DNA of 44,246 bases. It comes from a virus (Duplodnaviria; Caudoviricetes). Where the stretch lies: positions 1 through 44,246 of IMG/VR virus record IMGVR_UViG_3300037470_000544, one strand, 5' to 3'. A program made the translations under genes and the position numbers. Of this stretch, positions 1 through 44,246 are shown piece after piece. The notes beneath the pieces were generated by a model. The model ran no database searches. It was given only the letters and a program-made list of their open reading frames with translations, and was not told the origin of the DNA. The number at the start of each line of letters is the position of its first letter. Position 1 is the first letter of the stretch.

Positions 1-2
1 TG

Positions 3-629
3 CTGCTGGGCCTGGTCGTGGCGCATATCATTGCCCTGCACGAAGTGGGTTCCAACAACCCGGACGGCGTGGAAATCAAGAAAAACAAGGGTCCTGACGG
101 TATTCCATTAGACGGTATTCCTTTCCATCCTTACTACTCGGTGAAGGACATCGTCGGTGTTATCGTGTTCCTGTTCTTCTTCTGTGTCATCGTGTTCTTC
201 ATGCCGGAAGGCGGCGGTTACATGCTGGAGCATGCTAACTTTATTCCCTCCGATCCGTTGAAGACGCCGCAGCACATTGCCCCGGTCTGGTACTTCACTC
301 CGTTCTACGCAATCCTGCGCGCGGTGCCTGAAAAGCTGATGGGTGTTATCGCCATGGGTGGAGCGATTGTTGTGCTGTTCCTGTTACCATGGATTGACCA
401 GTGTAAGGTTAAATCCATTCGCTATCGCTCAGTCATCTACAAAATCAACCTGGCGGCATTTGTTGTTGCCTTCCTGGTTCTCGGCTGGCTGGGTATGGAG
501 CCTGCAACACCTACGCTGACATGGTTGGCACGGATATTCAGTGTGATTTATTTTGGTTTCTTCGTGGTGCTGTATTTCACCTCCAAGAATGAAAAAACCA
601 AGCCAGTTCCTGAGAGGGTTACAAAATGA
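3..629 (+). CDS. petB: Cytochrome b of the bc1 complex, C-terminal part (5' end outside window)
   Basis: ALHEVGSNNP, IPFHPYY and TPQHIAPVWYF motifs; directly upstream of cytochrome c1. Confidence 0.95.
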   Translation: MLGLVVAHIIALHEVGSNNPDGVEIKKNKGPDGIPLDGIPFHPYYSVKDIVGVIVFLFFFCVIVFFMPEGGGYMLEHANFIPSDPLKTPQHIAPVWYFTPFYAILRAVPEKLMGVIAMGGAIVVLFLLPWIDQCKVKSIRYRSVIYKINLAAFVVAFLVLGWLGMEPATPTLTWLARIFSVIYFGFFVVLYFTSKNEKTKPVPERVTK

Positions 630-1381
630 AGAAATTTTTTACTGCATTTTTCCTAGCCTTTCCAGTGTTGGCCATGGCTGCCGGCGGTGGTGCGGATCTG
701 GACCACGCGCCCATCGACCTGAAAGACACCGAGTCGCTGAAACGCGGCGCGGTTTCTTTTGCAAATTACTGCCTGAGCTGTCACAGTGCCGAGTACATGC
801 GTTATAACCGCATTGGTCGCGACCTGGGCATGAGCGATGAAGAAGTCACCGATAAACTGATCGCCACCCGTGATGAAACGGGCGAGAAGGTCAAGGTGGG
901 TTCGTTGATGAAAGTGGCAATGACCGAGGATTATTCCAAACAGGCATTTGGTACCAAGATTCCCGGCCTGACGGTAATTGCCCGCGCCAAGGGTGCCGAT
1001 TACCTGTACACTTACCTACGTACCTTCTACCTGGATGAATCACGTTCTACCGGGGTCAATAACATCGCTTTCCCGGACGTGGGCATGCCCCATGTGTTGT
1101 GGCAACTGCAGGGTTTGCAGAAAGCCAACTTCAGGATCGAGACGGATGCGGACGGTAACGAGCACAAGGTGTTCGAAGCTATGGAAATCGTAGAGCCGGG
1201 CAGCATGAGTGTCGAGGAATATGACGCCTTTGTTGCCGATCTGGTCAACTTCCTGGTGTACATGGGTGAGCCGGTACAGCTGGAGCGCCAGAGCCTGGGC
1301 GTTAAAGTCCTTATATTTCTCTTTATCTTCGCCATTATTGCCTATCTGTTGAAGAAGGAATACTGGAAAGATATACACTAG
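626..1381 (+). CDS. petC: Cytochrome c1
   Basis: Signal peptide, CLSCH heme motif, MPHVL axial Met region, C-terminal TM ending YWKDIH. Confidence 0.95.
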   Translation: MKKFFTAFFLAFPVLAMAAGGGADLDHAPIDLKDTESLKRGAVSFANYCLSCHSAEYMRYNRIGRDLGMSDEEVTDKLIATRDETGEKVKVGSLMKVAMTEDYSKQAFGTKIPGLTVIARAKGADYLYTYLRTFYLDESRSTGVNNIAFPDVGMPHVLWQLQGLQKANFRIETDADGNEHKVFEAMEIVEPGSMSVEEYDAFVADLVNFLVYMGEPVQLERQSLGVKVLIFLFIFAIIAYLLKKEYWKDIH

Positions 1382-1456
1382 GATTCGCTCACAGGATATC
1401 CTGCGCACAGGGAGGTGCGTCTTTGTTTTTAAATTCCACTTAGAGGCAAGTAAATC

Positions 1457-2089
1457 ATGGCGTCAAACGCCCTCGCCAATCGTAGATCGGTAATGAATCT
1501 GTTTTCGGCACCCGAATGTCCCTATTGCCACCGGACACGTATCGTGCTGGCCGAAAAAGATATTACTTTTGAGACCATCGATGTTGATGTGAACAAGCTG
1601 CCGGAAGATCTGTCCGAGCTGAATCCATACAACACCGTTCCAACACTGGTTGACCGTGATCTGGTGCTTTATGACTCTCGAGTGATCGTTGAATACCTGG
1701 ATGAGCGTTTTCCTCATCCGCCGCTAATGCCGGTAGACCCGGTTTCACGGGCCAAGACCCGGTTGGCGTTGCATCGTGTGGAAACCGACTGGTTCCCCTA
1801 CATGCACGATATTCTGCATCGCGGTGAAAAAACAGCCGCCAAATCGCGCAAGATCCTGCGTGAAAGCATTACCGCATCGGCGGAAATTTTCACTGTCATG
1901 CCGTTTTTCCTGAGTCAGGAATTCAGCCTGGTGGACGCCACCATCGCGCCGGTGCTATGGCGCCTGCCGATTCTGGGCATCGATCTCCCCAAGGAGGCCA
2001 AACCGGTACTGGAATACGCTGAGCGTATTTTCAGTCGGCCTACTTTCCAGGAAGCCCTGTCCGAGGTGGAACGGGAAATGCGTCTCTAA
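1457..2089 (+). CDS. sspA: Stringent starvation protein A (GST fold)
   Basis: NPYNTVPTLVDRDLVLYDSRVIVEYLDERFPHPPLMPVDPV; petC-sspA-sspB synteny. Confidence 0.95.
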   Translation: MASNALANRRSVMNLFSAPECPYCHRTRIVLAEKDITFETIDVDVNKLPEDLSELNPYNTVPTLVDRDLVLYDSRVIVEYLDERFPHPPLMPVDPVSRAKTRLALHRVETDWFPYMHDILHRGEKTAAKSRKILRESITASAEIFTVMPFFLSQEFSLVDATIAPVLWRLPILGIDLPKEAKPVLEYAERIFSRPTFQEALSEVEREMRL

Positions 2090-2158
2090 TCATAAGCCGG
2101 ACCCGGGCTGCGACCCGGGTCACTGGTTTGATTTGCCCATTTATGATGAAATACCAGG

Positions 2159-2542
2159 ATGACATCAAGTCGCCCATACCTCATTAGAGCACTGTATCAA
2201 TGGATAGTTGATAATGGTGTTACCCCCTACATCCTGGTGGATGCCGCGGCTGATGGCGTTGCCGTGCCTTCGCAATATATCCAGGACAATAAAATCGTGC
2301 TCAATATCGCCCCGATGGCGGTACGCAGCCTGACCCTGGGTGACGGGGAAATCACCTTCAATGCTCGCTTCAGCGGCAAGTCCACCGACATTTATGTACC
2401 CACCGAGGCGGTGCTGGCGATCTATGCGCGGGAAAACGGCCAGGGCATGATGTTCACCGACGAGCCACACAGCCCTGAGCCGCCGGATGGGGATGATCCG
2501 GACGATTCGCCGGACAAGCCCAAATTGCGGGTGGTGAAGTAG
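2159..2542 (+). CDS. sspB: ClpXP adaptor SspB
   Basis: RPYLIRALYQWIVDN N-terminus, C-terminal ClpX-binding LRVVK. Confidence 0.95.
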   Translation: MTSSRPYLIRALYQWIVDNGVTPYILVDAAADGVAVPSQYIQDNKIVLNIAPMAVRSLTLGDGEITFNARFSGKSTDIYVPTEAVLAIYARENGQGMMFTDEPHSPEPPDGDDPDDSPDKPKLRVVK

Positions 2543-2759
2543 CAATACGGCTCACACCCCACCCCACTGCAGGAATAGCGGCGTTAGAACGACTCATGAG
2601 CCAGGGTAGCAGGGTGTTATACGTATATTTATGAGGCTCCGGTAAACCCGGCAGGAATTTATCTGCTTGCTTTCCAGCTTCATTTTATAACCGTTCAGGC
2701 GCAAAAAAATGCAGGAAACCCTGATAATTGATCGCCTCATCCATGGCCAGGAGCGATCG

Positions 2760-3806
2760 CTAGTCGGATGGTTTTTTACGTTGACGTTTTTCCGCCAGCA
2801 CAGAGCGGTAGAAACGACCCAGGTTGCGGTCCCGCGCTCTTTTCTCCGCCAGCGTTGACTTGTTCAGTGCCTGTTCCCGCATCAGCTTCAGATAACTGGA
2901 CAGGCGTCGCGGTTCCAGTGTTCCCGCATCGATGGCGGCGCGTACCGCGCAACCCGGTTCATCCTCATGTCGACAGTCGGAAAACCTGCATTGCATAGCC
3001 AGTTCGCTGATTTCAGAAAATGTCTGTTCGATGCCATGCTCGCAGTCGGCCAGTTGCAATTCCCTCATGCCCGGGGTGTCCAGTAACAGACCACCGGCCG
3101 GTAGCAGGTGAAGAAAGCGTCCGGTGGTCGTATGCCGTCCTTTTGCATCGTCTTCCCGTATAGGCTGGGTGTGCTGAAGTGTCGAGCCCGCGAGAGTATT
3201 GATTAAGGTGGATTTGCCGACCCCGGAGGAGCCGAGCAGGGCGACAGTGTTGCCAGTGCCGCACCAGGGTTTAAGCTGGCTTACGCTTTCCGGACTAAGG
3301 CCGTTAACACTTACCACAGCTAACAATGGATCGATGGCCTGCACCTGTCGGCAAAATTCATCAGGATTATCACAGCAATCAAGCTTGCTCAGCACCACCA
3401 CCGGTACGACCCCGGCTTCCCTGGCCATGGCCAGGTAACGTTCAATGCGATTGAGATTAAAGTCCTGGTTCAGCGAGCTGACGATGAACACCGTGTCGAT
3501 ATTGGCGGCGATCAGCTGGGTGGAAACCTTACTACCCGCCGCTTTACGGGAAAACAGCGAAAGTCGCTCCAGGGCTCGATGGAAATGCCCGGCCTGATCC
3601 AGCAAAACCCAGTCACCAACCGTCATTGCAGGCATGGCGGGTGTCAGCTGCAAGCTGTGCGTACCGGATGTCGACATAAGCGTTATTGATGAACGCTGGT
3701 GTGTGATCACCCTGGCGATGGTGAACTGCTGCCATTCATCGAGCGTGAGCTGTGATTGAAAGAAGGGCTGCCAGCCAAGTTGTGGAAGAGAATATAAATG
3801 TGTCAT
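2760..3806 (-). CDS. rsgA: Ribosome small subunit-dependent GTPase (RsgA/YjeQ family); probable start 3806 (MTHLYSL)
   Basis: Circularly permuted GTPase motifs SKLD, GSSGVGKS, GRHTT, DTPG; C-terminal CxFxDCxHxxEPGC zinc finger. Confidence 0.88.
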   Translation of the reverse strand: MTHLYSLPQLGWQPFFQSQLTLDEWQQFTIARVITHQRSSITLMSTSGTHSLQLTPAMPAMTVGDWVLLDQAGHFHRALERLSLFSRKAAGSKVSTQLIAANIDTVFIVSSLNQDFNLNRIERYLAMAREAGVVPVVVLSKLDCCDNPDEFCRQVQAIDPLLAVVSVNGLSPESVSQLKPWCGTGNTVALLGSSGVGKSTLINTLAGSTLQHTQPIREDDAKGRHTTTGRFLHLLPAGGLLLDTPGMRELQLADCEHGIEQTFSEISELAMQCRFSDCRHEDEPGCAVRAAIDAGTLEPRRLSSYLKLMREQALNKSTLAEKRARDRNLGRFYRSVLAEKRQRKKPSD

Positions 3807-3901
3807 AGGAACCCTGGGCGCTATGCTGGCGCCAGTAGATTGACTTGTCAGGGCATGGACGTGCCCCGGTTCAGGCACCGGGCAGTTAGTTTATATCAGC
3901 A

Positions 3902-3940
3902 TTAAACGCTGACGGCCCGGAAGTTTGCTACGACAATCAT
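3902..3940 (-). CDS. Putative 12-aa leader peptide MIVVANFRAVSV upstream of rsgA
   Basis: GGAGA RBS at 3946-3950, ATG at 3940, TAA at 3902-3904 inside a hairpin; further hairpins before the rsgA start. Confidence 0.5.
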   Translation of the reverse strand: MIVVANFRAVSV

Positions 3941-4038
3941 ATATTTCTCCAGAGGTGGGTGTGGCTGCTGGATTTGGTGATGTTATCAGCAAGAATTGCG
4001 CTGGACAAGGGTTATGGCGGGGGTTGTAGTTGAGAATG

Positions 4039-4130
4039 CTTTTCTTCGTTTCCGGGTTGGTCTTTGTGGTTTTCGTTATTTCTATTTGCAGGCATCGGGT
4101 TTCACCCGCTGGGGAGTTACTTTTATGTCT
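4039..4130 (+). repeat. Host intergenic repeat, partial copy A
   Basis: TTTGTGGTTTTCG...TCTATTTGCAGGCATCGGGTTTCACC...GAGTTACTTT shared with copy B and with the reverse complement of 44130-44220. Confidence 0.8.
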
Positions 4131-4163
4131 TCCGCAACAAACGGATAATTTGGCTGAGTTTCC

Positions 4164-4193
4164 GTAGGTTGGGGTGACGAAGGAACCCCAACG
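4164..4193 (+). repeat. REP-like palindrome
   Basis: GTAG tetranucleotide followed by GTTGGGGT-gacgaagga-ACCCCAAC hairpin. Confidence 0.55.
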
Positions 4194-4293
4194 CTTTTCG
4201 GTTTTGGCAGGGTGTTTGTGGAGCTTTTTCTTCTTTTCTGGAGTGTTATTTGTGGTTTTCGTGTTTTCTATTTGCAGGCATCGGGTTTCACCT

Positions 4294-4345
4294 CGGCAAC
4301 TGCTCCTGCGTTGCTCTACCTACCTACCTACATCCATGTAGGCGT
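4294..4345 (+). repeat. 52-bp mini-element copy 1
   Basis: CGGCAACTGCTCCTGCGTTGCTCTACCTACCTACCTACATCCATGTAGGCGT; identical at 4516-4567; absent from the equivalent position in copy A and the distal copy. Confidence 0.85.
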
Positions 4346-4515
4346 GCTGGCGAGTCACTTTTTTTCTGTAGCAAAAAAAAGTAACCAAAAAACGCCACAC
4401 CTTTAGTCGATTGCCCTGCGGGTTCCCTCCCATTGTTAACGCAGTTTGGTTTGTGGGTTTTCCTGTAACTTGATTTTTATAGTTTCGCTGCCGGGTCGTT
4501 TTGACTCGCATCCAT

Positions 4516-4567
4516 CGGCAACTGCTCCTGCGTTGCTCTACCTACCTACCTACATCCATGTAGGCGT
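4516..4567 (+). repeat. 52-bp mini-element copy 2
   Basis: Identical to 4294-4345. Confidence 0.85.
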
Positions 4568-4894
4568 GCTCGACAAAACTAAAACCGCCTTCCCTGGCGA
4601 ATTTACCCTACGGTATTCACAATGCTCAGCAATCGACAGAGGGGACCAACAGCAGCGCCAACACACAAACACTTAATAGTGCTGCCACCCCGAAACGAAA
4701 GGAAAAAGCCCTCCCTCTCCCTTCCAGGGAGTACCCGGTGAAGCGGGGCAGGCCCAGGGCTGGGGTGAGGGTGTCAACAAGCGCGCGAAGCGCACCAACT
4801 TTCTTGTGCCTGTCTCCCCCTTTTACAGTTTGCCGAGCATTGTGAATGCAGGAGGGTAAAACCGCCATGGAAGGCGGTTTTAGTTTTGTCGAGC

Positions 4895-4942
4895 ACGCCT
4901 ACATGGATGTAGGTAGGTAGAGCAACGCAGGAGCAGTTGCCG
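4895..4942 (-). repeat. 48-bp mini-element copy 3 (one CTAC unit fewer)
   Basis: Reverse complement of the 52-bp element lacking one CTAC. Confidence 0.85.
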
Positions 4943-5050
4943 ATGGATGCGAGTCAAAACGACCCGGCAGCGGAACTACAGAAGTAACCGTAGGTTACGA
5001 ACTCTCAGAATGCGGGTTAACAATGCTCGGGAACCCGGAGGGCAAACTGT

Positions 5051-5055
5051 CTTGG
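5051..5055 (+). repeat. Left 5-bp target-site duplication CTTGG
   Basis: CTTGG directly before terminal TG at 5056; repeated at 44089-44093. Confidence 0.9.
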
Positions 5056-5140
5056 TGTAGCGCGACGTTTGAATTGAGACACTTACACGTTAGAAATGCG
5101 ACACGATTAAATGCCTATTTGACACAAGAAATGAGATACA
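5056..5140 (+). promoter_or_regulatory. Prophage end (attR-like) with three putative transposase-binding sites
   Basis: GAATTGAGACA 5071-5081, GAAATGCGACA 5093-5103 (22-bp spacing), GAAATGAGATA 5128-5138. Confidence 0.75.
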
Positions 5141-5191
5141 CGGGTATTCAAACCCCTATTAAAGGGGTATCGAATACCCATCGATAGGCAT

Positions 5192-5956
5192 TTAATCCCA
5201 GTTCATTATGATCAGCTCCTTGCGACTCGCCTTCTTGCTGCCACCCCCTACCGTATATGAGATCGGCACGGACTTCATCCTCAGTCCCTGAAAAACTGTG
5301 CGGATTTTCGCACAGTCGTTAATACTGATGACCATATGCCCTTCCACTGCCCTGGCCAACTCGGCCATCTTCTCGTACTCCTGGAGGCCGAAATCCATGC
5401 CGTAGCCGGCTGTGCCATAGTATGGCGGGTCCATGTAGAACAGGGTGTGGGGGCGGTCGTAGCGGGCCACACAGGCCGCCCAATCGAGGTTTTCGACGTT
5501 GACCTGGTTTAGACGCAGGTGGGCCATGCTGAGGTCTTCCTCGACCCGTAGAAGGTTGATGCCTTCGGGGCGGGTGGTGCCGGTGCCGTAGGTCTGTCCG
5601 GACACCTTGCCGCCGAAGGCCAGCTTCTGCAGGTAGAAGAACCGGGCGGCCCGCTGGATGTCGGTGAGGGTTTCGGGGCGTTTGGTTTGCTCCCACTCGA
5701 ACACCTGGCGTGAGGTGACGGCCCACTTGAACTGGCGGACGAACTCCTCGAGGTGGTGCTGCAGCACCCGGTACAGGTTGATCAGGTCGCCGTTGATATC
5801 GTTGAGCACCTCGACCTTGCTTTCCTCCTTTTTAAAGAACAGGGCTGCGGCTCCAGCGAAACACTCCACATAACAGGTGTGCTCGGGGAACAGTGGCAGA
5901 ATCTTGTCTGCCAGGCGGCTTTTGCCGCCCATCCAGGGTATTACCGGTTTTGTCAT
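5192..5956 (-). CDS. DNA adenine methyltransferase (Dam/D12-like) at the mom position
   Basis: PWMGGKS, ECFAGAAA SAM-binding motif, EVLNDIN, catalytic DPPY. Confidence 0.92.
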   Translation of the reverse strand: MTKPVIPWMGGKSRLADKILPLFPEHTCYVECFAGAAALFFKKEESKVEVLNDINGDLINLYRVLQHHLEEFVRQFKWAVTSRQVFEWEQTKRPETLTDIQRAARFFYLQKLAFGGKVSGQTYGTGTTRPEGINLLRVEEDLSMAHLRLNQVNVENLDWAACVARYDRPHTLFYMDPPYYGTAGYGMDFGLQEYEKMAELARAVEGHMVISINDCAKIRTVFQGLRMKSVPISYTVGGGSKKASRKELIIMNWD

Positions 5957-5996
5957 CGTGAGCCTCTTTTGTTGCTTGATTTTGTGCTAGGCTTCA

Positions 5997-6103
5997 CTCG
6001 CTGCGATCGTAGCGGGAAGCCTCGGCTGGCTCACGGTGCTATGTTCACCGTGGTCGGCGGCCGGCCGGGTGTTGGCGCACCGGGCCGGTCGCTTCTTTTT
6101 TTT
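5997..6103 (+). ncRNA. Candidate antisense sRNA in the methylase leader
   Basis: Extended -10 TGcTAGGCT at 5985-5993, three hairpins, the last followed by a T-rich tract; no + strand gene nearby to explain the terminator. Confidence 0.5.
6057..6103 (+). terminator. Intrinsic terminator on the + strand
   Basis: GCGGCCGGCCGGGTG-ttggcg-CACCGGGCCGGTCGC followed by TTCTTTTTTTT. Confidence 0.7.
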
Positions 6104-6127
6104 ACTTATATACCGCCTGCCTTTTAC

Positions 6128-6718
6128 CTAAAACGGCATGACGTATTGCAGGTTGATAACATCTGCACACTTATCGGCTGGGCATGTAATATTTGCGAAT
6201 GGGTATGTCGTTGATAATCTTATATTATTAAATCGGATCGAAATATTCGGTGACAGCAAGTAACCATTGTCAGTTAAAACATCATATCCATTAGCCGCGG
6301 TTATTCCGTATGAAAAAAACATGCTCTTCAAGAACCGCTCTTCTTTGCTAAAACCCAAATAGACCGACGTTTCTTTAAATGAATTATCCAGCACCACTAT
6401 TGTGTAAATATAGCCACTGTGCTCTACCTCTATCCCTAACCCGAAATTTTCATTATTGAGTTCTTCTCTGTGGGTAATTAGTGTTGCATAATCGGCGCTT
6501 GCAACATTACCACCGGCAGATTGACCCGTGACCATCTGGCTTGAAAACGACCCAAAGCTCTCTGTAGTAGAACCATCAACCACCGTGTATACATCATAGC
6601 CCCCGATATGGGCTGAAACGGTTGGCACAATCAGTCTGTACTCTGCCCCGCACGCAACATGAGTCAGTAATAATGCTGATATTTGTAAAATTATTATCAA
6701 CTTCTTAAAGTTCAACAT
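6128..6718 (-). CDS. Exported low-GC accessory protein, possible small outer-membrane beta-barrel (PagP-like pattern)
   Basis: Signal peptide; SAH...NNENFGLGIE...DNSF..SVYLG..GY pattern; terminal Phe; AT-rich. Confidence 0.55.
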   Translation of the reverse strand: MLNFKKLIIILQISALLLTHVACGAEYRLIVPTVSAHIGGYDVYTVVDGSTTESFGSFSSQMVTGQSAGGNVASADYATLITHREELNNENFGLGIEVEHSGYIYTIVVLDNSFKETSVYLGFSKEERFLKSMFFSYGITAANGYDVLTDNGYLLSPNISIRFNNIRLSTTYPFANITCPADKCADVINLQYVMPF

Positions 6719-6793
6719 ACTAAATCCGTTTTAGCTAAGATTTAGATATTATTATATTGCATGCTGCCTGGCTAGCCACTGATCTGTTTCAGA

Positions 6794-8137
6794 TCAGCCG
6801 CAGAGATAAATGCAGGCGATCTGTTTCACCTCATCTGGCGAGCCGAATGACACGCTCTCGCGGGCTTTGGCGACGGTGTGAGCACGAACAATATCATCCT
6901 GCTGTTTCATACCCTTACCACGTATTGACGATGTCACAATCAAGTCACCAGCCGATATGTCTCCACCTTCGCCACAGACGTTAACCTGTCCCTCACCCAC
7001 CGCATTAAATGCGAACCGGTCATATTGTTCTGCCAGATCCATATATTCTCTGGGATCCATTTTTTGAAGTGCGGCCGGGGTATTATAAAAACCTAGCGGC
7101 TGTGAGGGTCCTACTGCTACACCAACCACGGCTTTCTGAACAGGGGCTGAAGACAACTCATTTATAAATATGGTATTTGAAATGTTGTGCCTGTGAGCCA
7201 GTCTTACGTCGACTATGATGTCGCCAGCATCAAATATGGCATTTGCCTCAACCAATCCATCGTGACCGCCTGTAAATGGGCCGTAGTTTATACCAGCGCC
7301 GGAGGCATAAAAATCATAACCCGTATCTTTGTCCGCTGTCCCACGCACCCCAACAGGCGTACTTATAAGGCTTAACGTTATATTGCGTCCATGCACACCG
7401 GCAGATTGCGGACCAGACGTTGAGCCCGTAATAGCATCCGATGTGCCTCCTTCACCAAAAAATTGATCGGCGTTAACAATATTGGCAAACACTTGACCGT
7501 TATGAAGAGTCACTTGCTCGATCTCGACGCCGACATTTTCGCCTGTTTGATCTATTTTCGGCCGGAACCCTGACGCACCGTCCGTGAACTCTAATTTATT
7601 AACGGCATCCTGATTGTGTATATACGACACAACCAGGTTGTTCGCAAACGGCGTCGAATTATTATCAGCCCTCTGAATAGACAGTCGCACTTCGTCCAGT
7701 GTGGCATCGATAGCGCCAGCCGCATCGAACACAACAGTCACCGTTGTGGTATCGACGCTGAAACTGGATGCGACAATTGTACCAAACACATAGCCAGACC
7801 CTATATGGCAGCGCACCCGGCGACCGAAGTGTAACTCGGCGGTTAAATCAGTGGCCACGGAGAACTGGTTACCCGCCACGTATGTGGGTGCGACAGTCTC
7901 GATCCATTGATAATCGATTATTTGCAATTTAATTGCGGCCAGCAGTTGGTCTCGCTCCGTTTTATCCAGCATGATGCCCTGGGCCTCGATGAAACCGCAC
8001 ACTTCTTCTTGCAGGGCATTCGCCCAATCGCGATCCACAATTGTCTGGTTCTGGAAAAAGCCGTCGGGGTTTGGGCCGACCGGCTGGGGAGCGGGAAGAG
8101 CAGCTGCAGCTGTGGCATTGTCGATTCTGTGCGCCAT
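6794..8137 (-). CDS. Tail fibre with Mu gp49-type N-terminus and a probable C-terminal intramolecular chaperone domain
   Basis: HRID...GFF...DWANALQEEV...DQLLAAI N-terminus; C-terminal NAVGEGQVNVCGEGGDISAGDLIVTSSIRGKGMKQ; follows gp48. Confidence 0.8.
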   Translation of the reverse strand: MAHRIDNATAAAALPAPQPVGPNPDGFFQNQTIVDRDWANALQEEVCGFIEAQGIMLDKTERDQLLAAIKLQIIDYQWIETVAPTYVAGNQFSVATDLTAELHFGRRVRCHIGSGYVFGTIVASSFSVDTTTVTVVFDAAGAIDATLDEVRLSIQRADNNSTPFANNLVVSYIHNQDAVNKLEFTDGASGFRPKIDQTGENVGVEIEQVTLHNGQVFANIVNADQFFGEGGTSDAITGSTSGPQSAGVHGRNITLSLISTPVGVRGTADKDTGYDFYASGAGINYGPFTGGHDGLVEANAIFDAGDIIVDVRLAHRHNISNTIFINELSSAPVQKAVVGVAVGPSQPLGFYNTPAALQKMDPREYMDLAEQYDRFAFNAVGEGQVNVCGEGGDISAGDLIVTSSIRGKGMKQQDDIVRAHTVAKARESVSFGSPDEVKQIACIYLCG

Positions 8138-8148
8138 AGTATTACTAC

Positions 8149-8682
8149 CTATATATAGTTAAACGTGACGATAGTATGCGCAGGCTTTAACGCCTGGAAC
8201 ACACATTCGAGTAAATTTGTTGCACTCTGCACCAGCGGATCACCGATCGCGGAGATGTCGACGCGGAAGTAAACGGCGTTGACGTCCTGGGCGGCGGTGA
8301 CCTGCCAGGTGAAGTTGGCGGTCTCTGCGATGGTAATGACGAAACCCAGGCGCAGTGCGAGATCTATGTAATATTGCTGCGACAGGCTGCGCTCGATGGT
8401 GAGCACGCCCATGAGTGCTGAGTGGCGCTGTTGCAGTGTGCCGAGTTCGCCGGTGCATGCACCAGGCAGGCCTGCGACGCGTTCCCAGTCTGGCAGCAGT
8501 TCGACGGCGGTGTTGGGGAAGGCTTCTTCCATGAGTTCGAGCGCGCGAGCATCGATGCGGGCGAGTTCCTCGGCCAGGGCATCGATGAGCCTGGCCAGGT
8601 TGTTTACCACCTGGTGGGACGGCCAGATGCCGCCGGTGGGCATTAGCGCTATCAGCTGTTGCTTGTAGTCGTCTTTTGTCAT
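8149..8682 (-). CDS. Baseplate protein (Mu gp48/YmfQ-like)
   Basis: LMPTGGIW, ELLPDWERVAGLP, LECVFQALKPAHT. Confidence 0.88.
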   Translation of the reverse strand: MTKDDYKQQLIALMPTGGIWPSHQVVNNLARLIDALAEELARIDARALELMEEAFPNTAVELLPDWERVAGLPGACTGELGTLQQRHSALMGVLTIERSLSQQYYIDLALRLGFVITIAETANFTWQVTAAQDVNAVYFRVDISAIGDPLVQSATNLLECVFQALKPAHTIVTFNYI

Positions 8683-9743
8683 GACCAGGTGACCGTGCCC
8701 ATTGTGGCGATCTGGTTGGTCGTGTGCGGCACGTCTGCGGCGGGTGCGGTGAGCACGTGATCAGTTTCGCCGTCGGCGAGGCTGATGGCTTCGTGGATGC
8801 GACTGAGGCGAATGGTGCCACCGGGCTCGGCATCGCGGCGGATCATGTCGGCCAGTTCGGCTTCAACGGCATCGCGCACGGCCTGGGTGTCGGGTGCAAC
8901 GCTGATGGTGAAGTCGAGCGGCACGGCCACGGGCGCGACGGCGGTGAAGCCGTTGAGCGCGAGGCCGACCGGACGACGGGCGTCGATGTAGTTTTGCACT
9001 TCTGTGACATCACCAGCCAGGGGGATGCCATCGACATAGGCGTCGTCCATCATGAAGCGCACGACGACGGTACCGGCGCCGTTTTCGATGGGGTAACACC
9101 AGGCGCGTGTGACGCCCGCCACTTCGAGCGCCCATGCCACGTAGTCGTGTGCGGCGCCGCCCTGGGGTGGTTGCTGGATGCGGCTTAACAGGCGACTTCG
9201 CAGGTCGTCGTCGGACTCTGTATCGACGCCGCCGATGAGGCCGGTGCCGTCGACGGTAGCGGTGCTGTTAATGCCGGCGATGGGGGCGCTGAAGGTGAGC
9301 GTGCTGGCGGCGGCCGTGTTGGTGTCGGCGCCACCGGTGCTGGCGGTGACGGCTACGGTGGCGGTACCGGCGACGATGGTGGCGTCGGCGTCGGTTGTGT
9401 ACTCAGTGCCGTCGGAGCGTTGTAGTGTGGAGCCTTGTGGAATCAGCGCGCCATTGGTTCCGGTGCAGTCGATGTTGCCCTGGGCGGGCACGGCAGCTTT
9501 GCGGAAAATGCTCCAGATTCTGGCCCAGCGTTCGAGCCAGATACCTGTGGCTGTGTCGGGCATTAGCTGTTTGGCGAGGTAGTCCAGATAGCCATACAGG
9601 CCATGAACGGCACCGCTGAACACACGAGCCAGTATGCCCAGGATACTGTGGCGCAGCTTCGGGTCGGTGCCCGGCAGGCGGCTCTGGATATCGGAGCCGA
9701 TGCGGGTGACGATGTCTTTTAATGATGGTCGGCTAAATGGCAT
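8679..9743 (-). CDS. Baseplate J-like wedge protein (Mu gp47/W)
   Basis: GGVDTESDDDLRSR, PPQGGAAHDYVAWALEVAGVTRAW. Confidence 0.92.
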   Translation of the reverse strand: MPFSRPSLKDIVTRIGSDIQSRLPGTDPKLRHSILGILARVFSGAVHGLYGYLDYLAKQLMPDTATGIWLERWARIWSIFRKAAVPAQGNIDCTGTNGALIPQGSTLQRSDGTEYTTDADATIVAGTATVAVTASTGGADTNTAAASTLTFSAPIAGINSTATVDGTGLIGGVDTESDDDLRSRLLSRIQQPPQGGAAHDYVAWALEVAGVTRAWCYPIENGAGTVVVRFMMDDAYVDGIPLAGDVTEVQNYIDARRPVGLALNGFTAVAPVAVPLDFTISVAPDTQAVRDAVEAELADMIRRDAEPGGTIRLSRIHEAISLADGETDHVLTAPAADVPHTTNQIATMGTVTWS

Positions 9744-10193
9744 TTAAAGCGCCTCCAAACTGTATTCGAATACCTGGTCGAACGGCTCGCCGTAGGCTTT
9801 GTAGATTTGCACGCGGATGCCCAGGGTGCCACGTGCGACCCATTCGGTTTCAACCACCAGGCGGGCGGCGATGCCGTCGTCCAGCAGCCATTGCAGGGCT
9901 TCCTGGGCGTACTCCTTGGCGCGCAGCAGCGTCTCCAGTGTTTGCTTTGATCGGTTGAGCAGCCAGAGGCGTGAGCCGATCTTGTCGCCCTGCACGTCGC
10001 TGACGATATCGGCCCACCAGCCCCGCCGGTTGGTACCGCCGTCTGGCAGGTCGTCGTCGATCTCGGCATTGCGGTGGGTGAACAGCGATATCAAAATGGC
10101 GGTGCGCATACCGGCGTCCGTTTTGAGATCGGGCGCATCGATGCCGATGTCAAATTCGAAGTCTTCGCCTGTCTGTAAGAGTGCGATATCCAT
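9744..10193 (-). CDS. Baseplate protein (Mu gp46/V)
   Basis: AILISLFT, RRGWWAD, IGSRLWLL, EALQWLLDDG. Confidence 0.92.
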   Translation of the reverse strand: MDIALLQTGEDFEFDIGIDAPDLKTDAGMRTAILISLFTHRNAEIDDDLPDGGTNRRGWWADIVSDVQGDKIGSRLWLLNRSKQTLETLLRAKEYAQEALQWLLDDGIAARLVVETEWVARGTLGIRVQIYKAYGEPFDQVFEYSLEAL

Positions 10194-10757
10194 TTAAACC
10201 ATCTGCTGTAATGGTGGGCTCACAACGCCGCCTTGCGGATCGTTTTGTGTGTGGCCGTTGTAAATCACACGTATGGTCTGCATGCTGCTAACGCCATCGA
10301 TGACATCGCCATCGGCGATTAAGTCACCGGCCACGTGAACGTTTCCGGTGAAATAGACATTCGGTGCATCAAGCGTGATGCTATTTGCCGCCTGCAGCAG
10401 GATGCTGCCATTACGTTGAAAATGAAGGCGGTCACCTTCATCCGTGTACAGGGCAACTTCTCCCGGCGCGAGGTTCTGCAGGCGGAATTGGCGGTCGGCA
10501 ATGCTGATGACCACTGCGTGGCTGCGGTTGCCGCCCAGGCTGGCCACCAGGGCTTCGGCATCGGGGTGTGGGTGCGCGGTAAAGCCGTAGGGCTCGAAGT
10601 GTTCGACCTGGTCGAGCAGCTCGCCGGCGAGCACGGACACCTGAATGGATTGCATGAGCGTGCCAGCATCCACCAGCTTGACCACACCGCGCGCCAACAA
10701 ATTGGTGATGCGCCGGTGGTAGGGCTTAAGCAGTTTTTGCAATGCGCGCATGTTCAT
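10194..10757 (-). CDS. Baseplate spike (Mu gp45/Q)
   Basis: VEHFEPYGFTAHP, LAPGEVALY, C-terminal YNGHT. Confidence 0.9.
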   Translation of the reverse strand: MNMRALQKLLKPYHRRITNLLARGVVKLVDAGTLMQSIQVSVLAGELLDQVEHFEPYGFTAHPHPDAEALVASLGGNRSHAVVISIADRQFRLQNLAPGEVALYTDEGDRLHFQRNGSILLQAANSITLDAPNVYFTGNVHVAGDLIADGDVIDGVSSMQTIRVIYNGHTQNDPQGGVVSPPLQQMV

Positions 10758-11803
10758 AGGGCGAAACCCCCGTCGTCGGCATCGGGCTCGGGCAGCTCGA
10801 TCAGGTCGAATGCCTCTTCAGGCATGACCTGCAACTCGGTGCGTTGGCCGTCTTCGTCCATGATGAATTGCACACCTACAATAAGGCGATCGCCATCGAT
10901 GTCGAGGTAATGATCCTTTACCGGAACCAGAGTGTTCGGTTGCCAAAGGCCATCGGCGTGGCGCCAGCCGAGTACGGTGTAGACGATGGCCTGGCTGCGG
11001 CCGAAGCGGGTGTTGCGTTCCCACTGGGCCCGTTTTTTCAGGTCGTCATTATTGACTGAGCCTTCTGCTGTACTGACCATTGGTCGATGGCGAGGAACGC
11101 GGGAATCTGTCGACGTGCCCTTCGATTCCGATGTAGACGGTCCGAAACCCAGGTCGCCGCCAGCGCCCTGGCCGAGAATGGTGTATTTATCGAAGCGATC
11201 GCGCAGGGTGAATTCGCCGCTGGCGATGAGGATATTCTTGCCCAATTCCAGCGATGTCCGAATGCGCTCGGTACCGGTGCGGGTTAGAACAAGGTTGCCG
11301 TCGCGATCACTCACCATACGCACGGCGCGGCTGCGGGCGTACTGTTCCAGGAACTCGAAGGGACTTTGACCTGCCTCGATGGTGGGACTCTTAAACGGCT
11401 TGCCAAGGTCAGTCGCGACGATAACCTCGATGCCGAATGGTTTACATACACGGCGCGCCAGCTGGTCGAGTGTTTGATCCTTAAGCTGGTTGAGCTTGTC
11501 GTCTTCAAGCGAGCAGTCCACCAGATCACCCAGGGCGGAGCGGCCGACAATTTCGATGTCGTGAGTTTCTGCATCATAGTTTGGATACACGTCGTCGACG
11601 TACCCGGTGATGACCTTTTCATCGTCGATGACGATTTCGCAGGGCGAGCCGACCTTGATGGACCGTGGACGGTCGTTATCGGCCCAGCGCTCGGAGAGCG
11701 TGAGGCTGAAGGTGTCGGCCAGCTGCTCAAGCGACCGCTGCACGGTGATGGACTTCCACCCGCTATGCACGATGCCGTTGGCTTTGAGTACGATGCTAGA
11801 CAT
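10754..11803 (-). CDS. Baseplate hub (Mu gp44/P); start 11803 (MSSIVLK)
   Basis: GWKSITVQRSLEQLA, ITGYVD, GRSALGDLVDCS, LWQPNTLV. Confidence 0.9.
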   Translation of the reverse strand: MSSIVLKANGIVHSGWKSITVQRSLEQLADTFSLTLSERWADNDRPRSIKVGSPCEIVIDDEKVITGYVDDVYPNYDAETHDIEIVGRSALGDLVDCSLEDDKLNQLKDQTLDQLARRVCKPFGIEVIVATDLGKPFKSPTIEAGQSPFEFLEQYARSRAVRMVSDRDGNLVLTRTGTERIRTSLELGKNILIASGEFTLRDRFDKYTILGQGAGGDLGFGPSTSESKGTSTDSRVPRHRPMVSTAEGSVNNDDLKKRAQWERNTRFGRSQAIVYTVLGWRHADGLWQPNTLVPVKDHYLDIDGDRLIVGVQFIMDEDGQRTELQVMPEEAFDLIELPEPDADDGGFAL

Positions 11804-12944
11804 TTTTGATGTATTCCAAGGGCTGGCCGCCGGCAACAAAACCCGGATGCGGTATGGCGTTGCGCCCGACGATTTCTGCATCGCGCCTGGCATCGTTGTG
11901 GATATGGTGTGCCAGCACCAGCGCGGGCAGCGTAGTGGCCGGTGTGACGTAGGCCAGCCGTGGCAGGCGAGCGCTGCGAATCCGCACGTCTTCAGCCAGG
12001 GCAGCACGCAGAGCGCTCATGCCGTTATATACACCGTCGGTCATGCTGGCATCCATCTGGTCGTCGATGGCATTTAGGATGACATCGCGGATAGCGATGG
12101 CATCATCCTTGGTTGGCCAGTTGATGATCGCCACGGTCTTGCAGGCCTCGGCGATCGCCACGCGTTGTATCAATGCGTCGGCTGCGTCGATGTTTTGCAA
12201 CTGCTGCAGGCGATTGCTGGTGGTCTGCGGAACGCTCGACGTATCGGTACTGGTGTTGAACAGGGTTTTATAGATGTCCAACGCACGAAGCGGGCTGCCC
12301 AGGGCATTGCGCAGGTTGCCCAGGGTGCCGGCGATGGATGAGGCCATCTCGGCGGGTGCGCGTATCAGTGACGTGATGGGGTCGGTAATGCCGGTGACCA
12401 CTGACTCGACGGCATCGAGCGCGTCTTCGATGCTCTGCTGCACGTCGTCGACGAATTCCTGCGCCTGGGTGAGCACGTCGAAGTTTTCGCCGAATTCCAG
12501 GATGCTCTCAGCAATTGTCTGTTCCGCCTCGACCTCAACGACCTCGGGCGTATCCGGCTGCTCGAAGGCGAAGGTGATCTCACCACCCTCGATGCAGGTG
12601 AGCTGGAAGCGGGCCATGCCGCCTTCGCTGGTGGACTCGCGCTTATGCGCATTGAGAATGGTAACGTTCATGGTGCCGAGGTACGGGTGCACCAGCACGC
12701 CGGGGCCGGGTTGCTCGATGGCATCGATAAGTCGATTGCGGGCGAAGTCGTAATCAGGACCGACGACGAAAGCGTTTATACTGAACTCGCGCTTGCGCCG
12801 GCCCATGTCTTCGGTGACGGGTTTGTCCTGCAGAGGGAACTCATGGACGACGACGCGGCGGCCGAACTCCAGGTCGTCGGTTTCGACCCAGAACGCGGCG
12901 TCGCGGAATTTGCCGCCGGGGGTGTAGCGATCGCGCCAGCTCAT
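11796..12944 (-). CDS. DNA circularization protein (Mu gp43/N)
   Basis: MSWRD..KFRDAAF, GRRVVVHEFP, GPGVLVHPYLG, RNAIPHPGFV. Confidence 0.9.
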   Translation of the reverse strand: MSWRDRYTPGGKFRDAAFWVETDDLEFGRRVVVHEFPLQDKPVTEDMGRRKREFSINAFVVGPDYDFARNRLIDAIEQPGPGVLVHPYLGTMNVTILNAHKRESTSEGGMARFQLTCIEGGEITFAFEQPDTPEVVEVEAEQTIAESILEFGENFDVLTQAQEFVDDVQQSIEDALDAVESVVTGITDPITSLIRAPAEMASSIAGTLGNLRNALGSPLRALDIYKTLFNTSTDTSSVPQTTSNRLQQLQNIDAADALIQRVAIAEACKTVAIINWPTKDDAIAIRDVILNAIDDQMDASMTDGVYNGMSALRAALAEDVRIRSARLPRLAYVTPATTLPALVLAHHIHNDARRDAEIVGRNAIPHPGFVAGGQPLEYIKNV

Positions 12945-14326
12945 GGGTTCACCATTTGCACGCCGGTGTCCGCTTCGATTGCGACATTGCTATTGCTGGA
13001 TTTAACGCTGGCGACTTTGGCGCGGTTGTTCTGGTCGATGACGATCTTCACTTCGCCCTGGAAGTTTTGGCCGCCTGGTGTTTGCGATTCACTGCCGAAA
13101 ACGAGGTTCTTCCACCAAGCAGAGCTGTCGCCGACCATTCTTGGCAATACATCTGTGATGCCGGCTTTAACAGCCAGCCGGTTGGTGCCCGGTGTGTTGG
13201 TCTCGAATGCGTTTATCGCATCAGCCCATGTCTTAGCTTGATCACTTATGATCTCATCCGCCACACTTTGCGTTTTGTTAGAAATTAGCTGTACCGCTGC
13301 TTTAGATGTGCCCGCATTGAGCGCGGCATTTTGCAGCAGCAAACTGCCATCTGTGCGGAGCTGCGAGAGCTGCTGCAGCTTTTCGATGTTGCCGGGCAGA
13401 GACAGTCCCTGGAATACCTTTACACCGGATTCGCCGAACAGCTTGCCTAGCACGCCAAAGTCTCCCTTGGCCGCCGTGAATATTTCCGGCAGTAACTCGG
13501 CCAGTGGGCGGATTTTTCCACCGCTGCCTTTTACAGCAATGCCGGCGCCGGTAAGGGCTTTTTGTACATCCTTCTTTTCCAGAAATGAATACAGTGCCTT
13601 AATTGACTCGGTCGCTTCGTCGGGCGAGCCAACCGCATCGATGACAATCTGGGCTACCGCGCCGGCGTCGAGTAATGTGCCTTCGCCGATGCCGCCTGAT
13701 GCGACGGCCGGGGCGAATAGCTTGTTACCCACTTTTGCCACATCCCGGAACGCGACACTGCCCTGGAAGGTTTGCAATACCAGGGCATCGGTGAGCTTAA
13801 GCAACGTTTCGGCGTCTCGAATACCCGCCTTGTAGAAGTTTGAAAATACGGCGCCGACATCGCCCCCCTGCGAGCCGGTGGCCCGGATGGTGAGCGCGAG
13901 ATTGCGTAATTGCTCCATCGCGAATTCAAAGTCGCCGGTGCGGGTGATGATTTCTTCGACACCACCGATGAGCAGATCCGGGTCCAGGCGTATGTTACGG
14001 TCACTGGCCAGCTCGAACATGGCCTTTTTGAGGCGCTGTATCTGCTCTTCCGTGGCCCGACCGTCGGTTTGCAGCTGGGTGAGCCTGGCATCGCGGTTAA
14101 TGACATTGCCCACGGCAGCAGCGGCGCTGCCCAGGCCAATGAGCGCCGTGTAGCGATTATACAGCCGTCCCAGCGTGCGACCAAACCTGCGGGCGCCCCG
14201 GTTCAGGCCATTGAGCTGGCCGCGACTGTTGCGACTAAAGTCGGCCATCGCTCGGGTATACTGCCGCGACTTGCGCACCAGATTGCCGGCTAAATCAACG
14301 ATGACGGATGTTCTTAGATCACTCAT
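12941..14326 (-). CDS. Tape measure protein (461 aa, short)
   Basis: Position between chaperone and gpN; SVIVDLAGNL N-terminus; Ala/Gly-rich helical composition. Confidence 0.85.
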   Translation of the reverse strand: MSDLRTSVIVDLAGNLVRKSRQYTRAMADFSRNSRGQLNGLNRGARRFGRTLGRLYNRYTALIGLGSAAAAVGNVINRDARLTQLQTDGRATEEQIQRLKKAMFELASDRNIRLDPDLLIGGVEEIITRTGDFEFAMEQLRNLALTIRATGSQGGDVGAVFSNFYKAGIRDAETLLKLTDALVLQTFQGSVAFRDVAKVGNKLFAPAVASGGIGEGTLLDAGAVAQIVIDAVGSPDEATESIKALYSFLEKKDVQKALTGAGIAVKGSGGKIRPLAELLPEIFTAAKGDFGVLGKLFGESGVKVFQGLSLPGNIEKLQQLSQLRTDGSLLLQNAALNAGTSKAAVQLISNKTQSVADEIISDQAKTWADAINAFETNTPGTNRLAVKAGITDVLPRMVGDSSAWWKNLVFGSESQTPGGQNFQGEVKIVIDQNNRAKVASVKSSNSNVAIEADTGVQMVNP

Positions 14327-14462
14327 GAGTTACCAGTCTGTAATATTGAATCGCTTCGTAAATGGGCATGGCGTGCACGTCAGTCCTGCTCAATCTGCAT
14401 ACCAGTATTAAAACTTGCTCAATTTGCCGACTGACTATCGCCAGCCGGATCTGTTCGCCCCC
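14319..14462 (-). CDS. Frameshift extension of the tail assembly chaperone (-2 frame)
   Basis: Open -2 (=+1) frame from GGGGGCGA at 14455-14462 to a stop overlapping the tape measure start. Confidence 0.65.
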   Translation of the reverse strand, partial: GGEQIRLAIVSRQIEQVLILVCRLSRTDVHAMPIYEAIQYYRLVTHE

Positions 14463-14814
14463 GTTGTTCCGCCTCCTTTTGCATCTTGAGTTTCTGGGCG
14501 GTGTTACAAGCATCCTGCATGATGGCGATATCGTCTTCATGCAGCCTGTCGAGTTCGGCAAGGCTGATGGGGCCTTTCGAGTTGCCGATGGAGAGGATCT
14601 GCCTACGCATGGTTTCCGACGCCATGCGCGATGGACTGATGACCAGCACCGGCTCCTGATCGCCCGATGGCAGCGTCATGATTTTAAGCACCTCGGATGC
14701 TTCGGACGCGGCGCGCAGTTCACCCCCGGTTAAATGATCCTTAATGGTTACATCAACGAGTGTTTCTTCACCCAGTTTAAGGCCGTGTATCAATTTAAAT
14801 GTATGTTCAGCCAT
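14419..14814 (-). CDS. Tail assembly chaperone (Mu gp41-like)
   Basis: FKLIHGL, RRQILSIG, LDRLHEDD; between tube and tape measure. Confidence 0.82.
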   Translation of the reverse strand: MAEHTFKLIHGLKLGEETLVDVTIKDHLTGGELRAASEASEVLKIMTLPSGDQEPVLVISPSRMASETMRRQILSIGNSKGPISLAELDRLHEDDIAIMQDACNTAQKLKMQKEAEQRGRTDPAGDSQSAN

Positions 14815-14821
14815 AGGTCAC

Positions 14822-15178
14822 CTACACCAGTTCGTCGCATTCTTCGCCGGCCATCTTTACGTCGACCTCGTTGCCAGTCAGTGACGGTGGTTCGGTGGTA
14901 TAGCAGCCCCGCACCACAAACTGCACGCCGCTGTCGGTCTCAAACATCACGGTGGCATCGGTGAGTGCGCCGAGAAGTTTGAGCGACAAATCTTTGTTGT
15001 GTGGCAGTTTAAAATCCATTGTCGGTTCCTGGTCTTCTTCGATGAAACCATGCACCCGGCCACCGCCTTTGACAGCGGTGCGGTTCACGCCACCGATATT
15101 TAGCGTGGCACCATCCAGCGATTTGTATTCCTGGCCGTCGATGCGGATGGTAAGCCGCCCTGTGAATTGTTTTGCCAT
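14822..15178 (-). CDS. Tail tube protein (Mu gp40/M)
   Basis: GATLNIGG..R..V.G...HGFIE pattern; follows sheath. Confidence 0.88.
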   Translation of the reverse strand: MAKQFTGRLTIRIDGQEYKSLDGATLNIGGVNRTAVKGGGRVHGFIEEDQEPTMDFKLPHNKDLSLKLLGALTDATVMFETDSGVQFVVRGCYTTEPPSLTGNEVDVKMAGEECDELV

Positions 15179-15204
15179 TGTCTTCTACCTTTGCTGGTTA
15201 ACGG

Positions 15205-16659
15205 TTAACGAAGGAACTGCACTTTTTGCGCATGCACGCGGTACTGGCCAACGAGCGTGGGCGAATCCTGCACATTCAGCCGTGTTGGATCGCCAGCGTC
15301 GATCTCGACGACGATACTGGCCTTGTAGGCCTCGTAGTCCTGCACCCAGCCCAGCTCTTCCAGGTCGCGGTACAGCATGAGCAGTTCGGCCCGGGCGATC
15401 TTGGGTTGCATGATGCCGGCGCCGCCTTTCGCACTATCGCCGGCCAGCTTGTGGCGCGGGAACTTGGTGGCGAACAGGGAACGCTGCGCAAATCGAATAC
15501 GTTCCAGCGTTTCAGGTGTGTTGATGTCCAGGTACGAGTCGTCCGCATTGCCGGCGGCGTTGGTCTGGTAGCTTGTGATCTGACGTTCGATGGAGACCGA
15601 GCCATCTGCATTGACGACATGTGTAGCAATACCATCGTAGAGCAGCGTGTTGCGCTCGGAGGTGGTCCAGCGATCCTCGATGGCGGGGGCCAGTACACCG
15701 GGTAGCTTTAATGTTTGCAGTGGCCGGGCCGGGTCGATAGACAGCGACGCAGCACCCACAACGGCATTGATGGCCGCCCAGTTCCAGGTGGGCGTTGGTG
15801 AGGTGTTGATGCCCATGTAGGTAATATGTGGACTATTGCGGCCGTTGCCGAAGGTGGACGTGAGCGCCAGGGTGTTTTTATAGGCCGCGAACGCACGCGC
15901 GCCTTTTTGCACCATCGGCCCCCAGCGGGCATCCAGCTCGGTTTCCAGTGCCACCAGGTTTGCGGTGTCGGTATAGGGCATGACAATCCAGTTCCACCAT
16001 TCGTCACCGAATGCAGCAATCGCGGTGGCGACATCCGGGTTGGTGGTGCCGCCGGCCATTGCACCGAAGGCGATGGCGGTACCGGCGGGCAGCTTCTCGC
16101 CGTAATAGCCCACGCGCAGGTCGATATCGTTGCCTGTTTCACCGGTCCAGCGGCAGGTGATGTCCACCTGGTTGGTGGTTACGCCGTTGACAGCGGCGGT
16201 GACCGGCAGTGTGGTGTCGGCAGTGATGGCGGCCGCGATCGCGGTGGCCACCGCGTCGGCTGAGTCGCCGCTGGCCACGGCCACATTGACCTTTTTACCG
16301 TTGATCAACAGTGCGATGGTACCGTTGGCGGTTGCGGCGCCGGTAGCGGTGATGGTGCCGGCGGCCGCAGCGCCTGCGCCGTCTTCGTCCAGGGCGATGG
16401 CCCACACTTCCATGAATTGGTTGGCGGCTTTCAGGGCCTTGATCTGTTCGGCCAGCATGGAGCCGCGACCGAAGTACGCCTCGGCATCGTCGGGACTGGT
16501 GACCAGGGTGGGTATGCCCTCGGCGACGGTACCGGCGGCCAGGCGCTGGCCGATGACCAGGATATTAAACCCGATGCTGGCGTTGCCGGCGAGCGAGGGG
16601 TCGAACTCGATGTAAACGCCCGGTACGCGCAGGTTTGCAGGGATATCGTTGAATTCCAT
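15205..16659 (-). CDS. Contractile tail sheath protein (Mu gp39/L)
   Basis: RVPGVYIEFD, FGRGSML, DPARPLQTL, ERNTLLYDGI, FPRHKLA. Confidence 0.95.
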   Translation of the reverse strand: MEFNDIPANLRVPGVYIEFDPSLAGNASIGFNILVIGQRLAAGTVAEGIPTLVTSPDDAEAYFGRGSMLAEQIKALKAANQFMEVWAIALDEDGAGAAAAGTITATGAATANGTIALLINGKKVNVAVASGDSADAVATAIAAAITADTTLPVTAAVNGVTTNQVDITCRWTGETGNDIDLRVGYYGEKLPAGTAIAFGAMAGGTTNPDVATAIAAFGDEWWNWIVMPYTDTANLVALETELDARWGPMVQKGARAFAAYKNTLALTSTFGNGRNSPHITYMGINTSPTPTWNWAAINAVVGAASLSIDPARPLQTLKLPGVLAPAIEDRWTTSERNTLLYDGIATHVVNADGSVSIERQITSYQTNAAGNADDSYLDINTPETLERIRFAQRSLFATKFPRHKLAGDSAKGGAGIMQPKIARAELLMLYRDLEELGWVQDYEAYKASIVVEIDAGDPTRLNVQDSPTLVGQYRVHAQKVQFLR

Positions 16660-16661
16660 AA

Positions 16662-16865
16662 TTAGGACTCCGTTTGAGCAGTGGATTTAGCGGATTTGGA
16701 TGCAGCGACCGGCTCGATATCGCCATCGCGCAGTCGACGACGCCAGTAACTGTTGTCCGGCACCTGGTCGCCTTTTTCTGGCAGCATCTGGTTATTCTTT
16801 TCGGGCATGCGCACGATGCAGGTGGTGCCGTCTATCTTCTTGGGTTTAACGTGTAGCGTGTTCAT
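16662..16865 (-). CDS. Mu gp38-like small protein (DUF2635)
   Basis: VPDNSYWRRRLRDGDI motif; directly before sheath. Confidence 0.88.
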   Translation of the reverse strand: MNTLHVKPKKIDGTTCIVRMPEKNNQMLPEKGDQVPDNSYWRRRLRDGDIEPVAASKSAKSTAQTES

Positions 16866-16866
16866 A

Positions 16867-17409
16867 TTATTGCTCCAGGGTTATTTCATCGATGGCGGCA
16901 GGTTCATCGTCGCCGGGAACCAGTGAATGTTCCGCGTGGTAAGTTGCAAAGTCGGCCAGCGTATCGGTGCCTGGCTGTTCCTCGAACGGCATGGGCAGAG
17001 TGAAGGTCAGGCCGTATACGGTTACGCCATTTTTATCTAGCGGCAGGGTAAACAGGTTTTGCACCCGGTCGAATCGTAGCGTGCCGACGTCCTGCACATA
17101 ATGCTTATGCAGGTAGCTCAGCAGCACATCGATGATGTCGTAAGCACCCAACACGCGCGCCTCGCCTTGCCGGCGCTGCTTGTGATTGCCTTGGCCGGTT
17201 GCTACATAAAATCCCCAATTTGATGCCCATACCGGGTCTGCCAGGCGGCCACCGAGAAAGGCTACGTAGACGGCCGGTGTGGTTGCGGCAATGGCCTTGA
17301 TGACGCTCTCATTCAGCGCGCCTGGCAGCGAATCCACCAGGCGTAGCCTGTATCCGAACAACTCGCTAATCGTTGTAATGAGGTAGTTTTCTGTTGTTGT
17401 AATAATCAC
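16867..17409 (-). CDS. Mu gp37-like tail completion protein (DUF1834)
   Basis: PAVYVAFLGG, RR.G...GAYDI, VQNLF; synteny. Confidence 0.8.
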   Translation of the reverse strand: MIITTTENYLITTISELFGYRLRLVDSLPGALNESVIKAIAATTPAVYVAFLGGRLADPVWASNWGFYVATGQGNHKQRRQGEARVLGAYDIIDVLLSYLHKHYVQDVGTLRFDRVQNLFTLPLDKNGVTVYGLTFTLPMPFEEQPGTDTLADFATYHAEHSLVPGDDEPAAIDEITLEQ

Positions 17410-17843
17410 GGCATCACCTCGCTCACAAAGTCGCGGACGATGGCATTGATCTCATCTTCGTCGTCCGCATTGAGTCCGATGAATGGGCGGGCAATCATGG
17501 TCACCGATTTGTTACGACCCGTCTTACCGCCGAACTGATGGATGGCGGCATAAATCATATTGGAGCCATGCTCAACGCCGGTGCTGCTGGCGATGTGGGT
17601 GATCGAGTCACGCAGATGGCCGAAATCGATCAGCGTTTTTCCTGCCTCGTTCTTCGCGCGCTCACTTTCTTCCCACTTGATACCATCGGGTCCGGCACCG
17701 TCTTCAAATCGCTGCAGCACGGCTGAATCCAGGTAAGCACCGATTTCCTCGAACATCTCAGTGGCGTTGAAATCATCCATGCGCTTCAGTGCTCGCAGGA
17801 TCTCCCGGTCGTCAATTTTGTAATCGAGTCGCACGCCGCTCAT
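17406..17843 (-). CDS. Phage virion morphogenesis protein (Mu gpG-like)
   Basis: RFEDG..PDG..W, LIDFGHLRDSI, GSNMIYAAIHQFGG, ARPFIGL. Confidence 0.9.
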   Translation of the reverse strand: MSGVRLDYKIDDREILRALKRMDDFNATEMFEEIGAYLDSAVLQRFEDGAGPDGIKWEESERAKNEAGKTLIDFGHLRDSITHIASSTGVEHGSNMIYAAIHQFGGKTGRNKSVTMIARPFIGLNADDEDEINAIVRDFVSEVMP

Positions 17844-20293
17844 CAATAATCATCCCAGCTGTATTTGCTGGTGCCGGTCCGGGAAACCATACGACCCTGT
17901 GGCGTGGCCACGGCGGTGTCCTGCACCCCAAGGCTGGCCTTGTTCATGGATATATCACGTAACCAGCGCATCGCTTCGTTGTAGCGCTTGTCGACTTCAT
18001 CGGTGGTCCGGTCATCCATTAGTTTGTAACGCACAATGTGATTGCAATACTCTGGTAAGGCACTCTCCCCGATTAGCGTGATGCTGAGGGGCAAGGTGTA
18101 TCGCGGGCTGATATACGAGTCGATGAGCCGCTCGGCGGAGGCGACCGCAGAAATCAGGCGATCGATCGCCGCGTTTGCGTCGGCAATGTCCTGCAATGAC
18201 CAGGCGGATAGATCATCGCGATTCAAGGCTGCAGACAAAAGATCACCGGTGATGTTGGCGTTTTCTGGCGCAGCCAGCAAAGCCATTTCGGTTTTACCGA
18301 AGGCGTTGAAAAGCTTAGCGGTCGTTGTGTACTTGAAGGTAAAGGGCTGCAATACATTGACGGAGGCCGACACCGTTGCGTCCTGCGCCTGAACGTTGCC
18401 GCCAACGGTCAGGTCGGCAGCGGCGGCTACTACAGCGACCGAGACCGGGTCGTTGACAGTGGTACCGGAAACGGTGGCGTCCTGTGCTTGCAGACTGCCG
18501 CCGACTGTAATGGGTGCGGCGACGGGAAACGCACCAAAGTCAGCACCCGCCAGGCCAGTGCCTGCGAAGTCGGGATTGCTAGAGGTGTAGCCGCCCTGGA
18601 TGTAGGCCCAATACTCTGTACTGCTCACGCCTGCGACCGGAGCGATTTCAGCGCCCGCATTATCCAGACCAACGCTAGCCAGCATGAGACGCCCAAGATC
18701 CGAAAGCGTTGCAGCGAAGCCGGCAAATGTCGCGCACCAGGTGAGAGCGTGCCGCGTCGGGTCGGCGAACTGGGCGTCGGTGTACAGGCGATCGTTGGCG
18801 CCGTAGTTGTCGATATGATCGGCGATGCCAGCGGCTACATAACCTGCACCGCCGAGGACCGGGTGCACCTCGTTGCCGGCATCCATATCGGCAACGCGAT
18901 AGGCGATGTAGTCGACGTTGTGCGCTGTCTGATTGACAGCAGCACCCCCGTAGTCATTTACCAGGTTGGGCTTGTAGGGCTGGCTGATAATCACATTATT
19001 GATATTGCCCAGCTCGGTCGCCGAAGAGTTGCCTGGCGACTCACCCATGATAATGCCGACGGCCGCATGTATGGTCCAACCATTGATGTTGACAGAACCG
19101 TTGATGTTCAGCGATGTATTGACGCCACCCGCGCCATGAATAGTGACCAGGTTGTTAATGGTCACCGGCATGTTGCAGATCGGTTGATCACCCACTTCCG
19201 ACAGTGACACCAGGCCCATCGCATCGATAACCATGTTATTAACGGTGTAGTTCGCCGAATCACCGCTGAACGTCGGTGCATGTACGCCCGCCGGCGCACC
19301 CTGGATGATCGCAATGTTGTCGATGTTCGGCACGCCCGAATTCGGTGTTGCGTTGGCGCCGGCGCCGATGGAACAATCATTTGTGGTCGATGTCCCGATC
19401 ACCATCATATTCTGGGCCGCGATCAAATCGTTACTGCCGAGGGTGTCATCGAAGTTGACTGTGCGTAGATTAGTTACATCAATAGGGCCGCCTACGTGGG
19501 TAAGGTCGAGCGTCATGTCGTTAGCGGCGTCGGCATCGTAAAAAAGCGCATTCGTCAGGCGCGGTACGGTAGTTGGGTTGCTGTGACCTTCGCGGATATT
19601 AAACGGCAGCTGATCCCGATTGGCGGTGTAGCCGGTGCCATTAAAAAAGCCGATGAAGATATCGTCCCAGTCAAATACTGCAGTCTGGTTAAGTCCCAGG
19701 CGTATATCGAGCTGGCCGCAATTGATGATTCGACCACCACCCTGATACGTCCAGCTGTCATTCGAGTTGAGGAAGAAAGCCGCCAGCGCAGGATTGGTTA
19801 CCCCATTGCCGTGACCCTCGGTGCGGCCACCGTTTGTCCAGTTTATATTCAATGTTGCCAGAGATGTGCTGGGATTGGCGAATAATATGCTGTGGGTAGA
19901 ACCCCGAACATTGCGGGATATTCTATCGCCGCCGAATGAATTCCATGTATTGGTGTGACCGAATGTTTGTGAGAAATTCGCTACGGCACATCCACTATTG
20001 GCGAATGTTGGCGAATTGATAATATCGTGCGCACCCTGATGCAGGGTCCCGTCTTCGAAATAGAACACCTCGCTTACTGCGTGCCCCTCTACCTGCCCGG
20101 TTAACGTAACTGATCCACCGTTTATATGTCCGGCGAAGTTCGTCACGTCATCGCCGAAAATACCGGCACATGACGTCAGGTTGAAGCCGTTAGTCTCGAA
20201 CGTGTCGCCGCCGGCCGGGTTCGGGCCTATGCCGCCCTGCCAATGGGCACCGTCTGTGATAGGGCCGTCAGCAATTAAGATACGATGCGCCAT
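17843..20293 (-). CDS. 816-aa fusion: ~650-aa Asn/Gly/Thr-rich domain plus C-terminal Mu gp36-like (DUF1320) head-tail adaptor
   Basis: Last ~160 aa have IDSYISPRYTLPL, CNHIVRYKL, RYNEAMRWLRDI...SLG; single open frame. Confidence 0.8.
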   Translation of the reverse strand: MAHRILIADGPITDGAHWQGGIGPNPAGGDTFETNGFNLTSCAGIFGDDVTNFAGHINGGSVTLTGQVEGHAVSEVFYFEDGTLHQGAHDIINSPTFANSGCAVANFSQTFGHTNTWNSFGGDRISRNVRGSTHSILFANPSTSLATLNINWTNGGRTEGHGNGVTNPALAAFFLNSNDSWTYQGGGRIINCGQLDIRLGLNQTAVFDWDDIFIGFFNGTGYTANRDQLPFNIREGHSNPTTVPRLTNALFYDADAANDMTLDLTHVGGPIDVTNLRTVNFDDTLGSNDLIAAQNMMVIGTSTTNDCSIGAGANATPNSGVPNIDNIAIIQGAPAGVHAPTFSGDSANYTVNNMVIDAMGLVSLSEVGDQPICNMPVTINNLVTIHGAGGVNTSLNINGSVNINGWTIHAAVGIIMGESPGNSSATELGNINNVIISQPYKPNLVNDYGGAAVNQTAHNVDYIAYRVADMDAGNEVHPVLGGAGYVAAGIADHIDNYGANDRLYTDAQFADPTRHALTWCATFAGFAATLSDLGRLMLASVGLDNAGAEIAPVAGVSSTEYWAYIQGGYTSSNPDFAGTGLAGADFGAFPVAAPITVGGSLQAQDATVSGTTVNDPVSVAVVAAAADLTVGGNVQAQDATVSASVNVLQPFTFKYTTTAKLFNAFGKTEMALLAAPENANITGDLLSAALNRDDLSAWSLQDIADANAAIDRLISAVASAERLIDSYISPRYTLPLSITLIGESALPEYCNHIVRYKLMDDRTTDEVDKRYNEAMRWLRDISMNKASLGVQDTAVATPQGRMVSRTGTSKYSWDDY

Positions 20294-20506
20294 TTAATAA
20301 CTCGCGTACACAGGTAAGTGGTCGACGCCACCACCGCCAGAGCTCACCCTAGCGTCCATTGCAAAATCGACCAGGTAGGCGAAGAAGCCTGTAAAGAACA
20401 CGCTGAACAGTTTGAATTCGCGGGCACCGTTATTACTACTAACCGGCCAGTCTTGGTGGCTGTTTTGTCGATCTCGGTGATATTGCTGAGTTGCGGCATG
20501 CCGCAC
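20294..20506 (-). CDS. Small hypothetical protein (GTG start uncertain)
   Basis: Fills the gap exactly; its TAA abuts the ATG of the 816-aa gene. Confidence 0.35.
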   Translation of the reverse strand: MRHAATQQYHRDRQNSHQDWPVSSNNGAREFKLFSVFFTGFFAYLVDFAMDARVSSGGGGVDHLPVYASY

Positions 20507-20507
20507 C

Positions 20508-20900
20508 TTACGCGGGAGCGGCATAGTTAAGGCCGGTACACTGCACGGTGTCGCTGGCATTAACGGTGGCGCTGCTGGCTTCGATGTCGCCGCCGCCTCC
20601 AACGCCGGTTACAGTGCCACGAAACACTTCACCGTTGTCGCGGTCCTGTATCTTGAACAATGCCAGAGTACCGCCGGTGGCGTTGGTGTCGTCGGCAATG
20701 GCATTGGAGTCAGCGCGGCCAGCTACGGCGGCGCCCGCGTCACCGTAGGCGGGGTTGGCCATTTCCAGTGTGGCGACCTCGACATCGCCTGCTGCCATGA
20801 GCACCAGATCGCCGTTGGCGTCGGCCACACCAGCATCTATGCGATCGACGACGGCATCGGCGGCGGCGTTGCGTACTGCTGTTACGTGCGTGATTGCCAT
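20508..20900 (-). CDS. Putative virion structural protein (beta-rich, 130 aa)
   Basis: Good RBS (GAGG), Ala/Gly/Thr-rich, located in head-completion cluster. Confidence 0.7.
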   Translation of the reverse strand: MAITHVTAVRNAAADAVVDRIDAGVADANGDLVLMAAGDVEVATLEMANPAYGDAGAAVAGRADSNAIADDTNATGGTLALFKIQDRDNGEVFRGTVTGVGGGGDIEASSATVNASDTVQCTGLNYAAPA

Positions 20901-20902
20901 GA

Positions 20903-21091
20903 TTAACCTCGTTTTACCTTGCCTTGATCCAGCCAGTCAGATACCAGCTGCGCAAGCTGTTCGTTTCCTTCACGCACCTGGTACCGCTGGCCCTCGATAT
21001 ACACGCTGCCATTTTCTTCGCACTCGAATGTCTCGGTGGGGAAAAAGTAGAACAGGACCGGTGCCTCGGGCTGGTTGATTTTGTTAGCCAT
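20903..21091 (-). CDS. Hypothetical protein
   Basis: Tightly coupled ORF in the late operon. Confidence 0.65.
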   Translation of the reverse strand: MANKINQPEAPVLFYFFPTETFECEENGSVYIEGQRYQVREGNEQLAQLVSDWLDQGKVKRG

Positions 21092-21440
21092 GGGTCGCCT
21101 TATGAACTTTGGCCCAGGCTACGTCACGCTCATCAACAGTAACAACCGAACCGGTGATCTTCGCGAGCTGTTTCAGGCTGGGTTTGCCCTCATCATCCCA
21201 GTGGCTTTTGGTATCCTTGTTGAGTGACAGGATAGCCTTCGCGATGGCATCTTCGCGATCCGCTTCGGACGCTGATGCATTTCGTTTGAAGTAACCGTCG
21301 ACGTCGGTGGCGGCACCGCTGTCGACCAGGTCGCGTGCGACCTGTTCGTCCTCGACGGTGAACTCGGTTTTGTTGCACACTTTACCGCCGGACTTGATCG
21401 GGCGTTCGGCGTACAACTTGATCTTGACTGTGTCGTTCAT
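21084..21440 (-). CDS. Mu gp35/HI1506-like protein
   Basis: C-terminal HW...GKP.LKQL.......VT..ERD.AW motif; directly after capsid. Confidence 0.7.
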   Translation of the reverse strand: MNDTVKIKLYAERPIKSGGKVCNKTEFTVEDEQVARDLVDSGAATDVDGYFKRNASASEADREDAIAKAILSLNKDTKSHWDDEGKPSLKQLAKITGSVVTVDERDVAWAKVHKATHG

Positions 21441-21515
21441 GGTGAACTCTCTTTTAATGAGTGGGTAAGGCCATCCGTGGCAGAGTTGTCCCTGATCGCT
21501 TCGCTCTGGTTATAC

Positions 21516-22448
21516 TTAAGGCGCTACCGCATCCTTGATGACGAACCCGGCGCTGATGCCCGTGTGGACGCCGACCCGCTCATGGGTGGTGCCGTAGATC
21601 CAGCTGCGTGCGTCGCGATCCCAGAACGGCACCTCGATCAGTGGATGGCCATCCATCTGATAGGTGTAGCCATAGCTGGGCTCTTCCATGCCGGTGAGCT
21701 GCTCGGGCACATAGGCCATAACCACATCGCGGCCCCACAGGTCGATGGACGTATCGTCGTCGTCGAACGCGATGGCCTGGCCGACCACCACTTTTTTAAT
21801 CTTGAACAGCCGGGCCAACAGCGCTTCATCGACAGAATCGGAGCTGGTGTACTTGATGCGATCCACAAATGCCGGGTGCTCTTCGAGTGCCGACATGACC
21901 TTGGCGGAAATCATGATCACATTCGGATACATACCGATACTGGAGCGAATCGCTTCGCGCCCGGCCTTCACGTCGGCAATGGGATTGGAGTTGGCGTAGT
22001 CGTTCCACTGATCGGTGCCGGCCAGCGTGACCTGGTGATTCGCATCGTAGTTAGCAACATCGGTGGCCAGAGTGGCATGCTGGTTTTCCAGCACTAATGA
22101 GCCGGACTTCAGCACCAGGTTGACTGCGCGAGTTGCCAGATCTATACCCGGCACGGCCCCGGCTTCGCGCTGATGCTCCCTCGGTACCACCGCATCCAGT
22201 GCGTGGTTTTCCACGGCATACGGCTTACCCAGGTGACCAAACTGCAGGCGCTTGGCCTTGGTGCCCGGCGCGCGGGCAGTGTTGTACAACCGGAAACCGG
22301 ATTTATCGAACTCGATGACCTTGCCACCGGCGACCTGTACAGGCACCACAGGAAACAGGTGCTGACCAATATGCTCCGGGTGGCGGTAGCCCAGGGCGAT
22401 GCGCGACAGTATGGGGTCGATGACGCGTTGTTCTGCTTGATTAGGCAT
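21516..22448 (-). CDS. Major capsid protein
   Basis: 310 aa, IDPILSRIALGY, LFPVVPV, WGRDVVMAYV, PSYGYTY; follows protease and cement gene; strong RBS. Confidence 0.88.
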   Translation of the reverse strand: MPNQAEQRVIDPILSRIALGYRHPEHIGQHLFPVVPVQVAGGKVIEFDKSGFRLYNTARAPGTKAKRLQFGHLGKPYAVENHALDAVVPREHQREAGAVPGIDLATRAVNLVLKSGSLVLENQHATLATDVANYDANHQVTLAGTDQWNDYANSNPIADVKAGREAIRSSIGMYPNVIMISAKVMSALEEHPAFVDRIKYTSSDSVDEALLARLFKIKKVVVGQAIAFDDDDTSIDLWGRDVVMAYVPEQLTGMEEPSYGYTYQMDGHPLIEVPFWDRDARSWIYGTTHERVGVHTGISAGFVIKDAVAP

Positions 22449-22506
22449 GGTTTAAATTCTCCTCAATGGGCGTATAACGCCGCTTTAATCGCGTTTTATA
22501 AACAGG

Positions 22507-22848
22507 TTACTTGGGTAAGATCATGACCTCGATCTTGTCGCCATCGGCGCCAGCGGCCTGCATGGCCTTGGCCACCACGATGCCGGTGGTGGCGGTGATC
22601 AGCTTGCCGGTCGCACCCACTTCCAGGCTGGCGTCATCGGCGACGGCGGCGCCCACCTCGGCGATGGTGGTACCCAGCACATCGACCGGCAGTTGGGCGC
22701 CTACGGCCTCGGCGTTCTCGGTTGCAAACCCGAAGGCCTTTAAACCGGCGCCGGCGTAGTTGCCGTCCTTGCCGATTGCACGGTATTCAGCAACGAGCGC
22801 AGCGGCGGCGACGGATAAGGTAAGTACTGGAATTTTTGTGGCAGGCAT
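22507..22848 (-). CDS. Capsid cement/decoration protein (DUF2190-like)
   Basis: Ala-rich 113 aa ending AMQAAGADGDKIEV; between protease and capsid. Confidence 0.78.
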   Translation of the reverse strand: MPATKIPVLTLSVAAAALVAEYRAIGKDGNYAGAGLKAFGFATENAEAVGAQLPVDVLGTTIAEVGAAVADDASLEVGATGKLITATTGIVVAKAMQAAGADGDKIEVMILPK

Positions 22849-22880
22849 GGCAATGGTCCCCTTGGCCGTGATCTACGGCG

Positions 22881-23405
22881 TTACTTGTTCTCGACGGCGA
22901 TTACGGCTTCAACGTAGTCGCAGTTGTTCTGGTTCATGTACTCGACCGCTTTGTTGTGCAGCTCGATGCGGTCGGGATCGACGATGGCGCCGGCGGGTGC
23001 GTTGAATTCAAACTGTCCCTTACCGTCCAGGTGTTCACCGGCACCGGTCTCGTTAAAGTCGAAGGCTTTTGGCAGGCCGTCCAGGAATCCCTTGAACCAG
23101 TCGGCAGGCGACTGTTTGGTGTCTTTCTGTTTGTCGCCTTCGCCGGTGCTGAATTCGAACTCGGTTTCATCGCCAGCAATAGCCAGCATGAACTCGACTG
23201 CTCCCTCGGCCATGGCCGGGGTCAGCTTGCCCGCATCCACCAGGCCGGTGATCTGGGCCTTGAACTCGGAGGTCAGCCGCTGGTTGCGCTCCTGGGTCAG
23301 CTGTGTTTTGTAGTCGTTGGCCTGACCACTGAATTCAGATTCGGCAGCCTGGCGGGCCTCATCGCGGATGGCCTGAATTTCTTCGTCGGTATAGGTTTTT
23401 GGCAC
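22881..23405 (-). CDS. Putative in-frame internal scaffold protein (Z-like)
   Basis: GGAG (23414-23417) 8 nt before in-frame GTG at 23405, at the start of the coiled-coil region. Confidence 0.5.
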   Translation of the reverse strand: MPKTYTDEEIQAIRDEARQAAESEFSGQANDYKTQLTQERNQRLTSEFKAQITGLVDAGKLTPAMAEGAVEFMLAIAGDETEFEFSTGEGDKQKDTKQSPADWFKGFLDGLPKAFDFNETGAGEHLDGKGQFEFNAPAGAIVDPDRIELHNKAVEYMNQNNCDYVEAVIAVENK

Positions 23406-24035
23406 GGCACTGTCTCCGTCAGGTTTATTAAAATGGGATGTGGGGCGCTCTAGCTGTTCACGCTGTTCTGCAGCCAGATCAGCAAGAGCTTCAAGGTCAT
23501 AATCGTTAACCACACGATCAGCTTCCTCCGCGCTGTACTTGTCGATAAGAAATTCACGCAGGCGGCGAAAGGTGCGGGTGATCACGCTGGTGGCGTAGGC
23601 TTCGGATACGAACTCGTAGCCATCGCTGTCTTCGGTGCTGAACTCGACCTGCTTCAGGCCATCGATGGCCGGTGGGGTTGCACCGAGCCAACCGACATGG
23701 GCCAACTGAAAGCCCTGGTCTGTTTTACGAAAACGGACGGAGCGATTGGGGAAGCGCTTCTCTTTCACCATGGCTTCGAACTGTGGCTCGACGTCCCTGA
23801 ACTTACCCAGCAGTAAATCACCGTCACGTTTTAGCTCAGACGACCAGGCATAAGCGGGCGCATCCGTTTTGGGGTGACCGATCACTGCGGGCGCGGGCAT
23901 ATGGTTGGCAACGACCTGGTCGAGTTCTTCGTGGGTCCAGATTTTAGTGCGACCCTGCGAATCGGTTTGCTCGCCTGCGCGGAACAGTTCGACAAAGTCG
24001 CCGAAACCCTTGAATTGATGATGTGTATTTGGCAT
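22881..24035 (-). CDS. Prohead protease/scaffold (Mu gpI/Z-like); probable start 24035
   Basis: APAVIGHP, PAYAW, FPNRSV, LAHVGWLGATPPAIDGL; coiled-coil C-terminal half. Confidence 0.88.
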   Translation of the reverse strand: MPNTHHQFKGFGDFVELFRAGEQTDSQGRTKIWTHEELDQVVANHMPAPAVIGHPKTDAPAYAWSSELKRDGDLLLGKFRDVEPQFEAMVKEKRFPNRSVRFRKTDQGFQLAHVGWLGATPPAIDGLKQVEFSTEDSDGYEFVSEAYATSVITRTFRRLREFLIDKYSAEEADRVVNDYDLEALADLAAEQREQLERPTSHFNKPDGDSAVPKTYTDEEIQAIRDEARQAAESEFSGQANDYKTQLTQERNQRLTSEFKAQITGLVDAGKLTPAMAEGAVEFMLAIAGDETEFEFSTGEGDKQKDTKQSPADWFKGFLDGLPKAFDFNETGAGEHLDGKGQFEFNAPAGAIVDPDRIELHNKAVEYMNQNNCDYVEAVIAVENK

Positions 24036-24094
24036 GGATGAGAGTGTGATCCATGCGGGCATAAAAAAAGAGGGGAGACATGTGTCTCCCCTCT
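24035..24094 (-). promoter_or_regulatory. Putative late promoter of head/tail arm (P_I-like): 26-bp palindrome, T-tract, CACACT -10
   Basis: AGAGGGGAGACA-CA-TGTCTCCCCTCT at 24069-24094 (minus strand), identical to 35558-35583, 34 bp from ATG. Confidence 0.72.
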
Positions 24095-24301
24095 TTACGG
24101 GTGATGGGGTGCTACTACATTACATCAGGTTTTGGGTGCTCGCAATGGAATATCTGCAAATGCACCCCCAGCCAGGTCATGCGACCCCCTTCAAAACCCA
24201 TTCAAAAACGCCTGAGTGCCGCGAATAGGGTCATCGCTGTAGCGGTGGGGCGCTCCAACACCTTAGAGGGGCTTACAGGGCCTGTGTGGGTTTGTCGATT
24301 T

Positions 24302-24787
24302 TCACGGTTTGTTGCTTTTTTCAGGTTCTACACTGCATGACAGGATAACCAGGTTACCGACCTGCATCGGTTCCACTGTAAACGTGACTTTATTAAGTGT
24401 TTGGGTTGCCTGAGTGAGTTTGGTGGTCGCCAACTGGACAGTATCCATTATGGCCGACCTTTCGGCCTCATTCTCCGGCGATAATCCGATGGTGCCAAGA
24501 GATAGACAACGCAACATAGTCAGTGCGGCCTGCTGGGAATCTGCAATGTTGGCAATAATGCCAGATGCATTGGCACCGACGGATAGCACCATACCCTTCA
24601 CATTACTTTTGGCCAACCATGCGTCCTTCGTATCGGCCTCTTCCCATCTTACCACTTCGAAGGTGTTTTTTTCATTATTGATTTTCTGCTTGATCGCAAT
24701 GGGATCATAGTCAGCCAGCGCACCGGCAGGGATAATGGTGCAGAGTGTGCAGATGCCGAAAACCAGATTTTTCATGTTCCTATCCAT
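24302..24787 (-). CDS. Exported hypothetical protein (accessory)
   Basis: Signal peptide ending GALA; co-oriented with the repressor. Confidence 0.7.
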   Translation of the reverse strand: MDRNMKNLVFGICTLCTIIPAGALADYDPIAIKQKINNEKNTFEVVRWEEADTKDAWLAKSNVKGMVLSVGANASGIIANIADSQQAALTMLRCLSLGTIGLSPENEAERSAIMDTVQLATTKLTQATQTLNKVTFTVEPMQVGNLVILSCSVEPEKSNKP

Positions 24788-24817
24788 GTTGGTTTTTATT
24801 TTAGGATAAACTGGTAA

Positions 24818-25009
24818 TCAGTCTTTGCCGTTGATATTTTTTTGCAGATCAACCACGACATCGGTAATTGCCGCTCCTGTAAGCAAGAGTGCAGACGTCA
24901 TAAAAATAATGCTGGCCTGTATTTCATGAAGAGCAGTTGTCGCTGCAGAAAATGTAAACGTGCTCCAGAACAGCGTCACAAGGGCGCATACAAATAGAAA
25001 GTATCTCAT
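24818..25009 (-). CDS. Small two-TM membrane protein
   Basis: Two hydrophobic segments, GAGGAG RBS. Confidence 0.65.
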   Translation of the reverse strand: MRYFLFVCALVTLFWSTFTFSAATTALHEIQASIIFMTSALLLTGAAITDVVVDLQKNINGKD

Positions 25010-25011
25010 TT

Positions 25012-25380
25012 TTAATTCTCCTCAATAGTAAAAACATTAACTGTCCACACATCAACCGGTAAACGATAATACGCGATGGTAGCATTAAGCCGACGTAAAA
25101 AACGGCTATCGTTTTCTCCCATGATCAGGACAATGCCTGCTCGCTTGTCGGACTCCATGGCATAGTACAGCGCCTGGCCCAGGGCCTCCGCATATTTCCT
25201 GGCATAATCGAATTCAATGGCATGCGTTTCGGTGAGGCAGTCTATGCGGGTCCGATCCGGTAGCCGCACCTCTATTTCCCCCTGGCAATATTCTACCTGG
25301 TAGTCACGCTCCAGGCCCGAGACCGCTGGTGATGTGAGCAGTGATGCCACGACCCCCGCATATTTAAACATGGCACGCAT
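25012..25380 (-). CDS. Signal-peptide-bearing PD-(D/E)XK-like protein
   Basis: E...RIDCLT..HAIEFD...AEALGQALYY pattern after a hydrophobic N-terminus. Confidence 0.6.
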   Translation of the reverse strand: MRAMFKYAGVVASLLTSPAVSGLERDYQVEYCQGEIEVRLPDRTRIDCLTETHAIEFDYARKYAEALGQALYYAMESDKRAGIVLIMGENDSRFLRRLNATIAYYRLPVDVWTVNVFTIEEN

Positions 25381-25515
25381 ACTGCGTCTCTCCCACCGAT
25401 TCTGATGAAATGTGGCAATTCAATGATTTATTCTGGGCAATCAGCTTTCTAATAAATCTTCGGCTATAGCCACTGTCGGATATTTATAAAACAATAAAGC
25501 TGTAAGGGTTTAAGC

Positions 25516-25668
25516 ATGACACAGGATATTCTATCTGCCGAACTTGCCATCATTGCCGCCTGGTCAAAACTGGCTCGCCTTGCCAGGGCTTATGATGATC
25601 GCGCCCGCTATCACTTTGCCTGCGCAATGGTCCGGCATCATCTTCGGAATATGGTTAGTCATTGCTGA
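25516..25668 (+). CDS. Possible 50-aa ORF convergent on the repressor
   Basis: MTQDILSAELAIIAAWSKLARLARAYDDRARYHFACAMVRHHLRNMVSHC; AAGGG upstream; overlaps repressor stop. Confidence 0.3.
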   Translation: MTQDILSAELAIIAAWSKLARLARAYDDRARYHFACAMVRHHLRNMVSHC

Positions 25669-26146
25669 CTGAGTTTTCGCCGGGAATTTTAACCCCAGCC
25701 ATCGCGTATGTGGTTTTTATCCAGGCCTTGAGGTCGTCACGGTTACAGCCCTCATGCAGGGCGTAGTCCGCTAATATTTGCACCTGGTCCCTGTTCAACC
25801 TAAGTCCCAGATCGTCGGCTGCGGACAACACCAGGAATATGGCGGCCACATAATCCTCACTGGTACGGTCGCCCAGCTCGATCTTCTTACCCTCTTCGTC
25901 AAACAGAGGGGTGATTGGCTTCGCCTTGACCCCAGTCACCACATACTGAACATCCACCCCGGCCCCGTAGGCCCTGCTCAAATAATCCGCATCCGGCATT
26001 CGGTCATCTTTCTCATATATCCCCTGAGTTTTGGGGGTCACACCCCCAATTTCTGCCATCTTTTTCTGGTTTATGCCCAGCCTTGCCCGTTCCTCCTTTA
26101 GCCGCGCCCCTATTGTTCTCATCATTTTTCCAGGAATAGTTGACAT
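25655..26146 (-). CDS. Prophage repressor, XRE-type HTH (start may be 26122-26146)
   Basis: IGARLKEERARLGINQKKMAEIGGVTPKTQGIYEKDDRMP; divergent from ner-like gene. Confidence 0.88.
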   Translation of the reverse strand: MSTIPGKMMRTIGARLKEERARLGINQKKMAEIGGVTPKTQGIYEKDDRMPDADYLSRAYGAGVDVQYVVTGVKAKPITPLFDEEGKKIELGDRTSEDYVAAIFLVLSAADDLGLRLNRDQVQILADYALHEGCNRDDLKAWIKTTYAMAGVKIPGENSVSND

Positions 26147-26195
26147 TCGGTTATCTCTGGAATATAAAGATAACCGAACGGTTAATTAATTAACC
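26140..26195 (+). promoter_or_regulatory. Early promoter with overlapping operator-like inverted repeats
   Basis: TTGACA 26140-26145, 17 bp, TATAAA 26163-26168; IR TTCGGTTATCT/AGATAACCGAA 26146-26178; palindrome GGTTAATTAATTAACC 26180-26195. Confidence 0.75.
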
Positions 26196-26231
26196 CCTAA
26201 TGAACCAATAATTCTACTATCGGGGTACTTT

Positions 26232-26462
26232 ATGCACTATGCCGACATTATAGCGGCCTTACACAAAGCCGGGTATCCACCCGCGCGGGTGGCGGATGAG
26301 CTGGGAGTCAGCCGAGCCCTCGTCAGCCAGGTAATTCATAGCTCCGGCACCTCCTACAACGTGGCGTCCTTCATTGCTTCCGTCACCAGCCTGCCCCTTA
26401 CACGGCTCTGGCCAGATGGCCGCTATAGCGAGCCCCCAAGGCGCGTTCGGGAGGTCGCATGA
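26232..26462 (+). CDS. ner: Ner-like HTH early regulator
   Basis: ADIIAALHKAG...IA.......LWP.RY pattern; first early gene. Confidence 0.8.
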   Translation: MHYADIIAALHKAGYPPARVADELGVSRALVSQVIHSSGTSYNVASFIASVTSLPLTRLWPDGRYSEPPRRVREVA

Positions 26463-26495
26463 TCATCATCCTATCGGCGACTGGAGCCAAAATCA

Positions 26496-26990
26496 GTGGC
26501 TAAAGAACGAAAAAAATTTACCAGCATTCAGCCCGATCTGTTCCAGGAACTGGCCGAGGCCACCGCACTGGAGGCCCGTGATGCCCAAGACCTCGATATC
26601 AACCTAGAGCTGATGGCCGCCACAAAGCATGCCATTCGCGAGGCCCGCCAGCTGGGGTATAGCCGGGAGCGCATCGTGGAACGCATGAACCTGTGCCTGC
26701 CGGAAGCCGCGAAGAAAGACCAGATCACCCTGCGCCAGCTCAATGCCTGGACCGCCCACAGCAAGGAATACCACAACATGCCCGCCCGCTATTTGCCCGC
26801 GTTCTGCTGGGCCACCCAGTCCCTGTTGCCGCTGCTCGCCCTGGTGCAGCCCCTGGGGTACGACCTGGTGGATGGCCGGGAGCAGCTGGTGGCGCAGCTG
26901 GGCAGCAAGCTGCTGGATCAGGCCAGGGCCAGGCGCGATATCAAGCGCCTCGAACAGATTTTGCACCCCCGTATACGGGGCGATTTTTAA
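26496..26990 (+). CDS. Early hypothetical/regulatory protein (possibly CII-like)
   Basis: SRERIVERM..LNAWTA.S..H.MP..YLPAFC pattern; GGAG RBS before GTG. Confidence 0.7.
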   Translation: MAKERKKFTSIQPDLFQELAEATALEARDAQDLDINLELMAATKHAIREARQLGYSRERIVERMNLCLPEAAKKDQITLRQLNAWTAHSKEYHNMPARYLPAFCWATQSLLPLLALVQPLGYDLVDGREQLVAQLGSKLLDQARARRDIKRLEQILHPRIRGDF

Positions 26991-27064
26991 ATCCACGCGG
27001 TCGCGGGGAATTGAAATCGGCGCGGCGCGCCGATTTGAAAACGCCGCGGCGCGGCGATTTGAAA
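26989..27064. repeat. Three tandem ~24-bp palindromes
   Basis: AAATCCACGCG-GT-CGCGGGGAATT, AAATCGGCGCG-G-CGCGCCGATTT, AAAACGCCGCG-G-CGCGGCGATTT. Confidence 0.8.
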
Positions 27065-27076
27065 GGAGCATCGAAA

Positions 27077-27193
27077 ATGTTGAAGCACATACCGCCTTTA
27101 CCCCCGATTGATTATTCCCAGATCAACTGGAGAGCCTGGTTTGTCGTGGCTCTTGTGGTTGGATTCTGGGTGGAAGTTTTTACCTGGCTTTAA
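27077..27193 (+). CDS. 38-aa single-TM protein
   Basis: AAGGAG RBS; hydrophobic C-terminus AWFVVALVVGFWVEVFTWL. Confidence 0.55.
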   Translation: MLKHIPPLPPIDYSQINWRAWFVVALVVGFWVEVFTWL

Positions 27194-27217
27194 TGACACA
27201 GACCTTGAGGAACCAAC

Positions 27218-28198
27218 ATGACAACTAAAGAAGTAATCGCACCGGAAACCATCGCCCATGAGCTTGACCTGCTCGGGCAGGCGATCGAGGTGGTCCAGAC
27301 AAATGACGCCGACGACCTCATTGCGCTGGCGGTAACAGAAATGAACAAAGCATCGGTAAGTATCGCCCGCGCCGGATTCTATCTACTGAATCTTAAATCT
27401 GTGGTCGGTCACGGTGAGTTTGAGACCTCGATTAAAGCACACGGCATCGCTGGTCAGAGAGCCCGCGAAGCGATGAAGGTCGCCCAGGCGTTAATGGCTC
27501 TCCCGCCTGCAACCGCCAAGAAGCTGATCCACATGCCCAAGGCCAAGACCGTCGAACTATCGAAGATCGATCCCGATGATCTCGACCGTCTGACACAGTC
27601 GGGCGAACTGGATGAGATAGCCACCATGTCGCGTGACGACCTTCGTGACTACGTACGCAGCCTGCAAAACAAAAACACCAACCTGAGCACGCAGCTGGAA
27701 ACCGAGCAGCTCAAAGCCAGGGAACTGAAAAAGCAAATGAGTGGTCGCCAGGCGAATTCGGAGTACCCGGATTTTGTTGAGCTGGTGCGTCACGAGTCGA
27801 CCGCGCTCACCAATAAGATCGACATTTGCACGGATGATCTCAGTCGGCTGTTCCAGGAGCTGGCCGACATCGAAAACATGAGCACCAAACAGGACGCGGA
27901 CTTTGCGCGTTTTGTCACCATCGCCAAAAGCACCCTTTATCACAACATCGCCGGTGCACTGGCAAAGTTTGAATCCCTCACTAACGAGGTCTACTCAACC
28001 TACGGCGACGACATCGCACTGAGCGTGGACCCGGTTTATTTCTTCAGCGATGCGGAGGCACTGGCAGCCATCGACAATAGACAGCTGCTAATTGCTGAAC
28101 ACAAACAGGAAGCCCTGATTCGTGAAAACGAACGCGAACTGAGAAAACCTCGGGGACGCGGACGACCCGCAACCAAAAAGAAGGCACGTAAGCAATGA
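27218..28198 (+). CDS. DUF3102-like protein preceding transposase
   Basis: AGFYLLNLKSVVGHGEF...RAREAMKVA motif, coiled coil, basic tail; overlaps transposase start. Confidence 0.7.
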   Translation: MTTKEVIAPETIAHELDLLGQAIEVVQTNDADDLIALAVTEMNKASVSIARAGFYLLNLKSVVGHGEFETSIKAHGIAGQRAREAMKVAQALMALPPATAKKLIHMPKAKTVELSKIDPDDLDRLTQSGELDEIATMSRDDLRDYVRSLQNKNTNLSTQLETEQLKARELKKQMSGRQANSEYPDFVELVRHESTALTNKIDICTDDLSRLFQELADIENMSTKQDADFARFVTIAKSTLYHNIAGALAKFESLTNEVYSTYGDDIALSVDPVYFFSDAEALAAIDNRQLLIAEHKQEALIRENERELRKPRGRGRPATKKKARKQ

Positions 28199-29850
28199 GC
28201 AGGGTAGTGGCATTGAATCCCATGTTCGACCCTGCGCCCTTTGCCCATGACCAGAAAACCGACTGGATGCAGCTGCCCGCTGCAAAACGGGAACTGGCTA
28301 TGAAGCGCGAACGCTTCATAAAGCCGGTCATTGAAAAAATCAACCTGGGCAGCAGCGCACGTGTCGCCATCGATAATCTGCTAACACGCCTGGCAGCCAA
28401 CCAGGCCGGTGAGGACATGCAGCGGCTGGCTACTGAGCTGGGGCGCAAACATAAACCGCCCAGCATGGCAACGCTGCAACGCTGGATAGCCGACTACCAG
28501 GCACAGGGCATCATCGGCCTGGCATCCGGGCACAAAGGCCGCCAGCGCAAAACCTATGGATGGGAAGCGCGTGCCTTGTACTGGTATCAGAAACCCACCC
28601 ATCTGGCCATGGCGGCAATCGCCGATCTGCTAGTCCAGGAAGCATTTGAAGAGGTCACCGAAAGTCGGGTGACCCGTTACCTGAATTCACTACCACACGA
28701 CGTGCTCAACCAGAGACGCATGGGCGCGAAAACGTACCGGGATGCACACAAGCCATTCGTTCGTCGTGATACCGATTGCATTCCCCCCGGCGCCATATAC
28801 CAGGGAGATGGTCACACCATCGACGCTTATCTTGCTCACCCGATAACAGGGAATCCATGGCGGCCAGAGTTAACCGTGTGGATCGATGTGGGCAGTCGCC
28901 GAATCGTCGGCTGGTATATGTCTGTGGCTGAATCCAGCGTCTCGACGCTTTTCAGTTTATCGCATGCCTTGATATCGCACGACCATGTGCCTGCGGCCCT
29001 GCACATCGACAATGGCTCCGGCTTCAAATCGAAAATGATGAACGATGAAAGTATCGGCTTTTATGCGCGCTTTGATATTCAGACCATGTTCAGCATCCCC
29101 GGCAATCCAAAAGCCAAAGGCCAGGTGGAACGCTGGTTTAGAACATTACGCGACCGCTTCGACAAAACCTTCGATAGCTACTGCGGCCATGACATGTCGG
29201 GTGACGCCCTGCGTGAACTGCTGGCTGATGTTAAGAAAGGCAAAAAGCAGCTGCCCACTCTGGACGTCTATCTGGATGGGCTGAACCGATTCATCGAGCA
29301 CTATAACAACAAGCCACATTCATCACTGAACGGTGACACGCCCGAGCAGCGCTGGCAAAAGCTGGAGCGCACGCCTGTTCATATGATCGACCAGGCGATC
29401 GTGCGGCCACGTATCCAGCGCAAGGTGTCACGTGGAACCATTCGCCTGTTCAATCGCGAATACCGCCACGCTGAACTGATCCGATATAACCAGGACGTCC
29501 TGAACATCGAATACGACCTGCATAACGATTCGATGGTGCGGGTGATGACCATGGATGAACGTTTCATCTGCGACGCTGCGTTAACACAGCGCATGCCTTA
29601 CGTGTCAGCCAGTCGCCTGGAGGACATGCAGCAACAACGTCTGGCCGGCCAGGTTAAGCGGCTCGAACGCCATGTGGAAGAAAAACGCGAACGGGCTCGC
29701 ATGGGCATTAACCATGAGGACTATATCAAAGCGCTGGGCGTGGATACGGATGGCGCTATCGAGCATCAGGCCATGGGCTCACTCGAAGAACTGGATGACG
29801 CGAAGGTGGAACAGGATATTCCCATCAACATTTTCGATACCGATTACTAA
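28195..29850 (+). CDS. Mu-type DDE transposase (A)
   Basis: HTH (SMATLQRW), YQGDGH, LHIDNGSGF, KGQVERWF, YNNKPHSSL, C-terminal beta domain. Confidence 0.95.
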   Translation: MSRVVALNPMFDPAPFAHDQKTDWMQLPAAKRELAMKRERFIKPVIEKINLGSSARVAIDNLLTRLAANQAGEDMQRLATELGRKHKPPSMATLQRWIADYQAQGIIGLASGHKGRQRKTYGWEARALYWYQKPTHLAMAAIADLLVQEAFEEVTESRVTRYLNSLPHDVLNQRRMGAKTYRDAHKPFVRRDTDCIPPGAIYQGDGHTIDAYLAHPITGNPWRPELTVWIDVGSRRIVGWYMSVAESSVSTLFSLSHALISHDHVPAALHIDNGSGFKSKMMNDESIGFYARFDIQTMFSIPGNPKAKGQVERWFRTLRDRFDKTFDSYCGHDMSGDALRELLADVKKGKKQLPTLDVYLDGLNRFIEHYNNKPHSSLNGDTPEQRWQKLERTPVHMIDQAIVRPRIQRKVSRGTIRLFNREYRHAELIRYNQDVLNIEYDLHNDSMVRVMTMDERFICDAALTQRMPYVSASRLEDMQQQRLAGQVKRLERHVEEKRERARMGINHEDYIKALGVDTDGAIEHQAMGSLEELDDAKVEQDIPINIFDTDY

Positions 29851-29875
29851 AGACGATAAACCACGAGGTGAACCT

Positions 29876-30928
29876 ATGACTACAGCCATTCAACACCAGC
29901 AGAGCCAGACGGAAATACCGTCTGAGTTTTCGGACAAGTACAGCGAAGACGACAAGGCCAAGGTGATTGAGATTATCAACTGGATCAATGAGGGCCAGAG
30001 CCATGCGCCCGGTTATGCCAACCAGCGCTCGCAGTCTAAGCTGGCCAAGGCATCGGACATCGCACAAACCACGCTGAACTCATTGCTGCGCGGTAAGTAC
30101 CCCAGCCCACCCACCCGGCACCTGAATAAGCTCATGGACACCCTGCGTCGTCAGTCGCAGCGTGAAAAGGAAAACGTCGGTGACAACCCGTTTGTAGAAA
30201 CCACGATTTACCACATGGTGGACGCGGCCTGCCATCGTGCACACATGTACCGCTCCTTCGGTGTGGTATCGGCCTACGTCGGCACCGGCAAGACCTGGGC
30301 ATTAAAACATTACTGCGAACGCCACCCCAATAGCATCCTGGTCGAGGCCACGCCCGACATGAACTCGGCGGTGCTGTTGCGGGAGATTGTCGACAAAACC
30401 GGTGCCATTGTGCAGAAGAGCCACAAGTGGGCGCGCGGCACCAAGAACGACATGATGGACGCCATCATCCGCACCCTCAAGGGCACCGATAAGCTGCTCA
30501 TCCTGGATGAGGCGGACAAGGTCTCGACACAGACACTGGAATATGTTCGGCGTATTTCAGATATCTGCAAAATCGGCGTGGTGCTCTCCGGCACCGAGCT
30601 GCTGCAACCCATGATCAAAGACCCGCGTGGCCGCTTTGGCCAGATATCGTCTCGCGTGCTGTTCTGGCCCCCGGTGATGAAAAACATCAGCGAGAAGGAC
30701 GCCCACAAGATTGTGGGCGCGGCGCTCGATGGCGAAGCCGAACTGACCCCTGAGATTCACAAGGCCTTCTTTGACATGTGCGACGGCTCGGCCCGTGTGC
30801 TCGCGCGCAGCCTGGTGACCGGCGTGCGTGACTACGGCATTCGCAAGGGTCACGACCTGACACCTGAATTGATCTATCGCGTCGGCGAGGAACTGCTTGG
30901 CTTCAAGAAACCGAAAGGGAGGAAATGA
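29876..30928 (+). CDS. Transposition AAA+ ATPase (B); start 29876
   Basis: N-terminal HTH, Walker A YVGTGKT, Walker B LLILDEAD, QISSRV; GAGG RBS. Confidence 0.92.
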   Translation: MTTAIQHQQSQTEIPSEFSDKYSEDDKAKVIEIINWINEGQSHAPGYANQRSQSKLAKASDIAQTTLNSLLRGKYPSPPTRHLNKLMDTLRRQSQREKENVGDNPFVETTIYHMVDAACHRAHMYRSFGVVSAYVGTGKTWALKHYCERHPNSILVEATPDMNSAVLLREIVDKTGAIVQKSHKWARGTKNDMMDAIIRTLKGTDKLLILDEADKVSTQTLEYVRRISDICKIGVVLSGTELLQPMIKDPRGRFGQISSRVLFWPPVMKNISEKDAHKIVGAALDGEAELTPEIHKAFFDMCDGSARVLARSLVTGVRDYGIRKGHDLTPELIYRVGEELLGFKKPKGRK

Positions 30929-31197
30929 TGGAAACCTACAGCGACGAATACATCGAGCACTACGGCGAGCTGTACGTCAAGGCGAATGCTGAATACCGAC
31001 TGCTGGACCGGGGCATCCGCTTCGAGGCGTTTCTCGCCAACCCGACATTTTTCCTGGGCGGCGCTCAACTGGTTCGTGAAATCGACGAACTGATTGAGAA
31101 GCACGAAATGGAAGTTGAACAACTGCCGGGTGGCGGCATGCGCTACGGCGCCTATTTTCAATCCATGCATCACCACCGCTACGCGCGTAGCCGGTAA
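30925..31197 (+). CDS. Hypothetical protein
   Basis: Coupled to B, GGAGG RBS. Confidence 0.7.
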   Translation: MMETYSDEYIEHYGELYVKANAEYRLLDRGIRFEAFLANPTFFLGGAQLVREIDELIEKHEMEVEQLPGGGMRYGAYFQSMHHHRYARSR

Positions 31198-31207
31198 GGA
31201 GCCAGCC

Positions 31208-31465
31208 ATGAACCCTGTGAACAACCCGCCGACCGACCAGGACGTGCTCAACCTGCTCTTTATCTGCCGGGACATCGGCGACATCGCTGAGAGCAACCGC
31301 CAGTATCAACAGCGCCTGGCAGAGCGCGTCGCTGAAACCGGCAAGCCGCTGTCATTCCTGACCGTCGCAGAGCTGCTGGCCCTGGATGCCGATGAGAGCC
31401 GCAAATTCAATGCCGACACGCGCATAAAAAACCACCAAGGAGAATACCATGAGCCCCGTGATTGA
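31208..31465 (+). CDS. Hypothetical protein
   Basis: AAGGAG RBS before ATG 31208. Confidence 0.68.
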   Translation: MNPVNNPPTDQDVLNLLFICRDIGDIAESNRQYQQRLAERVAETGKPLSFLTVAELLALDADESRKFNADTRIKNHQGEYHEPRD

Positions 31466-32033
31466 AACCATGTCTGGCCAATCAGTGCACCTGTTGCACC
31501 CGGATGTCGACACCATCGTATTCGAAGACATCGCCTACGCGCTGAGCCGCATTAGTCGCTACAACGGCCATACTGCCGGCGAATACCCCTATAGCGTGGG
31601 CCAGCACAGCCTGTGGTGCGCGCGCATTGCAGTAAAGCACTGGCATGTATCGGCGAGCACCGCGCTCAAGGTGTTGATGCACGATGCCCACGAAGCCTAC
31701 ACCGGCGACATTATACGGCCTATCAAGCTGGCCGACGGCGTAAACATCGACGCGATTCAGGATCATCTGCAACGGGCGATCGAAGTGGCGCTGGGCTACC
31801 CGCCACCAGATACCTACGAGCAGAAAATCATCAATACCATCGATAACTATGCGCTGGCGGTGGAGTCGCTGCACCTGATGCCATCGAAAGGTATCGACTG
31901 GGATGTGCCTACGCCGCCACCCGAAATCCAGCTGCAGTGGGATGATCCTGTGTCATCCATGTTCGTGTACGGTCGGTTCGCTTCGGTATTTGAGCTACTG
32001 AAAGCCGGGGACAAGCGCGCGCTATGCGAGTAG
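31449..32033 (+). CDS. HD-superfamily phosphohydrolase (YfdR/YfbR-like 5'-deoxynucleotidase)
   Basis: DIAYALSRISRYNGH, YSVGQHS, LMHDAHEAYTGDI. Confidence 0.88.
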   Translation: MSPVIETMSGQSVHLLHPDVDTIVFEDIAYALSRISRYNGHTAGEYPYSVGQHSLWCARIAVKHWHVSASTALKVLMHDAHEAYTGDIIRPIKLADGVNIDAIQDHLQRAIEVALGYPPPDTYEQKIINTIDNYALAVESLHLMPSKGIDWDVPTPPPEIQLQWDDPVSSMFVYGRFASVFELLKAGDKRALCE

Positions 32034-32602
32034 AGATCACCTGCCCGGCGTGCATGCATGCCTTCGACCTGGAGCAGGCGCGCAGCGACGGCGACTGGCG
32101 TGACCTGGTGCAAACCATCATGGCCCTGCCCGAGTGCGTACACCGGCCACTGTGGCAGTACCTGGGCCTGTTCCAGGGCAAGCAGCAGATCCGCTCCATC
32201 AAGATGCTGCGCATTGTAAAAGAGCTGGGGCCGATGATTCGCGAGGCGAAGGTCGCGCGCAATCGGATCGACTATGTGGTGACAGCGCAACAGTTCGCGC
32301 GCGCCATGCAATACCTGGTGGATACCCGACCCGAATCACTGGTGCTGCCACTGAAAAGCAACGGCTACCTGCTCGGCATGCTGGCCAACCAGGCCGAGCA
32401 GCAACTCGCGCGGGCCGAGGCAAAGCACGATGAAAATCTGCGAGCCGGTAACCGCCCGGTCGAGACCCAGCCACAACCACAGACCCCAGCTACCCCCAAG
32501 GCGCCTAAGGAGGATGCACCCAAGAGCAAGACAAAACCGGAAGACTGGAATCGCCTGACCAAAAAGCTGGGCGTTTCTAAACCACCTTTAAACGACGATT
32601 GA
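32024..32602 (+). CDS. Hypothetical protein with N-terminal CxxC
   Basis: CPAC, YLGLF, LPLKSNGYL motifs; coupled ORF. Confidence 0.72.
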   Translation: MRVEITCPACMHAFDLEQARSDGDWRDLVQTIMALPECVHRPLWQYLGLFQGKQQIRSIKMLRIVKELGPMIREAKVARNRIDYVVTAQQFARAMQYLVDTRPESLVLPLKSNGYLLGMLANQAEQQLARAEAKHDENLRAGNRPVETQPQPQTPATPKAPKEDAPKSKTKPEDWNRLTKKLGVSKPPLNDD

Positions 32603-32628
32603 TCATTCAATAAAGAGGTTTTAAAACC

Positions 32629-33264
32629 ATGGCACAGCAAGACCCAACAACCGAAGACGTTATACCCAAAGGCTATATGAAAAATGCCGAGGGCCATCTG
32701 GTGCCCGTGAAGCTGGTATCCAGTATCGACAAGAAGCGTGACCAGCTGGTGCGCGACATCGTGAAACGCGCCAAGGCCCTGCGCGATCCGCTGGCGGAAT
32801 TCCGCAAGCAGGCGGAAAACGAAATCCAGGCATTCATTCAATCATCCGCCGACCAGTACGATGCCAAGATCGGTGGCAAGAAGGGCAACGTCTCGCTGCT
32901 CAGCTTCGACGGCCGATTCAAGGTGATGCGCACCTATGGTGAGCAGGTGTACTTCGACGAACGCATTCAGGCGGCCAAGGCGCTGATCGACGAATGCATT
33001 CATAAGTGGGCCAAAGGCTCACGCTATGAGATCAAGGCGCTGGTCGAGCACGCCTTTCAAACGGACAAGCAGGGCAACATCAACAAGGACCGGGTGCTCG
33101 GTTTGAAAAAACTGGATATCAAGGATGAGCAATGGCAGCGGGCCATGAAAGCGATCACCGACTCCATGCAGGTAATGAGCCGCAAGTCCTATGTACGGCT
33201 GTATGAGCGCGATGGTGATGATGGTGAGTACAAGCCGATATCGCTCGACATCGCGGCGCTTTGA
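32629..33264 (+). CDS. DUF3164 family protein
   Basis: GYMKNAEGHLVP, GGKKGNVSLLSFDG, FDERIQAAKALIDEC, KSYVRLYER, ISLDIA. Confidence 0.88.
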   Translation: MAQQDPTTEDVIPKGYMKNAEGHLVPVKLVSSIDKKRDQLVRDIVKRAKALRDPLAEFRKQAENEIQAFIQSSADQYDAKIGGKKGNVSLLSFDGRFKVMRTYGEQVYFDERIQAAKALIDECIHKWAKGSRYEIKALVEHAFQTDKQGNINKDRVLGLKKLDIKDEQWQRAMKAITDSMQVMSRKSYVRLYERDGDDGEYKPISLDIAAL

Positions 33265-33278
33265 TTTAGGAGAACCCT

Positions 33279-33992
33279 ATGAATGAATTAACAGCATTAA
33301 GACATCTATGGGAACAGGTGCGCCGGGTCAGCATGACGCCGCCGGTCGACGACGACTTTCCACAGGTGATTAGCGACATGTATGCCGCCCATGATGAGGC
33401 TGGCGAGGTGCTGAATACCGCGTTCAACATAACCGACCACCTGGAACGCCAACGCGCCTGGTCGCTGAAGACCTTCGGCCCAGGCATGCGCACCAAGGGT
33501 GTGATTGATCACATGCGCAAGGAACTGGATGAGATCGAGCAGAATCCGCACGACCTGGAGGAGCGCATCGATCTCATCGGCCTGGCATTCGACGGTGCCC
33601 TGCGGGCCGGCTTTACCCCGGATGAAATCATCCAGCAGATGGTGGATAAGCAGCTGATCAACGAAAACCGCACCTGGCCGGACTGGAAAACCGCCGACCC
33701 GGACAAAGCGATCGAGCACGTGCGGTCATCCGACGGGCTTACGGATATTGATAAGGTGTTGGTTTACGAAGACTGGGTGAGGCACCAGAAGGATCATGGC
33801 AGGTCGCTCGCGGAATTTCCGTGCCCGGAATGTCTGCATCCGCTCTTTACTCGATTGCCACCGCCAGGTGAAAGCTTCAGCAGCCTGGCGTCATGCCCCT
33901 ATTGCAATGACGTGTTTTTCAAAGTCGTCAATCCCAATGGCGACGTGGACCTGGTGGACGAACGTGCCATGAGGGAACGACATGGATATTAA
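33279..33992 (+). CDS. DUF550 (MazG-like dATP/dGTP diphosphohydrolase) domain protein with C-terminal zinc finger
   Basis: WSLKTFGPG..GVIDHMRKELDEI...N..RTWPDW..AIEHVR; CPEC...CPYC. Confidence 0.85.
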   Translation: MNELTALRHLWEQVRRVSMTPPVDDDFPQVISDMYAAHDEAGEVLNTAFNITDHLERQRAWSLKTFGPGMRTKGVIDHMRKELDEIEQNPHDLEERIDLIGLAFDGALRAGFTPDEIIQQMVDKQLINENRTWPDWKTADPDKAIEHVRSSDGLTDIDKVLVYEDWVRHQKDHGRSLAEFPCPECLHPLFTRLPPPGESFSSLASCPYCNDVFFKVVNPNGDVDLVDERAMRERHGY

Positions 33993-34182
33993 GACAAAAA
34001 GAGAGAAGCAGATATCCAGTTTAATCAATACATCGGTCGATGATTGTAAAGCCAGTCTACCGCATTACGACGATCCCCATATGCTTATCGAGCTACTGAT
34101 CAGGTGCCATGACGATGGGCATAGGAGCCGAGAAACGCTGGTCAGGCGTCGGATTATCGAGCTTATAAATCGATCTCGTTAA
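33982..34182 (+). CDS. Hypothetical protein
   Basis: Coupled ORF with GAGGG RBS. Confidence 0.6.
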   Translation: MDIKTKREKQISSLINTSVDDCKASLPHYDDPHMLIELLIRCHDDGHRSRETLVRRRIIELINRSR

Positions 34183-34196
34183 TGGAGTCGCTTGCT

Positions 34197-34679
34197 ATGC
34201 CTATACGCCCTGAAAACAAACACCGCTACCCGAAGGACTGGAAACTGCGCAGCCGCTTTGTGCGTGAATACCGGGCGGGTAACCAGTGTGAGTGGTGCGG
34301 TGTTTGTAACCATGCTGTGGGTCACCGTGATGCCCAGGGCCGCTTTGTGCCCGTGCAAGGAAACCTGTATTTAAATCTTGCAGGCCAGGGGATGTCCTAC
34401 CCACAGCTCGACATGCTCTCGTACAAAAAGGCGCGCCAAATCGCCGATGCGCTCAATGATGAGTATGCGGCTGACTATGGTGTGAAGTTTATCGTGGTGG
34501 TGCTCACGGTTGCTCACATTCATGATGACCGGCCTGAAGCGTCGCAGCTGCTGAACCTGGCTGCTTTGTGCCAGCGCTGCCATAACCGTCATGACCAGAA
34601 GGATCGGCAGGCGCACCGACGCCAGCGGCTGGTGCGGGAAAGTGGACAGCTGGGACTATTTGGACTTAGCCATGACTGA
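34197..34679 (+). CDS. HNH-like zinc-binding protein
   Basis: MPIRPENKHRYP, CEWC, VVLTVAH, NLAALCQRCHNRHD. Confidence 0.8.
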   Translation: MPIRPENKHRYPKDWKLRSRFVREYRAGNQCEWCGVCNHAVGHRDAQGRFVPVQGNLYLNLAGQGMSYPQLDMLSYKKARQIADALNDEYAADYGVKFIVVVLTVAHIHDDRPEASQLLNLAALCQRCHNRHDQKDRQAHRRQRLVRESGQLGLFGLSHD

Positions 34680-35115
34680 CCGTAACCGATATTACAAATT
34701 ACTGCAGGTTGGCAAAAAACAGCTCGATATGGATGAGCACAGCTACCGTGCTCTGCTGGCCGACAACGGCGCCACCGAGAAGGGTGGCAGAATATCGGCC
34801 AGCACGTTGAGTGACGGCGACCTGGTGAAAGCAGTCATTGCCATGGAGCGACTGGGATTCAAGCCGACACGCCGGTCGAACGTGGCCAGGATGAGCAACT
34901 GGCGCACGCCCAGGATAAAAAAGATCACTGCCCTTTGGTGCACCCTGGCAGACGCGGGTGTGGTCGAGAACCGCAGCGAAGAAGCCATGGAAGCGTTTTG
35001 CGTCGGGCTGATGGTATCGGATCGGCTGCGGTGGGCGAGTTCGCAGGATCTGAACAAATGTATCGAGGCGCTGAAAAGCTGGGGCCGTCGAGAAGGTGTG
35101 GCCGTTGACGGGTGA
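34672..35115 (+). CDS. GemA-like regulatory protein (DUF1018)
   Basis: KKQLDMDEHSYRALL, MERLGFK, KITALW, CIEALKSW; precedes mor-like gene. Confidence 0.85.
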   Translation: MTDRNRYYKLLQVGKKQLDMDEHSYRALLADNGATEKGGRISASTLSDGDLVKAVIAMERLGFKPTRRSNVARMSNWRTPRIKKITALWCTLADAGVVENRSEEAMEAFCVGLMVSDRLRWASSQDLNKCIEALKSWGRREGVAVDG

Positions 35116-35518
35116 CGATCTACAATGGGTGGATTTAAAACTGCTGCCGCCGCAGGTGCGGCTGCTGGCCGAGGTCATGGGCCTACCCGATACCATCAAG
35201 CTGTTGAAGCGTCGCGGCGGCCTGCGCGTGCGTGTGCCCACAGGGTGCCGGGAAGACAGCTGGCTTAAGCAGATCATCTCGCCTGCGGCCTTCGATGCGC
35301 TCTGTAAAAGCCAGTATGCGGGTGAACGCCTGACGCTGCCTAAAATGGATAAGGTCACCGACCAGATACGCAATCGCTATATCCTGACTATGAAGGGCAA
35401 AATGAGCAAATCGGAACTGGCCAGGCAATATGACCTATGCATTCGCCAGGTGCAGCGCATCTGGAACCAGGAGGGCGGCGATGATCAAAATCTTGACATG
35501 TTCGACGATGCGGTGTGA
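35096..35518 (+). CDS. Mor/C family transcription activator (start 35096-35105)
   Basis: LAEVMG..TIKL...GG, RNRYI, C-terminal HTH ELARQYDLCIRQVQRI; last gene before lysis. Confidence 0.85.
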   Translation: MWPLTGDDLQWVDLKLLPPQVRLLAEVMGLPDTIKLLKRRGGLRVRVPTGCREDSWLKQIISPAAFDALCKSQYAGERLTLPKMDKVTDQIRNRYILTMKGKMSKSELARQYDLCIRQVQRIWNQEGGDDQNLDMFDDAV

Positions 35519-35557
35519 ACTATAGCGTCACCTCAAGGTTTATAGCCTTGTCATTGT

Positions 35558-35617
35558 AGAGGGGAGACACATGTCTCCCCTCTTTTTTTTGCCTGCTCTC
35601 ATCCATGCTATTTCCCA
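35558..35617 (+). promoter_or_regulatory. Putative late promoter of lysis/packaging arm (P_lys-like), may double as terminator of early operon
   Basis: 26-bp palindrome 35558-35583, T-tract, CATGCT -10, ATG at 35617; same geometry as 24035-24094. Confidence 0.72.
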
Positions 35618-36135
35618 TGAATAGCGAAAGCACATTCCTTCGAGAGAAAATTCTTGAACACCTGTTCGGGCTGGAGGGCGGCTATGTAGACGATCCTGAT
35701 GACCGGGGCGGCGAAACCAAATTCGGTATTTCGAAAAAAGCCTACCCCAAACTCGATATTAAAAATCTTACTCTTAGGCAGGCGTCGGCCATATACCTGC
35801 AGGATTACTGGGATGCCTGCCGCTGCGACGATATGGACGACATGATGGCGGTGCTGGTATTCGACGCTGCGGTGAATCATGGGGCGCGCCGCGCAGCCAT
35901 GTTCCTGCAACGCCTGGTCAACAGCAAGATGGACGGCGTCATCGGCAACAAGACGCTGGCGGCCCTGCGCAAAAAGCTGATCGTCTATAGCGACCACGAC
36001 CTTATGGTTGAATTCCTTGGCTACCGCGCCGAGTTTTACCACGGCATCGTACAGGGCGATTCACGCCAGGCAAAATTTCTACGCGGCTGGTTCAATCGCC
36101 TGTTTAAGCTGCAGCAGTTCATACTGGAGACATAG
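35617..36135 (+). CDS. Endolysin, glycoside hydrolase family 108 with peptidoglycan-binding C-terminus
   Basis: EGGYVDDPDDRGGETKFGIS, FDAAVNHG, DGVIGNKTL, FLRGWFNR. Confidence 0.93.
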   Translation: MNSESTFLREKILEHLFGLEGGYVDDPDDRGGETKFGISKKAYPKLDIKNLTLRQASAIYLQDYWDACRCDDMDDMMAVLVFDAAVNHGARRAAMFLQRLVNSKMDGVIGNKTLAALRKKLIVYSDHDLMVEFLGYRAEFYHGIVQGDSRQAKFLRGWFNRLFKLQQFILET

Positions 36136-36699
36136 ATGGAACCCTTAACCCTTGCTGTTGGATTAAGCAAACTGGTGCCATCCGTAATGCGTTGGTTCGG
36201 CAATGACGACGACGCTAAAACCGCCGATCAGATCATCGACGTGGCAAAAAAGGTCACGGGCGTCAACGATTCCCAGTCCGCCGTCGATCTGATCCATGAC
36301 GATCCTGAGTTACAGCTGGAGTTCCAGCAGGCCATGCAGCCGGTGATCATCGCCCGATATGAGGCGGAGACCAAGCAGCTCGAATCGGTCAACGCCACCA
36401 TGCGCGCCGAGTATGCAAGCAAGCGCTGGTTTATCGCCGGATGGCGTCCGTTCTTCGGTTACATCGTGGCATTGTCGTGGTTCATGCTCATGGTTGCTAT
36501 CGGCGTGGTGATATTTACCAGCCCAAAAGAGGCACCGGCGATCATCGCCGCGATAGGCTCTCTCTCATTTATGTGGTCGATCGCCCTGGGTGTTCTGGGT
36601 GTGAGCGTTCACAAACGCAGCAAGGACAAGCAGCTTGCGGCCGGGCAGGCATCGCCACCAGGATTGTTATCAGCCATCGCGTCAAGGATCATGAAATAG
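36136..36699 (+). CDS. Putative holin (3TM/GTA-holin type)
   Basis: WRPFFGY motif, two C-terminal TM segments, RSKDK; follows endolysin. Confidence 0.78.
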   Translation: MEPLTLAVGLSKLVPSVMRWFGNDDDAKTADQIIDVAKKVTGVNDSQSAVDLIHDDPELQLEFQQAMQPVIIARYEAETKQLESVNATMRAEYASKRWFIAGWRPFFGYIVALSWFMLMVAIGVVIFTSPKEAPAIIAAIGSLSFMWSIALGVLGVSVHKRSKDKQLAAGQASPPGLLSAIASRIMK

Positions 36700-36700
36700 C

Positions 36701-36949
36701 ATGGATATGCGCCAGCCGGACAAGCTCGACGTGGCCAGTGAGATCGAAGAGGCCGAACGTTTGAGCGTTATCGAGCAGCACATTAACCGGCCAAAGCAGA
36801 CACCCACGATCGTCGGTGGCCTGCGCCTATGTGACGACTGTGGCGATGTAATTCCGCCCCAGCGCATCGAAGCCTCGCCAGACTGCGTGCGCTGTATCTA
36901 CTGCGAAACCGATCATGACAAAAAACAACTACATCGCGCGAGGCGCTAA
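36701..36949 (+). CDS. TraR/DksA family C4 zinc-finger protein
   Basis: DKLDVASE, CDDCGDVIPPQR...RCIYC. Confidence 0.88.
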   Translation: MDMRQPDKLDVASEIEEAERLSVIEQHINRPKQTPTIVGGLRLCDDCGDVIPPQRIEASPDCVRCIYCETDHDKKQLHRARR

Positions 36950-37176
36950 TGTCGAACCTGGAAAAAATTAACCGCTCGCTGGGCAACCTGGAAGGCAAGG
37001 TCGATTTTATCATCAGCAAAATGGAGCAACAGGATGCCGACGACAGGGCGTTCGATGAACGCCTGCGGCATACCGAGGTGAAGTCCGCCCGAAACAGCGT
37101 AATCGGTGGTGGCGTCGTATCGGTTGCCCTGATGTTCATTAAAGAAGTCGTAACAAGAGCAACCTCGGGGACTTAA
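36949..37176 (+). CDS. Small coiled-coil plus TM protein
   Basis: LGNLEGKVD, DERLRHTE, C-terminal TM; precedes small terminase. Confidence 0.72.
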   Translation: MSNLEKINRSLGNLEGKVDFIISKMEQQDADDRAFDERLRHTEVKSARNSVIGGGVVSVALMFIKEVVTRATSGT

Positions 37177-37179
37177 CGT

Positions 37180-37683
37180 GTGGCTTATCCAGAAGAAAAG
37201 AAGCTCGCCGTCCGCCGATCCTATGTCTACCAGCGCCTCTCGTTGCAGCATGCGGCGGACGTCAACGAGGTAAATTACCAGACCGCCCGTGCCTGGAAGC
37301 GTAAGGCCGCTGATGATGGGGACGACTGGGATACCGCTCGCACGGCGTCACGCATGGCCGGTGGTGGCGTCGGTGACATGACAGCCGAAGTCCTTGAGGA
37401 CTTCGCTTTGTTATTTCAATCCACCATTACCGAACTGAAAGAGGGTGACTTTAATGCATTGCAAAAGGCCGAGGTGATCAGTCGGCTGAGCGATGCGTAC
37501 ACGAAGACCATGAAAGCCGCCGGTGGATCAAACCCGAAAATTGCAAAATTGTCCGTGGCCATGGAGGTGCTGGATGAGCTGGCCAAGTTCATTCGCAAGA
37601 ACTCCCCCCAGGACCTTGAGCGGTTCGCATCGATACTCGATCCGTTTGGTCAGCATATCAGTCGGGTCATGAGTCATGCATGA
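37180..37683 (+). CDS. Putative small terminase subunit (DUF1804)
   Basis: VRRSYVY, TARAWKRKA..GDDWD.AR; directly before large terminase. Confidence 0.85.
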   Translation: MAYPEEKKLAVRRSYVYQRLSLQHAADVNEVNYQTARAWKRKAADDGDDWDTARTASRMAGGGVGDMTAEVLEDFALLFQSTITELKEGDFNALQKAEVISRLSDAYTKTMKAAGGSNPKIAKLSVAMEVLDELAKFIRKNSPQDLERFASILDPFGQHISRVMSHA

Positions 37684-39403
37684 GCGTGAATTCCTCGATG
37701 AGCTGGACCAGCTTTCGGTTTCGCTTCGGCAGTCCATCGAGGCATTTCACGCCGGGCTGGACGACAGTGAAGAGGCGATCAAAGCCAGGCGACGGCGCGT
37801 TTTATCGGGTGACTATCGGTTTTTTGCATACACCTATTTCCCCCATCACATTCGCGGTGAGCCGTCCAGGTTTCAGGACTTTTTTTGCGACCGCTTCCCC
37901 CAGTTGCTGAGCCGACCGGGCGGATGCAAGGAATTTTTCGTCGCACCGCGTGGCGAGGCCAAGTCCTCATTGTTGCCCAAGATCGGGCCGGTGTATATCG
38001 CTGTGCAGGCACTGTTGCAACGCCAAAAGGTGCGTGATGAGATCGGGCTGGATGAGGCGCCCAAGTTTCTCGATTACGTAGTGCTACTCGGTGCCGAGAC
38101 CAAGCTGCCCACCAAACTGATGCAGGTGGTCAAAACCGAACTGGAATCCAACGCTATGCTGGCAATGGATTTTCCGGAAGTCTGCGGTCGCGGTCCGGTG
38201 TGGAAGGTAGGCGAGATAGTGACTCGTACGAATGTCAAGGTAGAGCCTTTCGGCGCTGAACAGGCGATACGCGGTACGTTCCACGGCTCATCACGGCCCA
38301 AGGTATTGATGCCTGACGATATCATCACAGACAAGGAAGCCAAGAGCCCGACCGAACGCGACAACCGCTGGCAATGGATGGAGGCGGCTGTTGATTACCT
38401 GGGTGATCCGGATGGCACGGTAAAGCTCATAGGTACAGGTACCATTCTTAACCGGGACGATCCGATTTCCCGTGCCAAACACAGCATTGGTTATGTCGTG
38501 CATCATTACAAGGCCATCGAGAAATTTCCTGACAATATGGAGCTGTGGGAGCAGTGCCAGGCGCTGATGCTCAACGACGACAAACGATTTGAGAACGAGC
38601 AAAAAGATGCTGCACCCGGTATGACAGACCTGCCCAGCTATCGTTTCTACCTCAAGCATAAGTCGGCCATGGATAAAGGGGCAGTTACATCCTGGCCTCA
38701 GGTGCGATCGCTCTACTACCTGATGCGCCAGCGTGCAAAGAATAAAAAGACCTTCGACACCGAAATGCAGGGCGATGCCCGCAGCGATGAAGACAAGGTA
38801 TTTACCAACATCACCTACTGGGTGCAGCGACTCAGACACTGGATTTACTTCGGGGCCTGTGACCCGTCCATGGGAAAATCTGAAAAATCTGACCCTAGCG
38901 CCATACTGGTTGGCGGCTGGGACACCGAAAACAAAAAGCTGCAGGTGGTCCACGCCGATATGAAGCGACGCGTACCCAGCATGATTCTGGGCGACCTGAT
39001 CGCCGTGCAGGGAGAGTTCAACTGTATGTCCATCGGCTTCGAAAACAATAACGCCTACGAGCATATGCGCGGCGATTTTATCGATCGTGCGCTGAGGGAT
39101 TACGACACCCCATTGCCACTTTATGGTGTTACAGCCTCCGTCGATCGCGATATCCGCATCGGGTCGCTGGATCACTTTATCAATGATGCATTCAATCCTC
39201 GCATTTTGTTCCATGCGGCGCTGATTCAGCTGCTCGATCAGCTCGACACCTGGCCAGAAAAACAGGGTCACCACCACTACGATGGACTGGTTGCGTTAGA
39301 GATACTCTGGAAGATTGCGTCAACCAGGGCGGGAGGAGTACCCAAAATAGCAACATCGTCCAAGCGCAGAGCGCGCGATGCATACCGAGGTTACGATGGA
39401 TAA
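37676..39403 (+). CDS. Terminase large subunit
   Basis: APRGEAKS Walker A, RP..LMPDDI Walker B, GACDPSMG and HYDG nuclease motifs. Confidence 0.93.
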   Translation: MHEREFLDELDQLSVSLRQSIEAFHAGLDDSEEAIKARRRRVLSGDYRFFAYTYFPHHIRGEPSRFQDFFCDRFPQLLSRPGGCKEFFVAPRGEAKSSLLPKIGPVYIAVQALLQRQKVRDEIGLDEAPKFLDYVVLLGAETKLPTKLMQVVKTELESNAMLAMDFPEVCGRGPVWKVGEIVTRTNVKVEPFGAEQAIRGTFHGSSRPKVLMPDDIITDKEAKSPTERDNRWQWMEAAVDYLGDPDGTVKLIGTGTILNRDDPISRAKHSIGYVVHHYKAIEKFPDNMELWEQCQALMLNDDKRFENEQKDAAPGMTDLPSYRFYLKHKSAMDKGAVTSWPQVRSLYYLMRQRAKNKKTFDTEMQGDARSDEDKVFTNITYWVQRLRHWIYFGACDPSMGKSEKSDPSAILVGGWDTENKKLQVVHADMKRRVPSMILGDLIAVQGEFNCMSIGFENNNAYEHMRGDFIDRALRDYDTPLPLYGVTASVDRDIRIGSLDHFINDAFNPRILFHAALIQLLDQLDTWPEKQGHHHYDGLVALEILWKIASTRAGGVPKIATSSKRRARDAYRGYDG

Positions 39404-40907
39404 TCAAGACATTAAAAAAGCCGGCAAGAGTTCGCTGCGCAGTGAAATTGCGACCCGGCAGTCGGACCCGAATTTTTACGGGGCGCTGAGTTTCTTGCCT
39501 AACCCCGACACCGTGCTGCGCAAGATGGGGAAGAGCCAGGAAGTGTTCGATGCCATTGTGCTGGATAGTCATGTCATCGGTGACATTCGCTCCGTGCGAT
39601 CAGGACTGCTTTCGTTCGAATATCGGCTGCAGGCGGGAGGAGAACAGCCGGCCGATCTCCAGGCGCTGGAGTTGTGTGAAAAAAGGATGGACGATCGGCC
39701 TGCACCAGGTATGCAGTGGTCGGATGTCATCTGGTCTATGGCCAGTGCGGTATTTCGCGGCTTGCGGGTACATGAAATCGTCTGGCAGCGGGAAGATCAG
39801 TTCCTGATACCGGGCCGCGTTCTAGACCGGCCCAACAGGCGTTTTGTCTTCAGCCCTGACAACGAACTGCGATTGCTTACACGTGACAATCTTGTGGAAG
39901 GTGATCCGCTGGCCGATTATAAAATGCTGCTCACGCGGCATATGCATACCTATGAAAACCCCTATGGTATTGCATTGTTCAGCGCCTGCTTCTGGCCCTA
40001 TACCTTCAAGCATAACGGCTACAAGTATTTTGTGAAATTCTGCGAGAAATACGGCATACCCTGGGCCATAGGCAAGTACCCCCAGGGCACGCCGCGTGAA
40101 GACCAGAACGCACTGGCCGACCAGCTGGCCGATATGATCGAGGACGGTGTCGCAGCCATCCCGGATGACGGATCGGTCGAACTGTTGAGTGTTAGCAGCA
40201 CCGGCCAGCAGCTTCCCCAGGAGCGCTTGATCCAGGCATGCAATAAGGAGATGTCCAAAGCGCTGACATCGCAGACCCTGGCGACCGAGATACAGGGCCA
40301 GGGCAGCCGGGCTGCGTCGCAAACCCATCGGGAGCGTGAGCAGTCGGTGAACCAGTCTGATCGACAGATCATTTGCGATACCTTCAATCAGTTGTTCGAG
40401 TGGATGACCCAGCTCAATTTCAAAGACGCCAGACCGCCGACCTTCGAGTTCTACGAAGAGGCAGAGGCCCGGCAGGAATGGGTAGATGTTATCGATAAAG
40501 CGAGAGGCTTTATTAATATACCCATCTCATTCGCTCATGAACGATTGCAGATTCCAATGCCTGAAGACGGTGAGGATGTATTGCCGCGTGCGGCAGCACC
40601 TGCGCCTGGGCCGACTGAATTCAGTCGCTGCCCCAACTGTGGCGGCACCCATGAGTTCAATGCCAAAGACGAAGAGCACATTAACAACCTGGTCGAACAC
40701 GCCGCGCAGCAGGCAGACAAATTGCTCGCTGGCTTGCAGCAACCGATCAGGGATTTGCTGAAGAAGGCCAATACCGTCAGCGAATTCCGCGACGGCCTGG
40801 AAGGCATCATCCCGGAAATGGATGAAACCCAGTTGGGTGAAATGACCGCCATGGCGCTGATGACCGGCCTGCTCAACGGCATGCACCAGACAAAGGAGGA
40901 TGGGTAG
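39396..40907 (+). CDS. Portal protein (Mu gp29/DUF935)
   Basis: NPYGIAL, FCEKYGIP..IGKYP, CNKEMSKALTSQTL. Confidence 0.93.
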   Translation: MDNQDIKKAGKSSLRSEIATRQSDPNFYGALSFLPNPDTVLRKMGKSQEVFDAIVLDSHVIGDIRSVRSGLLSFEYRLQAGGEQPADLQALELCEKRMDDRPAPGMQWSDVIWSMASAVFRGLRVHEIVWQREDQFLIPGRVLDRPNRRFVFSPDNELRLLTRDNLVEGDPLADYKMLLTRHMHTYENPYGIALFSACFWPYTFKHNGYKYFVKFCEKYGIPWAIGKYPQGTPREDQNALADQLADMIEDGVAAIPDDGSVELLSVSSTGQQLPQERLIQACNKEMSKALTSQTLATEIQGQGSRAASQTHREREQSVNQSDRQIICDTFNQLFEWMTQLNFKDARPPTFEFYEEAEARQEWVDVIDKARGFINIPISFAHERLQIPMPEDGEDVLPRAAAPAPGPTEFSRCPNCGGTHEFNAKDEEHINNLVEHAAQQADKLLAGLQQPIRDLLKKANTVSEFRDGLEGIIPEMDETQLGEMTAMALMTGLLNGMHQTKEDG

Positions 40908-41171
40908 ATGAAAGAAAGTTTTAACGTGGCACGTTCAGCTGACGCACCAATGTCCGACGCGGCCCGTGACTATGTGAGTTCACAGTTCTCGGGGCCGCTG
41001 TCGAGGGCGCCGTTTTCCAAACCTGATCCAGGCGAGCTGAAATGCTGCAAATGTGGCCTGACGCGCGTATTCGACAAGTCCAGGTCATATGAGGATCAAT
41101 GCGACTGCTCGCATCCTGATTGCCTGGGCCAGATGTTCTGTAACAAGTGGCCATCGTGGCGGGATGGGTAA
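40908..41171 (+). CDS. Cys-rich hypothetical protein
   Basis: GGAGG RBS; CCKC...CDCSHPDC. Confidence 0.6.
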   Translation: MKESFNVARSADAPMSDAARDYVSSQFSGPLSRAPFSKPDPGELKCCKCGLTRVFDKSRSYEDQCDCSHPDCLGQMFCNKWPSWRDG

Positions 41172-41172
41172 C

Positions 41173-41421
41173 ATGTTCGCAAAACTATATGAATCGAACA
41201 TCGGGCAAATACTTGTCAAACTCGATGAAGGTGACAAAGGCCCGGAGGTCAGGTTTTATTTTAAACCGGATTTACTGGGCGTCTGTTCACTGGCGACACA
41301 ATTCGATGATACGGATTCGGGATGGCAAAAGGCTGAGTCATTCTTTCAGAAAGTAGACTATGAAGCGGCCTATCGTATTGCTTCCGAAACATTAAATAAA
41401 ATAGGAGAAACCTATGTTTGA
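41173..41421 (+). CDS. Hypothetical protein
   Basis: Coupled ORF MFAKLYES..GQILVK. Confidence 0.68.
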   Translation: MFAKLYESNIGQILVKLDEGDKGPEVRFYFKPDLLGVCSLATQFDDTDSGWQKAESFFQKVDYEAAYRIASETLNKIGETYV

Positions 41422-41734
41422 CTGGATACTTAATTTCCAATTCAACAGCCTGCTAGGCGTATTTCTATATTGGCTGCCGCTCGGCTTCTGCACCTATGGC
41501 TATTTAATCAGCACCTGGGAAGATTACCGCCGCGATATCAAGGCTCGCGATACTCATGCCACTTACTACCCACAATTAACCATTGGTGATGTGGTTGGCC
41601 GTATCTTCGTTGCTGTGGCACCTGTGATTAACCTGCTTGCTGCAGTATTCGATGTAGCGCCGACGGTCTTCGGCAGGTTTTTCAATTGGTGCGGAAGGGT
41701 ACTAAACCAGCCTCTGGTTCCAGATAGGAAATGA
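41414..41734 (+). CDS. Membrane hypothetical protein
   Basis: AGGAG RBS; two hydrophobic segments. Confidence 0.7.
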   Translation: MFDWILNFQFNSLLGVFLYWLPLGFCTYGYLISTWEDYRRDIKARDTHATYYPQLTIGDVVGRIFVAVAPVINLLAAVFDVAPTVFGRFFNWCGRVLNQPLVPDRK

Positions 41735-41914
41735 AATCGGAGATGCTCCGTTTGACTTAATACCAGGTAGGAGCGGGAAAGATGCCGACAGGGGATAGCG
41801 ACACGGATGTCCATAGCACTGCCCCGGTGCTTGAGGCAAAACCGCTCCATTCACTTAGGCCGGGTGACTGGATTAAATTAGACGCAGGAAATCCCGGCTG
41901 AAGGAGGTACGACT

Positions 41915-42172
41915 ATGTTAAACATCGAGGTGCATGTGGAGCGGATCAGCAACGGTTTTATTGTGACTGGGAATGACAGCACTAAGACCAAGCGATACTT
42001 TCCCAGCATGGAGGACTTTGTGAAATCGGAAATACTGGAAGCGGCAAAAGAGGAAGACCGGTATTTCCGTGAATACGCCGCAGATGGCGTGGAGTTCGAT
42101 ATTCGTGCGGTAACCAGCCCGCACCAGAGTTGCGCCGATGACCGCAGCAAGGAAGGCACCAAACTGGAGTGA
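41915..42172 (+). CDS. Hypothetical protein
   Basis: AAGGAGGT RBS; VERISNGFIV N-terminus. Confidence 0.72.
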   Translation: MLNIEVHVERISNGFIVTGNDSTKTKRYFPSMEDFVKSEILEAAKEEDRYFREYAADGVEFDIRAVTSPHQSCADDRSKEGTKLE

Positions 42173-42178
42173 ATTGGT

Positions 42179-42460
42179 ATGCGAATTCTACATCTGACAC
42201 TGAAAAAGAAATGGTTCGACATGATCGCCAGTGGCGAGAAGCGCGAAGAGTACCGCGAGATAAAACCGTATTGGACTCGCAGGATAGCTGAGCCTGGTAC
42301 TGACTACGACGCAGTGAAGTTCCGCAATGGATATCGGCCAGACTCGCCCACAGTGACGGTCGAGCTGGAGGGGGTGTTTTCCGGCATGGGTCGCCCGGAA
42401 TGGGGAGCGCCAAACCAGCGCGTGTACATTCTGCGCCTCGGCGATATTTTAGGCGCATAA
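42179..42460 (+). CDS. ASCH-domain protein
   Basis: LHLTLKKKWFDMIASGEKREEYR (GxKxxExR), FRNGY. Confidence 0.85.
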   Translation: MRILHLTLKKKWFDMIASGEKREEYREIKPYWTRRIAEPGTDYDAVKFRNGYRPDSPTVTVELEGVFSGMGRPEWGAPNQRVYILRLGDILGA

Positions 42461-42493
42461 CAGTTTGATAGATAACCTGATGGGCACGTAACA

Positions 42494-43738
42494 ATGGCTG
42501 ATATCGATATAGGCTCTGTCCCCTTTACTGAGGCGATCGATTACTTCAAGGGCAAACTGAACCTGCCGTCGGCATACTGGAACGAACTCTCAGCAGAAGT
42601 TCATGCCAAGGCGTTCACCGTGGCCGGAGCCACCAAGCTGTCGCTGGTGGATGACCTGAGGGTGGCCACAGAAGATGCTGTCCGCAATGGCATATCCATC
42701 GGCGAGTTTCGCAAGCAGTTCGACGACATCGCCTCCCGCCACGGCTGGGATTACAAGGGCAATCGCAGCTGGCGCACGCGAGTCATCTACGACACCAACC
42801 TGCGCACCGCCCACATGGCAGGTCGCTGGAAACAGCTCCAACGCACCAAGGCCCGCCGACCCTATATGCAGTACCTCACCGCCGGTGACCAACGTGTTCG
42901 CCCGGAACACCAGGCCTGGAACAAGCTAGTGCTGCCCATCGATGATGTTTTCTGGATTACCCACTACCCACCGAACGGCTGGGGCTGCCGGTGCACAGTG
43001 CGCACCTTGTCTTTACGGCAGATCAGGCGAGAGAAGCTGGATATAGACCAGGCGCCGGCCATCAAGCGAACCGATCGGGTCAATACCCGCACCGGCGAAG
43101 TGTTCAAACAGGTGCCGGAGGGCATCGACCCAGGATGGGATTACAATGTCGGCAAGGCCTGGCAGGGTCCGGATACGGCCCTGGGTGAACACATCATGCG
43201 CATGCCCGATGGACTCCGAACCCAGGCGCTGGCCGATGCCCAAAATCTGGTGCCGCACCTGGCCAGGGAATTCAGCCCCTGGGCAAACCGGCTCATCAAG
43301 CGCAAGCGCCCCCTGGGGGAAATTAAAACCATTGGCTATATTGGCCCCGAGCTGGTTTCACAACTTGCCCAGCGAGAAAAGCTGCCGGTATCGGCCCTGA
43401 TCACCGCCACCGACAAGGAAGTGATGCACATGCTGCGTGAGGCCAAGGATGGCAAACACCTCCCGGTCGACATGATCCGCAACCTGCCCAATGTGATCGG
43501 CTCGCCAAAGGCGGTTCTCTGGGATAAACGCAATCCGGCCCTGCTGTATGTATTCGATCCGCCAGGTGACACCAGGAAGGGCAAAGTGGTCATCCGGGTG
43601 AACTACAAGATAAAGGCGCGGGGCGCCGATTCGCAACGCCACAGCATTACGACCAATAGCCTGAGGACCGGCGGCCTGGTAGACACCAGTAACTTGAAGG
43701 ATGAATCGTTCTATGAAGTGATTGAAGGAAAGCTGTGA
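42494..43738 (+). CDS. Minor head protein MuF (gpF/gp30) with C-terminal extension (possible BECR-fold nuclease)
   Basis: AFTVAG, IYDTNLRTA..AGRW, GDQRVRPEH, YPPNGWGCRC, GIDPGWDYNVG; ~165-aa C-terminal domain. Confidence 0.9.
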   Translation: MADIDIGSVPFTEAIDYFKGKLNLPSAYWNELSAEVHAKAFTVAGATKLSLVDDLRVATEDAVRNGISIGEFRKQFDDIASRHGWDYKGNRSWRTRVIYDTNLRTAHMAGRWKQLQRTKARRPYMQYLTAGDQRVRPEHQAWNKLVLPIDDVFWITHYPPNGWGCRCTVRTLSLRQIRREKLDIDQAPAIKRTDRVNTRTGEVFKQVPEGIDPGWDYNVGKAWQGPDTALGEHIMRMPDGLRTQALADAQNLVPHLAREFSPWANRLIKRKRPLGEIKTIGYIGPELVSQLAQREKLPVSALITATDKEVMHMLREAKDGKHLPVDMIRNLPNVIGSPKAVLWDKRNPALLYVFDPPGDTRKGKVVIRVNYKIKARGADSQRHSITTNSLRTGGLVDTSNLKDESFYEVIEGKL

Positions 43739-43833
43739 TGCGTTGGGGGTACGCCACCTTCCCCGTAGGGGTATCGGCTCTCGCCGCTTACCCAACCGGA
43801 CCGGCGATTTCCCGGTTGCCTGCATCACAGCCC
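43730..43833 (-). ncRNA. Candidate multi-stem antisense RNA overlapping the gpF stop codon
   Basis: 10-12-bp closing stem, three internal hairpins, GAGA tetraloop in minus sense, upstream TTGTTT-16-TATCAT. Confidence 0.5.
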
Positions 43834-43971
43834 TATATCAATGATAATAGAATCGGCCTTTAAAACAACCATTAAACCGATTTAACCGGCTTTTAGTGGT
43901 AATTTAATAGATCATTATTACCAGTATTTCGGCTATTTATTACTGGTAATTTTTGCTTTTTTTATGTTTTT

Positions 43972-44088
43972 TGTCTCATTTCATATGTAAAACAGATTTC
44001 AGGCCTGAATCCCGGAAAGGCCGCCACAATGAGCTTTTCGCCGTTTTTTTTCGTTTTTGGTTTATCTCATTTCTAACATCCCCCCACA
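43972..44088 (-). promoter_or_regulatory. Prophage end (attL-like) with putative transposase-binding sites
   Basis: GAAATGAGATA (minus) at 44063-44073, starting at position 16 from the end as at the other terminus; GAAATGAGACA (minus) at 43972-43982. Confidence 0.75.
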
Positions 44089-44093
44089 CTTGG
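44089..44093 (+). repeat. Right 5-bp target-site duplication CTTGG
   Basis: Directly after terminal CA at 44087-44088. Confidence 0.9.
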
Positions 44094-44225
44094 GGCGGCA
44101 TTTTTTTGGTTACTTTTTTGTTGCTGCAGACAAAAAAGTAACTCGCCAGCGGGCGAAACCCGATGCCTGCAAATAGAAAACACGAAAACCACAAAGAACA
44201 ACTCCAGAAACGAAGAAAAGGCTCC
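44094..44225 (-). repeat. Host repeat copy C, right half
   Basis: Imperfect reverse complement of 4218-4400 without the 52-bp insert. Confidence 0.82.
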
Positions 44226-44246
44226 GACAAAAATCTAAATCAGTAT

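Follow-up and report, generated by a model that had tools for sequence, protein, structure and literature searches.

Directly behind the minor head protein gene of a Mu-like prophage, on the opposite strand, lies a predicted tRNA-shaped RNA. It belongs to a real family of conserved and apparently undescribed elements that, judging from sequence comparisons, is tied to the active form of a nuclease domain carried by the head protein. On balance, we favor the interpretation that this RNA is an antitoxin acting as a decoy, in that it would mimic the substrate of the RNase domain predicted in the virion-borne MuF protein. The prophage was found in a 44,246-nucleotide stretch of caudoviricete DNA (IMG/VR record IMGVR_UViG_3300037470_000544, positions 1 to 44,246; hereafter the window). 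The Mu-like prophage spans positions 5048 to 44079 (approximate ends), was recognized by its transposase, terminase, portal, head, and tail genes (Pfam, PHROG), and has the KS10/TJ1 gene order, in which muF is the last gene. Its right end is probably near 44079, the exact ends being derived from end-repeat motifs at 5093, 5128, 43974, and 44065. The left flank (1-3900) is gammaproteobacterial (petC, sspA, sspB, rsgA), and host-type intergenic repeats in inverted orientation flank the prophage on both sides (4040-4990 and 44100-44246); a similar host-type repeat lies beyond the prophage end at a related locus, L013. Elsewhere in the prophage, an 816-aa protein (17843-20293) has a Mu gp36 domain confined to aa 655-801, and its ~650 N-terminal residues gave no Pfam or NCBIfam match. 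An identical 32-nt palindromic element occurs in inverted orientation at 24063-24094 and 35558-35589, directly ahead of two late operons (protease and endolysin).

The muF product (gpF, 414 aa; 42494-43738, plus strand; Pfam, PHROG 220, TIGR01641) combines a Phage_Mu_F domain at aa 55-169 (Pfam E 6e-19) with a phage BECR (PBECR/MuF-C-like) domain at aa 255-414 (43256-43738, plus strand), the latter assigned from Pfam, Atlas, a structure model, fold matches, and alignments. A sequence-only reading of the window had suggested that this extension is a BECR-type RNase, and both the BECR fold matches and a predicted His/Thr catalytic pattern now support that suggestion. The predicted active site comprises H312 in a helix and T392 in a late strand, with K318, K364, and N388 also conserved. 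In the Pfam comparison, MuF_C scores 20.2 bits on the extension against a cut-off of 27.6 and is similarly weak in 12 of 21 members, while one relative, L273, passes the curated cut-off; the Atlas leads (PBECR2, MuF_C, and PBECR3) are all below 0.9. The domain structure model (pLDDT 96), whose secondary structure agrees with the PBECR clade, matches MuF-C-labelled viral models, and in a fold search of 48,161 chains BECR RNases fill the top: BrnT (Z 5.5, rmsd 3.8, 76 aligned), the colicin D tRNase (Z 5.0, rmsd 3.1, 83 aligned), and CdiA (Z 4.8), all of them middling Z values. Foldseek with the domain model returned nothing from the PDB at E 0.001, a PDB sequence search with the domain profile gave 0 matches, and neither the protein nor 21 aligned domains matched the ToxN, AbiQ, CptN, or TenpN families in Pfam or NCBIfam. 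The domain family is large, with 1,179 clusters at 50% identity. Immediately 5' of muF lies a 93-aa gene (42179-42460) whose Atlas features lead to phage clusters, one of them with 29% ASCH (RNA-binding) members.

These features resemble the PBECR/MuF-C domains of Iyer et al. (2017; PMC5512222) in fold, in the His of an N-terminal helix, in the C-terminal Ser/Thr, in the existence of an Arg variant, and in fusion to MuF. In the passages of that paper devoted to these domains, the His plus Ser/Thr pattern is predicted to be active, the Arg variant is noted, and an inactive copy is described in Mu-type phages; unlike what is found here, no RNA partner or immunity is named in those passages. The window's domain falls short of the Pfam MuF_C cut-off and is distinct from PBECR2 proper.

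The element itself is a predicted 104-nt RNA encoded on the minus strand at 43730-43833, and its sequence agrees with the earlier reading. A closing (acceptor-like) stem encloses a D-like arm (43794-43817), whose loop carries a conserved A-run and a CGCC predicted to pair with the T-like loop; a middle arm in the anticodon position (43767-43793), capped in this copy by a GAGA tetraloop; and a T-like arm (43746-43764) with a stem of 4-5 bp and GGCG in its loop. The 3' arm of the element overlaps the final 9 nt of muF and with them, as had been stated, the stop codon. Upstream, a predicted convergent sigma-70-type promoter (43841-43868, minus strand) consists of a -10 box TATCAT (43846-43841) and a weak -35 box TTGTTT (43868-43863), found where the sequence-only reading had placed them, with a 16-nt spacer and 7 nt to the first G. 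A consensus promoter scan of the window did not list this promoter; its support comes from the -10 box seen across the family and not from the scan. The accompanying claim that no ORF lies between gpF and the prophage end holds only in the sense that the ORFs up to ~44079 are short (40-84 aa). Frames over the element in the immunity-ORF position behind muF are just 40-42 aa, and a 156-aa minus-strand ORF that spans the element has no Pfam match.

The element folds better than shuffled sequences on both strands (z -3.6 on the minus strand and -3.3 on the plus strand), and this similarity means that folding by itself cannot fix the strand. The four-way junction, at -45.2 kcal/mol, lies above the computed minimum-energy fold (-50.3 kcal/mol), which puts the CGCC/GGCG match into a nested helix. 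Searches of the window with Rfam and ARAGORN gave no match for the element. The case from the window's sequence alone is thus modest.

For a wider comparison, muF relatives were gathered from contigs of viral, genome, and metagenome origin (the best 80 loci per scan) together with five phage records. An element of the same appearance stands on the opposite strand, directly behind those muF genes whose products have this C-terminal domain; the phages concerned are proteobacterial and desulfobacterial and include Pseudomonas phage B3 and Curvibacter phage TJ1. In B3 it occupies about 18,960-19,065 of NC_006548, on the minus strand. A first covariance model (R1), built from 26 copies with a structure given by hand, found nothing better than E 0.28 in 100 muF loci without this domain; in five whole genomes it gave six strong matches, all at muF loci with this domain, as well as two weak unlinked matches, and it missed two known divergent copies. 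A further set of 21 new loci was then obtained through the protein alone, the domain being present in 23 of 1,102 genomes (three centre genomes counted), and R1 matched the expected place in eight of them with E <=0.06. A second model (R2) was built from 46 matches. Across 100 sources it recovers the element where expected in 62, with 64 matches in all, of which 46 are the training set and nine are weak (E 0.02-0.4). The window's copy, which is in the training set of R1 and outside that of R2, scores 63.6 and 57.6 bits, respectively.

Other searches bear on novelty and on expression. Rfam on 18 and 20 related loci, with E up to 1, gave nothing relevant, and blastn of the B3 element against 50,697 phage records returned B3 itself alone. 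In phage B3 (L005:2746-2844), an annotated 32-aa hypothetical ORF, ORF34, occupies the position of the RNA element on the complementary strand; we take it as a miscall, as its frame is not seen as a shared feature in the sequences compared. An exact search of viral contigs for both closing-stem arms produced three matches, all inside unrelated ORFs, and these were rejected as chance. In RNA-seq over the B3-type locus, four contig runs were flat and four raw-read runs contained no reads.

In a 46-row alignment, 78.7% of cells pair, and double-sided changes occupy 280 cells, compared with 103 in shuffles and 47-84 in slid controls; because the alignment was fitted to the model, these pair counts are biased toward it. 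All four helices carry double changes. On the minus strand G-U pairs outnumber A-C pairs 123 to 57, a count subject to the same bias. Of 63 distinct copies, 49 have a -10 box no more than 22 nt upstream; windows farther away give 7 and 8, and the opposite strand gives 16. This fixed distance across the family supports the predicted convergent promoter. The proposed pairing of loop 1 with loop 3 also gains support, at one position: in an anchored test it is paired in 41 of 47 copies against 27.4 in shuffles (0/5000), and the next position is not significant (28 of 47 against 23.5; 357 of 5000 shuffles). Automatic anchors in this test were misplaced in some rows. An unanchored test is weak (mean longest match 3.33; swapped partners, 3.14 +/- 0.09), as one kiss sequence is common to the majority of copies, which makes the anchored test the informative one. 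A switch from CGCC/GGCG to GGC/GCC appears in four separate parts of the MuF tree (the L095 group, L108, L248, and L266). An energy-based cloverleaf parser mis-parsed many loci and was excluded from the counts. Together, the family covariation and the R1 and R2 matches behind homologous muF genes corroborate a conserved, structured minus-strand element.

The presence of the RNA was also compared with the state of the domain. Of the 99 domain loci put through the R2 search, 97 were scored; the two dropped gave no profile hit, and near-duplicates were kept. A domain was called intact when it has His in the helix window, or Arg/Lys there plus a later Lys and Ser/Thr, a rule set after the alignment was seen. 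Of the RNA calls, 60 come from R2, seven from the T-loop motif, and five from inspection or blastn. By these definitions, 72 loci have an intact domain with the RNA, 7 an intact domain without it, 18 a decayed domain without it, and none a decayed domain with it. A FastTree tree was built from the N-terminal part of MuF (85 rows; 12 excluded for want of that part). Nine independent pairs fall on its supported branches, 8.5 of which go the same way and 0 the opposite (sign test, p ~0.004); restricting the analysis to loci with at least 300 nt of flank leaves six pairs and p values of 0.03-0.125. A filter-free search of 25 negative loci, the decayed set included, gave nothing above background. 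Because the decayed domains are decayed overall, the link that these alignments suggest is to a working domain and not provably to catalysis. Among the seven exceptions, L028 is a truncated sequence whose near twin, L109, carries the RNA; L268 is intact with another structured element instead; L013 and L099 have a partly decayed domain; and the remaining three (L053, L283, and L018) are loci scored as intact without a detected RNA. The L268 element is the third structured-looking type that we observed: a PBECR3 gene is followed by a -10 box and an element overlapping the gene end (1290-1385).

This co-occurrence over 97 loci and the tree pairs support the antitoxin interpretation and agree with the earlier assignment of the element to the immunity position, behind the domain in place of an ORF. 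The co-loss of RNA and domain fits equally well with the main rival explanation, in which the RNA is a cofactor, guide, or scaffold and a packaged RNP acts on host RNA or counters defense after injection. If the RNA were an antitoxin, it should now and then persist after its toxin has died; it is never found beside a decayed domain (0/18), which is the pattern expected of a part that is useless alone; the seven intact loci without a detected RNA and the middling fold Z-scores also weigh against an antitoxin. The cofactor alternative draws further on the difference in RNA type between nuclease families and on the proposal, in the PBECR passages of Iyer et al. (PMC5512222), of RNA binding or CRISPR-RNA targeting for such domains. 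On the other hand, the variable arm closes into a hairpin (11-57 nt) with no free guide stretch in most copies, a promoter of its own that is convergent and presumably active in the lysogen is easier to reconcile with immunity than with co-assembly at a late stage, and the RNA sits where other MuF toxins have immunity genes, as described in the sections of Jamet et al. on these loci (PMC5576092). We regard a cofactor role as unlikely, while treating it as the alternative to be taken most seriously.

The RNA remains linked to the domain when cargo genes intervene (L109, L191, and L208): it lies behind a 113-aa insert in L109 and is displaced by 108 nt in L191 and by 1,028 nt in L208, with its fold kept. 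It follows the domain onto three proteins without a Pfam MuF match (L272, L279, and L282) and is present in two copies at 2 of 62 loci (L272 and L279); its staying with the domain in all these settings supports the antitoxin interpretation. The paired copies lie behind long proteins without a Pfam MuF match (L272:1167-1467 and L279:2081-2286), and the two in L279 abut and differ in their loop-loop sequences. Cargo genes of no assigned family occur between muF and the RNA or its expected place (L208:2823-3770, L109:2859-3200, L053:2768-3574, and L191), and the slot looks like an accessory-gene hotspot. A cis-antisense or transcription-collision regulator (type I-like) would instead silence leaky muF in the lysogen, the fold serving only to stabilize the transcript. 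The convergent orientation, the overlap with the stop codon in 24 of 61 copies, and the position of the element inside the late operon in the B3-type gene order would all suit such a regulator. However, the overlap is <=10 nt in 23 of those 24 copies and absent in 37 of 61, and the fold persists even where the element has moved as much as 1 kb away; the complementarity to muF mRNA in the window is 9 nt, short of the extended complementarity of type I systems. Silencing in cis also leaves the covarying loop-loop pair and the anticodon-like loops unaccounted for. The option of a plain antisense regulator, raised in the sequence-only reading, is weakened by these observations, and we give it little credence.

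The arm order of the element is that of the tRNA cloverleaf, and all four helices covary, with a middle arm that varies from 11 to 57 nt across the family. A 7-nt anticodon-like loop with the pattern C-Y-W-R-G-Y-W, a pattern derived from the same data, is present in 14 of 61 copies compared with 0.2 in shuffles. A true T-loop motif was found at eight further loci, 9-22 nt from the stop and in antisense only; the canonical T-loop is absent from the window's copy. One of 20 relatives, a T-loop locus, passes the Rfam tRNA threshold (RF00005, 32 bits), and ARAGORN calls a tRNA in 2 of 40. The family thus resembles tRNA in its cloverleaf order, its 5-bp T-like stem, and a D-loop/T-loop contact with a G-C pair, as well as in the true T-loop of one subtype and the anticodon-like loop of some copies. 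It differs from tRNA in its longer closing stem, in a 9-nt T-like loop with a Watson-Crick kiss, in the lack of an anticodon loop in most copies, in having CCA directly after the stem in just 2 of 61, and, for the window's copy, in drawing no Rfam or ARAGORN call. Known tRNA mimics include YrlA/Y RNAs and viral tRNA-like structures. With filters off, R2 detected neither the T-loop subtype nor the L032 type (best E 0.89), and we infer common ancestry of the T-loop subtype and the window's type from nothing more than their position, promoter, and size, together with a single pair of sisters (L041 and L054) in the MuF tree. About 760 nt behind muF in L054, a Mu-like phage, is an Rfam sRNA-Xcc1 match (3540-3642, 61.9 bits).

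The tRNA geometry, the anticodon-like loops, the true T-loops, and the Rfam and ARAGORN calls could also indicate that the RNA is the substrate on which the MuF domain normally acts, or a tRNA decoy with a separate function, and that the domain processes or removes it in a timely manner. One such function would be soaking up host anticodon nucleases or tRNA-sensing defenses. The window's copy and most others lack the anticodon loop, however, and an RNA useful by itself should persist without the domain, which it did not. We consider this explanation quite unlikely. Under the antitoxin interpretation, the tRNA shape would suit a decoy for a colicin D-like or CdiA-like tRNase.

A structural or catalytic role unrelated to toxicity appears the least probable of the explanations considered, and very improbable in itself. 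The packaging RNA of phi29, pRNA, multimerizes through complementary loops. The complementary loops of the present element could likewise pair between molecules, and MuF is a head protein associated with the portal. The element is absent from Mu-type and KS10-type phages, which shows that packaging does not require it. A self-cleaving ribozyme would be in keeping with the enrichment of ribozymes near Mu-like phage genes, reported in the part of that survey dealing with these phages (PMC10085705), but no Rfam ribozyme matches. Neither possibility accounts for the tie to active-site residues.

Of the 72 muF control loci scanned, 55 turned out to end in PBECR2. These MuF-PBECR2 loci carry a different convergent element, in which a hairpin loop pairs with a downstream loop over 5-7 nt. 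For 23 hand-picked copies, own partners score 4.8 and swapped partners 3.2 (0/5000). A descriptor of this element matches 29 of 50 loci; at more distant positions it matches 11 of 50, and for short MuF genes 4 of 38. The -10 box is present in 29 of 50 compared with 4 and 3. Rfam on these loci gave no match. The element lies ~10-95 nt behind the muF stop on the minus strand in L140, L141, L146, L147, L170, L215, and others. Window-type cloverleafs, also on the minus strand, were seen in L066:2804-2899, L159:2828-2919, and L089:2708-2778 (E 0.003-0.28), which represent two LPD13-like MuF ends and one unassigned end and have differing loop-loop sequences; the comparison suggests that LPD13 is a related RNase domain. 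By inspection, four MuF loci with ADP-ribosyltransferase-like or peptidase-like ends have ORF-like sequence behind the stop. Both this contrast and the presence of a different kissing-loop element in the same slot behind PBECR2, a different nuclease family, support the antitoxin interpretation. More broadly, phage BECR RNases may as a class be paired with structured RNAs of their own, of the tRNA-mimic kind for MuF-C-like and LPD13-like domains and of the kissing-hairpin kind for PBECR2, acting as immunity factors or as loaded subunits for injected nucleases; we hold this generalization to be about as probable as its opposite.

Colicin D and the CdiA tRNases target tRNA. We propose that MuF would be packaged and injected with the phage DNA and that its His/Thr BECR domain would cut host RNA, most likely tRNA, in the manner of those enzymes. 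Transcription of the small RNA would start at its convergent promoter, would not depend on late-gene control, and would take place both in the lysogen and shortly after infection. The RNA would fold as an L shape, with its elbow locked by 3-4 bp of loop-loop pairing, and occupy the nuclease. The benefit would be protection of the lysogen and of the cell producing phage, and an end to toxin action in a newly infected cell. The closing stem and elbow are conserved and the anticodon-position arm is not, which makes the former the likely bound surface. Immunity by RNA is the most economical explanation given the immunity-ORF slot and a separate predicted promoter facing the late operon, and it is favored because the RNA type changes with the nuclease family and the RNA goes when the nuclease decays. 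The top fold matches to BECR RNases, the predicted-active His pattern, and the tRNA traits add further support.

Type III toxin-antitoxin systems (ToxIN, AbiQ, CptIN, and TenpIN) have toxins of the ToxN/AbiQ/CptN/TenpN families and an antitoxin that is a tandem repeat array upstream of the toxin gene and co-transcribed with it. The present system shares with them, on prediction, a structured RNA with pseudoknot-type pairing adjoining an RNase gene, occasional tandem copies, and direct inhibition of the protein by RNA. Unlike those systems, it has a BECR-fold domain fused to a virion protein and no ToxN-type toxin, and in place of an upstream co-transcribed array it has a single downstream cloverleaf on the opposite strand with its own promoter. 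From the sequences, the element likely works like a type III antitoxin while departing from that family in layout and toxin family. The MuF polymorphic toxins of Jamet et al. (2017; PMC5576092) offer a second comparison: in the sections describing them, immunity ORFs lie directly behind the toxin genes, and the shared traits are a MuF N terminus with a predicted C-terminal toxin, a partner locus directly behind the gene, and the absence of the partner behind short MuF. The slot here is occupied, by contrast, by a noncoding opposite-strand element and no small immunity ORF. The DUF3800, drum, and skipping-rope motifs, in the relevant entries of Weinberg et al. (2017; PMC5737381), likewise associate unrelated RNAs with one domain in either orientation; the protein domain differs, and those Rfam models gave no match.

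In the full-text literature searched, a scope that left supplementary alignments and most subscription papers outside, an RNA behind MuF or PBECR genes is not described. In the tables of Fremin (2023; PMC10690425) that list MuF, it appears just with candidates upstream of the gene (2/3 rows). The element could be listed unnamed in the supplementary data of Fremin 2023, Weinberg 2017, or a preprint; related works include a BECR classification preprint (10.64898/2026.08.28.747851) and the Minerva preprint (10.64898/2026.09.22.753630).

Since 2017, PBECR domains have been predicted RNases whose target and self-protection are unexplained, and the extensions of Mu-like gpF proteins are likewise largely unexplained; a conserved partner RNA opens both the target and the self-protection to testing in the cultured phage B3. 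If the RNA is an antitoxin, it would add a new toxin fold and a tRNA-mimic RNA to the type III-like systems, and RNA would replace immunity proteins in virion-delivered toxins. The PBECR2 element suggests that more RNA families lie behind related domains. If the class-wide interpretation is true, these phages would carry a polymorphic toxin system with an RNA immunity cassette, in which a series from near-true tRNA genes to elbow-locked mimics would be visible.
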